DNA of 64,000 nt from Eremomyces bilateralis CBS 781.70. Its lineage: Eukaryota. The translations under genes and the position numbers were made by a program. Below the pieces are notes generated by a model. That model saw only the letters and a list, made by a program, of their open reading frames with translations. It made no database searches and was not told where the DNA came from. Below, piece after piece: positions 1-64,000 of this stretch. Position 1 is the stretch's first letter; the number at the start of each line of letters is the position of its first letter. The stretch is from assembly GCA_010015585.1 (NCBI GenBank), contig ML975175.1, one strand, 5' to 3'.

Positions 1-2539
1 GTCCCTGATCGACGGGGCGTTGCCGCTGACGGGGGAATTGTTGCTCTGCGAGCGGGTGCTGGAGGCGTGGCCGTTAGTGCTCTGCGGTGGCGGGGGGAGA
101 GGCGGGAGGCCGCCTTTGCCGAGCCCTTTGAGGATGGAGCGGGTTTCGGAGAGGAGATGGTGGGCGCGTTCGTGTTGCCCGCGGGAAATGAGGGTGAGGG
201 CACGGGTAAGCATATCAGAGGTGAGGAGTTCCATGCGGCGTTGGACGACGAAGGGGTGAGGTGGGATGGGGGGCGAGAGAGGGCGAACCAGGGACTTGGT
301 CCGGCTGTTGGACGGGAGCATCGTGATGGTGAGGAGGGACGGTCGGGGGAGATGGGCAACGGTGCCGTCGCGTAGAATGTCACCGTAGACGAGGTCTGCT
401 TGGATCAAGGGGACTTCTTCGACGGAGAGATTGCGCTGGTCCTCGGAATCGAATGGACCTCCAAGAGCCTCCAGGCCAGACACCAAGGATTCCCATGCGT
501 CTTGTGGTGTTTGCTCCGGCGACGCGCTGTCCGGTGCAATCGCAAGTTGTACCAGGATGTCACGCTTGTCGCCAAACCGCAGATCCCCAAGAGCAGCTTC
601 GGCGTCCCTCCCGGTTGCGCGTTTGGTGATGTGCAAGGCGCCGCTGATCTTGACAAACCTTGCAGGCGAACCTTCGGGGAGACGCAGTTTGAGCTTCGCG
701 TTTTGATGCGAAGTCGTCTGCAGGGAGCCCAAGCACCCAGCCACGCATTCGCGAAGCATCATCCAATCTTTGACGTATGTGTACGAGGCTTTGGTTCTCG
801 TTGACAACTCGATCATCGTGTCCGGCTTGTGGGTAAGACCGAGTCCGAACGAGTGGATGGCGACTTTGGCAGCCTCAGCTCGAGAGACCACGAAATCCAC
901 ACTCTCAGGGTCGGAAGTTGATGAATCGCTGATCAAAAGAATGCTCGAGAGAGGGTTGGTGGACTTCCGTTGCATCAAGAGGTCCATTGCGACGTTGGCA
1001 CCCTCGACTACGTCCGCCCGCAAGCTCTTTTGTCCCACCGGTCGAATCGAGTCCAGAATCTTGTTCCAGCCATTCCACGTCTTCCCGGTCATCCCGACCA
1101 ACGGCACGCCGCCTCCGCTTGAACCGAAGGTGACGAGGCCCATACGGTCACGTTCGCCCAGGTTTCCAACGAGGAAGCGGAGAGTGTCGCGGAGGAGGTT
1201 GATCTTGAGGCCTTGCATCGAAGACGAAACCGGAATGACAACCACCAGGTCGAGGGGAACGTGGGGAGAGACGATCATTCGCTGATCGATGGAGCCCATA
1301 CGGGAGTATTCGGTGGGTGCGGTGTGGTAGGATCGGCCACCGCCGTACGAGGAGGAATTGACGGAAGAAACCCGTTTGACTTTGTTGAAGGAATTCCTGT
1401 ACTCGTCCTCGTCGGTTCCAGAGTTTTCTTGGTCATAATCGTTCGACCCTTGTTGTTCTAAGCCATTGAGATCTAACAGAGCCCGCCGCCACATCTCCAG
1501 CTGACCACGATTTTGGAACTTGAGATGGAATGAGGGGAGTTCGGGAACGGAGAGCGCAAGGGTGAGGACAGGTTCGGGCTCGTCTGCACAAGTCAGCGTC
1601 CACTATCAGTATTGGGTTAGAGATGGAGGCCTACCTTGGGAGGCTTGCACGTTTTGTAAATGCTTTCGAATCAAGATCGAGCCCTTCAAGGTGCATTTGG
1701 TCTTCTTCATCACCGAATCCGACCCGTCCCATGTTGGTGGATTAGCGACCTTCTTCTCTTTCACACAGATCAGCATTTCGGTGAATAGGTAGCACTCCAA
1801 ATCCTGCCAAGATTGTCGATCCTTGCCCACGCGGATCTGGCCATGCAGCCTCAATTTTCCGAATCTACAGACATTAGAGAGAAACCTGGAAACTCGATCC
1901 ACGATCCAGTCCATACCTTGAGAAGTCCAGGCCGTGCCAGTGATCGACACGTTTTTGCAATTCGTCCGTGATCGAATCGAGCTCTTCCTGCGATTGGCGT
2001 GGGATAGTCGGGCGTTTGCTTACCGCCGGAGATTTTGGTATTGAGTAGTCTACGCTTGGATGCGTCGGTAGTGGTGGGGCGTGCCGGATGTCTTCTGGGT
2101 CAGGCCGCCATTTCGATTCTGCAACCTCGATCGTGACTAGACACGTTAGGCTCTGTTGCTGGCGGGAGCGGGTTAAGGTCGGAAACTCGCTCCGAACCAT
2201 CACGCTGGGTGGTGCTATCGGGTTCTTGAGTGAGCCGCGAGGGCTGCTGAGACTCGTTTCCATGGATTGGACGTCATAATCGTGCCTTCGCATCGGATTA
2301 TGAGGCTCGGCATAGTCGGAGGAGGCGGTTCCAGTCGCAACACTATCGTTGCGGTAGTGGTTCCTTGATGCCGACCGGTCTAGTGCGATGGGGTTGCTTT
2401 GGCCGCTATCGCGCATACGCGGATCCCGAACTTCGCTTAGTGACTGGCTCGGCCGCAGGTGCGAGTCCGTATCGCCCATCGTCCGATTGTCCCACCCTGG
2501 GTTTGTCATAGCGGATTGCCTACCATCCCGCAGCGGTGG

Positions 2540-2579
<40 letters not shown>

Positions 2580-3339
2580 GACGATCTCATTATCGAGCCT
2601 AATTTCTCTGTTGCCCATGATCAGCTAGATTCCATGTTGGCAATATCGAACGCATCGTACCGAGGTCCAGTACATTTCCCCCTCGACTCGTGTCTAGCCC
2701 TAGAGGCGACTTGCATGTCGGGCAATACTGCGACTCGAATTCGCGGATGTACTCGTAGAAACAAGCTTCATGTGCGACGTGGGCGCAGGACAACTGCAGG
2801 ATCCGCTCGCCGCGGAGGGTGTGTTCCAATGGCTCTTCGCATACGGCGCATTCGGCACCGATAAAGGTCCGATCTCGTCGGGTCCGCGAGCGTTCCTGGT
2901 CTAGAACGCTTGCCATGCCACCTCGTCCCGATCGCGAAGCAGCGGCCGACTTTTTGGCGTGGTATCGGGTAGCTTGGGAGGGTGGGCGGTCGTCGGAGAC
3001 TCGGGAGGAGAGGGAGAGTGGTCGAGAGTCTGAATAAAACATACAAAAAAACTCGAATCAATATCTGAATCAATTGACGCAGCTCACACCAAATTCCAGA
3101 AGCTTGTGGCGAACAACCATTCAGAGCAAAGAAAAGGGGAAGTAAGTACTGTGACTCTCTTCTGTCTTAAACTCCACCGACTTGGAGGGGATCTTGCGAT
3201 TGGAGGTCCCCGATGGTCGAGAGGGACGATCGCGCTCCTTGCTAAGAAGACCGAGGTCGTAGAGGCTGGACTGGACTTCGGAGGCTTGGAGACGTTTCAA
3301 TGTGGACTTGCTGACTCCGTACTCGTTGTGATGCGACAT
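1..3339 (-). CDS. RING-H2 / PH / von Willebrand A domain scaffold protein (Far1/Ste5 family), multi-exon, 3' end outside the window
   Basis: RING CAVCEEPL...SCAHVAHEACFYEY...CPTC (~2700-2860); PH-like FGKLRLHGQIRVGK...ECYLFTEMLICVKEKK (1640-1864); vWA HVPLDLVVVIPVSSSMQGLKINLLRDTLRFLV...MGLVTFG read manually at ~1130-1265. GT-AG introns at ~2608-2660, 1865-1916 and 1584-1634. The 5' exon (3339-3150) is tentative; alternative starts are 3042 or MASVLDQE at ~2916. Confidence 0.8.
2542..2579 (-). repeat. (CAG)n microsatellite encoding a polyglutamine tract
   Basis: Pure GCT/CAG run inside the scaffold gene exon; translated as the poly-Q run followed by PPP. Confidence 0.95.
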
Positions 3340-6300
3340 GTGGAAGGTGAGGTGGCGGGAAGAAGCAATTAGGTGCGTAGTATGAACGGGAGCAACGAGT
3401 ATTTGAGCCGGGGCGAGCAGACGTGGTTCAGTCTTCAGATCGGTTTCAGACTTTCAGTGTTAGCGTTAGCGTTGCAAGATGCGCAACGAAGCGGGTCTTA
3501 CAGCCTACAGGCCCCAGACGGCCCAGAGAAAGGTAGAAGGGGGCGAGCGGGCGGGAACCAAGCAGCACGAGGCGACTCGGGCGAACGCGAGGGGGGCGAA
3601 TATCATTTATGGGAAACCGATAATACCAGAGGGAAAGGTTGGGGTAATCCAGTTAGGTCAAGAGTCAAGAATCAAAAATCAAAAATCAAGACACAGCGGA
3701 GGACGGAGGATAGGACGGTGGGATGGTGGACTCATGGAGTTTGTGGACGGTCGGTGGTAGCAAGTAAGGGGATGAAACCATGGTTTCTGCGATGCTGCAA
3801 CAGAAGGACGGAGGAAAGACACGGAAAAGCATAAAACGGCTTCAGAACAGGACAGATGGAGGAGAATACCGGATGAGGAATACCGGATTCGAACTCGGGG
3901 TCCTTGTCTCCCGGTACAGTACATAGTACCGTAATTAGGATGTGTAGGTACCTTAATAATATGCTAAATATTATACTTGGTACTATTATTATCCTTGCTA
4001 CGTATGTACCTTACCTGTAGGCAAGGAACTAATTATGGTGGTTTTGTTTGCTGGCTAGAGACGGTCAATCAACAATTCAACATGCCTTACTCCTTACTCC
4101 TTATTAGACCTTACTGGCAAGTAACGACTTATTTTTACGAGAGTTGCGGGGACTTCGTACGGAACAATCAGAAGAGGTGGTGTCGTTTTGCCTTCGCGAT
4201 TTTGCCATTGGCCATCCACGTTGGTGGCTCCAGCAACATAATGGTGGTGGAGGGGCGAGACCTGAGTCAGTGTCAGTACCAGAGACCAGAAGACCCGCCA
4301 GAGACACTGGGGCCCCTGCCAGTTCAGGCACCCCTCCCCTGCCCATCCAGGCACCCCATGTCCACTCACCAGGGCCTCGACAGGGAGACAGGGGCAGTTG
4401 GACAGGGAGTGTCTGGTGCTCAAGTCCCTACTGTAAACTGTACCTGTACAAAGTTCAACTGCTCATCAGCTCATGCCTCCAGTCTCCACATTCCACTCCG
4501 CGCTTCTTCTGTCACCTTTCCCGTTTCCTGCCACCATCCAATATGCAGGATCCGGCAACCAGCAGGCACCTGCCACCTGCCACCTGGGAACGGGAGTTTC
4601 GAACGGGAATGTACCAGATCACCAGCACCATGTGTAAACTCACCCCTAGCTCTCGTCCAAACGGTACCCGTCCGAACTATTGAGATACCCACAGGCCACA
4701 TTAGCTTTGGAGACTGCGGACCTCATCGCGATTCGCTTCTGTCATATTCTTGTCCAACTAGTGCGAACTTTGGTTGAGGGCTTGGGGCTAGTAACTCCGC
4801 GTGTTGGTGGTTGGGACTTTTGGAGTAAGTGTCAAGATACCTTATCAAACTAGCAACGAACAATCTCTGCTGGGTAGGGACATGGTCTCGAGAGTCGAGC
4901 TCCTCTGCGAGTCTACATGAAGTCTCCTACCTCCAAGAGTCCGACCAGGTTGTCTTAAGGCTCGAGCAGCTAAGATCAACCATTGATACATATTCCATAT
5001 CATGGCCGGTGTTTTCCGTTGCCCATATTCCGATGTCTTCTCCAGCATCCGTGCTAATCTAACGTGTGCCCTAGGAATAGGATTGGCTAATTCGTTAACG
5101 CTGTCAGTGTCGACGGATTCTCGTGCTTGGATAATAGACCCTCTCGGATATGGGGAAATGGGGAAAGCATGGCGATCGAATATTGACCCATTCGCTCATC
5201 GTTCGTTAGCTATGGTGCCAGTGCGTGCCGTAGCGTGTCCATGAGAGGCTGAGAGCGTGGTCGTCTGGTCAATGCATCACGGGCCATGGGGAATGGGCCA
5301 CAATTCACCAATCGCACAAGGCTGGGAGCCTGGGGGCTGGGACCAATGCCTAGCAGCCTTGGAACAGTGGCGCCAGCTTCCACGAGCCTCGGGCTTCACT
5401 TGACGCCGGATCCATGGCATGATACTTCCACCTTCCTCGATCCTTCGACGTCCAGCGGAAAGTTACATTGTCGAGTGGAGGTGCCTGATGGACAGGGCAT
5501 CATGAGGACAGGGCTTGTGGCAACGGCGGCCCGTCCAAGCATCTCCCATGCGGGATATCATACAGTACCAGTGACCAGACCATATCTGCTGCACGGTCAA
5601 GCAGATGGTCCCTTAGGAAACCAACATTATAGTCCCAGCGATCCTTATGTCGTTCAGGACTTCAGGCATGGCCTTATTTATTGGCACTCCTGTACCGATG
5701 CCAATATGCTTGGCGGGGAGTAGATCAGAACCTTGGACTTCCGAAAGAAGCTGGTTCCGGAGGTCGACGATTCGGAATATGGCTGATCAACGACGTTTTT
5801 CCCCAGACGGGAGATCGGACATGTGCATTGTTGAAGAAATCAGTTTAGATGGCGTGGCACGGTGCAGCGGAGCCGAGCATCCGTCAAATTCAATGTTCAA
5901 CTCTTTGCTCTGCACTCTTCAATGATTCAATCATCGACGAGTGAGGGGTTTCAGGCCCGACATCCCATCAGACGCGCTGCAAAATTCATTTCTAGTGCTT
6001 CATTGGATGACGGTCTCTCGGGTTCAATTCACCTGGCTGACAATTTCATGAGAGAAGCGCGAGAAGACGCTCAGAACCAAAATGACCATGCCCATCATTG
6101 GCTCTTCCAATTCGTTGATGCAAGCTCATCTCAATGAGTGAGGTCAGCCGATACGCGCATACACCTTTTTCCAAGGCATCGTGGCTGTGCAGGTTGGGCA
6201 TGTACGTAGTACGGATTCCCATGGCAATTCCGTGATTTTAAGGTTCCAAGCTCCGAACCCGACGGATTTTGAACGAGCGTGGACTCGCACAAGTCTCCCG

Positions 6301-9300
6301 GGCGATGTGAAAGCGTAATGGGATTCGTACAAGCTCCACGGAATCCGTGTAAAACTCGCCTCCAGCAGATCACGATAGGCGGAGCAACCGACTACAGTAC
6401 AAGACCAACAAGTACCTTTGTTGTAGTCGCTGGTCGCTCTGCATGTCGATGCATGATGCTGCAACATCTGCTGCGTACTGCAGGCTCGGCGCTTCGCCGA
6501 CCAGTTCCCGAACCACACTCGCTTTCGGATCTACCATAGCGATGCTGGATATCGCAGATCCTTATACCCGGGAGGAAGTTGAAAAGTTCTTCTCTCCAGA
6601 TCATCGGGCTCATTTGCGAGCTCTTCTGCACAGCCGAGATTTTGAGGCACGATATTGGATCTTCCAAGTTCAAAACCTACATCCTGTTCAATTCGGATTG
6701 GTGGCTTCCCCTTGGGTTTCCGAGTTCCTTGTCAGAGGCTGGCTTCATCTGTACAAGGGATTCGGTCACATTCAGTCCCATCATTGGCGTTCTTGGGTGC
6801 GATTCCAAGCGGAACAGAAGAAGGAAGAGATTACCGAAGCCAGAAACCTCGTGCATCGTTGCCATGTTCCTAAGTTTGGTCCTTTACTACCGAATATTTC
6901 TTCCACGTTGATGAAAGTTCGGTTCTCCGCTTACCTTGGTTGTGGAAAGCGAAATTCCTTCCGCCGAGAGTAAAACGAGTCCGAAGAGGTCAGTTGCCAT
7001 CCTTGATGCCATGCCCGCCATGAACGCCACAGGGAAACGCGAAATTGGATCCGTTCTACTGGCTCATAAAACTCGGTTCAGGACTTCAATCAGTAGTAGA
7101 ACTGCCACTTCTCCTTTTCTCAAACCTTCCAGAGTAAGGGCGTCGTCAGGGAGATCTCCCTTCCAGCCTTCCAAGTTCCAGCCTTGTTACTACCAGCCGT
7201 CCAGTAATTACGAATCATCTCCCCCGTGAGCACGTGGAAATCGAACCTATAGTCCGTCCTAGTCACCTATTTAGTCCATGTCAGGACTCAGGACGGCCTA
7301 CCACGACCGTCCAGCTTTAGGTTGGAATTTGAAGGCTTGCTCCATGCATGCATTCAGTGGCCCATTGAGATATCGATGCTATCAGGAACGAAAAATCCTC
7401 TGATTTCTGAAGGAGAATGGTAGGCTCGTGCTAGTGTTGCACGGGAAGAGTTCTTTGACTGCTCCTCGTGCTCACTAATTGCCTTCTCGACATGCACCTA
7501 AGGCTCATCTTGAACCAATTGAGCGGTATTTAACCCACCTCTGTTCCAACGTCCTTCGAGAAATATTGGATTGGCTCCAATCAGAAACCATTGTTGCGGA
7601 ATGCGGACGGCATGCAGCATGCAGCACAGCATCCGTCTTGTGAAGTGTGAAGTGTAAAAGGCGGAACACCCCTGTTCATATTTCATAGTCTTTGGTCTGT
7701 TCTGGGTCCTGATACGGCAAGGATCTGCACTTACAACGGTTGACGTCTGGTAGTCTGGGGTTAGTACTCAGCTAGCTGCGAGTATGTATCGTGCAAGACT
7801 AGTTCTGTGTTTGGAGATGGGGTTGTACGGAGGCGGGTAAGCACGTTCAGTGCCAGGACTGACGACAGGGACCCGAGGCATCTGTATGCAGCTAAAGTGC
7901 GGTGATTTAGTCTTCAAGTAGTATTCCGTACTTGATATCGAGTATGTGGTTGGATAAACGGATCGTGTGCGCTGAGTTGTACGGAACTGAATACTTGCAG
8001 CACGATCAGGGTGTGTGCGCCATATATCTGAAATCGATGAGGTAGGGGTGGTTCAGTCTCATGAGATTAAACAGAAAGGCCACTGGTCATTAGCTAATAA
8101 GTGGTTGTCGTCCACGTTCATACGTTAATATTGAGAGATGTTGGAATAATGAATATTAGGGATCAGTCAATCGGACTATGCTCTCCTGCACACTACTGAA
8201 GCAGGTCTGACTGCAACTTTAGCACTCAGCGCCAATTCTTACTGCCGCCTTACAGGCAGTACACGGAAATAACTGTGGTTTTCCTTTTCTCCTCACCGAT
8301 CCTGATTCGGAGATCTCGACAACTATCCGGTAGCATAGTTAGAAGATCGAACATGTTCGCTTCCTCCCGTCCATCATGCGACTTTTAACGTGGGAAGTGG
8401 TGACAGGAAAAAGCAAGTCCCGAAAACGATGGGCTCACGCCCACTCAAGTGTCAGAACACACAAGCCTCGTATAATAATGACACCAGGTTAAGAAATAGT
8501 CATTTGATCATCTACCATTGCCAGCCAAAAGTAAATGGCCTAACTGCGCACCGTATGAGGCTTTTGGCTGGTCCAAGCTTCGCTTAGCCAAACTCTATAG
8601 CGAAAGCCATATAGTTAGTAATTGAAAACTTATGACGGCGCAACACTGAGCCTAGGGCATGGATCGTGTAGATCAGCGGAGTGCACTGCGAAACTATGAC
8701 AGAATATGAAGTCGACTCGTGACCAACCAGTGGTGAATCCGCTGCCTGTAATTTCGGGACCGAAAGTCTGTTCCGAATATCCCATTGCCCAAGCTCTTTT
8801 ACCTTTCAAACGGTAGCGTTTCTAGAGGTAACCTTCTCTTGAGAAACGGTTGTTTCATTGAAGTCTTTTGAAACGATGGCATCCCTGAGTACCGCTCCGT
8901 GGAGGTAGTACCTTGGATACCGAGATACAAGAGATCTCTGACACGCGCTCTGAATTGCGGTGTGAAGCATCGAAATATCTCTTCCTGAATAAACGGTACT
9001 TATACTGACTTTCGGATAGCCTTGGCCTAGGAATTGAGTAGAATGGCATGAATTCTACGCTCCATGAATCACGATCGACAACGCAACCGTTTCATGTTCA
9101 CTGAATCCAGTGAACAGTGAAAGCCTTTTTCTTGCCGTAATGCCACCGACTTCGTGGCCTGACCCTCCTCATAGATTGTAACCCTTTCGGCTTTGAGATT
9201 GAGATTGGGCCAGCTTCATCCAGAGGGGAAAAATTGGAGGTTCTGGATTAAAACCCATGAAAATATCTCAATTGTCACTTTCTTTTCGCCTGATGTTCAC

Positions 9301-9504
9301 CCTCTTGGGTATACCTTATCCTCCCTTTGATTAGGCATGTTGATGATTTTACGACGACTCTCCGTTAACCTAGGTTGGAGGAGGACGTTAACGGTAACGG
9401 ACCATCAATTTTCTTCCACCCCGGATGCTTTCTTCTGGAGTGTCCGAGCCAGATCTTCTCTTTCATCATCGACCATCCACTCACGCGTTGTGCTCGTTTT
9501 TCAT

Positions 9505-9887
9505 AAATGGGTTTCTCATAGGGTCGTATCATCGTAAAGGAAGAGTTGTCTCGACAGCACCCAAATAGCTCAGGCTTAGCCATTGAGGTGAGCCCCTGGA
9601 ATCCCCTTGCCGTATTACCTTGTTGACATAGTTAGGCTGCCTTGCTACCAACGAGATGTTCCAAAACCAGACTTTCCTGCACGCGACTTGTCTGTTGCAG
9701 TCGCGTGTTCAAACTCCATATGGGGTTCGCCACCGTTGCTGACACAATGACGGTGGTAGCAGCGGAGCTGATATGAATTACTGCTGCATCTTCCTCGCAT
9801 TCCAGTGTTTCGGATACCAAGCTCTTACAACTTACAGCTTCCATCTAGCATAGACCAATAACTCTTGGCCCAATTCCCCGACAGAGG
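9505..9887 (-). pseudogene. Degenerate fragment of a Rim2-like mitochondrial carrier (SLC25 pyrimidine nucleotide carrier)
   Basis: Manual translation SLCRGIGPRVIGLC*...IHISSAATTVIVSATVANPIWSLNTRLQ...(frameshift)VNKVIRQGDSRG...LSLSYLGAVETTL resembles carrier repeat 2 of Rim2 (LFKGLGPNL..., NPIWLVKTRLQ, LSASYLG..E.TL); contains stops and a frameshift. Confidence 0.65.
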
Positions 9888-10906
9888 CTCTGTTAGGCTT
9901 CAGCGCGTTGAATGGAGAGTGGAATTTAGAAGGAACGTCCGGCGGGCATGGTCGAGATGGGGATTGATACACCTTTGATGGGGCGGAACGGAGGGTTGCG
10001 ACCGATATGAGTCGGTCTGTAACCCAGTTCTGAGAACGTTAAAGGCGGTATCAGAACTCCAGTTGCCACCCCCTCTGTCGTGATGGTAGAACCGTTAGTA
10101 GGGCAGGCAGATGAGCGCGTTGACCGAGTGGTTGACGAGTGTCGAAGAGTTGATAACCAACCGAGGTTCAAAACGGGGGCTCGCAAGACCTGAAAGGAAA
10201 GGACCCGAAAGAAAAGTATCCATGGGAAATGCGACGAGACTGGATTTAGCATTGGCCTGATTCCGCCGACGATAGTGAATTGCTTGTCCTTCAGCGATCC
10301 GCGGACCAAAAGCGAATGGAAGATCTCGAAGACGGGCTTGCGGCATCGGACCAAACGCAAGACGAAATGATATTGGTGTTCGTAGAACTGATGGAGTTAC
10401 TTGCTTCCGACATCCACCACCTCCTGGGTGAATTTCAAAGCTGTGCTAATAAACGGGTAACTAATGAATGACTTATTAAGGAAACCACAGCGCCGCCCGT
10501 GAAGCACACACTCTTCGGGGATTAGGGCGTATCGAAGCGAAGAGGGTCCGTATCGAGTGATCTCAACTCAGTTACGTCTTGCAAGTGCCTTCTAGCCAAG
10601 TCAAGTTTCTAGACCACTACATTCACTATGGAGACTGGGTGGGATCCTGTATTATTACTGATTCAATCGTCGTGGGATACTGAGCAGCATTGTCAATTGT
10701 CATATTCCTCATTATGCTATACATTAATATTTGGCCCCGATGGCATATACCGTCCGCGGAACTTTCATATCAATCCATCCAGATTGCCATTCCCGTTTCC
10801 TTGGATCCGTCATACTGCCATCGGGCAGATTGATCCCCCATACGCCGAATTGCGAACCCATTTTATTTCCTCCCAAATATCATATTAACAGGCTAGAAAT
10901 GCTGTC

Positions 10907-11755
10907 TCAAATCCCCGTCCAAACTATTCCTGCTACCCCCAAGAGCGGGACCCAGCCTAGGGCCAAGTTCGCCCCTCCATCAGTCTGGACTGCCGGATTG
11001 GTAGTCTGACTGGAGCCGCCTCCAGCCGTTGCTGCGGTATTGGTTTCGCTGCCTGAACCACTTCCACCCTCGGAACCCCTTGACCCCCCCGACCCTCCCG
11101 AACCCCCCGAACCCCCCGAACCCCCCGAACCTCCTGAGCTCGTTGGACTAGGACCCTCCTCTGTCTGACTATGAGCAGGGACGTTACCTGCAGTCGGTGG
11201 GATGTCACCACCACTTCCACCGCCCACCCCTTCGGTATTCGCTGGCGGTTTCGGCCCGTCCAACGTCGGCACCGGTCTCTCCGTATGGATAATAAAGAGG
11301 GTCCCGGTTATCGCGGTTTGCAAGCTTTCCAGGTGTGGCATCGGTTGGGCAATCGGGATCTTGGTACTGGTTGGTTCGATTACAGGGCTCGGGGGGTCCG
11401 GCTCTAGTTCCGGGCTTGAGGTTGGCGGCGGGTTCGGACGGTCGAGCGTAGGGAGTGGGATTTCGGTGTGCATGGAGGCGGGCTCTGTGGAAATGCCAGG
11501 GGAGGGAGAGGGGGAGGGGGATGTGTGTAGGTCGGAGGTGGGGATTGAGGTGGGAGTAGGAGACGGGGTAATCGTCGCATTTGATGTCAACATATAGTTG
11601 CCTGAAGGGGTTAGCTGGTTATTCACGAGGGAGGAAGATTGAGGAGTTAGCAACATACGCTTATCTTGTGGCATGGCAAAGACAGGGTCGTAGCAAGAGG
11701 CTGCGAAGAGGAGTACCGCCAGCCCTGATATGTCGAAGCGTATTGACCGCATCAT
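10907..11755 (-). CDS. Secreted Ser/Thr/Pro-rich, probably GPI-anchored cell-surface protein
   Basis: Hydrophobic signal peptide (ISGLAVLLFAASC), KR site, P/S/T-rich body, (GGS)n linker from 9-bp repeats at ~11085-11135, and a C-terminal DGGA omega-like site followed by a hydrophobic tail (LALGWVPLLGVAGIVWTGI). Confidence 0.8.
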   Translation of the reverse strand: MMRSIRFDISGLAVLLFAASCYDPVFAMPQDKRMLLTPQSSSLVNNQLTPSGNYMLTSNATITPSPTPTSIPTSDLHTSPSPSPSPGISTEPASMHTEIPLPTLDRPNPPPTSSPELEPDPPSPVIEPTSTKIPIAQPMPHLESLQTAITGTLFIIHTERPVPTLDGPKPPANTEGVGGGSGGDIPPTAGNVPAHSQTEEGPSPTSSGGSGGSGGSGGSGGSGGSRGSEGGSGSGSETNTAATAGGGSSQTTNPAVQTDGGANLALGWVPLLGVAGIVWTGI

Positions 11756-12702
11756 GGCTCAGGTATATGAATATGCGAACGCCTCAAAAGGCCCAACACG
11801 GGAAAAACCGTCTTCTCCTTTTCGGTCGCTGTCAAATCTCATGCAAACTTCAATGTCGAGCTTCAAGAATTGCGTTGGCGCAAGCATCGGACCCCGCAAT
11901 TGTCGAAAAGGAGACCGCTTCCAAGACCGGATCTTCCCAACCTCAACAAACGTAACCCTGACTATCTGAACGAGCGTGCAAGCGAATGACAAAAATACAA
12001 TTGAGCGAGTGGCAAAGTTTGACAAACCGGAAATCTATCGACTGTAAAGTGTCGGAGAAGCAGGATTAATATTGATGATGTCGAAAAGCAGAGTAGAGCT
12101 GAATGGAAGTGTGGCTTAGAGGAAATACGAGGTCGCCCAGATCAGGTTCCACATGCTGGACGAGGTGGACGACTGGACGATGATCCATTCAACATCTTTC
12201 CTGTTTCTGCGGGTTTCCCGATGGTTGGCTTATTCGGGTTACTACGTAGTACTGTACAGCCGCACCGAGGACGACGGTCACCAGGTGGTGGGTGCTTGAA
12301 ATAGCACAGCGATAGGACGAGGGTTGGTGAACTATTCCTTGCTAGGCGGGCGACGATCCAATGGCCTGGGGCTCGGACTTCTTCCATGCTGACCCGATGT
12401 CGAAATTCGTTGAACAGAACGGTACCAGTATCATGGCTCTGGATTTTGGGGGCTCAGAAAGCCGAAAGAATATCTACGTAAATAGTAGATAGTGTCAGTG
12501 GACAAGGCACTGGAGAGTTCATAGGGAAAAGCCAATAAGCCATGTCGAATGTCATGTGATTTATATGCTCGTACTCCTCACCACTTGTAGTTAATATAAT
12601 ATAGTGAAAAATGGCGACAATAGGTGAGCGCTGAAAGGCGAAGAATTTAACATTTCTTATTATTATACCCAATATCTCTTTGAAGCTTATTGAAGTACGA
12701 CA

Positions 12703-14479
12703 CTATCCCTCCGCCTCCTCCTTCTCCTTTCCCTCCTTCTCACGCTCCCTCCGCCCTCGCGCCCCTGCCTTCAACACCTCCCACCGTTCCCGATACCTCC
12801 CGACGACCTCCAGCAGCTTCCGATTCTCCCTCCCCAACTTCTCCTTCGCCCTCTCCATCTCCGCCGCCTGCTCTCGCTCCCGTTTCAACTCCTCCTCCAA
12901 CTCCCGTACCCTGCGATTCGCCTCCTCATCCGGCTCCGGCTCCGGCTCCGCATCCCTCTCCACCCCCTCCTTCCTTCTCTCCACCTTTCCCTCCTTCTCC
13001 GCCCCCTCCCCCTTCCCCTTCGCCTGCTCCCTCTGCAACCGCAAACTCTGCGTCAACGCCCAACTCTGACTCTGACTCTGCGCCTCCCACATATGCAACC
13101 GCCGACTCAACTGATCCATCAACGTCCGCAACGCCTCGTTCTCTAACTCTAGCTCCTCCCGCGTCTTCCCCCCGCCTGTCATCGGCGTGCCCGCCCGCAG
13201 CAGCACCCGCTCGTCCCGCGCTACCTTCCCCGTTCGCCCGCCTAGCCCGGACGACTCTCGGCTTAGCGGCCGTCGGCGCGTCGCCCGCGGCGACTCCTGC
13301 GCGGGGTTCTCGGACGCGTCGACGAACTCATCGGATCCTTCGGAGATGGTGCTCGGGATGGCGCGGTCGACGTCGCGGTGTTCGCGCTCGCGCTCGCGCT
13401 CCCGGGCGAGCATGCTGGCGTAGGTAAGGGTGCCGCCGGAGGGGGGGACGACGTAGAAGGATTCGGCGGGGTTGAGGGCGGGGTTGTCATCTTTGAGGGC
13501 GCGGAGGGCGGCGCGGGAAAAGAGGGTGGTGATGTCCGGGTGGGGGTCGGAGGTGGGTGGTTGCGTGCGGGTGCGGTTCAAGGGGGTGGGTTTGGATTTA
13601 TCGGGAGCTTCCTGGGCGGTCTGCCCGGCGATAGTTGGGGTGAGGGGAAGGCCGGCAAAGGCGAGCGGCGCAGAGAGGCGGTTGAGTAGGTTCTCGAAGG
13701 TGTTGTAGAAGCGATTGAATGGCTCGTCAGGAACAGGTTGACCGGCTGACGCTGCATCTGACGCCTTCTCGTGCGACGAAGCGCTTCCATGTTCGTCCGT
13801 CGATGATTGCTGTCGCTGACGGCGATGCCTGAGATCTGGAGACACCCGTCGTTCCGGTGTCGGCACCATCTTCCCACCTGCATTATCACGGGTAACTTCG
13901 GGGGAAGCTGGTAAACCTCGACGTTGGGTCGGAGGTCTACCTCGTGCAGTAGCTAGATTTGTCGCGATGGAGGATGACAACTCTCTGTGTGGGTTTCTTC
14001 GAGACGTAGAAGTAGAAATAGGCTGTTGGCTCGACTGTACAAGTGCAGTTTCTTTGGAAGCGGACGCTGTGCTTGTCGGGGGTGTTTGCGCCTCCAAACC
14101 ATGAGTACCGTGATGATCCGGCGTTCCAGACGTACTCGCAGCGTGAGGGCCTGGGGACTTGATTATGCGCGAGAGAGTACGATGCTGATTCTCGAGAAGG
14201 GACAGGATTCGCAAAGCCTAGAATTTGCGGTTAGTACATGCGACGCTGCCAAACATGACATGACGTGGACGAGGTACCTCGCGATCTGTAGTCGCCTTCG
14301 CGGCGTTCGCAAACTCTCCGGCCGCCAGTTCATGTTCTTCCGATGCTACAGCAATGTTCGCCTTCGTGGTCTCTAAGGATGCATTCCGCGCGTGAACATG
14401 GGCCTGTCCATGGTGAGTTTGGAACTTTCGACGGGTGGTTAAGCAGGCGACCAACCAGATTTAGAGAGGCGCTCTCCAT
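12703..14479 (-). CDS. MIT-like N-terminal domain plus C-terminal coiled-coil protein, Atg38/NRBF2-like (3 exons)
   Basis: Spliced N-terminus MESASLNL|AHVHARNA...EEHELAAGEFANAAKATTDRE|ALRILSLLENQH (introns ~14404-14455 and ~14218-14277), disordered middle, ELELENEALR coiled coil. The gene is solid; orthology is inferred from architecture only. Confidence 0.65.
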
Positions 14480-15145
14480 GATAGCTCTTTGTCAGTTATG
14501 GCATGGATAGAACTCTCATATAGGCAAGTGTAGAATATGATACATTCAGCATCGATCTGTGGGGATGGATCATGAAGGTTGGTGGTTGAAACGGTGAATG
14601 AATGAAGTTTGCTAGTGGAATATTAGTTATTACAAATGCGAGAACTGAGAAGTGTCTCCAGCCGTCGTGATATTGTGTTACATATGTACCGTATTCTCGT
14701 ATTACATACCTGGAGCATCCAATTGATGCCTGGAAATAATATGCCCTGGCCGGAGTACGGTATCGCAATACAGGCGCCCAAGGCGATGGGCAGTCACGAG
14801 GGGACCTGGGGTTGAGTACGGCTATTGCCTGTGTTCTGCTATAATCGATAAGTGTGAGATCATCGCTGATTGCTGCCCTGGATTTGGTAAAGAGCTACAT
14901 AGAGTACCAATCCACCAAGATTCACTTCTTCTCTATTAATACCACCGCGACTATTACCACATGCAACTCCATCCGATAATATCACACCTGTCTTTATCGT
15001 GCACAGAGTGAATAGTTGCTTCGGTCTTGATCACATAGTGGTTTTCTCTGGTGCCTACTGTACCACACCATGCATCACCTGTATTGCAATCGTCTCTTCC
15101 TCCGATATATGAGCAACCTATGAAGTCTGAATTCCGGGTACTATC

Positions 15146-18100
15146 ATGTCCAGCACCTTTCCGGATCTCTCTACCCCTCTGGGCCATGCCACCTCCCCAA
15201 GTGGTCTTCCGTTACAAAAAGAGCGTCGAAGACTACGGCATCACGGAGATGGGTCATCTTCTGCATCAATCGCGTCCAGCGACGGTGGGCGGTTGGCTGT
15301 GGAAGAGCAATCCAGTCACAGGCTACGAGCATCCTTTGACGAGGCCCTAGACAAGCTCAAAGACCGGCGACGACGAAGCATAACCGCGGCACGACTACGG
15401 ATCAGACGAGAAGATTCGGTTGATCTTCAGTCGAACCAGTATACGGGGCGGTATACCGGGCTAGAGAAGGAGCATGAAGACAAAGAACCACTGCGTCGGT
15501 TGCTAGACGGACATCAGAACATGTCCTCGTCGGTGGGGCTGGAGAGGAGGAGTAGCATCGCCAGCGATATGGTGACTGAGGAGTCGGATCAAGACGAGTA
15601 AGTTTGATTTTGAATCGTGTCTATTCATCTTTCTACTTCCTGCTTCCTTCTCTCTTGTTCGTGATCCGTCGTCAAGCCTGCATCATTGCTTGTGGATGTT
15701 GGACCGGTGGGCGGTGGTGGTGATGGAGCGGGGGCCAGGGCATACGTCAACTATAAGCTAGGCCCCCCGCAGGCTCTCCACCAGCCACCAAGCTCACCAC
15801 TAGACTCTCCCCTCCCTCCCGCTCTTCCCCGCTATTTTTCTTGCTTGGCTTGGGAGTTTGGACCTTTTCCTGCCACTGCTGTTCACCTCGCTGGGGACTC
15901 AAATCACAGCCACTTCCTGTGGATCCTCAATGATGCCTCGTACCTGCGGGCCCCCTTGGAGTAGAGACGGCGGCTCCGACAGGCCGACACCTTACCCAGC
16001 CTCTTTGGTTCCTTGGTGCTGGGCTCTGGACTCTGGCGCTCGGTGCACCAGCACAGTTGGCGACTGTCGACCAGGTGCCTGCGCCGTGCCACTGTTAGAG
16101 AATTCGGTGGACATTGGAAAGCTTCACAGCTTGGACCATCATCGACTAAACCTCAATTACGTCGCCCCCAATTCACCTCTTATTCATCTCCTCCACCGCC
16201 TTGTTTTCTATATCCTATGATATTATCTCGGCACCAGCACTTCATGAATTGATAATCATATCGCCTCTATTCCTTATATTTTCACCTGCTGCCGCGCTGC
16301 AAATCCCTGCCTTTTGTTCCGAGGAAGGGCTCATCCATGAAGCTTTGTCCCCGACCTATACCTTAGCACGTTTGCCTGTCATACACGAGTGGTGTCTCCA
16401 TGTTTCCATCGGATATCTCATCATTAACTGTTTCTTGACCATAGATGTCCAAATCGGCCGTCCCTCTCCCCACATGAATCTCACTCAGCATTGCTGACCC
16501 TCTCGTCACCGCTCGTTACCGCTGACGCAATTACTATCCCTATTGATTCCGTAAAACACTCCGACCCCGCAACATCCAACAATCTGGCGACTACAACCAC
16601 CGATTCTCTCGAAGCTCCCTCCCCAAAACGACAACGCAGTCCTTCCCCTGTGGACAAGTTAAAGGGCGCCTTTATACCAGGCAAGCGACCGTCAACCCCG
16701 AAACCAGGCAGCGACTCCGACTCCTCAAAGCGAGGAACTCCTAGTACTGGGGGAGGAGGTGGGTTCGGCGCAATCATCGGTAGTAGGAAGGGGACCTTCG
16801 GTCGAAAGGGATTCACTTCGGAGAGCGTTCCGTCCTTGGAGAGGCCGGGCTCTGCACCTTCAGGTTCCCGGGCTAAGGTCGCAACCACACCCTCGAAGCT
16901 CGATACCAGTATCCCCAATACACCGACTATCAGCATTGTCGCAGCTTCTCCGACCACTTTCGTCACTCCGCCGACACCGACCGATCCTGCTCGAAAATCC
17001 TCCGAGCCAGAAGAACCCTCCCCACCTTCGTCCCGATCATCCGATTCCAAAACCGACTCTCCGGTGTCCGCCACACGTCGCCGTGGGATATCAACATCCG
17101 CTGTTCCACCCAAGCTCCCCAATAATGCCGTCTCTGCCCCGTTGACGCCCCATCTGGAAGAGGTCAAAACTCCGGGAGGCAGTTTCATCACCCCAGCGGC
17201 AGCCGGCGGTTTCTTCTCCTCAGTCTTCTCCGCCGCACAGACCGCGGCCACTTCCATCACTAATACCATAACAAACACGAGCATTGTTCCCGGGTCGAAA
17301 AAATTACCCACTGCGCCCCCTGAGTCAAACACTGGACAGTCGGGTGGTGAGGAGGTTATACTTAGCGTTCCCGTAAACGAGCGCCGAACGGAGAGCATCG
17401 GAGAAAGGAAACAATTAGCCGTCGAGACACTCGGCTCGGGGAATTTAAGCCTCAGTCACCTCGGCATATCCGAATCCACTCCCGAGCTTGGATCTTCGAG
17501 CCCCCAGGTCGGAACTGCAAAGTCGTCAACGACACTGATGAATTCCCTAGTTCGTGAGGATGAGGCGAATGCCAAAGCTGAGGATAGCGCAGCAGCAAGG
17601 GCGATATCAGCGGCATATAATGACAAATCCAGCGGGGAGAATCTGGGCACCGATTCAATCAAACCCCCAGCCGAGCGATCCCGTGCTGGCACTAGTTTGT
17701 CCGAGGATACGACCCCTTCGATGAGGTCGCAAAACTTCGACGTCGATGGCGCCAGCCCAAACGGGCACCGCCGGACTGGAAGTATCCGGAGTCGCGTCAG
17801 CGGTCGACACCGAAGGCACCGGGCCAGCTCGGCCACCACCGGTGGGACGATTGCGGCAGCAATAGGGGCGAGCACAACGGGTCTCGTCAACCCATTAGGC
17901 CAAACAGGTCCGCGCCTCACTGGTTTCGCCGTTGCAAATCCGAAGCGAAACCGCGACTTTCATCAACTTTTCCGGAGCGTGCCCGAGGATGACTACTTGA
18001 TTGAGGATTACAGCGCGGCTCTTCAGCGCGAAATCCTGCTGCAAGGACGGTTGTATATTTCGGAAGGGCATATCTGCTTTTCTTCCAATATTCTGGGTTG

Positions 18101-19971
18101 GGTCACTAACTTGGTCATCTCCTATGACGAGGTGGTCTCGATTGAGAAGAAGTCTACCGCCGTCATTTTCCCCAATGCCATTGTGATTCAAACCCTGCAT
18201 GCGCGCAACGTTTTCGCAAGCTTGGTCAGCCGAGACACCACATACGACTTGATCATCAACATCTGGAAAATCAGCCACCCGAATCTGAAAAGCTCTCTCA
18301 ATGGCGTCACGTTGGGTACCGGAACCGGAGACAAGACCGAAAAGGCGGATTCCATGCTTTCCGACGAAGAATCCATCTCCTGTAGTGACGACGGTTCCGG
18401 CGACGAGAACGAGGAATTCTACGATGAAGATGCGGATGATGGTTCCGACGGTTTCAGCGGTGAAGGGAACATGACCACAATTGAACGGTCATTTACTGCA
18501 CCTTCCCTAGCTCCAAGCGACACTGGGACGACCATGACCGGGCTCGATACTCTTACCGTGAAGAGTGACACGACCGTAATTCGCAAGGGTTCTGGCGGGG
18601 TAGCCAGCGAATCCACCCAGGAACGGACTACAAAGATGGGTGCAGGCGGCGAAGCATTGTCCACCACATCCGGCGCTGGTGCAGGTGGTCCGGACAGTCC
18701 CGGGCCTCTAACACACGCACCGACAGATTGCGGCGATGCAGATCAGCACTACGACAAGCTACTCATCGACACGGTCATTGCAGCTCCGCTTGGGAAGATC
18801 TACAATCTGCTCTTCGGTCCAGGCGCAAGTACATTCATGCGACGTTGGCTATCCGAAGACCAAAAATGCACCGAGGTGACAATGGAGGATGACAAGAGAG
18901 GGTTGGGGGAGGAGCAGCGGTCGAATGGCTACAGCTATATCAAGCCGCTCAACGCAAGCATTGGTCCGAGGCAGACAAAGTGTGTGATTTCGCAGCACCT
19001 GGAGCAGTTCGAGCTCGACAGGGCAGTCTCGGTGCTCTGCTCGACACAAAATCCAGACGTACCGAGTGGGAACGTATTCGTGGTGAAAACGAGGTATTGT
19101 CTCATGTGGGGACCAGGTGGAGGGACGAGGATGGTGATGAACTTTACGGTGGAATGGAGCGGGAAGAGCTGGTTGAAAGGTATGTGGCGCTACAGCCCGT
19201 CGCACACGTTCGTGCACGTTTGCTCACTCGAACACAGGGCCCATCGAGAAAAACGCCCACGATGGCCAAGTCACGTACGCCAAAGAACTCGCCACCGCCC
19301 TCCGCCTCGCCGTCGCTGCCCCATCCAGAGTCCTCAAACCCTCCAAACCCGGCGCCAAACCCCGCCGGAGACGCAAGGACGCTCCCGCCGAGGAACGCAT
19401 CACCCCGACGCCCACTCGCGAGGAGAAACGGCACAAGGGCTGGACCGTCGTCGAGGCGCTTCGTAGCACGGTCGTGCCACTCATCGACATCGTCAGCATG
19501 CTCGGCATGCCCGGGGTGCTGACGACCCTTGTCGTCCTCATCTTATGGCTCTGGCTCCGCGTCACCCGCCTCCAAGACAGCGTCGCCGTCGCCCCTCTCA
19601 ACATGGTCGGCGGGGTGCGAGGGCCGCACAGCATCCCTGGCCCAGCGCGCCTCGCGGCGTACGAGCAACTATGGGAGCAAGAGGAGAACGAGTTGTGGAA
19701 GTGGCTAGAGGATCGAGTCGGGGCGGCGGAGATGGCAGACGTGGCGGCGAAGGAGCGGATGCCGGGAATGACGCGGCAGAAGAAGGAGCAGCAGGAGCGG
19801 GCGATGCGGGACCGGGTGGAGGGGGCGGTGGGAAAAGGGATGGATGAGCGACGGATGGACGAGGCGATTCGGGTGACGAAGGAACGGTTGGAGGCGTTGG
19901 AGGGGGCGGTGCGGAGGCGGAAGCACGAGGAGAAGGAGGGCATGAGCGAAGGTTCGACGAGCAAAAGATAG
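15146..19971 (+). CDS. GRAM(PH-like)-VASt/StARkin membrane-contact sterol transfer protein (LAM/Ysp2 family); exons 15146-15597, 16445-19179, 19238-19971
   Basis: GFAVANPKRNRDFHQLFRSVPEDDYLIEDYSAALQREILLQGRLYISEGHICFSSNILGW (GRAM); YIKPLNASIGPRQTKC...TQNPDVPSGNVFVVKTRYCL (VASt); C-terminal TM segment and coiled coil. Splice phases join in frame. Confidence 0.9.
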
Positions 19972-21142
19972 CTGGATGTTGGGAACTTTTTTTGGCGATG
20001 GCGTTGATATCGAATGAATTGCTGCATGACGGAGCGCGGGAATGGTCATCACGAGCGGCGTCTGGTTCGGCGAGCCCGCCATCGCCATTGTATCTACCTT
20101 GGTCTCTTAGACATGGTATGAAAGCAGGGGATGATCCCCATGATTTTCTTATATCATATAATTTACAGGTCAGTCGCCTCATTAAGCTGTGCTGCTTGGG
20201 GTGTGAGTAACTGGAGAACTGCCTCGTCACATGTGTGTTAGAGACGTTCTTAGCTGTCCTATATAGCGACCTCGGCCACGCCCTCTCTCCAACTTCAATC
20301 CAGATGCTCGTATTCCATTCTCTCGTCTCCATCAGCCCTTTGGAATTCCCCAACCGTCCACTAACATTAAGAGGCCATCTTCTAGCATCAGTAAAGGAGG
20401 ATTGGAAATATGTTTCAGCCCTGCGTGAAGCACCCCTACCACCGCCAGGATTGTCTGGAACGTTGGGGATGGTGAGCCAAATTCACAAGGCGGTTGGGAG
20501 TCACGGTCCGAGTCAAGCACGGAATATGGTACAGAGTACATACAGAGTGTCCCGTTTCTTCTTTATAGTACTCATGTTCCTTATCTACGGTAATGGCGCA
20601 GCAGTATTCCGCGCATTTTTCTTCAGAGTCTGATCTTTGTTTGGTAAGAGCAAAATGTCTTGGTTGCATCCCGGAGTTACTATCTATCAGTCTGCTCGAC
20701 TCAGAACACGGCAGACCCCAAGCAGTCCGATGAATTTCCAAGATGGCTAAAGTCGTAAATGTCAAGAACAGCGGATGAGCGTGCTGCAATTTTTGGTTCT
20801 TTTTGTCCAGTTGGTACTTCGTGACTGTTCCTTGGAACGGTTCCTGTTCCCGTCCGAGTTTGGACTGAGGTCCCCAATGGTATTGCGGAATTTCTCGACA
20901 TTATAACGGTTAATGTGGTCCATTTGATTACTTTCACACATAAAAGGTCGTCATCTTCACCGTCGTCTTCGTCTTCAACCACCACTCTTATCACGCGCAG
21001 AACATTGATTCTGCTCTCTGAACCTAAGGTTGAACACTTCCTCACAAATAGATAACACACTAATCGGAGAACACTCCTTCAGTAAGGTTCCTTCGGCTTG
21101 TCCTCAGAAACTCAACCGACTAATATATTTGCAGTCTCCAAA

Positions 21143-21892
21143 ATGGTCAAACTATGTCACCCCCTCTCTGCCCTCGTGGCTTTGGAGGCTATGGCTGCAC
21201 CACTCCACCTCAAAGAGAGTCACAAGCGTCATAGTCATTCTGAAGGCGCACTGCTTGGTATCAGAGAGAATAGGGTTGAGGATACCATCCCCACAATACT
21301 AGGGCTCCTTGAAATGGACACTATCAATGCCACAGGTCCATGGTACCCCTTCCTCAACAAGATCTCATCCTGCCACCACCAAGATGGAAAGCTTTACTGT
21401 TTGCTCAATGGCCGTGGAAGTCTCTGCTCTGAGGACCGCAAACAAGAGACCACGGCGGTGAGCAGTCATAGCAAAATTCAAAGGCACCCACTCGACCAGT
21501 TGACCAAACTTCGCGACTGGGAGTGCGGCCATAACGAAATCAATCACTACAAGAAGAGATATTTAGAGTATGAGACTGCCAGGGCGAAACTCATGGCTGA
21601 GAAGGGGTACAACCTTCAAGCCAAAGGGGGCAAGGTCAAGGACCTGGAGAGGGAGCTTGGGCTTGATTGGCAGACCCAACGCATTCGGCAGCAAATGCTC
21701 GACCCTATAATCCGCGCGAAGAAAAAGGAACGGGTGCAGCTCAAGAAGGATCGGAAGCGGGAACGGAAGAAGTGGGCGAAATGGTGGAAGAAAGAGCAAA
21801 GGTCCCGGGCACACGGCAACGACAAGCGCGCAGAACCCGATATCCCGCGGGTCTCCCGTGATGACTCGATTCCTGATTCTCCGGAGTCTTGA
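21143..21892 (+). CDS. Hypothetical protein, possibly secreted, with a Lys/Arg-rich C-terminus
   Basis: 249-aa single ORF; weak signal-like N-terminus then a KR site; no recognised domain. Confidence 0.45.
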   Translation: MVKLCHPLSALVALEAMAAPLHLKESHKRHSHSEGALLGIRENRVEDTIPTILGLLEMDTINATGPWYPFLNKISSCHHQDGKLYCLLNGRGSLCSEDRKQETTAVSSHSKIQRHPLDQLTKLRDWECGHNEINHYKKRYLEYETARAKLMAEKGYNLQAKGGKVKDLERELGLDWQTQRIRQQMLDPIIRAKKKERVQLKKDRKRERKKWAKWWKKEQRSRAHGNDKRAEPDIPRVSRDDSIPDSPES

Positions 21893-22272
21893 ATATATGC
21901 TCTCTTTCGCGATGACCCCACACTAGAACCAGTGACGCATCACCATCATGGCTGACGCAGGTGGGAAACTCCCAAAGACGTTTGGAGGAAGTTTTCGACC
22001 GGATCATACACCCCCTCCGATGGCGAGGATTCCGATACCCTCGACCGCCGTGGCCTCGCCGCCTGAACGCCACTCCCATCCATTCACTCTACATCGAAAT
22101 GCGAAGACGACCGCGGCAAGTACTACTGGCCCTACTGCTCCATGTATTGGAACTGGATAGATGCGGATCAACTTCGAAAGCAACTGGTCTTGATTGCAGT
22201 TTGTTCCTAATCTTCTCCATAGGAACGATAGTTTAGTTGATTAATCAACACCACAGTTCAATACACACTTGT

Positions 22273-23145
22273 CTATATGCATTGCCCTGCCACATCCACC
22301 GACTTGATGCTCACAAGTGGTTTCAGCTTTCCTTCTCCACAAAGCACCGCTTTCACAAACGTCTTTGCCACAAATTCCGCACCCTTGGCATTGGTATGTG
22401 TGTGATCCACCGGGAACATTGCCTTCGTAGCAGAGGCGCCCGCGGCCTTGTACGATTGCGCTGCATACGCAAAATGATCGATATACTCGGCTCCCGGGAC
22501 TTGCGCGGCGGCCTTCTTCGCCAATTCGACAAAACGGGGCGGACCGGCCGAGAACTTGTTGGTCTCCCAGGGGTTGTTCGGTGTTTGGGAGGATATAATC
22601 ACCGTAGCTCCCAGCGATGTGAACTTCTTGCCTGCCGTAGAGATATACTATGCCCTCTCAGCATCATGGTCTTCAGCGTAATAAAGCGACTTACATATGG
22701 GAACGTCCGCACGGTTACTTTCTTCCCATTAAACGTGCTCTGGCAGACTTCGTTGCCTTCTCCAGGACAACCGGACCGGCCATTATCGTTCTTCAGGCTC
22801 CCTCCATCATTGTGACCGAATTCTATTACGACAATATCACCAGGCTTTACAACCTTGGCAATCTCGTCGAACCGTCCTTCAACTGTGTAACTGCGTGCGG
22901 AGCGACCGCCAATCGCTTTGTTGACGACGGGGACTGAGACGTAGTTCTTCAGATATTCGCCCCATCCTTTCGCTTGATTAGCCTCGGCAGGATCGGGAAG
23001 GTAATATGTTGCTATTAGTTGTACCTTGTTTCTTTGGGGGATTTGAATCTTTCGCCATCGTCGAGTCCCCCGCAAGGTAGATAGTGACTGCAGCCGCATG
23101 CTGCAACAGCCAAATCACGGCGACGACAAAGGTCAAGGAGCGCAT
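22273..23145 (-). CDS. Rhamnogalacturonan acetylesterase (CE12, SGNH hydrolase), 3 exons
   Basis: Signal peptide MRSLTFVVAVIWLLQHAAA, then IYLAGDSTMA, GWGEYL, NKAIGGRSARSY, EFGHNDGG and DHTHT catalytic blocks. Confidence 0.92.
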
Positions 23146-24164
23146 CTTCGGTTCCTACGAATGATACGGATCGCTAAGATGCGGGGGAGAATATACTAAC
23201 GGATGACTCTAGTAGATGGGCAACAGACATGACCTGGCCTATATAGGAATACTCCAGCTGAGAGGCCTCAGCAAATAGGCAGTTTATGTCCAGAGGTATG
23301 CGCTCATGACTATAGGCAAATGACTTGAGCAAATATGACACGGAGAAGAGACGGAGGGAACCATATATTTAGCCGGTATAGAACTTTAATATGTAACGAG
23401 ATAATTCCATCCATAGCCAGGCTAGTAACTTGATGATTTGAACGATTAAGACGATAGATTTACTTCAGCGATAGTTAGTTATAAACGATGCGATAAAGTA
23501 TACTACCGTATCACGAATACTCTGCTGCAGCCGATCCATTTGTTCTCCTCGTGTTCAACCATTTGGAACATTATTCATCGAAGATCATTCTAGAAAAGAG
23601 ATCTGGTGTCCGGGCGATGTGTTCATTGAAGATCGATGCAGGTAAAGCATAGAAGAGGCTGGAGTGCGGGAGAACCCCTTGTCTCTCTCTCAATCCTATA
23701 CAGATTTACCCCTGACTAGTCACATCTATATTGATTAACTTCTAATATTACACTCCTTCATGTTGCCGCTCCAATGTGATTTCAATCTCTGTCAAAGTTT
23801 CCTTTCAATTTAATTTCGGGGCTTGACTGGTGACCTGACGCAACCAGTTGCCTTCGGTCCAGATGAACTATCATCAAACGATAGGATATTGTGGAAGGTT
23901 GTCCGGGAAATACAGTGGTCAATATGCGAACAATCGCTTGGCCAAATTTCTATCGCCTGCTGACTGGCGAACGCATGGAGATTTGAGGGTTTAGGAGAAC
24001 GCCCTCCAAACTCATTCTAATTTTATACTTTGACATCCATCCAGACGAAGAAGAGTTGGACGGCCCATAAGATGGATGGAATCTTTTCCGAGTTTGCATT
24101 ATCTCTTCACGCCTGTCTTTCATTCCTGAATCATCTTACTCTGCAATACTTCGTCAACCCGATC

Positions 24165-24849
24165 ATGGCCGTCCTTCACTCATTCCGAACCCTGATCACC
24201 GCCGTGTGCTTTGCATCACTGGCGGTCTCCCAGAACCAGAGTCAACCCGAATATCAAGTGCGCGGCATAACATTTGGCGGGAGCGGCTGTCCTCAAGGGT
24301 CAAACCTCTCGATCCCGGGACTCAAATCGACGTACTTCGACGACGCCTTCGAGGCGAAGTTTGGAGGGGATGAACGCGTTACCGATCAGCGAAAGAACTG
24401 CCAAATGAACATAGCCATCTCATACCCGCTGGGATGGCAGTTTAACCCGCCTTCCACAACTACTCTCGGCTACGGGGACCTTGTTGCAGGAGTGAATGGA
24501 CTGGTGAGATCGACGTATTATTTCTCTGGATCATCGGACCAGGTAAGGAGTGGCCGCAGTAATCCATCCCCTCGCCAACGCATTCTGATTTCCCTCCTAG
24601 ACTACGACCGACCTCGAATTGACAGGACCAGTTGCTGGGTACTTCAGCAAAACGGAATCCTCGCCCGTTGATTTGTGGTCGCCATGCGGAAGTGAAGGAA
24701 TGCTCAATATCAATCTCCAGGCACGCATCACGGGCGGTAGGACGAACGAGACGAGTCGCATTCGAGTCGATACTTTGATATTCAATGGTCCAGGTAACAA
24801 GCCGGGTCTCAAATGGAGGCGATGTCAGGGAGGGAGGGTATCACTGTGA
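24165..24849 (+). CDS. Secreted DUF4360-like protein (intron 24543-24600)
   Basis: Signal peptide; GITFGGSGCPQGS, RKNCQMNIAISYPLGWQF, STYYFSG, WSPCG..GMLNIN and WRRC motifs typical of DUF4360. Confidence 0.8.
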
Positions 24850-24956
24850 TCCACTTGCGGAAGAAATGTTATCTGACGATCAATGTTCGCGATGGTGTTT
24901 TTGGCGTGAGGTAGATCCCTCTGCAAATGGACAGTATTATCCTGTTATCCCTGCTA

Positions 24957-26004
24957 TCATTTGTATACCCGAAGAGTGTGAGCGTTCTCATCAATCTCAT
25001 GGTCCGCTTCCGTGTATGCCGATTGACGGAACCTGGCTCTGGTTTCCGTCGTATTCACTGGCGTGTCGCCTGGCTTCCACGGAGCCGGACCAGGGATTTT
25101 GAAGACCTGCCAAATATCAGAAGAGTCCAACCTATAAGTTGGGTGTCAGCACATACCGATTGATCACCGCTGGCGATATCAATACTGAGCGAAGAACCTA
25201 AGTCGAGTGAGAACCATCTGTATTGATCTAATTTGAACTAGACACGAACCATTTTGTTCATAGAGCCCAGGGAGCGACACCCTCACATGATCTGGAGCAA
25301 TCCCGGCTTCGCTGTAGTTTCGACTCATGTAGGCGAGCTGTCCGCAATACGGGTAGAACTGAGGACCCGCTCCATTCGAATTGCCGAGAATGACGACCTC
25401 ATGTCGGATGAGGTAACCCCCGTCTGGCATTCCGGCGGGGATGGTGCTTATGAATGAATTGTTCCTCTCCGCGAGGGCTCCTGGAGCCCATCCCCCTTTT
25501 GCAACTGTCCCAGTAAGCAACCCCGACTCGGCGACCTTGAACCACTTCGCTCTTGTCGGTCGGAACGTTGCGCAAGCCGTGCGACCGCCACATTCTGTCA
25601 TCCACACTGTGATGAAGCCAGACTTGTCCGCCCATGGAGGAGCATTGAAATGTGCGGTAATTTCTTCACCACCCTCGACAATAGTGGATTCGTACTGGGA
25701 ACCACCAGGGTTGTTGCAGGGTAAGTATCGACTATTGGGGTCTGTAATTGGCTCGTCGGCCCATGATCGCTGCATGGAGGTTTCCAGGTCGTTGTTCATT
25801 TCTTTGAACCAGCTACGGGAACTGTTTAGCGGCCGGCCTCTGTTAGAGGTCAAGATGCGTACCCATGGTGCCATACACCGGTTATCGTATATCCGTCTAG
25901 TACCGTTTAGCGGAAAAGCATGGGCAGGCTTAAGAAGACTTGCCAATTTGACCTTGAGCCACGGCTGCCGTAGCGAACGCAAACAACAGACTTATACTCC
26001 TCAT
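24957..26004 (-). CDS. AA9 (GH61) LPMO-fold secreted protein lacking the histidine brace; 5 exons, first intron GC-AG (25897-25943)
   Basis: Reconstructed MRSISLLFAFATAAVA|QGQIDGYTITGVWHHGW...PITDPNSRYLPCNNPG...WFKVAESGL...IPAGMPDGGYLIRHEVVIL...PQFYPYCGQL...PGLY...FKIPGPAPW. Confidence 0.85.
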
Positions 26005-27049
26005 GACAGCGTTTACGTAGTGTAGCAATTTGTGTGAGATGTAGAACGGTATATACTTGGAATGAGAGGAATACTGGAGATTCAGAAAGGAGAAGATAGA
26101 CAGGTTGAGCCTCGACTAAATACGTCGACGCATGCCGAAAGATAGAGGAGTACTTTCCATTCCGAAGTATATCATCCAGTATATCATCCACAGGGTAATA
26201 TCGGACAGTAGGGCAGCAGGTCAGGATAGTAGCGAATACCAAGCTTCAGTCAAGAGATCTGCAGAAGTTCTTGAAGCTTCATTGTTGAAAGTCGGACGGG
26301 ATTCCAACAGAACTGGCCAAAGCAAGCTGCAATGATATAAACACGATAGAGATGGACAAATAGACCGGGGAGAAGCTGGATCAGGAAATGCAATGGCCAA
26401 TAGAGATGACATCTTCGTTTAACCTCTCGGAACTTGTAGTTGATCAGTACCCTAAATGAAACACCGTAGAGTGATATCGTCAACCCTACACAGCAAGATC
26501 GAGGTTCATCAGTGTATAAATGCATGTTGGCGAGCCTTGAAATTAAGCTTATATTTGCACTCTCTAGCCCACCAATCGCACCCATAGGGTGGACGTCCAG
26601 TTGTCGGTGGAATCTGCCATCCAGAACATTTATGGCAAGGAATGAAGCACTCCTTATGACTTGATGATCAGCTGGCGGCCTTCGTGAGCCTTAGGAGAGA
26701 AACATAAGATCAACGACTAGAATTGATGAAAACGATTGGATATTGAAGCATTGAACTTAGAAGAAACAGATTGTCCACAACAACGAATATGTCGGCACGA
26801 TAGGGAGCAGGAACATATACGTATCTATTCCCAAATGTACCTCACCTCCCAAAATGCGTACAAGTGAGGATTGCAACACATAGAGACATTGGAGATCCTT
26901 CTTTCTAATGTTTAGAATGAACAATATCTGGAAAATAATGTAAATTGTTCTTGGCGTTGTGTGAATGTTGATTTCAACAAACAAATAATAAATGCCTAAC
27001 TGCCTGAGGCATAAATATGCCATGTGACTGATCGGAGGTCATGTGATTG

Positions 27050-27080
27050 ATTGGATGAGATTTACCGAGCATCCGATTGG
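27050..27080 (-). promoter_or_regulatory. Two CCAAT boxes upstream of ISA1
   Basis: ATTGG at 27050-27054 and 27076-27080, about 180-200 bp before the ATG; plausible CCAAT-binding complex sites for an iron-related gene, but the motif is short. Confidence 0.3.
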
Positions 27081-27256
27081 CTGCGGTGACGTCGATTTCA
27101 AAGAGCCGCATCCGCAGTGACTGTTAATATGTGATTGTTAATACACCGTACATGTCGCCTATTCATCTTTGATCACGGCATCTTGTAATGTCATTGATGA
27201 ACGATCACTTATACCAATTTCATTCCTAACACCTCATCGACCGAACATCGAAAATC

Positions 27257-28135
27257 ATGTCGATTCCACGCTCCGCCGCTCCCATGCTCACCCGACTATC
27301 ACGAGCCGCCTCCTCCATCTCATCACGATCCATCCCGACCTCAATAATGTTCCGCTGCCCACGCTGTTCTCCCTTACGAACATTCACCTCCACCCCCTCC
27401 CTCCACACCTCTCACTCCTCCCGCCGCCAGCTCCAAACCGCCACCGCCTACCACCCCCATTCACTCAGCTCCGACCTCCCCCCGCCCCCAAGGAACACCG
27501 GCGTCCCAGACACCAGCATCGCAGGCGGTGTGCCCGAAACCTCCGGGTCGCGGCCGCCGCGACTGATGCAGAAGCATGGGAACGAAGGAGAACGCCCCAG
27601 CATCAGCGTCACTGAGGGGGAGGCGCAGAAGAGCAAGCCCGTCGTCCGGGAGACGGTCCAGACGGGCGCAGTGGAACCCAGCGCCGCGGCGACATCACCA
27701 GAGGGCCCGAAGTCACAGGAGAAACCGAAGTCCGGAAGACGAAAACTGAGGGCGCGAAAGGCGGCGATTACGTTGTCGCCGGACGCCGTGCAGGCGCTGC
27801 GGGGACTGTTGGACCAGCCGGAACCGAAGCTGATACGGGTTGGTGTGAAGAACCGAGGATGTTCGGGACTGGCGTATCAATTGGAGTACGTCGATAAGCC
27901 GGGAGCATTCGATGAGACGGTCGAGCAAGATGGGGTTAAGGTGTTGGTGGATTCAAAAGCGCTGTTTAGCATTATTGGGAGCGAGATGGATTGGGTGGAG
28001 GATAAATTGAGCGCGCGGTTCGTGTTTAAGAACCCGAATATCAGTGAGTATCTGCCGCCTCCGTGTTCGTGGTCCGTATGCTAACTATTTGAAGCGGAGC
28101 AATGCGGTTGCGGAGAATCTTTTAGCATTGGCTAG
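27257..28135 (+). CDS. ISA1: Mitochondrial Fe-S cluster assembly protein Isa1 (intron 28044-28094)
   Basis: Arg/Ser-rich presequence; IRVGVKNRGCSGLAY, LFSIIGSEMDW and FKNPNI|TEQCGCGESF motifs. Confidence 0.95.
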
Positions 28136-28712
28136 ATATACCCTTAAATTAGACAGCAACGAATATCTCCTGCGAAATTATCAGCTTGCATGACGGAGTA
28201 TTGGCACAATCGTGTGGTCGAATTCCGGATAGGATCCCGTATTAATTTTCTGCCGTCCATCGACCATATCCATGATTTATATAATCCCACCACTATTTGT
28301 TCCCGTTTGCGGTTCGGAAATGACTAGACCGGAATGGGCATCCCCCGATCTCGATTGCTTAGCTGTCTATATACGTCAGATACGAGGAAACCATGTCGAC
28401 TCCTAATCTGTCCAGAGGAGCCGAGCTTGATTTAGGGGCAGTTGTACTGGGTGTTTGTGAAGGGGTGCTTTAATTCAACACAAGTAGCGAAGGAGATACC
28501 TTGTGATGAACTATTTCATAGACATTCCAAGTGCATAAGACTCGTTCACCTATAGCCCTAGGACTACGAGAAACACACAAAGTTCATCCTACACGCACAT
28601 GAATGCTTGGGACCGGGTAGTTTGAAAGCGTTGGCGACTTTGCTTCTCCTACAAGTACATACAATAGAAAAGCCGGTCTAGTAAGCCGCGAGCTGCGGAA
28701 TCTACAGATCGC

Positions 28713-29556
28713 TTAAAGAGTATCTTTCAAGAGCTTGTTCATGCGTGCCATCTTGGCCGACACGCTCACATCAATCGTCCTGTCTCCGATTTCTACCACG
28801 AGACCTCCACGAATGTCAGGGTTCACCTAGCCGCATTAGCCTTGATCCGACGAAAACAGGACGCATGACGACAAACCTTAGAGACCACCTTTAGTCTCTG
28901 GCCTTGCTGAATGTACTGCGACTTGGCAACCGCAGCCTCAAGTTGCTTGAGAACTTTCTGGTCAAGGGGCTGTCGGGCGTTAGCAAATCCGACCGGCTAA
29001 TCATCGATCCGTCACAATCCATACCGCCGCGCTCGTGACAACCAGCTCGACCTCTCCCCGGTAGGCGCTCATCAGTTGCCCGAACTTCTCGCACACAGGC
29101 TCCAACACCCCCAAGCGGTTGTTCTCGGCCAGGGTGATCAAGAAGTTCTTCACGATGTTGTCCTTATCCGCCGACGCGGACTGCTTCTGCAGCTCGGCGG
29201 CGAGCGCCTGCTTATCGCTCGGGGTCAGGGTCGGCGATGCGAGGATGTTCTGCAGCTTGGCGTCCTTCTTCAGGACGGCGGCCAGCGTCTCCAGCGCCTT
29301 CGAGACCGGTTCGAGGGAGGAGGATTTGGCGGCCGCGGTGTACTGCGAATGTTGTCAATGGAGAAGTCCACGATCCAATTGTCGGAGTCTATGGACGTAC
29401 GAGAGCGCTGGCATAGGTTCCATCGATGCCGAACAGGGCGACGGGAGGTTTCGTCGATGGGCCGGACGCGGGCGTGGCGTAGTATCGGACGGAGGCCATT
29501 GGGGCACGAGGCACGCCCGAGCGGACGGCCTGGGTGAAAAGTCGGCGGGACAGCAT
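28713..29556 (-). CDS. ATP5: Mitochondrial ATP synthase OSCP subunit, multi-exon
   Basis: MLSRRLF...KPPVALFGIDGTYASAL|YTAAAK...KNFLITLAENNRLG...VNPDIRGGLVVEIGDRTIDVSVSAKMARMNKLLKDTL. Confidence 0.95.
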
Positions 29557-30001
29557 CGTGAGAAACGCTGTGAGGGGATGGAAGGGGATGGGAGATGGAG
29601 TGGTTGATGGAAAGAATCAATAGATGGATATTTGACGGAAGCTCTTTCGACGTTGTCGGTTGCCAAGCCTTTAGGAACGCGGCTTTTGCCGGGGAACTTC
29701 CATTGTTCCATACAGCCAACCATACTCCGCACATCCATAGCAACCATACAACTATACAATCAGATACACTCTTATTCATGTTGATTTGATCTCTCTCTGC
29801 TAGTACATGGTCCTGTTTACCCTCCAAATCGAAAGCGATACAAGCCATTGCCTGTTATTGCCTGTTATTGCCTTGGGATTTCAATTCTAGCACCCTCAGA
29901 CTCCGAGAACCCCTCGCTTTAGCCGGACGCAAGGAGGTTCCATGCTTCACTCCGACATTGTTGTTTGAGCGTAACTGCTACCGGAAGTTGTTGTATGCAC
30001 G

Positions 30002-31214
30002 ATGAATGCCGGCTTAGCACGTGTTGGTTCTCGTTACGGGCGGAGAAAGGTAGTCTCGCTCGCCAACGGGGCTCCACGGAGCTTCCCAAGAAGCTTTGCG
30101 AGCATTGCGACTCCAAGCAGCGACGATCATGTCGAGATCATCGAGGTCGGGGCTCGCGATGGGCTACAGAACGAGAAACAGGCGATTCCCTTGGAGACGA
30201 AAATTAAGCTCATAGAACGGTTGGCGCAAACAGGACTGAAGACCATCGAGGTAGGGTCGTTTGTCTCGCCGAAGTGGACACCGCAAGTATGAGATCAAGA
30301 CTTGATGTCAACGCTCGACAGCTCTAACTGCAGACCGCCAGATGGCTAACTCATCCGAAATCCTACAACACGTCTTAGAGACTCCTCCACAATCTCCCCA
30401 TCCCATCTCGTACCAGTTCCTTGTACCCAACCAAAGAGGCTTCGATAATTTCTTGTCCACATATTCTCGGCTGGGCTACGTCTCCAAATCCTCTAATTCA
30501 GAGGAAACTGCCGGGTACGTGGCCAATGACAAACGCTTGCCTTCTGCAATCGGAACCGTAGACGTCTCCCTCTTCACGGCCGCCACCGAATCGTTCACCC
30601 AGAAGAACACAAACTGCAGCATATCCGAATCACTAGACCGCTTCCGCCCGATCGTCACGGCGGCGAAAGCGCTCGGACTTCCCGTCCGGGCATACATCTC
30701 CGTCGCCCTCGGCTGCCCGTACGAAGGACCCGTCGCACCACAAAACGTTTCCGAGCTCGCGATCAATTTGCTGGAAATGGGGGCGGACGAGATCTCCGTG
30801 GCCGACACCACGGGAATGGGAACACCCACGACGACGCGGACGCTCTTGAAAACGCTCAAAGCCGCGGGGATCGAAATGCCGGATATCGCATTGCATTTCC
30901 ATGACACGTATGGACAAGCGTTGCCGAACGCGCTGGTGTCGTTGGAGTATGGCGTGCGGAAGTTCGATGCGGCGGTGGCGGGGTTGGGGGGATGTCCGTA
31001 CAGCCCGGGCGCCACCGGAAACGTCAGTAGCGAGGATTTGGTGTACATGATGGAGAGCCTGGGGGCGCGGACGGGGGTGGATTTGGGGGCGTTGAGTGAG
31101 GTCGGCGACTGGATTAGCCACGAAGTAGGCCGACGGAATGAAAGCAGGGCGGGGAAGGCGCTGCTCGCGAAGAGGAAGAAGAAACTGGAAGAAGCGGCCA
31201 AGTCGAAGTTATGA
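30002..31214 (+). CDS. Hydroxymethylglutaryl-CoA lyase, mitochondrial (intron ~30287-30341)
   Basis: [37 protein letters not shown] and [15 protein letters not shown] motifs. Confidence 0.95.
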
Positions 31215-31270
31215 TATCCATCAGGGCCTCCATGTGTAACAAAGCACTGGCATTGCTGTTGTTCGTCCGT

Positions 31271-32163
31271 TTATCGGACGTATTTGCTCTGCACCCTGGT
31301 TAGCATCCGTGTCGTTGTAGGATCAAAATGACATCTTACCATGAACCGCTTATGGAAATCCGATCGTAAGAGATCGTTGACAAACTCCGTCTTCTTATTC
31401 CGATCTTCCGTTCCTCGCGCCTGGTTCTTGAACACCACATCGTCATCCCACCGCCGCTTCACCGTGAAGTCGTTCGGGTTCAATAGCGGATTCCCCCTCG
31501 CGATCTCATGCACCCTCTGCTCCTCCTCTTTCTCCGCCTTTTCCGCCTCCTCTCGCGCCGCCTTCTCCGCCCTCTCCTTCCGAATCTGCGCCATCTCCCT
31601 CAACAGTAGCGCCTCCTCATCCTCATCCTCATCGCTCTCCTCGTCACTGTCCTCCTCGCTATCCTCTTCATCCCTATCCAACCCCGCCGCCTCCTCTAAT
31701 ATCGTCCTCCGCCGCTTCGCCTCCGCATCCTCGTCCGCGTCCTCTACATCCGCCTCCCCCACGCCCTCGATCGCCCCGTGCGCGCGTTTCGTGCCGCGTT
31801 CGTCGGCGCCCTCGATCGCATCGCGGTCCGCGCTCGGGACGGGGTGGCCGGACTTCTTCGCTTCGTGGGCGGCTTCGGCTTCGAGGAGCTCCTGGAGGAG
31901 GTCGCGGCGGTTGGTTTCGGTTTCGGTGCCTTGGCCGGGTTGGCTGCGAGGGGGGTTAGGGCGATGGTCAGCTTGAGAGATTTCGGTGACATACCGGTGT
32001 TTGAGGACGGTGTGCGCAGGTAGGAGACGTTGGTGGAATGCGGGACCGCGCTGGGCGTCTTTTCCGCGTGCCTATGGTTCAGGTGTTAGATGTGTTGGGT
32101 GGCTGGCGGTTGGAGGGAGTGTCCACTCACCGGATCAAAGGTGGGTCGATGTGCTGTGGTCAT
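31271..32163 (-). CDS. CWC15: Pre-mRNA splicing factor Cwc15, 4 exons
   Basis: MTTAHRPTFDP|ARGK...LPAHTVLK, GNPLLN and VKRRWDDDVVFKNQARG...FVNDLLRSDFHKRFM|SKYVR. Confidence 0.95.
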
Positions 32164-32446
32164 TTTGTCGATATAAACCCTCAAGGACGATGAGATCAGG
32201 AAGTTGAAGTCGAAAGGGGGAACGAGGAGCGTGAAAGTGAAATGGTTGAAGATGTAATGAGGAAAGGTGCAATGAGTAAATGAAAGACGAGCGTCGGGTT
32301 GGGTGAAGGAGGACGAGGTCTTGGCATATAAATTTCCAGCGACGACCAACTCCGATCTGCTTCACATAGCTGATGCGCTCTCAATTGTGATTATTGTCGA
32401 TGCAAGAACAATTTTAATATCCTACAATAATTTCCATTCCTCCACC

Positions 32447-33383
32447 ATGCCTTTAGAACCGAAAATCTCCGTCAATGAGCGCGAATTCCTCCTCGATGCC
32501 CTCCGTCAAAACCTCCGCCTTTCTGGTCGCAAACTCGACGCCCTCCGCCCACTCTCCATAACCTTTGACCCCGACGACTATGGCGTGACCGAAGTGCAAC
32601 TCGGAAAGACTCGGTGACTCCACCAAGCCATGTCCCATCTATAGGGAAAATAAACTAACGTCCTCCAGAATCCGCGCTCACACCCAAACCACCATCACCA
32701 ACCCCCCTCCCTCCCGCCCCTTCGAAGGCACCCTCACCATCACCGCCGAGCTCTCCCCGCTCACCGCCCCCCACTTCGAGCTCGCCCGCCCTTCCGACAC
32801 CGAAGCCCTGCTCTCCCGCCTCCTGGAGAAATCCATCCGCCGCTCCGGCGCCCTGCCCGTCGAGTCCCTCTGCCTCCTCGCCGGCGACAAATGCTTCAAC
32901 CTGCGCGTGACGGTGCACGTGCTGGCCCACGACGGCGGGCTGCCGACGGCGGCATTCGTGGCGGTGCTGGCGAGCCTGATGACGAGCCGGGTGCCGGCGA
33001 CGGAGGTGCGCGGGGGGGAGGTGCAGGTATTCACCGCGGAGGAGCGGGAGGGGGTGCGGTTGCAGCTGGTGCATGTGCCGATCGCGGTGGGGGTGTCGGT
33101 GTTCGATGGGGGTGCGATCGGGGTGGTGGATGCAGATGGGATGGAGGAGCAGGCGCGGGAGGGGGAGGTGGTGGTGGTAGGGAATGAGGTGGGGGAGATT
33201 TGCGGGGTGACGAAGTGGGGAGGGGTGGATGTTGGGGCGGTCGAGTTGGTGGGGATGGTGGAGGAGGCGAGAAAACAGTGTGAGGGCGTGGTGAAGTGGT
33301 TGAAGGGGAAGGTGGAGGAGGAAGAGAAGAGGAGGGCGAAGAGGGACCACGCGGGGGAGCGCAGCGCGGAGAATCAGAGGTGA
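32447..33383 (+). CDS. RRP45: Exosome complex RNase PH-like subunit Rrp45 (intron ~32614-32668)
   Basis: MPLEPKISVNEREFLLDAL...RLSGRKLDALR...VQLGKTR; P.PSRPFEG; SRLLEKSIRRSGAL..ESLCL; VHVLAHDGGL. Confidence 0.9.
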
Positions 33384-34002
33384 ACGGGTATTTGACGCAC
33401 CGGAGGAGACGACACGGACTGATGGCTGTATTGATTCGACCACCATGAACACACCGCACGCGCAAGGACATACCTTCAAGGAAACGCTTGTCGTCTCAAC
33501 ACACTACCAGACTCGCATCGCTGAGAAATGGAGCAGGACGACACTCGGGAATGTTGGTGGCATTAAGATGGGAAACATACCACCAAGGAGAAGAGCAGAG
33601 ATGCGAGTGGTTGTATCTATTATACACAGGACTCCTGGTACCGGCTGAGTATGTTGGACTTCGGCATTTACAATCCGAACGGATTTGGCGGGTCCGCCTC
33701 AGTCCTGCAGCTTAGGCAATCCGACCTGAGGTCGATTCCCGCCGAAGCGATTCCACTCAGGAGTCCATCCTGTTACATCAGTGGAGTATCATTATGCGAC
33801 ATGCGTAACCGTGTTCGACGGAATCCCATTGTCCCATTGTCCCATCGTGTCCATAGTCGTGGTGGTGACCCATATCGATGAATGTGATGCGTTGTCCGCG
33901 AACCGTAATTGAGAGGAGTAACATTCCGTCCCACTCCAAATCGTCTCTCGCGTCCTGGAATCATGTCCCGCTCAAAATCAACCTTTGAATGCCAGCTATC
34001 GC

Positions 34003-35651
34003 TCAATGACCCGACCCGACGTTTTTCCCCATCGAGTTTCTCTCTTCGTCGGTCGGCTCTGCATGCTTCGCGCTACTTCCCTTTCCCCTCCACGTGCTCA
34101 CCGCCGGGATATCGGCCTTCAATCGCTCCTCGTGGGTGCTGTACGCCTTCGGCGTCAACTTGATTAGCGTGTGTAGTGGGACCTCCATCCACGGACTCTT
34201 TTCTTGCGCGACGTTCATGAAGTACGCGTATATGCACCGCAGGATCGCCTGGTGCGTGACGATCAGGATGTTCTCGCTCCGTTCCAGTTCCATGATGATG
34301 GGTTCCAGCCGGATCACGACGTCGCGGTAGGATTCCCCGCCGAGGTATCGGTAGTTGTATTTGTCCTCGTCGCGGGCCTTGAAGTCTTCCGGGTATTGCT
34401 CTTCGATGTCGGCGTACGTGAGTCCGTCACATACGCCCGAGTCAAGCTCGTCGAGCGCTTTCCATTCGAGTTTCTCGAATGTGAGGAATCGTGCGGTTTG
34501 GATGGTGCGTTTAAGGGTGGAGGTCCAGACGGTTAGTTTGCGGCCGTCCCCGCAACGGCGAACGAGGTCGGGGAGGGAGCGAGCATACGCTTCACCGCGC
34601 TCGGAGATGTCGGCATCACCCCCAATCTTGCCCTCTAGGTTGAACGTCGATTCGCCATGCTGTAGCTCAAATTAGATTGGAAAGATATATAAAACAGACA
34701 GAGGGAAGCTTACCCTCGACAGCCAAATGGACCGCGGCTTGATATGCAGGTTCATCAGATAATACACCACCCGGCTCTGTAGATAGTCCTTGATCTGATT
34801 GATAATCACTCGTTGCCCGACGTCGATCAACTTGACATAGGTCAAATCTAACTCATCCTCATCGATCGTCTCATACACCTTCTCGTAGTTCTGGATCCTC
34901 GCTAGGAAATCCTGCGCCGCAACCTCGGGATCTTGCCCCTTGTAATCTGGGCTCGTCGCCTTGACCTCCCGGATGTTGCTCATGATCAAATCCGGGTCGT
35001 CGCACTTGCTCTCCACGAACATGGTCTGGATGCCCTCGGCTGCGCACCGGTTCTGGATCCACCGTCGCCGTTCTTTGGTGCTGTTCGTGGCGTCGAGGAT
35101 GGCGATCAGGCCGGCGCCTCGCTGGAACCATTTGATCATGTCGTTGACGGCGGCCTCGGCGGCGGCGCGGCGGAGTCGTTCGCCTTCAGGATTGGAGGTG
35201 GCGAAGAAGGATGCGCTGGGGGCGGGGGTTTCAGATCGACGGTACTGACCGACATTGAAAATTTTGGAGGGGATGGATAGCCAGTGGAGATATCGGGTAA
35301 CTATAGGATCCCACGGTTAGCAGCATGACTTGGGAGCCATCTTGAGTGACTGGTATTGCGTATCTTACCTTTCTGTGCGATTAGACTCTTCCCTCGTGCT
35401 GGCAAACCCACCATAACAACGCAGATCCGCGTATCTTCGGCCTGCACACCAACACCGTTAGTCTTCCGATTAGGCCTTATTAAGTCTCCTGTGGGTGTCC
35501 TGGTCATGTTCGATTTGTAGAATTCGCCATCCGGTCCAGAAGGATTCGAGGGGCCTGACCCGACCGCATCCCCATTACCAGGTCCATCCGGGATTCCAGT
35601 GGAATGAGTGACTTTGACAGTCGTGGTTTTGACATCCTCTGGTTGCGCCAT
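34003..35651 (-). CDS. 6-phosphofructo-2-kinase/fructose-2,6-bisphosphatase (Fbp26-type), 3 exons
   Basis: VMVGLPARGKS P-loop, DATNST, SIWLSR|HGES phosphatase motif, LDELDSGVCDG and ILIVTHQAILRC. Confidence 0.95.
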
Positions 35652-38069
35652 GGTGGCTCTGTACTGAGACTGGCGCCCAAGCTCTCCCGGAATCGTATTA
35701 AATTGTGTTATAAGGAGCAATTGCAACTTGCAAAAGCTCGGCGGAGGGGGATTTGAAGTGTCGTCGCATGTAAAAGCGGTGTGCTCATGTAGGAAACGTG
35801 CCAGGCCCGCAGGATGAAGCTATTCATGCAAGCACACGACGACTCGTTTTCGTTGGAGGGAGAGTAGCTTGTTTCGATTATATACGTGCTCTGAGTAGGT
35901 AGCGAGACTATCGTTCGCCGTCGTGGGGAATTCGGAGGGTATTTGTTTATTTCTCAGGGTCGACTCCGCGGGGGTCGTCTGTGACGATATTTTGGTGTAT
36001 GATGCCCCTCGCCTACAGGCTCTTCAGTGCTCAGAACGTTTGGACCATCAATTTCGATGAATCCAGGTGTCCAAAAGTGTATTATAGCCGCAGAAGCAAT
36101 CGATTCCAACCCTTTTGTCGACGAAAGGAATTGGTTCGTTCGTGATACGCAACCTGAACGATGGGAAGATCGACACTGGATGGTCGAATCCGTCGAGCCG
36201 GTCGAATACCGTGAGGAATGAGTGTATGAATCGAGACCGTTGACCAGGCAAACCCTAGCCGAGAGGGAAGAAAAAAAGCGAGTCGGGAAGTAATAGAATT
36301 AATAGAAGAAAATTCCCGGAGCAGTTGTAAAGGCTTCAAGGTCGGAGCAATGGCGGGGATGTCGTCCAGAGGGAGGGAAATAATGCGGAGCAGACCTTCC
36401 CGTCAACCATCGACCATGCGGCATGAGCCCTTGGTAAGTATGATGTTCAAGGATCAAAGGCGCTTTACTAGGAAGGGCCTCGATGGTTTTGCTAAAGAGT
36501 AACTGACGACCTTGAGGTAAATCGGAATTATGTCGATCCACGGTCCAAGTCTGGGGTCGATTAAATAGAATTAAGCTCGGCACACGCCGGTCGTACATTA
36601 GGATTGCCGTCTTGCAGGTTGTAGGTTGTTGGTTGCTGGTTGCCCCTCTGTCGATCGAGATTCGACTGTCAAATTATCACATTCGTCATGGGCACCGATC
36701 TATAGGAAAGTCGCATCCGTCCGTGACCTCGATTCCAGTCCACTGGAGGATTTCGAACGGAAACGGACCCTTCGCATGTATGGCCCAATGTCTCGTTGCT
36801 TAACAGAATCGTTTCACCAGGTCTGGTCTCGATCCAGTCGTCCCAGGAAGGATCAGCTCACGTCGCGTCTCATTATTCGTCGAGATGCAACGTGAGGCGG
36901 GCATTCCCGCCGGCTCCAAGGCAAGAGGCGAAACGACTGGGAGATCGGGAGTCCAGAGCACATCAAGCCGATGCAGCCCGAGCGAGCGTCTGACTCACGT
37001 TCTGACGTTCTAGAGGGCGGTTCTAGGGCTCCACTGGGGGGTCGAGGAGCCTCTTCATTGCCATAGCGCCAAATATCACAATAATTTATCAGGCCAGCAT
37101 GCCCTGATGTGGATAGGAACTCGGAGCATGGGTCGTTTTGATTCCTGATTCCTGAGACGGTAGTCATGGGCCGATTCGGAACAACATTCGAGCTTCTAGG
37201 ATTCCAAGGAACGTCTAGGCGGCCTGGATTCCGTTCGCGGTTGAGGTATATATCGCAGGCCGTCCCGAAACGCGGATCCATCCCGCGTCCAATCCAGATC
37301 TCCGATCAACGCCCTGGAAAGAAATCACTCACCGAAATAGTCCCAATCGAATACGACTTGGCATCGCTCCCGCTGCTGTACCCCCGATGCAACCGTTGCT
37401 CGAGCATCTGTCGACGGACGCCGATGGGGTTGGGGGAGGCCATCTGGTAGCCGTGTGCTAGAACCAATATGGTCCCTCGGGGTGGCTAGCTGGCTAGCTA
37501 GCTTGACCCGATGCGATTCTATTGTTGAGATGATGGAGAGGCGTGTGAGCAGGCGACACGGCGCGTTGATGCTAAAGGGTCGGAATCGGAAAGGAATATA
37601 GTCAGAGGTGTTCGACGGGAAATCACTTGAAGAATGAAGTAGGAGGTCCAAACCGGTGATTTGAATCAACAGACAGGTGCTGTGGCAAACTGGTACTTCA
37701 GGACAACCACAGCAGCATCCCTGACAAAGAACCTGTTATCGCGAGCTTATCGGAGTCATAACAGAAGCGGAAGTAGGGTAAGCAGGAACGTGGGTTGGAT
37801 TGCGCTTTGCTGTTCGGTCACTCGTGGATGCCTTGTTAACGTTCGGATGTATTTACGGTTCAAGAACAATTGAAATCGGAATGCTCTCAGTTAACATGGT
37901 TGTAATGGAAATGGTTATAGTGCAAGCGGTCGAGTGATATTGCGTACAGGATATAGACTACAGTACAGTTCCCTATTCTCCGCTGTGACAACCAACCTGA
38001 GATGTTCGCACTACTCCTACATTCAACATACCCACCGATACAGGTGAACAGGCAGGAGGGCAACATCAA

Positions 38070-41000
38070 CTATCCAGAAATCACCTCCACCAACCCCCCA
38101 TTCTCCCCCCTCCCCTCCCTCCCCCTCTCCCTCTCCACCGCCCTCCGCTGCACCCAGACATTCACCTCCTCATTCCGCCTCAACAAATCCCTTAACCGCT
38201 CCTTCCTCCCCTTCGCACTCCGCTCCCACCCCCGCGTCTCCACCCCCTCATCCACCCACTCGACGCTGAGGACCCGGAAACTGATCCCATCGTGGTTGTC
38301 TCCCCACCGCCGCGACCCAATCCCGTTCCGCGTGTGCGGCGGATACACCGTCAGCGCCGGCAGCAGCTGCAACGTGATGTGCGCGTCGCGCTCCGGCGGA
38401 GGTACCGCGGGGATCAGGGGCGGGGACGTGATGATGTCCCGGCTCCCTGTATCACCGCTGTCCCTCCGCGGTTCCGCCGGCGGGGAAGGGGGGGCGCCGG
38501 GGATCTTGGGCGGGGTCGTTCGCGGACCCGTTGGCGCCGCCGCACTGCTCCCTGGGGCTGCCGCCGCTGCCGTGTCGGCGCTCTGCACGCTCATCCCCGG
38601 CGGCAGGTCGTAGATGATCGCCAGGTCCTCGTCGTCCACGTCCACAAACTCGCCACGGATGAACCCCGAATGCATCGCCGCCGCCAGCACGTCGCTGTCG
38701 TCCGTGTACACCTCCGTGCCCCACAGATTACCGTCCCGACACACGACCTCGCGGTGTTGCGCAGACAGGTAATACCGCGGCACACGGATCGTGTAGGTGC
38801 AGTTGTATGCCTTGGCGCCGAGGGACCGGAAATCCTTCATGGGCTCCGGCACGGACGCGTAGGTCGGTCCGCGGTCCCAGGAGCTTTGGTGGGCGCGCGG
38901 CGGGCGCGCTTTGCAGACGTAGAGCCCGTCGCCGAGGTGGTTGCGGGGGTATTCCGCGACGGTGGAGAGGATAGGCTGGAGGAGCTCTTTGAAGTTGGGG
39001 CGCGGTGGAGGGGCGAGAGTGGGCGTCACAGCGGCGGCGGGGGATTTGCCATTGTGGTGATGATGACGGGTTGGTGCGATGTGGTGGTGGTGGTGTGGGA
39101 CGGGCGTGGTAGTGGGCTGTGGAGCGGTCGGGGCAGCGGCGGAGTTGAATTTGTGCATAAATTGGTTGAGGTTGGCAGGAGACCCCGTCGGTGCCGGGAC
39201 GGATACGGCATCTTCTCCCGCATGGTGATGATGGTGGTGATGAGGAGCAGCGTGATGGTGGTGATGATGCGCCGAGTGGTTCAACTTGGTTCGCTTTGCC
39301 CGCCCCGAAGGATCCGAGGGCGTGCCTCTTCCATCTCCTTTCTCACCTCCCCGTCGCGCACCGTCCTCTTTGGGTCTCTTCGGTTTCAGTCCTCGAGAAC
39401 CGGACCTCATCATATCTGCGCCGTTTCCTTCGCCCGGCATGGGACTCTGGCGGGTCGGTGTCGATATTCCTGGGGCGCCGCCGAGTCCGCCAAGGCCGGA
39501 AAACATACGACCGAATTCGCTTTTGACGTTAGGATCGCCTCCCGGCCCATTGAATCGTGCTTGCGCTCCTTGCACAGCCTGCGGGAGGGGTGATGCGCGT
39601 CCGGTGCGTCGAGTGGCTTCCGGACTGACCCCAAGTAAGGAGCGGGAACGGAGCATTTCCTCTCCAAGCGGTTGCGGATGGTCATATGGATGAGGGCGGT
39701 AGGGGTCATGACCTGCAGCCGGCTCCTCTGCTTTTCGATCGAGCATAGATCCTCCCGACACGTGGCGGTCGTCCATCGGCCGGTATCCATCTCGCTGATC
39801 TTGTGCAACATGTAGTTGCTCAACCGATCTTGCCACGACTTGATCGTATCCGGCATGTCGTCCCACCTCATCCGCCCTTGGCGGCATTCCAGGGCCTGAA
39901 ACATTCGGTGTTGGTACCGATCGTGGAGGCTGCCTGTATTCCTCCGGAGAGCGGCGACTGTCGCGGAATGGGTCTTGCGGTGGCTCCTGGCGGAGGACCG
40001 GGCGTCCATATGCATCGCGGGGCGAGGCGCCTCCCGCAGGCGGTCGCGCATCTCGGGGAGGACTATATGCCGACTGTGAGACCGGATGGACCGTGACTGG
40101 CCGATCTCGATCATTCCCCGGGCCTCCATAGTGGTCCTCTCGGGGAGCACCGTAGCGTTGATCTTGCGTGGGTCGGCCAGGGCTCGCGTGTGGGTCGTAA
40201 TGAGCTTCGCGCCATCTTGGAGGATACGCTTCGTTTTTGTATGGATCTCGATGGGGCTGTCCGTATCCAGTTGGCTGACTGTTGGGTCGTGGAGGCGAAG
40301 GGCCGTCACCGAACCGTGGTGGCAATCGCTCGTTCGGGTCGAGTGCGTGGGGAGGATGAAACGGTCGGTTATCAGGAGGTGCGCCGTGTGGTTGTGAATA
40401 TGGGTGGCCGAGCCGCGCGATCTCGGGTGATGCAGCAGTCGGTCGGTTGAACGGTTGTGAAGGCGATCCGCTGAAGGGCGCTTCAGAACCCTGCATGGTA
40501 TTAATACCCATCCTCTGCTATTAGAAGAAATAACTATGCGACTCACATGTCTATAAGCCGTATATGGATTTCTCGGGGATGAAGGCGCTTGAGCGGTATT
40601 CGGCGCCGATGGGGGAGATCGATGTTCGGTTCGTGGCCGTCCGGAGTCAGTCCCAAGAAGCGACGATATCGACATGCCACTACCAGCTCGGTTGCTCGAT
40701 GGTGGATTGCTCATGTTGCGATGATGACCAACAAAGGAAGGGGGGGGGGGCGGCGGGCGCGATGTCGCGGGGTTCGATGTGGCGGAGGGTGATGGAGTAA
40801 TTGTTGATCTCGCAGTAAATGGTGGAGGTGGCGGAGGCGGAGGATCTAGGAATTTGTTCAGCAACCGATGCGGGAATTAAAAAACGAATCTTGAGGTAGT
40901 TGATGATAATGCGACTTGCGGGCGAGGTTGCGTAATTCACGGAAGGGAAGCGTACCTTGGGCGCCCTGTGGCGGTTGGCCAAAGTAGTTGGAGGAGCTCG

Positions 41001-42048
41001 CGCTCCCTATTGATCTTCGTCGTTGCTCGTAGGAACCAGGAATGGCTGAATGCGAGGTTATTGATGATGGTGGAGGTGGTGGAGGTGGAGGAAGATGCGA
41101 GGGGTGGTGATGATGGTGATGATGGTGTTGTTGCTGGTGCTGCTGGAGGGGTTGCAGGTTGGAGGTGGACGATGATGCAGGAGCTGCCAAGGTGGAAGGT
41201 TCACGTTAGCAACGCGCACCGCCGTCAAATGAGCCGTCAAATGACCGATGAGTATAAATGGTAATTCTGTGAATCAACGAACAAAGAAAGATGAATGATG
41301 TGCATAGGATGGTTGATCTGGAGTTTCAGCAGGATACAGGCCCAGATAACTCCGAGCTCAGGGAGTGCCGCGCGGGTGAGTAAGTTGGGGAGAACCAAAG
41401 CTCAAGAATTCTCCGGCCATTTCCTTACTCATCCACCATGTGCGGGAGGATTTCGTACGTTGACAGAGATATCCAGCGCATCAGATGAACGACGCCGTAT
41501 GGAAGCTCGGATGTCTGAAACGGCACAGCTTCGGGGATCTGCAGGCGTCTGAAGCTGCAAATCCACCATGCACTTTACCGTCACGAGTATGAAACATGTC
41601 TAAGTAAAAAAATGGCCTGGATGCGACCCGCGCAAAACATGGTGCATTGAAGAATCCAAAGGCCCGAGTAGAGAATATAAACACCGGGTCCAGGGACATC
41701 AGAGGGCATTCGAAGAATCGTAGCGTACGTACCTGCAGGACTTGCCCATGACGGCAACGGTGCTCGCTCTGGGGGGACGCTATACGGTGCTTCCCGCCCG
41801 GGTGTGCCATAACTGCCTTGTCGCTGATGTTGCGGCGCGTTCGGGAAGAACGGATCTCGTTCGCGACGTTGAAATGGGTCCGACATGGGCATATGGATCT
41901 GTGGTTGTGCGGTCGCGTGCGAGTGAGGAGGAAGGTAGGCAGTCGAGCTGGGCGTCGGGTGGGTGGACGGCGGATGGTGATTCGGGTTGTGAATCAGAGC
42001 GCGTTCGGATGGGCGCGACGCTCCGTGTTGCTGCGATCGGTGGTCCAT
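38070..42048 (-). CDS. RXT3: Rpd3L histone deacetylase complex subunit Rxt3-domain protein, 4 exons
   Basis: C-terminal NCTYTIRVPRYYL...LWGTEVYTDDSDVLAAAMHSGF...SRRWGDNHDGISF; MSISSLL motif; long Pro/His-rich low-complexity N-terminus; introns at ~41184-41731, ~40847-40954 and ~40491-40546. Confidence 0.88.
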
Positions 42049-43095
42049 GATGGCCGGATCCTACCCATACACGGTAAATGCGTGGAGTTGAACTTCGTGG
42101 CCGTGGCTACGGGTCGTTCATGGTGGAAGTTGCAGCCGTTGTAGCGGGCAGATGAGAGCCGATCAGACGGTGCGCATCATGATGGCTAGCTTCAAAAGAA
42201 GAGTCGAGTCGCCAAAGAATAAAAACAACCTCATAAGGATATGGGGAAGGGTATAAGCCGTGTTGTCGGTAGTATCATATGGATGAAAGGGAGCGAAGAT
42301 ATTGACGATGCAGATGCAGATGCGAGAGGAAACACACTTTCAAGTTCCAACTTTCATCCACACTCGTTGCCTTACGCATGACACAAGCAATAGCCAAAAG
42401 CGATGCAGAGGGAGCACAAGCAAGAAAATCGCTCTTTCGCCTGAATTGCCCCAATCGTTCAGTCGAGCAGGGAGTCGATGGACCAGGAGGACCGACGAAC
42501 AAAACAAAACGGTGAACGAGGGCAAGGGCCCCTGAATGGCCCCGAATGGAGCCCGGATAGCCCCCTCAAGCCACGCGCCACTTCAAAATGGCGCCAAATG
42601 AAGCCACGGATCTTCTTGTTTTTTTCGAGTCGCCTTGGAGGCCCGGCTGGAAATGCGGAACATCATTCCCTCTCCTTGGCAAATGGTAGCGGGAATTCCT
42701 TGAATCGAGAATTCCCGTGGCCTTGGAAGCGGGGGAGAAGAGACCAGACCACGGACTAGTGAGGATCATCAGGGTAATTCAGGGACTAAGAGTTAAGACG
42801 CCCTGATACAGGATAGAGTCGTGGAATTATTACCACCAATGGGCAGATTAGACCCCGAGGCTGATCGTCATTGCATCGCCATCCACCCACCAGCAACGTT
42901 CTTCCACATGCATGCTCATCAAGTCATCATCCGTCACAACACGCGACAAGATAAGATAGAGATATATCGCCTGGACAGATAAGGGCTCCACGAGTCTACA
43001 TTACTCTGCTTGAACACCTGGGTTGGCACTACAACTGCCGACGACGCAAACGGGATCGTTGAGATCATGCCAGTGCAATCGCGCAGCTGTCAACG

Positions 43096-44645
43096 ATGGC
43101 ACTGCCTGTCCCTGGCTCTCCTGCTGCATCATGGGCAGTATATCGTCAGAAGCTGATAACCGCCTTGGAAGGGCAAAACCCTAGGGTCCTGATCGCCTTC
43201 TGGCTATTCGGTTAGTGTTGCTCCCTTTATTGTTCCCTTCCAGATGCTATTGTTCCCTCTATTCCATGAACCGCGACACCACACTCAACGGTGCGATATC
43301 ACGAAATCCTCGTCGATATCAATCTGGACCTGCCTGATTGACTTGCGTACGGCTCCTAGGCCTCATCAACAATGTCCTCTACGTCATTATCCTCACCTCC
43401 GCCCTCGACCTTATCGGCCCCCTCCCGAAAGCTCTCATCCTCCTCCCCGACATCCTCCCAGGCTTCCTCTGCAAGCTGATCGCACCCTACTTCATCCACC
43501 ACTTCCCATACTCCCTACGGGTCCTGATCTGTGTCTCCCTCTCATCCACCGGGATGCTCCTCATCGCCGTCTCGCCACCCTCTCACAACCCCGTGTCCAT
43601 CGCCGTGAAGCTGCTGGGAATCATGATGGCGAGCCTCAGTAGTGGAGGAGGGGAGCTGACATTCCTTGCACTTACACACTTCTACGGGAAGGGGAGTTTG
43701 GCTATGTGGTCGTCCGGGACAGGAGGCGCGGGGATCGTCGGCGCGGGAGCATATGCGCTGGCCACCGTGACAATCGGGATGTCGTCGAGGACCGCGCTGC
43801 TAGTGTTTGCAACGCTTCCAGCGGTCATGTTCGTGAGCTTCTTCCTCATATTACCGCGAGATGCCTTGGAGACATCAAGCGACCTCCGACAACGCTTGGA
43901 TTCCGGGCAGGACGAGAGCACCGAGGAGCAGGAGGCCTTTCTCCCATCACACTCTCCCTCTCACGACGACGACGACGAGCACGGTATATCCCAAATCGAC
44001 ATTTCCACTGCTCTCACGGCATCGGCGTCGTCCATCACCCCACTGACATCCAAACCTCTTCACTGGACTGCCACCCTCCACTCCCACCTCCAACGGGCTC
44101 GCTCCCTCTTCCTTCCCTACATGCTCCCCCTCCTCCTTGTCTACATCTCCGAATACACCATCAACACCGCCCTCTTCCCCGTCCTCCTCTTCCCTCCCCA
44201 TAGCCCCCGTACCCCCTTTACCCACCTCCGCTCCCACTACCCCACCTACTCCACCCTCTACCAAACCGGTGTCTTCCTCTCCCGCTCCTCCCTCCCCTTC
44301 CTGCGCATCCGCTCCCTCTACGCCCCGACCGCCCTCCAGTCCCTCAACTTTCTCGTCCTCCTCCTCCACGCCCTGTACGACTTCCTCCCCAGCTTCTGGT
44401 ACGTCGCGCCCATCGTGTTCTGGGAGGGGTTATTGGGGGGACTGGTGTACGTGAGCACGTTCGCGCGCATCGCGGAGGAAGTGCCGAGGGGGGAAAGGGA
44501 GTTCAGCTTGGCGGCGACGAGCGTGAGTGATAGTGGAGGGATTTTGGTGAGCGCGCTAGTGAGTATGGTGTTGGAGGTCGCAGTGTGTGAGTGGCAGGTG
44601 AGCCAGGGGAGGCGGTGGTGTCGGATGGTGAAGCCTGCTGGGTGA
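43096..44645 (+). CDS. BTN1: Battenin/CLN3 vacuolar membrane protein (intron ~43211-43359)
   Basis: AFWLF|GLINNVLYVIILTSALDL, SSGGGELTFL, WSSGTGGAG, EYTIN, YQTGVFLSRSS and EGLLGGLVYVSTF motifs. Confidence 0.95.
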
Positions 44646-45773
44646 AGATTCGGAACGGAAGTTATGAAATATGAAATATGAACCTTGATTCCGCCCTATC
44701 TATATTTGGATGTTCTAGATCCCTTTGACAATCGACTATTCAATAGACACAATCTGGACAGCCAATCGTCCTTGGCCACATCCTTCTCTGGACTCTAGTA
44801 CCGGTGATTGCTTGTGCCGAGAACCGTTGTTCGTTCCCTTACTCGACCTTCACTTTCTGCTCGACGCGTGGCTAGTACGCCACTTGCATGCTTTGTGTTC
44901 GACCTAACCTTTTATGGCGCATAGGAATCGAGTTTCGAGTTTCGAGTTTCCGCGTGTTTCGACGGACTATGGCATGAGTACTAATAATGAAACCTCGGGA
45001 ATGGTGCTAAGCCTGCGGTTGGCCTGGGTACCATCATGCTAACATCGTATAGGTTCGTGCTTTTCCTTGTTATTTCCTTGCGAATATCCCCTTAGCCCTT
45101 GAGGCTCGAAGGCTTGATGGCCATCCCGCAGTGCTTAACCGTTCTTGGCTTCCCCTAATTATCAACAACCCCAAACCTGCCCTCTTCCAGCGCCATCCAA
45201 CACCACCATCGAATCACACCGGATTTTGGGCTAGAAGTGGGCGAAATTCGTCAGATTGGAGTAGAAGGTATTCCATAAAAGATTTCACACGAAAATACTT
45301 GTTGGGCGGTTCGCTGTACCTCACCCAAAAGATCGGATCTAGGATGAGACCCCTGTTTACATCCCGGTCATTTGAGGCTTGAGCATTCAGTATTCAGCTG
45401 TCGCCATCAAGGGATACATGTGGGTTGTGAGCGAATATACCCTCACCTACTCACCTTTGGGCTTTGCAGGCGTCAATTCAATTTTATTGTTCTCATTGTC
45501 GGTAGTTGACCGTTAGGCGTCAGAACTAAGCACTCCTGCGATCCATCAAGCATCTGGGGAATATGACCCTGTGCGAACTGTGCGGTCGCCGGTAAGTCGA
45601 TTTGCAAAGCCTTATATCTAGCCAAGGGATCTCAAATCTTGAACAGGATATTAGATACGCCTCCTGAAGACCAAGCCGTAGTTGTGTTCATAGAATTCTC
45701 GTTGATCTAATCCATCAATTCCTGCTTGCCATTCCTGCTTGTGCTGCCCTCGTAGTAAACTCCCCCAAACAAA

Positions 45774-46797
45774 ATGCATTCCCTCCCAAACTTCTCCCTC
45801 CATCTCCTCTCCCTCACTTCCCTCCTTCTCCTTCCGACTTCCTTCGCCGCGGACCAATGCCCCCCAGCAACCATCATCCTCACCCGCGGCTCTGGAGAAC
45901 GACCCACCATCAGCCTCCTCAGTCCCCTCGCCGACTGAATCATCGGCGACAACCCGGGCACCACGTTGCAGCACGTCGTCTACCCGGCGACGGCCGAGAA
46001 CTACGCGGCGAGCACGCGAAACGGCTCGGTGGAAGTGCAGAAGATGCTGCGAGACAACTTCGAGACGTGTCCCTCGACGAAGATCGTGCTACTGGCGTAT
46101 AGCGAAGGGGCGAACGCCCTCGGGGATGCGCTGTGCGGCGGTGGGGTGTTGGACGTGGAAACGGTTGAGCCAGTGGACAGGAAATTCACCGACAAAGGTA
46201 TGTGATGATCCGTGTGGGGTTGAGGAAGGGACAGGGGCTTGGATTGACGCTCGCAGTGGTTGCAATCATCCTTTGGGGTGATACACGCTTCAACACGAGC
46301 GAGACGTTTGCTGCGGGCACGGCCCACCAGAATGGGGTTAGTTTCGATCTCTCGTGAATACCCGCCTCCTCGAGATGGGTTGGTTCTCCGAGTTCTGTGC
46401 TGAGACTATTTAGCTTTTCCCTCGCCCCGCGAATGAATCATGCGAATACTACGCACCGCGCCTTCAGTCGTACTGTGACGACAATGACATGTACTGCGCA
46501 AGCGGCGATAGCGAGGAGGTTCATATATCGTATGCCGATAGGTATAACACGAAATCGCTGGAATTTTGTGAACTCGAAATTGCAGAGGGTAAGGTTGATC
46601 GATGAGAATCCGCCGGGACAGGGCTGATGATTTTCCAGGCAAATGGAACCGTCAGCTCTACTCTAAATTCAGGAGGAGTGCCACCGGCGGCTAGTAAGAC
46701 CGCTCCTACGTCTACGGGCGCGGCGGTGGCGAACGTGGTTCCGCAGTCGGCTGTGGTGGTCGGAACCGTGATGGGTCTCTTCTGTTTGCTCTTTTAG
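45774..46797 (+). pseudogene. GPI-anchored CE5 cutinase/acetylxylan esterase-like gene with a nonsense codon and a frameshift
   Basis: Signal peptide, TRGSGE, VYPA, CPSTKIVLLAYSEGA, FGVDTRF, SYCDDNDMYCASG..H. In-frame TGA at 45936-45938; extra T in TTTT at 46564-46567. The corrected frame gives FVNSKLQR|ANGT...VVVGTVMGLFCLLF. Confidence 0.8.
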
Positions 46798-46829
46798 CTT
46801 TGAGTCCCATGGGGTTTCGCGAATCTGAT

Positions 46830-48850
46830 TCAACTGTCGAGGCGGTGGAATCGTAGATGAGCAGCCATTGCAAACGCGGGAAGTTTGGCCTCGCATAATG
46901 TACAGTCGACGTCGTCGAGAGTGTCGACTTCGTCTTCGTCTTGCCAAAGCGATTCTACTTCTTTTGTGCTGGATTGGGAGAGTCGCATGTCCTCTTCAGA
47001 GCCATATAATTCCATAGTATCGGACCGTTCCATGCTCTTTCCATTTATCGAGGTTTTCTCCATGGCCTGTGGTATCTCAGTATCGATCCTCCAGCCGCTT
47101 AATCGGTCATTTTGGGTCTTGAACATTGTCGAAATGTCTCGACCGCGTCTTATATCAATCTCATTGTCCATGTCAGTGACGCCAACATTGATTAGACTCA
47201 AACAGAATCTGTCCGGGTGCAGCTTTCGAAAGAGGTTCTCAAGTGTCCCTGTAACAAATTGTTCAGCGATTGATGGAACGCTTTGGCCAAGGTCGAAGAT
47301 AAAAGATGGAAGTGGACAGGACCGAGAGGTTCGAGCCCAGGAACGTTCCCCCTCTGTATTGGTTGCGGATGAGAATCTGTCTCTGGTAGACAGTCGAACG
47401 GTCTTTGGGCGTGCTAACCAGCGTCTTTGCTGAGGCTCGTTTTTCTGATGAGATACCCTATCGAGTATGCGCGGCTCGATATCTGTTACCAGATCCACGC
47501 GCATCCGTTTGACCAAGCTGCATGTCAACCTAAGCAGTTCATCATGTACGTCTTCTAATTTTTCGAGCTTCTGGTAGCTGTCCTCAATGCTGATACCGCG
47601 TGGTACATCTCTTGCTTGCGATACATCCGAGTCATCACATCCGTTTAGTAGTTGCCACACCCGCGTTCCAATTCCTCGTTGGGCGCCATGCCCGGAGAGA
47701 AGCCGCTCGAACGCAATGGGATTCGCATCAGGATGCTTAAGGATCTCCGAAACAGTGACGGATTCCGAGGGCTTATGATAATTCAATTCCACTGACTGGG
47801 CAGCCTCTCGTCCGAGCGTGAACGACCGGAGGGCATGTGCCATTTTATGACCAATCCCAGGAATTAGGCCGACCTCATAATTACTTAGGAAAAGGCGGAC
47901 ATTGCTCTTTTCGCGTTCTATTCCCGCGTCATCTTGCAAGTCATCGGCATAGGGCGGCATAAGTGTCGTTCCAGCGCTTGGTTTATGGACGTTTCCGGCG
48001 AGTTTTGACAAGAGCTTCGAAGTCGAAACGCCCACAGTCGAGGTATACCCCTTCTCCTTCTCAACAAGCAGACGAAGATGCTGAGCAAGGTGAGAAGCGA
48101 GATGCAAACGTAGCCTCAGCTGAATGAATACTGGATCAGACCAGTGCTGCTCCTCATCTTCTGCTAGCGGCAGCACCTGCTCTGGAAACGTATGCCCTGC
48201 TGGAACAGACGCGTCAAATGAGAATCCAACAGTGGGATCACTACGCGACATATTGAAAAAGGCGGTCCGGAGGTCGTTATAGTTCAGAAGGCCCATATTG
48301 TATGCTATTATATCAGAGACATCCATGAACACCTAGCACTGTTAGAGGGTATAGCTCAACCCAATATTAGGCATACCTCGTCAAGTCCAAGTCGCTCAAC
48401 CCTTTCATTCCAAGAAAAGGAACGAAGATACTGAAATAGCTCTTTGGACGCATCGCGGAACTTCGTCAAGTCTTCCCCGAGCACGGTGACAACCTCAGGA
48501 CATGTCTTCTTCGCCTCTGTTACCAACTGCAATTTCTGTAACCCCTGATTGTAGGATCAGCTTTGCGGGCACCACTGAGAAAAAATGAAGCACACACCCT
48601 TCTTCGAGCCTCATAGTTACATGTCGCCACGATCTGCTTCTGCTGGACTGCTAATGGGACCCCTTTTAAAGACGGGTTCTCCACCTCGAATACAGAGGCG
48701 TAGAAGCAATCATAGTCCTAACGCAATCAGCACCTCTTCAATAATCAAAGATATTATAAAAGGCTCAAATATCATATTAATACTTACAAAATGTAGTATG
48801 ATTCGGTCATCTCTCCTCGGAGGCATGCGATGCGGTCGGGTCGGCTTCAT
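46830..48850 (-). CDS. Y-family translesion DNA polymerase (iota-like), 4 exons
   Basis: IILHF|DYDCFYASV, AVQQKQIVATCNYEARRR, ERLGLDE|VFMDVS, KLLSKLAGNVHKP, IPGIG; C-terminal UBZ-like CTLC...AAHLRFH. Confidence 0.9.
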
Positions 48851-49187
48851 CGTGACGCGACATATTGCGGGCCTTTGAGAAACCTGTCAATGTTTGAATT
48901 ACTATCATCAAAACGGGACCCTCGCACCCGTTGCTTAATGGCGTCGATTCCCCTATCCAAGGAAATGGTACTGATTAGCAGAAGTCTACTCTGAACGTGT
49001 TCTATTCCCCTCAAGTTTGCCCTTAGTTCTCCATTCCTGGCATTGGGACATTAGATTGTGGCGGAAGACCCATCCGAAAGGGCAGTGGGCGAGCCAAAGC
49101 TGCGCCACCAGTCCAGGGACTAATATCCACCGGGGTGTGAAAATTGACGGAACAGGGGTCTTGGCATTTCAGATTGCTGGATTTCTA

Positions 49188-49534
49188 CGGAGCTGCGTCA
49201 ATAAAGTTTTGGCACACCAAGTACGGAAGTCCATTCAAAAGTTCTTGCTCGCCAAGAAAGTGGCTTGATTATATAAGCCCTTGGAAAGCCGATATCATGG
49301 GCGGTAGGGTGCCTAGCCAACGGGCGGGTACTAGACGCGGTAAATCGAATGTCCGGCGCCCTTGGTTCGAATTAGGCTCTGTGAAACCTAGATTAAGTGC
49401 CTAGTTGATAGGCAGTCTAGTGCCTGTGGTATAGGCCTATAGGGCTCTCGAAACCGCTTATATAATCAAGCCACTATCTTGGCGATCAAGAACTTTGAAA
49501 TGGAGCGTGCCAAAACTTTATTGACGCATCTCCG
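49188..49534. mobile_element. 347-bp Tc1/mariner-type MITE
   Basis: 28-bp TIRs CGGAG(C/A)TGCGTCAATAAAGTTTTGGCAC at 49188-49215 and 49507-49534 (1 mismatch), each flanked by TA; no coding capacity. Confidence 0.85.
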
Positions 49535-49555
49535 TACGCCTCTATCTTTTGATTA

Positions 49556-50783
49556 CTACCCCCACGAGCTGCGAATACGGTTTCCCTCTAGCCGGACGAC
49601 CTCCTCACACCGCCAGCGCATCTCAGATATCCTTGAGCGAATTTGCTGCTGCGTAATACGCCTCCACTCGCGTCGAATCGCCTCTTTGAACTCCTCTACT
49701 GTTTGCCAGTTCCCACCTCGTAGGCGTTCCTTTATAATCTGCCAAATTGCCTCAATAGGGTTGAGATCTGGTGACTGCGCAGGATGGGGTGGGATTGAGA
49801 TACCTACCGCGCGTTTTGCATGCGCTGCTAGATTATTCCAGCTCCGCGTCCCATGGGACGGATCACCGTCTTCTTGTAGGTAAAAGACATGCTTATATTG
49901 CGCCTCGAGCGCCTTGATATGATCAATATGCTTTGGGAGGAAGTTTTGGGTATAATACTTTAGCGTCATCGAGTTTCCTTTGATCTTGATATCGGCCTCA
50001 AGACTGCCCTTTTCAGCGGCTTCCCATGCGTCTTGTACGGCAGCGAATTGTTCCGGGGTCTCGACACTTGATTTCCGAGGTCTCCGAGGTTTATACGCTC
50101 TTTTGGCAGCTGGTTTGACTGGGTCGGAGTAGAAATGGAAGGGCCCTTTTCGATCGTAGGAGATTCCGGCTGCAACGTGAACCGTCACGTCAAGGGGGCT
50201 ACCCCGAGTCTCCTGTATTGATTCAAGGCGTCGAGATTCGCCCGGGACCGTAACTCATATTCCTGTTTATCGGCGAGCTCTCTCGAGTTGAAATGGACTT
50301 CGTCTGTAAAGTAGACCCTTTTCCACCACTGAGTAAGTGTCTTGCCCCGGTGCTCCTCGCCGTAGCCCTTTCGGATCCCCTTATTTATATCACGTATAGC
50401 CGTAGTGCTTGGATTTTTATAGTGCCTAGCGTTAAGCCGTTTTGAGAGGTTCTGATGGAGTGTTGATACCCCAACGCCTAGTTCTTTCGCTTGGTAGTCG
50501 ATGTCCTTATCGTAGAGAGGTTCCTGTGGATCGAGGAGGCGCTGTAGAGTCCGGTTATCGAGTTTACGAGGTCGCCCTCGACGTTTACTTAACCCCCGTG
50601 TACGTTGTACAGCCTCTGGCCCGAGTTCTTTGCGATTCTCAAGCCATCGGATACCTGTAGATGGTAGGATCTCAATACCCTTTTGGCGGCAGATTGAACG
50701 AAAAGAACGACGATTTTTAGACTGGTCGTATAGCCTAAAAAAGACTACTCGACGAGGAGAATCGTATTCTTGTCTTTTTTGCA
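49556..50783 (-). pseudogene. Tc1-like DDE transposase with a single frameshift near 50248
   Basis: GRPRKL, VYFTDEVHF, LQEDGDPSHG and HPAQSPDLNPIEAIW motifs; the two ORFs join as YELR/VPGESRRLESIQETRGSPLDVTVHVAAGISY if one base is restored. Confidence 0.9.
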
Positions 50784-51636
50784 TGATCCGATAAGCATTG
50801 CTGAAGATATTGATGCAAAAGGATTGAGGAAGCAGATATATCTCAGCTGCCAAGACCACTGTTCCGTCAATTTTCACAGTCACAAGCATGTGGTGGTGGT
50901 TTGCGTGGAATGTTTGCATTTTAATGATTTTACCCACCACGGATATCTCGCTCTCATTCCTCCCCCCTTTCCCTCTCTCCTTTCCTTCTTCTTTAGAGCT
51001 TATTTCTAGCGAATCAACCTGTTCAAACGGCTCCCTGAGTGATCCAAGGGTTCATCGATACGGATACTGGCTACTTGGTTGGTGGCTGAACTTGGAGCGC
51101 CGTTCCGGAACCTCCGGTTGGTGCCTGAGTTCACGGACGGAGGGACCTTGAGCACGGAGCAGTCATCAAGCACTCCCCCAACAAAACGGCTTTTCCGGTG
51201 TACAACTTTGGAAGCTGGAGAGTCTGTTTAGATTTACCATTTGGCTCTCTTCATTAGAGAGACGTCTCCAGAGCAAACCTGAATCTAACTAACATCAAGC
51301 GAACATGCAAAAGAGTTTCGGTGGTTCTGTACTCTAGTTCAAGCAATTCTGAGTCTATATACACTGAGCTCGCTCTTCGGAGGGTAGCATACACAGTAAA
51401 GGATCTACTCCCATGTTAATACTTATACGGAATACGAGTCGCTTTATTAATGCAACTTATCAAGTTAATGATCGCCATTGCGGCTGAATGTTGCTCGAGT
51501 ATATTAACCAAGCCACTCGATTGATTTTCAGTCATTGGCGCTGAGCCTCTTCGGAGTTCAAGTTGCGATTCACTTCCTACAAGCTGAAAACTTTCCGTTT
51601 ATTAACTACGTCGTTCCTTTATCCTGACCCTCAACA

Positions 51637-52441
51637 ATGAGCACCAATACTAGTGGTGCTGGCTTCGCAATCCGCCGTAATGGCACCTGTAATGCGTCTC
51701 TTGGAGAAGTTTATTGTGGTGAAACCGCAAAACCCTATCACGCATGCTGTCCTCGGTCCGCGTACTGTCCAGCCGATCCCCCCTACAATGCGTACTGCTG
51801 CGATCAGCCTGATTTCAATTGTACTATGGCGATCTTGGATGAAGGTCCATTCTGTGCCAATACATCATGGAATATGTACGACAACGGCGGGTATTTTTGT
51901 TGCGACGTGGGCATGCCAGGATATCAGAATACTGAGTTGAATTCAAATGGATGCGCGAGGCCTGGGTTTCAGCTTGCAAGTTCGGAGACGTATTTAACTC
52001 CACTAGGGCAGGAATCGAAACGTTAGTTATGATTCCGTTGTCTTCGAAATCCCTAGCTAATTATTACTCCATAAAGCCACCGCCTCGTCTAATACCAGTC
52101 CCTCACTGCCTCTTACTACCACTGCCTCTTCCCAATCTCCTGCATCGTCTTCCTCCCCGACATCAGGTTCCAACTCCCCCAACGTGGGTGCCATTGCTGG
52201 TGGCACAGTCGGCGGGCTCGCGGTCCTCGCTCTCATAATAATTATCCTCTGGTGTGCCTTCCTTCGTCGACGAAACCATCGACAAACCGATCTACACCCA
52301 GCAGACTTGCATCTTTTTCAGAGCCCAGAGAAAGTCCAAGGTCGAGGGGTCGCGGTAGAAATGGAGACAACTATTGTGCCATCGGAACTTCCTGGAGATA
52401 GGCCTACAACTATTTCCGGGCTGCCACCTGTGACACAGTAG
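51637..52441 (+). CDS. Single-pass membrane protein with Cys-rich ectodomain and S/T stalk (intron ~52022-52076)
   Basis: Cys-rich exon 1 (ACCP..CC..CC), S/T-rich linker, GAIAGGTVGGLAVLALIIIILW TM followed by RRR, and a cytoplasmic EME...ELP motif. Confidence 0.8.
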
Positions 52442-52920
52442 GGGAAAGATGAGGTTCAATTTCCTAAAATCCGGCAAACTAAAGATATAGGAGAAGGAAA
52501 AGAAGGAAGGGAAACAAACCGCAACGGAATTATCTTACATGTTCCCCATCGCTGATCGTACCTTGCTCTTCATTCACCGTGGTGTTTATCTCCAATGGTG
52601 AATTGAGATACACTGTTATGGTCCCAGACCTGTGACTGATGTATGTGTGGCTGAAGCCAGGTGTGGCGAGAGGATTATCAGGATGTAGTCATGTGTTGAT
52701 GGTCTGATGGATGTGTTAATGAAGTGGAGGAGAGGTCTAATGGTCTATCATACACAGGAAATATTAGGTGGAGATCGGAACTTGTTGTGATAGTCCCATG
52801 TGTTCAATTCTGGGTGAAGCTCCTTTCACACCCTGCTGTGCTCCATTCACACCTGCACCCTGCTCTATTTTGTTAGACCTGGGCCGGGAGAACATCGGTT
52901 ATGAGGCAGCACGTTATTAG

Positions 52921-53956
52921 TCATTCTTTGTAGCTATTTAACCTCTCAATTGGGAAGTGACCGTGGTGAGTAGTTAATCCGGATCCGAAACTTACCATCA
53001 GCCTCTCTGCCGCCGCAACGCCGGTACGCCGCTCTAACCATTCACTCCTCACAACGATACATGAAGACTGTACAGGAGACTGGGAACGCTGTTCCTCACC
53101 ATAATGGGCACCCGGGTCTTGCATGAGCCGCTTCGACGGCCACAGTGGTGATGTTGGTTCGGAGTCGTGCTCATCAGATGTACGACGTCGTTTCGCGCTC
53201 CCTCTTTGCTCGCTTTCGTTCAATAGAATAGTCACCACCCGACCTATCGACAGGTCGATATCCTTGGCGAGCATTTCGCGTGTTTTGTACATGGTATCCT
53301 GCAACGATTGAAGGCCCTCGGTGTGCTGGCGCTTAAGTTCGTCCGCAATCTTGAGAAGGAGAGCGTGGTCGAGAGCATGGAGAGCAGCCTGGGGGGCTGG
53401 TGGAGATTGGGCTAGAACTTGTGAAGGGAGCGGGTGGTGCTGGTGCGGTGCTTGAGAAGCAGCCTGTGGAGGAGATTTGCCATGGACCTGCCGCAGAGAC
53501 GGCTCGTGGTGCTGCTCCTCCTCACGCTGTTGGGACTGGTACGGCTGTAGAAGGGAATCGAGTTAGCGGCGAGATCGAAATACGGGCGAAAGGGGGGAGA
53601 CTTACCAGCCTTTGTGGCTCCGCCACAGGCGAAATCCGATCTAATTGTATCTTGTACGGACCGTCCGGTAGCCGGGCGGTATTTCCCTGAAGGTGCAGAT
53701 GGATCTGCGCCGGGTTCTCACATCGAATCGTCAACTTCACATGGTCGCCATCAGGCTAAGTGCTGGCTTGACTGAACTACTGGGTCGGGAAACAGTGACG
53801 GAGGCCATCGATGATCTGGCGACCAAAGAAGAGCCACTCACATTGCCAGGGCAAATGGGTTTCGGCAGGCGTAGTAGATACGGACATGACATGGCGAAGA
53901 GAAGGTAAGCGACGATAGGACGAAGGCCCTGAGGTGGAGTCTCGCGACACAGCCAT
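52921..53956 (-). pseudogene. Spliced hypothetical gene with two in-frame TAG codons
   Basis: MAVSRDSTSG...FPTQ*FSQAST*PDGDHVKLTIRCENP...QRL, then a canonical GTAAGT..GCTAAC..TACAG intron (~53545-53605), then in frame PYQSQQ...LQDTMYKTRE. TAGs at 53777-53779 and 53756-53758. The 3' end is uncertain. Confidence 0.55.
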
Positions 53957-55161
53957 TGCTTCACAATCCTCTAGCTGGAGGAATAGAATGAGATAGAAGT
54001 AAAGGGAGGAAAGAGCGGAATAAATCTGAAGAAAGAAGCCGAAGAAACGGCGTAACCAAAGGATAATACTATGGGTAGAGTCGAGAGAGAGAAGCCAAAG
54101 ATGTTCACTGCGAGCAATGAGCAGGAGGATAGACTGATTCCGTCCCGTCTTTTATAGCCCTCAATTTCCAACATTATTAGCGCTAAGGGATCCCCCTCAA
54201 AGAGCTACTAAGCTCGTTGGCCCTGCGCTAACATCCAGCTGCGGCGTGCCGCATGAGAACCATCCTCTGCTCTCAGCACGTTGTGGATAGCTGATCAAGA
54301 ACTGAGTGGACGACAAGCCCTGACTTGCAAGTGGGCATTGAGAACCGGCTTAACCGCCCAACATGACCAGGTCAACTCACAGAGAACTCTCGTATTTGGT
54401 TAGGGCGTTTGAAGACTCCGTGGATCCTTCGTGTTCCTTTATGCGAGCTGGAGTTCCAAGGACTCCTGCCACCTCCGAGTCGGACAGCTTGGCCAACCCG
54501 AGAGCGGTGGAAACGCATGAAGCGCCTAAAACCTCAAGGTCGAGATGTCCATGCTGCGTTCCATCGCCGTGGAGCAAGTTCATGCATTACGCACGAACAC
54601 ATCCGAGTTCCAGCCATATCCCAGGCTCGAGTCCGCGTGATGGGGTACGTTGCCAAGGTAGCGAGCGACGATGACGGGGCAGTGCGTGTTCCTAGGACGG
54701 CTGGAGCAATTGGCGTTGAATGGTCAATCTCATCTGCTTGAGGAGCACCCGTTCAACGAGAAGCGGACAAAATCAGTCAGTCTTAACAAGCTGCTGGGCT
54801 AGATGGTGCGATTAAGGGGCCCTCTGCTATCAAAATGCGGTGGTTAAGGGCTATTATCTAATCCTCAAGTCTACTTCGATAATCAAGCAGTTCTGTACTA
54901 AATTCGCTGTTAGTAGGGGAAAAGGCGGTCTTGTAGTAGTAGCGGGTTACCAAACGGCACAGTAGCAAACATGCAGGCCTCCTCACTCACTTCCGGGAGA
55001 GCGCAATCCCAGAATCCCGGGGACAGACCGAGTTGGGTTCCGTACACCAAGTTAGAACGGAAGGGCTTAGTAAACCCTAATCCGGTCTGGTTTCGAGGAG
55101 CAGCTAACATAATCATGCTGCCCTCAGATAAGGATCGATTGTACGGTGGCACACAAAGAGC

Positions 55162-57444
55162 CTAGCTCAAGGTCACTTGCTGCATTTCCTTCACAGATGC
55201 AGAACCTCTCCGCTTGGTCACACACGCATTGGGGTCTCTCTTCCTCTTTCGGTTTGCTGAGATAGTGCCCAGTGCGGGGCGTTGCTCGATGAATTGTGCC
55301 CGCTCGAAATCAATCAGCATCACTTTGCCGGTCTCCTCATTCCACAACATGTTGCGAAGCGCGAGATCATTGTGAACGATCCCGAGGCTAGCGACCGCTT
55401 GGATTGAAGAGCGAATCAACCGAAGAATCCGTGGCCGGTTCTCGGTGGTAAGGTGCGTGGATAGGAGCTCTCCACCAAAGCTCATGAGCATCATGTGATC
55501 AAGCTTCGCAATTCCCTCGTAGTAATAGGGAGTGCTCAGGTCGATGTTGCCCAAATAAACTGGCACAATGCCGCTGCCCTGAATCGGACGGAGGCTGTCG
55601 TAGAGGGTAGCCTCGTGTTTCAGGCGGTGAGCAAAGTCGGTGGCTTTGGCGGCGATGGTATACCCGTGAGATCTGAGTCTGATGCGAAATAGGATGCCGC
55701 ATGATCCAGGAGGGCCTATGGGCATGCAGTCGGTATCAAGGTCTTCTGAAAGTTGCCGACGAACGAGACTAACGAAGGTAGATAAACAAATCCGATGATA
55801 GCTCTTCCCATGGTCTCGCGCATTGGGACATGACATGTCAAGGAGACCCCGGTTGACGAGGCCAAGGAGGCACTTTTGAGTACAATGCTGTCCACCACTC
55901 GACGTTCCTCCGTGAAGATCCGCACCGGATGATGAGCGGGCGGTGGCCTGGGTGCGAGCGGAGTGTCGGGGTAAAGGCCGCTCTCGACTCGGAGTATCCG
56001 GATCAAGCTCATCATCGCTTGAATTTTCGTGACTCTGCAGTCGCACGCAACTAGATGAGCCGGTTGTAACCGGTCGTCGTCGGAGGCGCACAGGAGACAT
56101 GCGAAGGAAGCCATCGTCACGAGGTGGCCGATACTCTGACGGTGGGGCGTCCTGCAGGGGGATTGTATCGAGCAGTTCGGCGTACACCACCTCCCAGCTG
56201 TTCAGTAGGTTGGCAGCCTGGGATCGCCAGCTCTGGTTTCGAGGCGGCGACTTCAATGCTTGGAGCGTAAACGCGAGCATTTGCCCAACCGCGGTCAGAT
56301 GCAGACGATTTGGGTCGTCCGAATCCGGCACCCATTCCGTGGGTCCCCCAACGTCACCCGTCGGGACCGATAGGAAGTAATGGACCGTACCGGGGTCCAT
56401 CTCCGGCACCCGGAGGAAGATGAACGCTTCGCCGGTGCAAACGCACCCGTATTCTACCCCAGCGTTGATCATATATGAAAACGCTTGTGTAATGATTGCG
56501 GCAATCAATCGGCGGAAGCGGTTCCGCGGAGCATCGGATTCTTGATACCGAATCACGTCCTCAAGTTTCATGTCATCCAGGCCTTCGTAAATGTACCCAA
56601 GGGGGAGATTATGCGGTGCTTTGTATTCCATGACGAAGGCAGGGATGCGGTTCTCCTGGTTCCGAATGCTCTTGTTGTAGACGCAGAATTGATCTGCACG
56701 AGGACGGGAGGATCGTATGTGAGTTGTCGGTGCCGATTCTGCCGGGTGCACCGCCATCGATTCGTTGGCTTTGGCATGTAGGCATGCCGACCGCCGTGGC
56801 GGATTTCCGGAGAGGGGAAGTTGGTCGATGCCCTCTGCAAGCTGAGTGTCAGGGCATAGCGCGTTGGCGTGATTCTCAAAGCTGATCAAGCCCTGCAGAC
56901 CAAATTCCTGCTGAAGTCTTCGGTCGGTGTTCATTTGTTGGATGATCAACGCAACGGGGTCTTCGACAGTGGTGCGCTGGAAATGATGCAGGTCAAGCTC
57001 AGAACTCAGCGACCGTTTTCGGACCGTTTCCCCAGACTCTTGCAAAGTATGTACCGAGGTGAAGTGCCGCTCCGAGACAAATCCCGACTGCATCAAAGTG
57101 TTCCAAATCGCGTCCTGGCGGGCTGGGAAGTCCTCCTACTCGAGCAGCTTCTCGGCTCGAAGCTTGTTGTTCGCGTTGGCAGGGTCACCCCGTGTCGACC
57201 TGGTTGCATCGGTCTGGACGGTGAGGCCGGAATGCAGGTAATTGTGGCAGGCATCGAGATATTCGGGTAGAGTGCTTTTCCGAGTGCTAAATTCAGCCTG
57301 CTCTTGGGCCCGCTCCGCTTCTTCGCGTCGACGTTGTTCCTCCTGCCATCGACGCTGTTCCTCCTGCCATCGACGCTGTTCCTCCTGTCGTCGGCTCTGC
57401 TCCTCGAAATAGAGCGTTTTGTAGTCGGGCGACTCTTCCGCCAT
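55162..57444 (-). CDS. Spok-family (spore killer-like) coiled coil-nuclease-Cys cluster-kinase protein, 760 codons, with one in-frame TAG at 57136-57138
   Basis: The two ORFs are in the same frame. EEQRR coiled-coil repeats; TLPEYLDACH; PD-(D/E)XK-like RADQFCVY...FVMEYKAPH; TQAFSYMI..GVEYG...TGEAFIFL; HCTQKCL...CPN...H; kinase GSCG, LQG-like IQG..VPVYLG, HNDLALRN, IDFERA; C-terminal RKRKR. Confidence 0.85.
57337..57387. repeat. 21-bp tandem repeat encoding a heptad coiled coil (QEEQRRW)
   Basis: TTCCTCCTGCCATCGACGCTG repeated about 2.5 times in the Spok-like 5' region. Confidence 0.9.
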
Positions 57445-57744
57445 GGCTAGCCGCTATTAGAGGTGGTCAGATGCACAAAGGAATGTCCATCTCAGAATCG
57501 GGTATAATCGCTGGTGAGACGCCAGGAAACAAGCGTGTTTACCAAAAGTTGGATTGTTGTTGTCCAAGTTACCAAGCTTAGTCCAAGCGACCAAGCAGGA
57601 CTTGGCAGCGCACGGATCCCTTTTCTGGTGGTGGAACTACTATGTAGTCCCAGTATGTCCTTTCGCTGAAGATATTCTTAAGAGAACTCATCAACTCAAT
57701 CTCCCTAGCGACTTACGTTCGGTTCCTCAAAGCCTACCCTTACT

Positions 57745-60700
57745 ATGCGACTGCTTAGCACTGGCCCTGGCGGAAGCTTCAGCCTGCACTGCTTCACCAG
57801 CAACATTCCTAGCTATGCAATCCTTTCGCACACCTGGGAGGCGGATGACCAGGAGGTTACATTCCAAGATATTATGAATGCCGCGGGAACCAGCAAGACA
57901 GGCTATAGAAAGATCGAGTTTTGTAAGGAGCAAGCAGAGAAAAACGGACTTCAGTATTTCTGGGTGGACAGCTGCTGCATCGACAAGTCAAGTAGCGCCG
58001 AGCTCACAGAAGCTATCAACTCGATGTTTCGCTGGTACCAGGATGCAGCAAAATGCTATGTATATCTCTCAGACGTTTCAACAGGAAAGCACACCCGATC
58101 TTCTAAGCTCCTATGGGAACCGGCGTTTAGACAGGGTCGATGGTTCACCAGAGGTTGGACACTACAGGAGCTTCTTGCTCCGCGATCAGTCGAGTTCTTC
58201 TCCCGAGATGGCAAGCGACTTGGTAACAAAGACTCGTTAGAACAGCAAATTCATAAGATCACTGGGATTGCAATTGACGCACTTCGAGGACATCTTTCTC
58301 AATTCAGCGACGAGGAGCGAATGGCATGGGCAGAAAAGCGAGAGACCACGAAAGAAGAGGATCAAGCATATTGCCTCATGGGAATCTTCGACGTCTCCCT
58401 ACCAGTCATATATGGCGAGGGGAAAAGAAAAGCACTCCAGCGGCTTCGAGAAGCGATCGATAAGCGTTCAGGCGATACGCAAGGTAATTTAACCGCCAAA
58501 TTATTTAGTTAGCCGGCTAATCTGCGAAGTGGAATGGAACAACAAGGAACGGGACTGTATGCAAGCCCTGCGTACTTCGGCTTCCGACTACGAGCAGTTC
58601 AAGGAGAGGAACTCTAGCCGACTTAGAGATACCTGTCAGTGGGTTCTCCATCATAAAAATTTCCGAAACTGGAAAGACAGCAGCTCCTCAAGTCTTCTTT
58701 GGATATCTGCGGATCCTGGATGCGGAAAATCGGTTTTTTCTAAATCTCTTGTCGACGAAGACTTGAAAAATATGGACGCTCGCACAACTTACTACTTCTT
58801 CTTCAAAGATGACGACGACGTACAGAAAAGTGCAGTTACAGCTCTTGCGGCACTACTCCACCAGCTCTTTCGGCGGAAACCAACACTTATTAAACATGCT
58901 ATTTCGGATTTCGCCGCTAATGGACATCAACTTTCTCAATCATTTCATACACTCTGGGGGATTTTAATAAAGACGGTGGCTGATCGGAATGCCGGGGAAG
59001 TCTTTTGCGTCTTGGATGCCCTCGACGAATGCACAAAAGCAGGGCAGTATCAGATTATTAACGCTCTCAGTTCATTCTATCAGCAAGCAAGCTCCGGAAA
59101 CGATTCATCTCGACTCAAAATATGTATCACTAGTCGTCCTTACCCAGACATCGAACGGCGCTTCACCGATCTTACTTCTAACTTTCCTACGATTCGGCTA
59201 CACGGCGAGCAAGAGTCAGATGAAATCAGTCGTGAGATCGACCTAGTCATCAAATGGAGAGTATCCCAACTCGGATCTGAGCTTAAGCTTAATAATTTAG
59301 AACAGTCAAATCTCGAAATAGAACTGTTAAGAATGAGCCACCGAACATACCTCTGGGTAACGCTCATTTTCGATATCATTCGTAAAATGATTCGACCGAC
59401 AAGTCGGAAACTGAAGGCAGTTATTAGTAACCTTCCGTCTACAGTTGATGAAGCATACGAAGCGATTCTTACAAAAATCGAGGAAGATGATCGACCACAA
59501 GCGCGGAAATTGCTCTATATCGTTGTTGGAGCAACCAGGCCTCTTACACTGAAGGAAATGAACATCGCTCTAGCTATAGAAGACCGTCATCGCTCCTACG
59601 ACGACCTTAAGCCTGACCTTGACGATAAAGCGAGGTTTGAGGCGTCGGTGACACACCTCTGCGGGCTCTTTGTGACTGTAGTGGATCGAACGGTCTATCT
59701 AATCCATCAGACCGCAAAAGAATTCCTTCTCGCGAAGAGCGAGGCCGCTGCTATTGGATGGAAACATTCTCTTGTTCCAACGAATTCCGAGACCCTTATG
59801 GCCAGAGCATGCCTTACATATCTTTCATTTACTGAATTTGATGGAGCGACAGATCAGATCTCTGCAGCAGTCAAACACGACTACTTAGATTATGCTGCCG
59901 GTTCTTGGGCTGCTCACTATCGAAAAGCACAGCATAGTGCAACCGAGCAAATGTTGGACTTGGTTTTCAGAGTCTGCGATACCCGATCCCAGCGGTTCAA
60001 GACTTGGTTCGATATATACTGGAAGATGGCTTACCAGTGGCACTCTAATCCACAGTTCACAAGCATTCTGATGGTAGAGTCATATTTTGGGCACGAGGGT
60101 ATCGTCAAGCTGCTGCTCGAGGCCGAGGCCGAGGCCGACTCGAAGGATGATAACGGTCAGACGCCGCTGTCATGGGCGGCCGAGAACGGGCATGCGGGTA
60201 TCGTCAAACTGCTGCTCGAGGCCGACGCCGACGCTGACTCGAAGGATAACAACGGTCGGACGCCGCTGTGGAGGGCGGCCACGAACGGGCACGAGAGTAT
60301 CGTCAAGCAGCTGCACGAGGCCGAGGCCGAGGCCGACTCGAAGGATAACTACGGTCGGACGCCGCTGTGGAGGGCGGCCGAGAACGGGCACGCGGGTGTC
60401 GTCAAGCTGCTGCTCGAGGCCGAGGTCGACGCTAACTCGAAGGATAACAACGGTCAGACGGCGCTGTCGTGGGCGGCCGCGAACGGGCATAAGAGTATCA
60501 TCAAGCTGCTGCTCGAGGCCGAGGCCGAGGCCGACTCGAAGGATGACTACGGTCGGACGCCGCTGTCGTGGGCAGCCGAGAACGGGCACGAGGGTATCGT
60601 CAAGCTGCTGCTCGAGGCCGAGGCCGAGGCCGACTCGAAGGACGATGACGGTCGGACGCTGCTATGGTGGGCGGCCGAGAACGGGCACGAGAGTATCGTC

Positions 60701-60859
60701 AAGCTGCTGCTCGAGGCCGGCGTCGACGCCAACTCGAAGGATAACTACGGTCGGACGCCGCTGTGGTGGGCGGCCGCGAACGGGCACGAGGGTATCGTGA
60801 AGCTGCTGGAGTCCTTTAGCACTCTAGGATTTTCGGTTTGCCCCCCACCCACTACCTAA
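57745..60859 (+). CDS. Fungal NLR: HET - NACHT - ankyrin repeats (intron 58484-58529)
   Basis: HET: YAILSHTW, YFWVDSCCIDKSSSAELTEAINSMFRWY, WFTRGWTLQELLAP. NACHT Walker A ADPGCGKS, Walker B VLDALDEC, ITSRP, IHQTAKEFL. Seven near-identical ankyrin repeats. Confidence 0.95.
60087..60810 (+). repeat. 99-bp tandem ankyrin repeats with high internal conservation (~7.3 units)
   Basis: Repeating unit GGGCACGAGGGTATCGTCAAGCTGCTGCTCGAGGCCGAGGCC...GACTCGAAGGAT...GGTCGGACGCCGCTG. Confidence 0.95.
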
Positions 60860-62085
60860 AGTCATCCACGCTCTTAAAATATTCTGTATAGTTAATAGAC
60901 AAGAACTTCTATTGCTTTGAAATCAATCTGCTGTTTATAAAATCCATGCGGTTCTCGGATTGGTAATAATTCTCGGTTTAATGTGCCACGTGATATACGG
61001 TACTCATTTGACAGTCAAATGGCTTTCGTTGCCACCAGACTCTCTGCATTTTAAAAGCGTTCTTTTGAGGTCAGCTTCAGCTGAATCCCCGTTTAGCTTC
61101 AAGAAGACCATTTAGGCAAAGAGTATGAAGGCATCCGTGCGCTGAGAAGAATCCAAGATTCCAAGATGCAAAATGCAAAACCGGAAACCGAATCTCCTCG
61201 CGACTGTATAAATCATAGAACGCCTGCGGAATAGACTCTTGGTGTCGTGAGTGTTATAAAGAGCCAAATCTGGCTCCCGGTAGGAGTGAGAGCCTGATTT
61301 TGTACAGTAGTAGGGTCATTCGAGGCGTAATGATGTAAACGAGTGACCCTTTGGGCCATTAGAGAGTCCGAACAGGCCGTTCCGACTACGATATACATGT
61401 AGGAGAGGAAAGGGAGAGAGCGAGCAGTGGGTGAGCAGTGGGTAAAGAACCCAAATGGCTAATATCTATCAGGAGCCTGTTTGAGCTCCGGTAATGATCT
61501 ACGAACCGTGAAAGTCATAGAGTGCTGCGTGAGCAGTGGGTGAGCATTGGGTGAGCAGTACCACGTGGCTGGGCGCGCGAGCCGCGCGAGGGAGATCTGG
61601 GGCATGGACGCGCCGCTCATCAGGCCGGATGATCATATCGTGTGGCGGATGTCGTCTGGTGCGAGGCCGATTGATGCCGACTCGATCCTGCGTTCGATGA
61701 GCAAGTGGGGGGTGAGGCACACCCCACTGTGCTCCATTCATACCCGCTGACCCCGCCACCCTGCTCCATTCACGCCCTACCCGGTCACATGACATACCAA
61801 TCCCTTAGAAATGTGGTCGTGGGTTACCTCAGCAAGCTCAGGCTATTTGTGGTCGTGCCAAGGCACCGGAGTGGGACTATACCTAATCGGTAAGTCACAT
61901 GCACTCCTCGAACAAATAGCCTGAGGATTCTGTCAATGGGTTTTGGGTGTGTGTGGAGAGCTTTCATACCAAATGGAAGACCATTTTTAACTCCATTTTC
62001 TTCCACAACCACACTGTGCTCCGTCAATTAAATATAACCATTCGATTCCCCTGCTTTTTCTCCATAATTGATTGAATTTTGGGTC

Positions 62086-62935
62086 ATGTCGGCCTGAAAC
62101 CAGCGTCGTCAGAGCGCGCGGTTGAACTCGCCCACTTTGCTACTTGCTCCAAGTCCTCAGCATAGTGCTGCGTCAAACACATCTAATGCACCACATCAGA
62201 AAGTAAGAGGGTCTCAAAGACGCAGTAAGCCACAGAGAATAAATGAGATATGTCAATTCATGAAGAAAAGAGCATTAAATTTTGAGAATTTATCTACATC
62301 TACGCGACGACTTAAGGGTTGGGTGGTTATAGAGAGTGCTCTGTCACGCGAGCCAAATAGCTCGCTGAGGCTGTCTACGGTTAGCCAGAGCCCAGAGGTC
62401 TTAGACGCACTATAAGAATCCCGCGTCTAGTGCGGCAGGAACTATCACTATAAAGGGTCTAAGGAAGGAAATGAAGGCACTAGAAGAAGCCGTAGATATG
62501 TTTAGTGCCTACTAAGTCGACTGCATCTAGGAGAAGACTTTACCTACCGGCGTAGGGAGGGGGAAACAGTTAGAGGGTTAGAAAATCGAGGACTACGAGT
62601 GTATACTAGGCGACATACTGTCTAGGCAGATATACGAGCAAGTTAGCACTCGTGCTCCTCTTCTATGTAGATTGCTTAATAGTCTTATGACACCTAAGAT
62701 GAGAAAAGATCGACTACCACGGGATCCTGTTAAGTTTAACCACAGGATTGCGATAGTCACGTTAATTCTCTGCTATTCTCGGGGGTCGGAAGGGAGCAAT
62801 AGGTTTCCCCGCGTATTTGACGCCTTTCTGCATTCAAATGGTGTGAAACGGCGTGTCCTCGATATTCTTCACCAGCTTGGGGTTTATAAAGGCTACAAGA
62901 GGGCCCACAGATATCTCGAAACCGTGGCAGAATAA
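62086..62935 (+). pseudogene. Degraded N-terminal part of a putative transposase
   Basis: Stop-ridden, TpA-rich frame; the segment ILCYSRGSEGSNRFPRVFDAFLHSNGVKRRVLDILHQLGVYKGY resembles regions preceding fungal DUF6589-type domains (from memory, unverified). Confidence 0.5.
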
Positions 62936-62989
62936 ACAAAGGCATCCTTATCGCCTCTTAGTATATAGACGTCGACCGATTATAACTAG

Positions 62990-63389
62990 GGGACGGTCCG
63001 TCGATATACTCCTGTCTAATTCGATCCAAAGGGATAAGGATGAAGCCGATGCCACCGCGACAAAGCAATAGCGTTACCTGGAATATGACACTTTTACCAA
63101 AAGATATCTTCGCTACAAGAGGAAGGTCCTCCTACTTGAATACTAAATGCCATATAACATCTACCTGCTTCTAACGAGGCTCGAATGGGTAGAGATGGCG
63201 GTCTAGGCCTGCTCGGATGATGACCTTCTGCACTTCCTCGGGCACGTCTCTTGCAATTTCGACCAGCCGCTGTATAGCTAGCATACTCGTAGTGCTATAG
63301 GCATCGTGGACGAGATCTCTGGCGATGTCCACAGTCTCTCGTCGCCCGTTTCGAACGCTCGCCTTGCTTCGCATGGGAAATATGAACAC
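62990..63389 (-). pseudogene. N-terminal relic of a RecQ-like SF2 helicase
   Basis: YPFEPR*KQVDVIWHLVFK*EDLPLVAKISFGKSVIFQ...GFILIPLDRIRQE corresponds to the Q-motif, degenerate Walker A (AKTxxGKS) and motif Ia; truncated before DExH. Confidence 0.75.
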
Positions 63390-64000
63390 AAAATGTGTTC
63401 AATAATAGATATTCGTGTGAATACCGACCGAGAAAGGCGTTATATGACATCCAATGGGTGTTTTCCAGGCTCATTCGACCGTAAGCTCCGGAACGATGGC
63501 TGGATGGTGATTTCGGTGTGGTCTAGTTCATCACATATTAGCGTTTTTCACCCGACACAAGCATGGACATGTAAAAAAAAATCAATTACGAGATAGAGAA
63601 TACTTTAATACACAATCGATCAGATTTTGGAGTACATACGACGTGTTTTGATGTGGTTATTAATGGATCGTGATTTTGTCAAATCCACAGAGATACATAC
63701 AAACCACATACAAAATTTATGCAGAGCAGTGCGCGTCATTGACAGAATCCTCAGGCTATTTACCAGAGGAGTAGTTAAAGTAACGTGACCTTTTACAAAA
63801 AAGGTTAGACTCCCCTGAGAAATAGCCTGAGCTTGCTGAGGTAAGTCGTGGGACTCCTCAAAACTGAGGATGAGTAAGCTTCAGCTGACGAACCTAGGGC
63901 AGTCCAAATGAGCTCATCTGGATTAAATGATGAATTACAGAGGAATCTCATAAAAGGTGGCAGTAATGGGCCCGTGCGTTGCTGATTAATCATGCTGAGT

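Follow-up and report, generated by a model that had tools for sequence, protein, structure and literature searches.

We analysed a 64,000-nt stretch of DNA (the window) from Eremomyces bilateralis, a dung fungus that belongs to the Dothideomycetes. Its minus strand carries a Spok-family reading frame of 760 codons (57444..55165), closed by the terminal TAG at 55164-55162. Translation confirmed the initial annotation in that a single internal stop interrupts this frame, a TAG at codon 103 (57138-57136, ...KLLE*EDFPARQDAIW). On the 3′ side of this stop, 657 codons stay open and all catalytic residues are kept. The features of the locus, all on the minus strand, are as follows.

55162..57444, minus strand: Spok-family reading frame (translation; 581 homologues, the best with 64% identity)
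57328..57405, minus strand: 21-nt tandem repeat (3.7 units) at the beginning of the coding sequence, giving EEQRRWQ repeats; the variable N-terminal repeat and putative coiled-coil region typical of Spok genes (repeat detection; PMC6660238)
57136..57138, minus strand: in-frame TAG at the near-invariant Trp103 codon, in domain 1 of the Spok architecture (translation, alignment, RNA contig)
57091..57093, minus strand: internal ATG (Met118), conserved in at least 90% of homologues; start of the 643-aa protein model P0002
56134..56706, minus strand: domain 2, PD-(D/E)XK-like, residues 247-437, with D251, E273-x-K275 and Q320xxxY324 intact (invariant columns; weak fold match)
55795..55884, minus strand: Cys/His cluster C521-x3-C525-x13-C539-x5-H545-x4-H550 (translation, alignment; motif in PMC6660238)
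55270..55722, minus strand: kinase-like domain (residues 575-725, approximately) retaining HND693..N698 and DFE712-714 (Pfam APH, Foldseek, alignment)
54316..57364, minus strand: RNA contig (record 5, 2996 nt, depth 112) covering the TAG plus a further 226 nt upstream, with zero differences from the DNA; it ends inside the tandem repeat
54898..54950, minus strand: spliced 53-nt intron, GT..AG, 3′ of the terminal stop (joint 54897/54951 of the RNA contig)

By its sequence, the gene is a member of the Spok family, with a SPOK2_N region, a kinase and the full motif set. The initial annotation had recognized a Spok-type homologue with all motifs intact, and both points hold. Pfam PF27653.1 (SPOK2_N) is precomputed for P0002 and for every homologue listed, the order of domains and the motifs agree with SPOK3 as presented in Vogan 2019 (PMC6660238), and the nuclease-like, Cys-cluster and kinase motifs were all found in the translation and in an alignment of 32 sequences. 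These motifs are D251, E273-Y-K275 (EYKAPH), Q320xxxY324, C521-x3-C525-x13-C539-PN..H545..H550, H691-N-D693..N698 and D712-F-E714. In the alignment, D251, E273, K275, Q320, Y324, C539, H545, H550, D693, N698, D712, F713 and E714 are invariant, C521, C525 and H691 are at least 90% conserved, and domain 1 is strongly conserved across the family.

The PD-(D/E)XK residues and the QxxxY motif are both present in domain 2, and the description in PMC6660238 suggests that D251, E273, K275, Q320 and Y324 are equivalent to SPOK3 219-240, K240 and 294-298. An AF2 model of this domain (pLDDT 73) matched best, among 48,161 chains, the nuclease domain of the BpuSI restriction endonuclease, a weak match (Z 5.9, rmsd 4.1, 107 aligned residues); HsdR (3h1t, Z 3.9) came next and further endonuclease-like folds after it, with Z below the level that stands out. 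Foldseek returned no match to the domain 2 model at E <= 0.001. The Cys cluster follows the spacing C-x3-C-x13-C-x5-H-x7-H up to H545, where the next invariant His is H550, at x4 rather than x7. The kinase part, which retains the equivalent of the catalytic Asp of SPOK3 (D667), was matched by Pfam APH (1.7e-5, 25.1 bits, above the 23.2 cut-off) and, with Foldseek, by protein kinases (E about 5e-6). A sequence search of solved structures gave weak kinase matches only (E >= 0.04).

We found that the stop replaces a near-invariant residue of the family. The initial annotation had placed W-x-D-F at this position in homologues; the codon-103 column is indeed W in 30 of 31 named homologues, with a gap in the remaining one (P0041), and 56 of the 59 metagenome loci with coverage of the site have TGG there. 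The three exceptions are one TTG, from a spurious reverse-strand match, and two TAGs, one in the hypermutated L030, which has 2 stops, and one in L058, which has 5 stops and frameshifts. The TAG is thus found among relatives only in degraded copies, and it does not show the conservation that the initial annotation had proposed to look for, as judged from these metagenome loci. In-frame stops are common in the family, occurring within the aligned part of 20 of the 65 related metagenome loci, and this high turnover speaks for a nonsense allele. Five conserved Trp codons have each been turned into a stop in two to four of these loci:

W103 stop: L030, L058
W114 stop: L032, L039, L053, L058
W371 stop: L012, L050, L063/L064
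W417 stop: L039, L050, L053
W701 stop: L030, L039, L053

Trp103 is struck no more often than the other conserved Trp codons. Copies with few lesions also exist, such as L030 with its 2 stops and L039 with 3, every one of them at a Trp codon. Differences from an intact sibling are C>T/G>A changes in 54 of 54 cases for L030 and in 135 of 157 for L039. We considered the codon-103 TAG of L030 as a plain product of hypermutation, which holds only in part: of its 54 changes, 53 lie in CpC context and the remaining one, at Trp103, in CpA context.

The stop codon is transcribed. The RNA contig carries an unedited A at codon 103, with 0 other letters and 0 gaps, so that neither the DNA nor the RNA offers an uninterrupted Spok frame. 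The contig is a consensus from a single run of unknown tissue, and such contigs drop minor variants. The run (X1, its type labelled as a guess) contains a fraction of 0.91 of the sampled words, and we took it as cDNA because its contigs show 53-55-nt GT..AG joints. The 53-nt intron sits either in the 3′ UTR or in downstream RNA fused into the contig. Because the other end of the contig, at 57364, falls within the tandem repeat, we did not read it as the transcript start. The contig is unbroken and identical to the DNA through codon 103; therefore, the mature mRNA has the UAG, and the stop is neither part of an intron nor an assembly error. The depth of the Spok contig, a poor measure of abundance, is similar to that of its neighbours, so that the UAG-containing message is not obviously removed, a point against the nonsense allele. 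No second RNA contig was found at 90% likeness or more over 55208-56943, and there is no second copy of the gene within the window. A search of the window for further frames broken by a single stop gave 27 pairs, mostly chance frames in this GC-rich DNA, and was uninformative.

We then compared the gene with the expectations of RIP and of decay. The RIP-like damage that had been noted nearby is weak, with 4 of 64 one-kb windows passing both RIP indices and none having a GC content below 0.46. The Spok gene itself has no RIP signature (TpA/ApT 0.43, (CpA+TpG)/(ApC+GpT) 1.25). An excess of C>T/G>A changes is likewise absent: these make up 19 of the 43 private changes, a share like that of intact controls (0.29-0.50) and unlike that of RIPed controls (0.56-0.81). 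Consequently, we rejected RIP as a demonstrated cause of the TAG on both the dinucleotide indices and the private changes. A single RIP event may nevertheless be its source, as TpG>TpA is the canonical RIP context. Of 149 columns with at least 95% conservation, P0001 differs from the consensus in 4 (rank 84 of 113; median 1.3%). No marked decay is apparent in the letters of the window gene, and so little accumulated decay fits a young lesion.

The stop, its conserved-Trp position, the family membership, the intact motifs and a transcript that carries the stop are direct observations. They are best explained, at a probability of about 0.7, by a young nonsense allele in a selfish gene family of high turnover, recently disabled and still transcribed. 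In the proposed sequence of events, an intact Spok gene would have comprised the N-terminal repeat, domain 1, the PD-(D/E)XK-like 'killer' domain, the Cys cluster and the kinase 'resistance' domain. A single transition, G to A at the second base of the Trp103 codon, would recently have disabled it, with the promoter, splicing and remainder of the frame still in order, and would yield an mRNA with UAG at codon 103. This mRNA should give mainly a 102-residue N-terminal peptide. Full-length protein is probably no longer made, and the change would be recent, arising as a spontaneous transition or through a very light episode of RIP. The absence of a RIP signature counts against the nonsense allele in leaving the G-to-A change with only a putative cause, and the integrity of all codons but one would be expected too of a gene restored by editing or otherwise functional.

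The biology of the family and of the host bears on the same question. Spok genes are described as duplicating, diverging and then pseudogenising (Vogan 2019, PMC6660238). E. bilateralis is described as cleistothecial and without an asexual morph (PMC4150071, PMC7082219), and it presumably selfs. If it does, a driver would have little to drive against and should decay.

An unlikely but not negligible alternative is that the gene now produces a 643-aa protein from the ATG at 57093, which would be without the repeat and most of domain 1 and would act as a resistance-only gene or an altered killer. The ORF opened by this ATG is letter-for-letter identical to the database model P0002, lies 43 nt 3′ of the stop, and has a predicted fold in which the nuclease-like and kinase parts are both confident. 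A 649-aa relative (P0056) is modelled from the Met equivalent to the conserved Met118, and partial Spok copies have been suggested as possible resistance genes (Vogan 2019, PMC6660238). However, the RNA contig extends at least 271 nt upstream of 57093, this stretch contains further ATGs, and a transcript beginning as far 5′ as 57444 would also include a 102-codon upstream frame; these features should make initiation at 57093 inefficient. The high conservation of domain 1 also argues that this domain is needed, which weighs against the shortened form.

The initial annotation had favoured an editing gate, which we consider improbable. Here an ADAT-type deaminase would convert UAG to UIG in ascomata, where it would be read as UGG (Trp), and the full-length killer and antidote would be made in the sexual stage only. 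Several observations agree with this reading. The UAG falls exactly at the codon that is Trp throughout the homologues, the remainder of the frame is intact, and, as at PSC sites, UAG stands for UGG with U at -1, a known editing preference in a study that also reports 70 further Fusarium graminearum genes in need of premature-stop correction (PMC11156358). The claim that editing is reported for two unrelated spore killers, rfk-1 and SKC1, is in print (10.1101/2020.12.30.424869; reference list of PMC9972908), and in the Podospora Spok block one gene's conserved early stop is edited according to RNA-seq (PMC8092012). The type of stop is also informative. One-step TGG>TAG changes make up 8 of 77 transition routes, beside 193 transversion routes, or about 5-10% of stop routes in the frame; the observed type is thus about 10 times likelier under editing than under random nonsense change, which counts for editing, and against a nonsense allele, by roughly 10-fold before priors.

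These points are outweighed by the host, the transcript and the relatives. In the literature examined, reports of fungal A-to-I mRNA editing are confined to Sordariomycetes and Pyronema, and it is described as not found in cleistothecia of Aspergillus nidulans or apothecia of Botrytis; the same literature contained no report of it in Dothideomycetes, and no Spok gene under RNA editing appeared among the literature matches listed. The origin of the Ame1-Tad3 interaction is placed in Sordariomycetes, so that E. bilateralis would need a further independent origin. Reviews leave open how widely editing occurs among fungi. At the site itself, the consensus RNA contig reads A, within the limits of such contigs given above. 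The TAG is not kept in relatives, and both other carriers are multi-stop copies. The proposed hairpin, CUC[GAGUAG]GAG with the A in its loop, is the minimum-energy fold of a 31-nt piece only, for which 88 of 200 shuffles fold as well; other pairings displace it in 61-nt and 101-nt pieces, and the z values (-0.09 at 31 nt, +0.31 at 61 nt, +0.25 at 101 nt) are no better than shuffles.

Translational readthrough of the UAG, giving some full-length protein in all tissues, is very improbable: the frame is open on either side of the stop, but nothing specific favours readthrough, the UAG is followed by GAGGAC, which is not known to act as a readthrough signal, and readthrough at basal level is as a rule very low. 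An error of sequencing or assembly, conceivable for a single base in a single genome, can practically be dismissed, since the depth-112 RNA contig has the same letter; as the RNA is probably from the same strain, this agreement rules out error and leaves room for a mutation that arose in culture.

Taken as a young nonsense allele, the gene would illustrate an ordinary stage in a selfish gene family, a copy just past its first disabling mutation and still expressed. The locus is also a clean test case for sexual-stage mRNA editing outside Sordariomycetes and Pezizomycetes, in a culturable cleistothecial Dothideomycete. If editing were true, this would be the first editing-gated Spok gene and the first case of mRNA editing from a Dothideomycete; fungal mRNA editing would then either have arisen independently once more or be much older than now thought.

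Among known systems, the closest in design are SPOK1-4 of Podospora anserina (Grognet 2014, Vogan 2019). The window gene shares with them SPOK2_N and a kinase, and the order of variable N-terminal repeat, domain 1, PD-(D/E)XK-like domain (D..ExK, QxxxY), Cys cluster and kinase with a catalytic Asp, as these are described for SPOK. It is a distant relative, compared here with SPOK through the published description; its best relatives are Dothideomycete and other proteins with at most 64% identity, whereas the close clades presented in Vogan 2019 comprise Sordariomycetes and one Eurotiomycete only (PMC6660238). Unlike SPOK1-4, this branch is at most a putative killer, its frame is broken at codon 103, and the last His of its cluster stands at x4 instead of x7. 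With the PSC genes of Fusarium graminearum and Neurospora (PUK1 and about 70 others), rfk-1 and SKC1, it shares a UAG for a conserved UGG, an otherwise intact frame and U at -1, but it differs from them in a lineage for which the literature examined reports no mRNA editing, an unedited contig, a stop that is not conserved and a fragile hairpin. Finally, it resembles pseudogenised Spok copies (Podospora Spok-psi-1, the clade II copies labelled pseudogenes, and metagenome loci L001, L012, L030, L039, L053 and L058) in its in-frame stop, which in such copies often falls at Trp codons, and in the fast turnover described for the family. In contrast to them, the window copy has one lesion, no frameshift and no hypermutation signature, and it is transcribed and spliced.

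The Spok-family frame carries a single internal stop, a TAG at a codon that encodes tryptophan in nearly all of its relatives. Its parts, all on the minus strand, are as follows.

57444..55165 (-), Spok-family frame of 760 codons, by translation
57328-57405 (-), tandem repeat at the N-terminal end of the frame, 3.7 copies of a 21-nt unit
57138-57136 (-), TAG at codon 103, the sole internal stop, by translation
57093 (-), internal ATG opening a 643-aa ORF identical to the public collection's model P0002
55164-55162 (-), terminal stop TAG, by translation

We read codon 103 as X in all protein analyses of the window gene. In an alignment of 32 sequences, its column holds tryptophan in 30 of 31 homologues, with a gap in P0041. 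A metagenome scan yielded 65 related loci, and 59 of them span the codon: 56 have TGG, two have TAG (L030 and L058) and one has TTG, a spurious reverse-strand match. The initial annotation was thus right to see a UAG at a tryptophan codon, while the stop itself, whose conservation it had asked about, is not conserved across relatives. The annotated models P0041 (Alternaria panax) and P0108 (Phaeosphaeriaceae sp.) omit exactly the segment around Trp103, and the P0056 model begins at the same internal methionine as P0002; these three models may conceal stops at or near this codon in their genomes.

The Spok gene is transcribed and spliced. Contigs from one public run span the stretch, and we took the run as cDNA because they have 53-55-nt joints with GT..AG ends and intergenic gaps. 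RNA record 5, which is 2996 nt long at depth 112, aligns to 54316-54897 and 54951-57364 with 0 gaps relative to the DNA. Because it matches the DNA through codon 103, the TAG is in the mature mRNA and is neither intronic nor an assembly error. At least 226 nt of RNA lie upstream of the TAG, and the record's end, inside the tandem repeat, is read as an assembly break. The record also extends about 850 nt beyond the Spok stop codon (54316-55161, -), with a spliced 53-nt intron at 54898-54950 (-). No convincing ORF was found in this segment, which is an extended, intron-containing 3' UTR or else a separate minus-strand RNA merged into the contig.

No hypermutation was detected in the window gene (TpA/ApT is 0.43 and (CpA+TpG)/(ApC+GpT) is 1.25), and C>T/G>A make up 19 of its 43 private changes at conserved nucleotide columns, compared to control fractions of 0.29-0.50 in intact and 0.56-0.81 in hypermutated sequences. 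Among 149 columns at least 95% conserved, it differs from the consensus in 4 (T57S, P97A, K279N and H685A), ranking 84 of 113 where the median is 1.3%, and the 64-kb window contains no second Spok copy. Consequently, the lesion is isolated and young. The change at codon 103 may have been a transition that arose spontaneously or through a single RIP hit; the earlier caution about a RIP origin holds for a single hit, while neither the indices nor the 19 of 43 changes carry a RIP signature.

Decay is common in this family, with in-frame stops in the aligned part of 20 of the 65 loci. Stops occur at W103 (L030, L058), W114 (L032, L039, L053, L058), W371 (L012, L050, L063/L064), W417 (L039, L050, L053) and W701 (L030, L039, L053). 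Conserved tryptophan codons are repeatedly mutated to stops and, therefore, W103 is not special. Compared to the intact sibling L027, C>T/G>A account for 54/54 differences in L030, 135/157 in L039 and 176/193 in L053, almost exclusively in the context 5'-[C]C-3', which explains the TGG>TGA stops of hypermutated loci; among the 54 changes of L030, only the one at W103 is in CpA context. The CpC-context counts are 53/54, 126/135 and 161/176, respectively, and as many as 161 of the 290 available CpC sites are altered. Such a pattern is RIP-like hypermutation that favours CpC in place of the usual CpA, a preference not named among the listed matches to the RIP dinucleotide literature, as excerpted. 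L027, L029, L030, L039, L042 and L053 (coding part about 3001-5184) are paralogues or alleles of one Spok gene. W701>TGA is common to the three hypermutated copies, and W114>TGA and W417>TGA to two of these, reflecting either one mutated ancestor or recurrent mutation of the same CpC sites. Separately, one metagenome contig (L007 and L041, overlapping ranges) holds two intact Spok-family copies within about 7 kb, a local duplication.

We conclude that the window gene is probably a young nonsense allele (probability about 0.7). Ribosomes starting at 57444 would halt after 102 residues, and the killer and resistance domains would be absent, or present at a low level through re-initiation at Met118. 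Eremomyces bilateralis, a Dothideomycete of the order Eremomycetales, is described in the available text as dung-inhabiting, cleistothecial and lacking an asexual morph (PMC4150071, PMC7082219). If it selfs, as this biology suggests, a spore killer would lack a sensitive partner and its loss would be expected. A shortened product from Met118 as the gene's actual output is unlikely.

It is quite improbable that editing corrects the UAG and rescues the full-length protein, as the initial annotation proposed for an editing-activated driver. The precedents are real in the excerpted literature: rfk-1 and SKC1 are edited killers, as had been stated, and in one gene of the Podospora Spok block an early stop is both conserved and edited (PMC8092012). 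An edited Spok gene is reported by none of the matches listed for Spok and RNA editing, as excerpted. Treating codon 103 as a former TGG, TGG>TAG comprises 8 of 77 one-step transition routes to a stop in the frame, besides 193 transversion routes. TGG>TAG would be the outcome of about 5-10% of random nonsense changes, whereas an editing site must have this form; this rarity is a roughly 10-fold factor favouring editing. The proposed context U-A-G-G-A does have U at -1, dictated by the codon itself. The proposed hairpin, CUC[GAGUAG]GAG, is not robust. It is the best fold for the 31-nt piece only (-7.7 kcal/mol, z -0.09), where 88 of 200 shuffles fold equally well; when the piece is lengthened to 61 or 101 nt (z +0.31 and +0.25), the adenosine is located elsewhere.

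Against editing stand the family's high pseudogene rate, the unconserved stop, an unedited RNA consensus at 57137 and a low prior that Dothideomycetes edit mRNA at all. In the available text, editing is reported for Fusarium, Neurospora, Sordaria and Pyronema and was found neither in cleistothecia of A. nidulans nor in apothecia of Botrytis; the Ame1-Tad3 interaction is placed as originating in Sordariomycetes, with an independent origin proposed for Pyronema (PMC11156358, PMC11087585). The excerpted literature on editing in Dothideomycetes reports none. Because contigs lose minor variants and those of this run need not come from sexual tissue, editing in ascomata is compatible with the RNA data. 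Unless editing is found, the window gene is ordinary. Readthrough of the UAG is very improbable, and an erroneous TAG is almost certainly not the answer, since RNA record 5 has it too, with 0 other letters.

Neighbouring genes are as follows.

43338-44645, CLN3/btn-1 gene, 100% identical to protein btn-1 of E. bilateralis CBS 781.70; homologues beyond E. bilateralis's own are at most 56% identical, mostly from Dothideomycetes
49556-51051 (-), ORFs encoding a DDE_3 transposase domain, roughly 4 kb away from the 3' end of the Spok gene and overlaid by a depth-578 RNA contig
57745-60859 (+), NLR-type gene with HET, NACHT (NPHP3_N) and ankyrin parts, in head-to-head orientation to the Spok gene and separated from the Spok start codon by about 300 bp

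Many RNA contigs map to the NLR-type gene with 90-95% likeness; therefore, expressed paralogues exist.

The window gene is a new but broken member of the known Spok family. A protein search (E <= 0.001) found 581 relatives, the best being 64% identical over full length (Zopfia, Lojkania, Xylaria, Diaporthe and others), and all homologues listed carry PF27653 (SPOK2_N), mostly alongside kinase families. The local Pfam copy, which has no PF27653 model, detected only the kinase part of the window protein (APH, 1.7e-5, over the cut-off). D251, E273, K275, Q320, Y324, C539, H545, H550, D693, N698 and D712-F-E714 are invariant in the 32-sequence alignment, C521, C525 and H691 are at least 90% conserved, and the window protein retains every one, upholding the initial assignment to a Spok-type homologue with intact motifs. 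Modelled with AF2, the 643-aa part (pLDDT 70.5) matches protein kinases. A separate model of residues 242-440 (pLDDT 73.3) places the BpuSI restriction enzyme nuclease domain at the top of 48,161 chains with a weak score (Z 5.9), followed, also weakly, by HsdR 3h1t (Z 3.9) and further folds resembling endonucleases; Foldseek gave no match for this model at E <= 0.001.

As excerpted, the description of SPOK3 (Vogan 2019, PMC6660238) lists an N-terminal coiled coil, to which a variable repeat corresponds at the nucleotide level, followed by domain 1 (function unknown), a PD-(D/E)XK domain whose lysine K240 is required for killing, with a QxxxY motif next, then a cysteine cluster and a kinase whose aspartate D667 is required for resistance. 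Compared through that published description rather than by sequence alignment, the window gene has the same plan of parts. It belongs to a branch distant from the Podospora SPOKs, and killing by members of this branch is putative.
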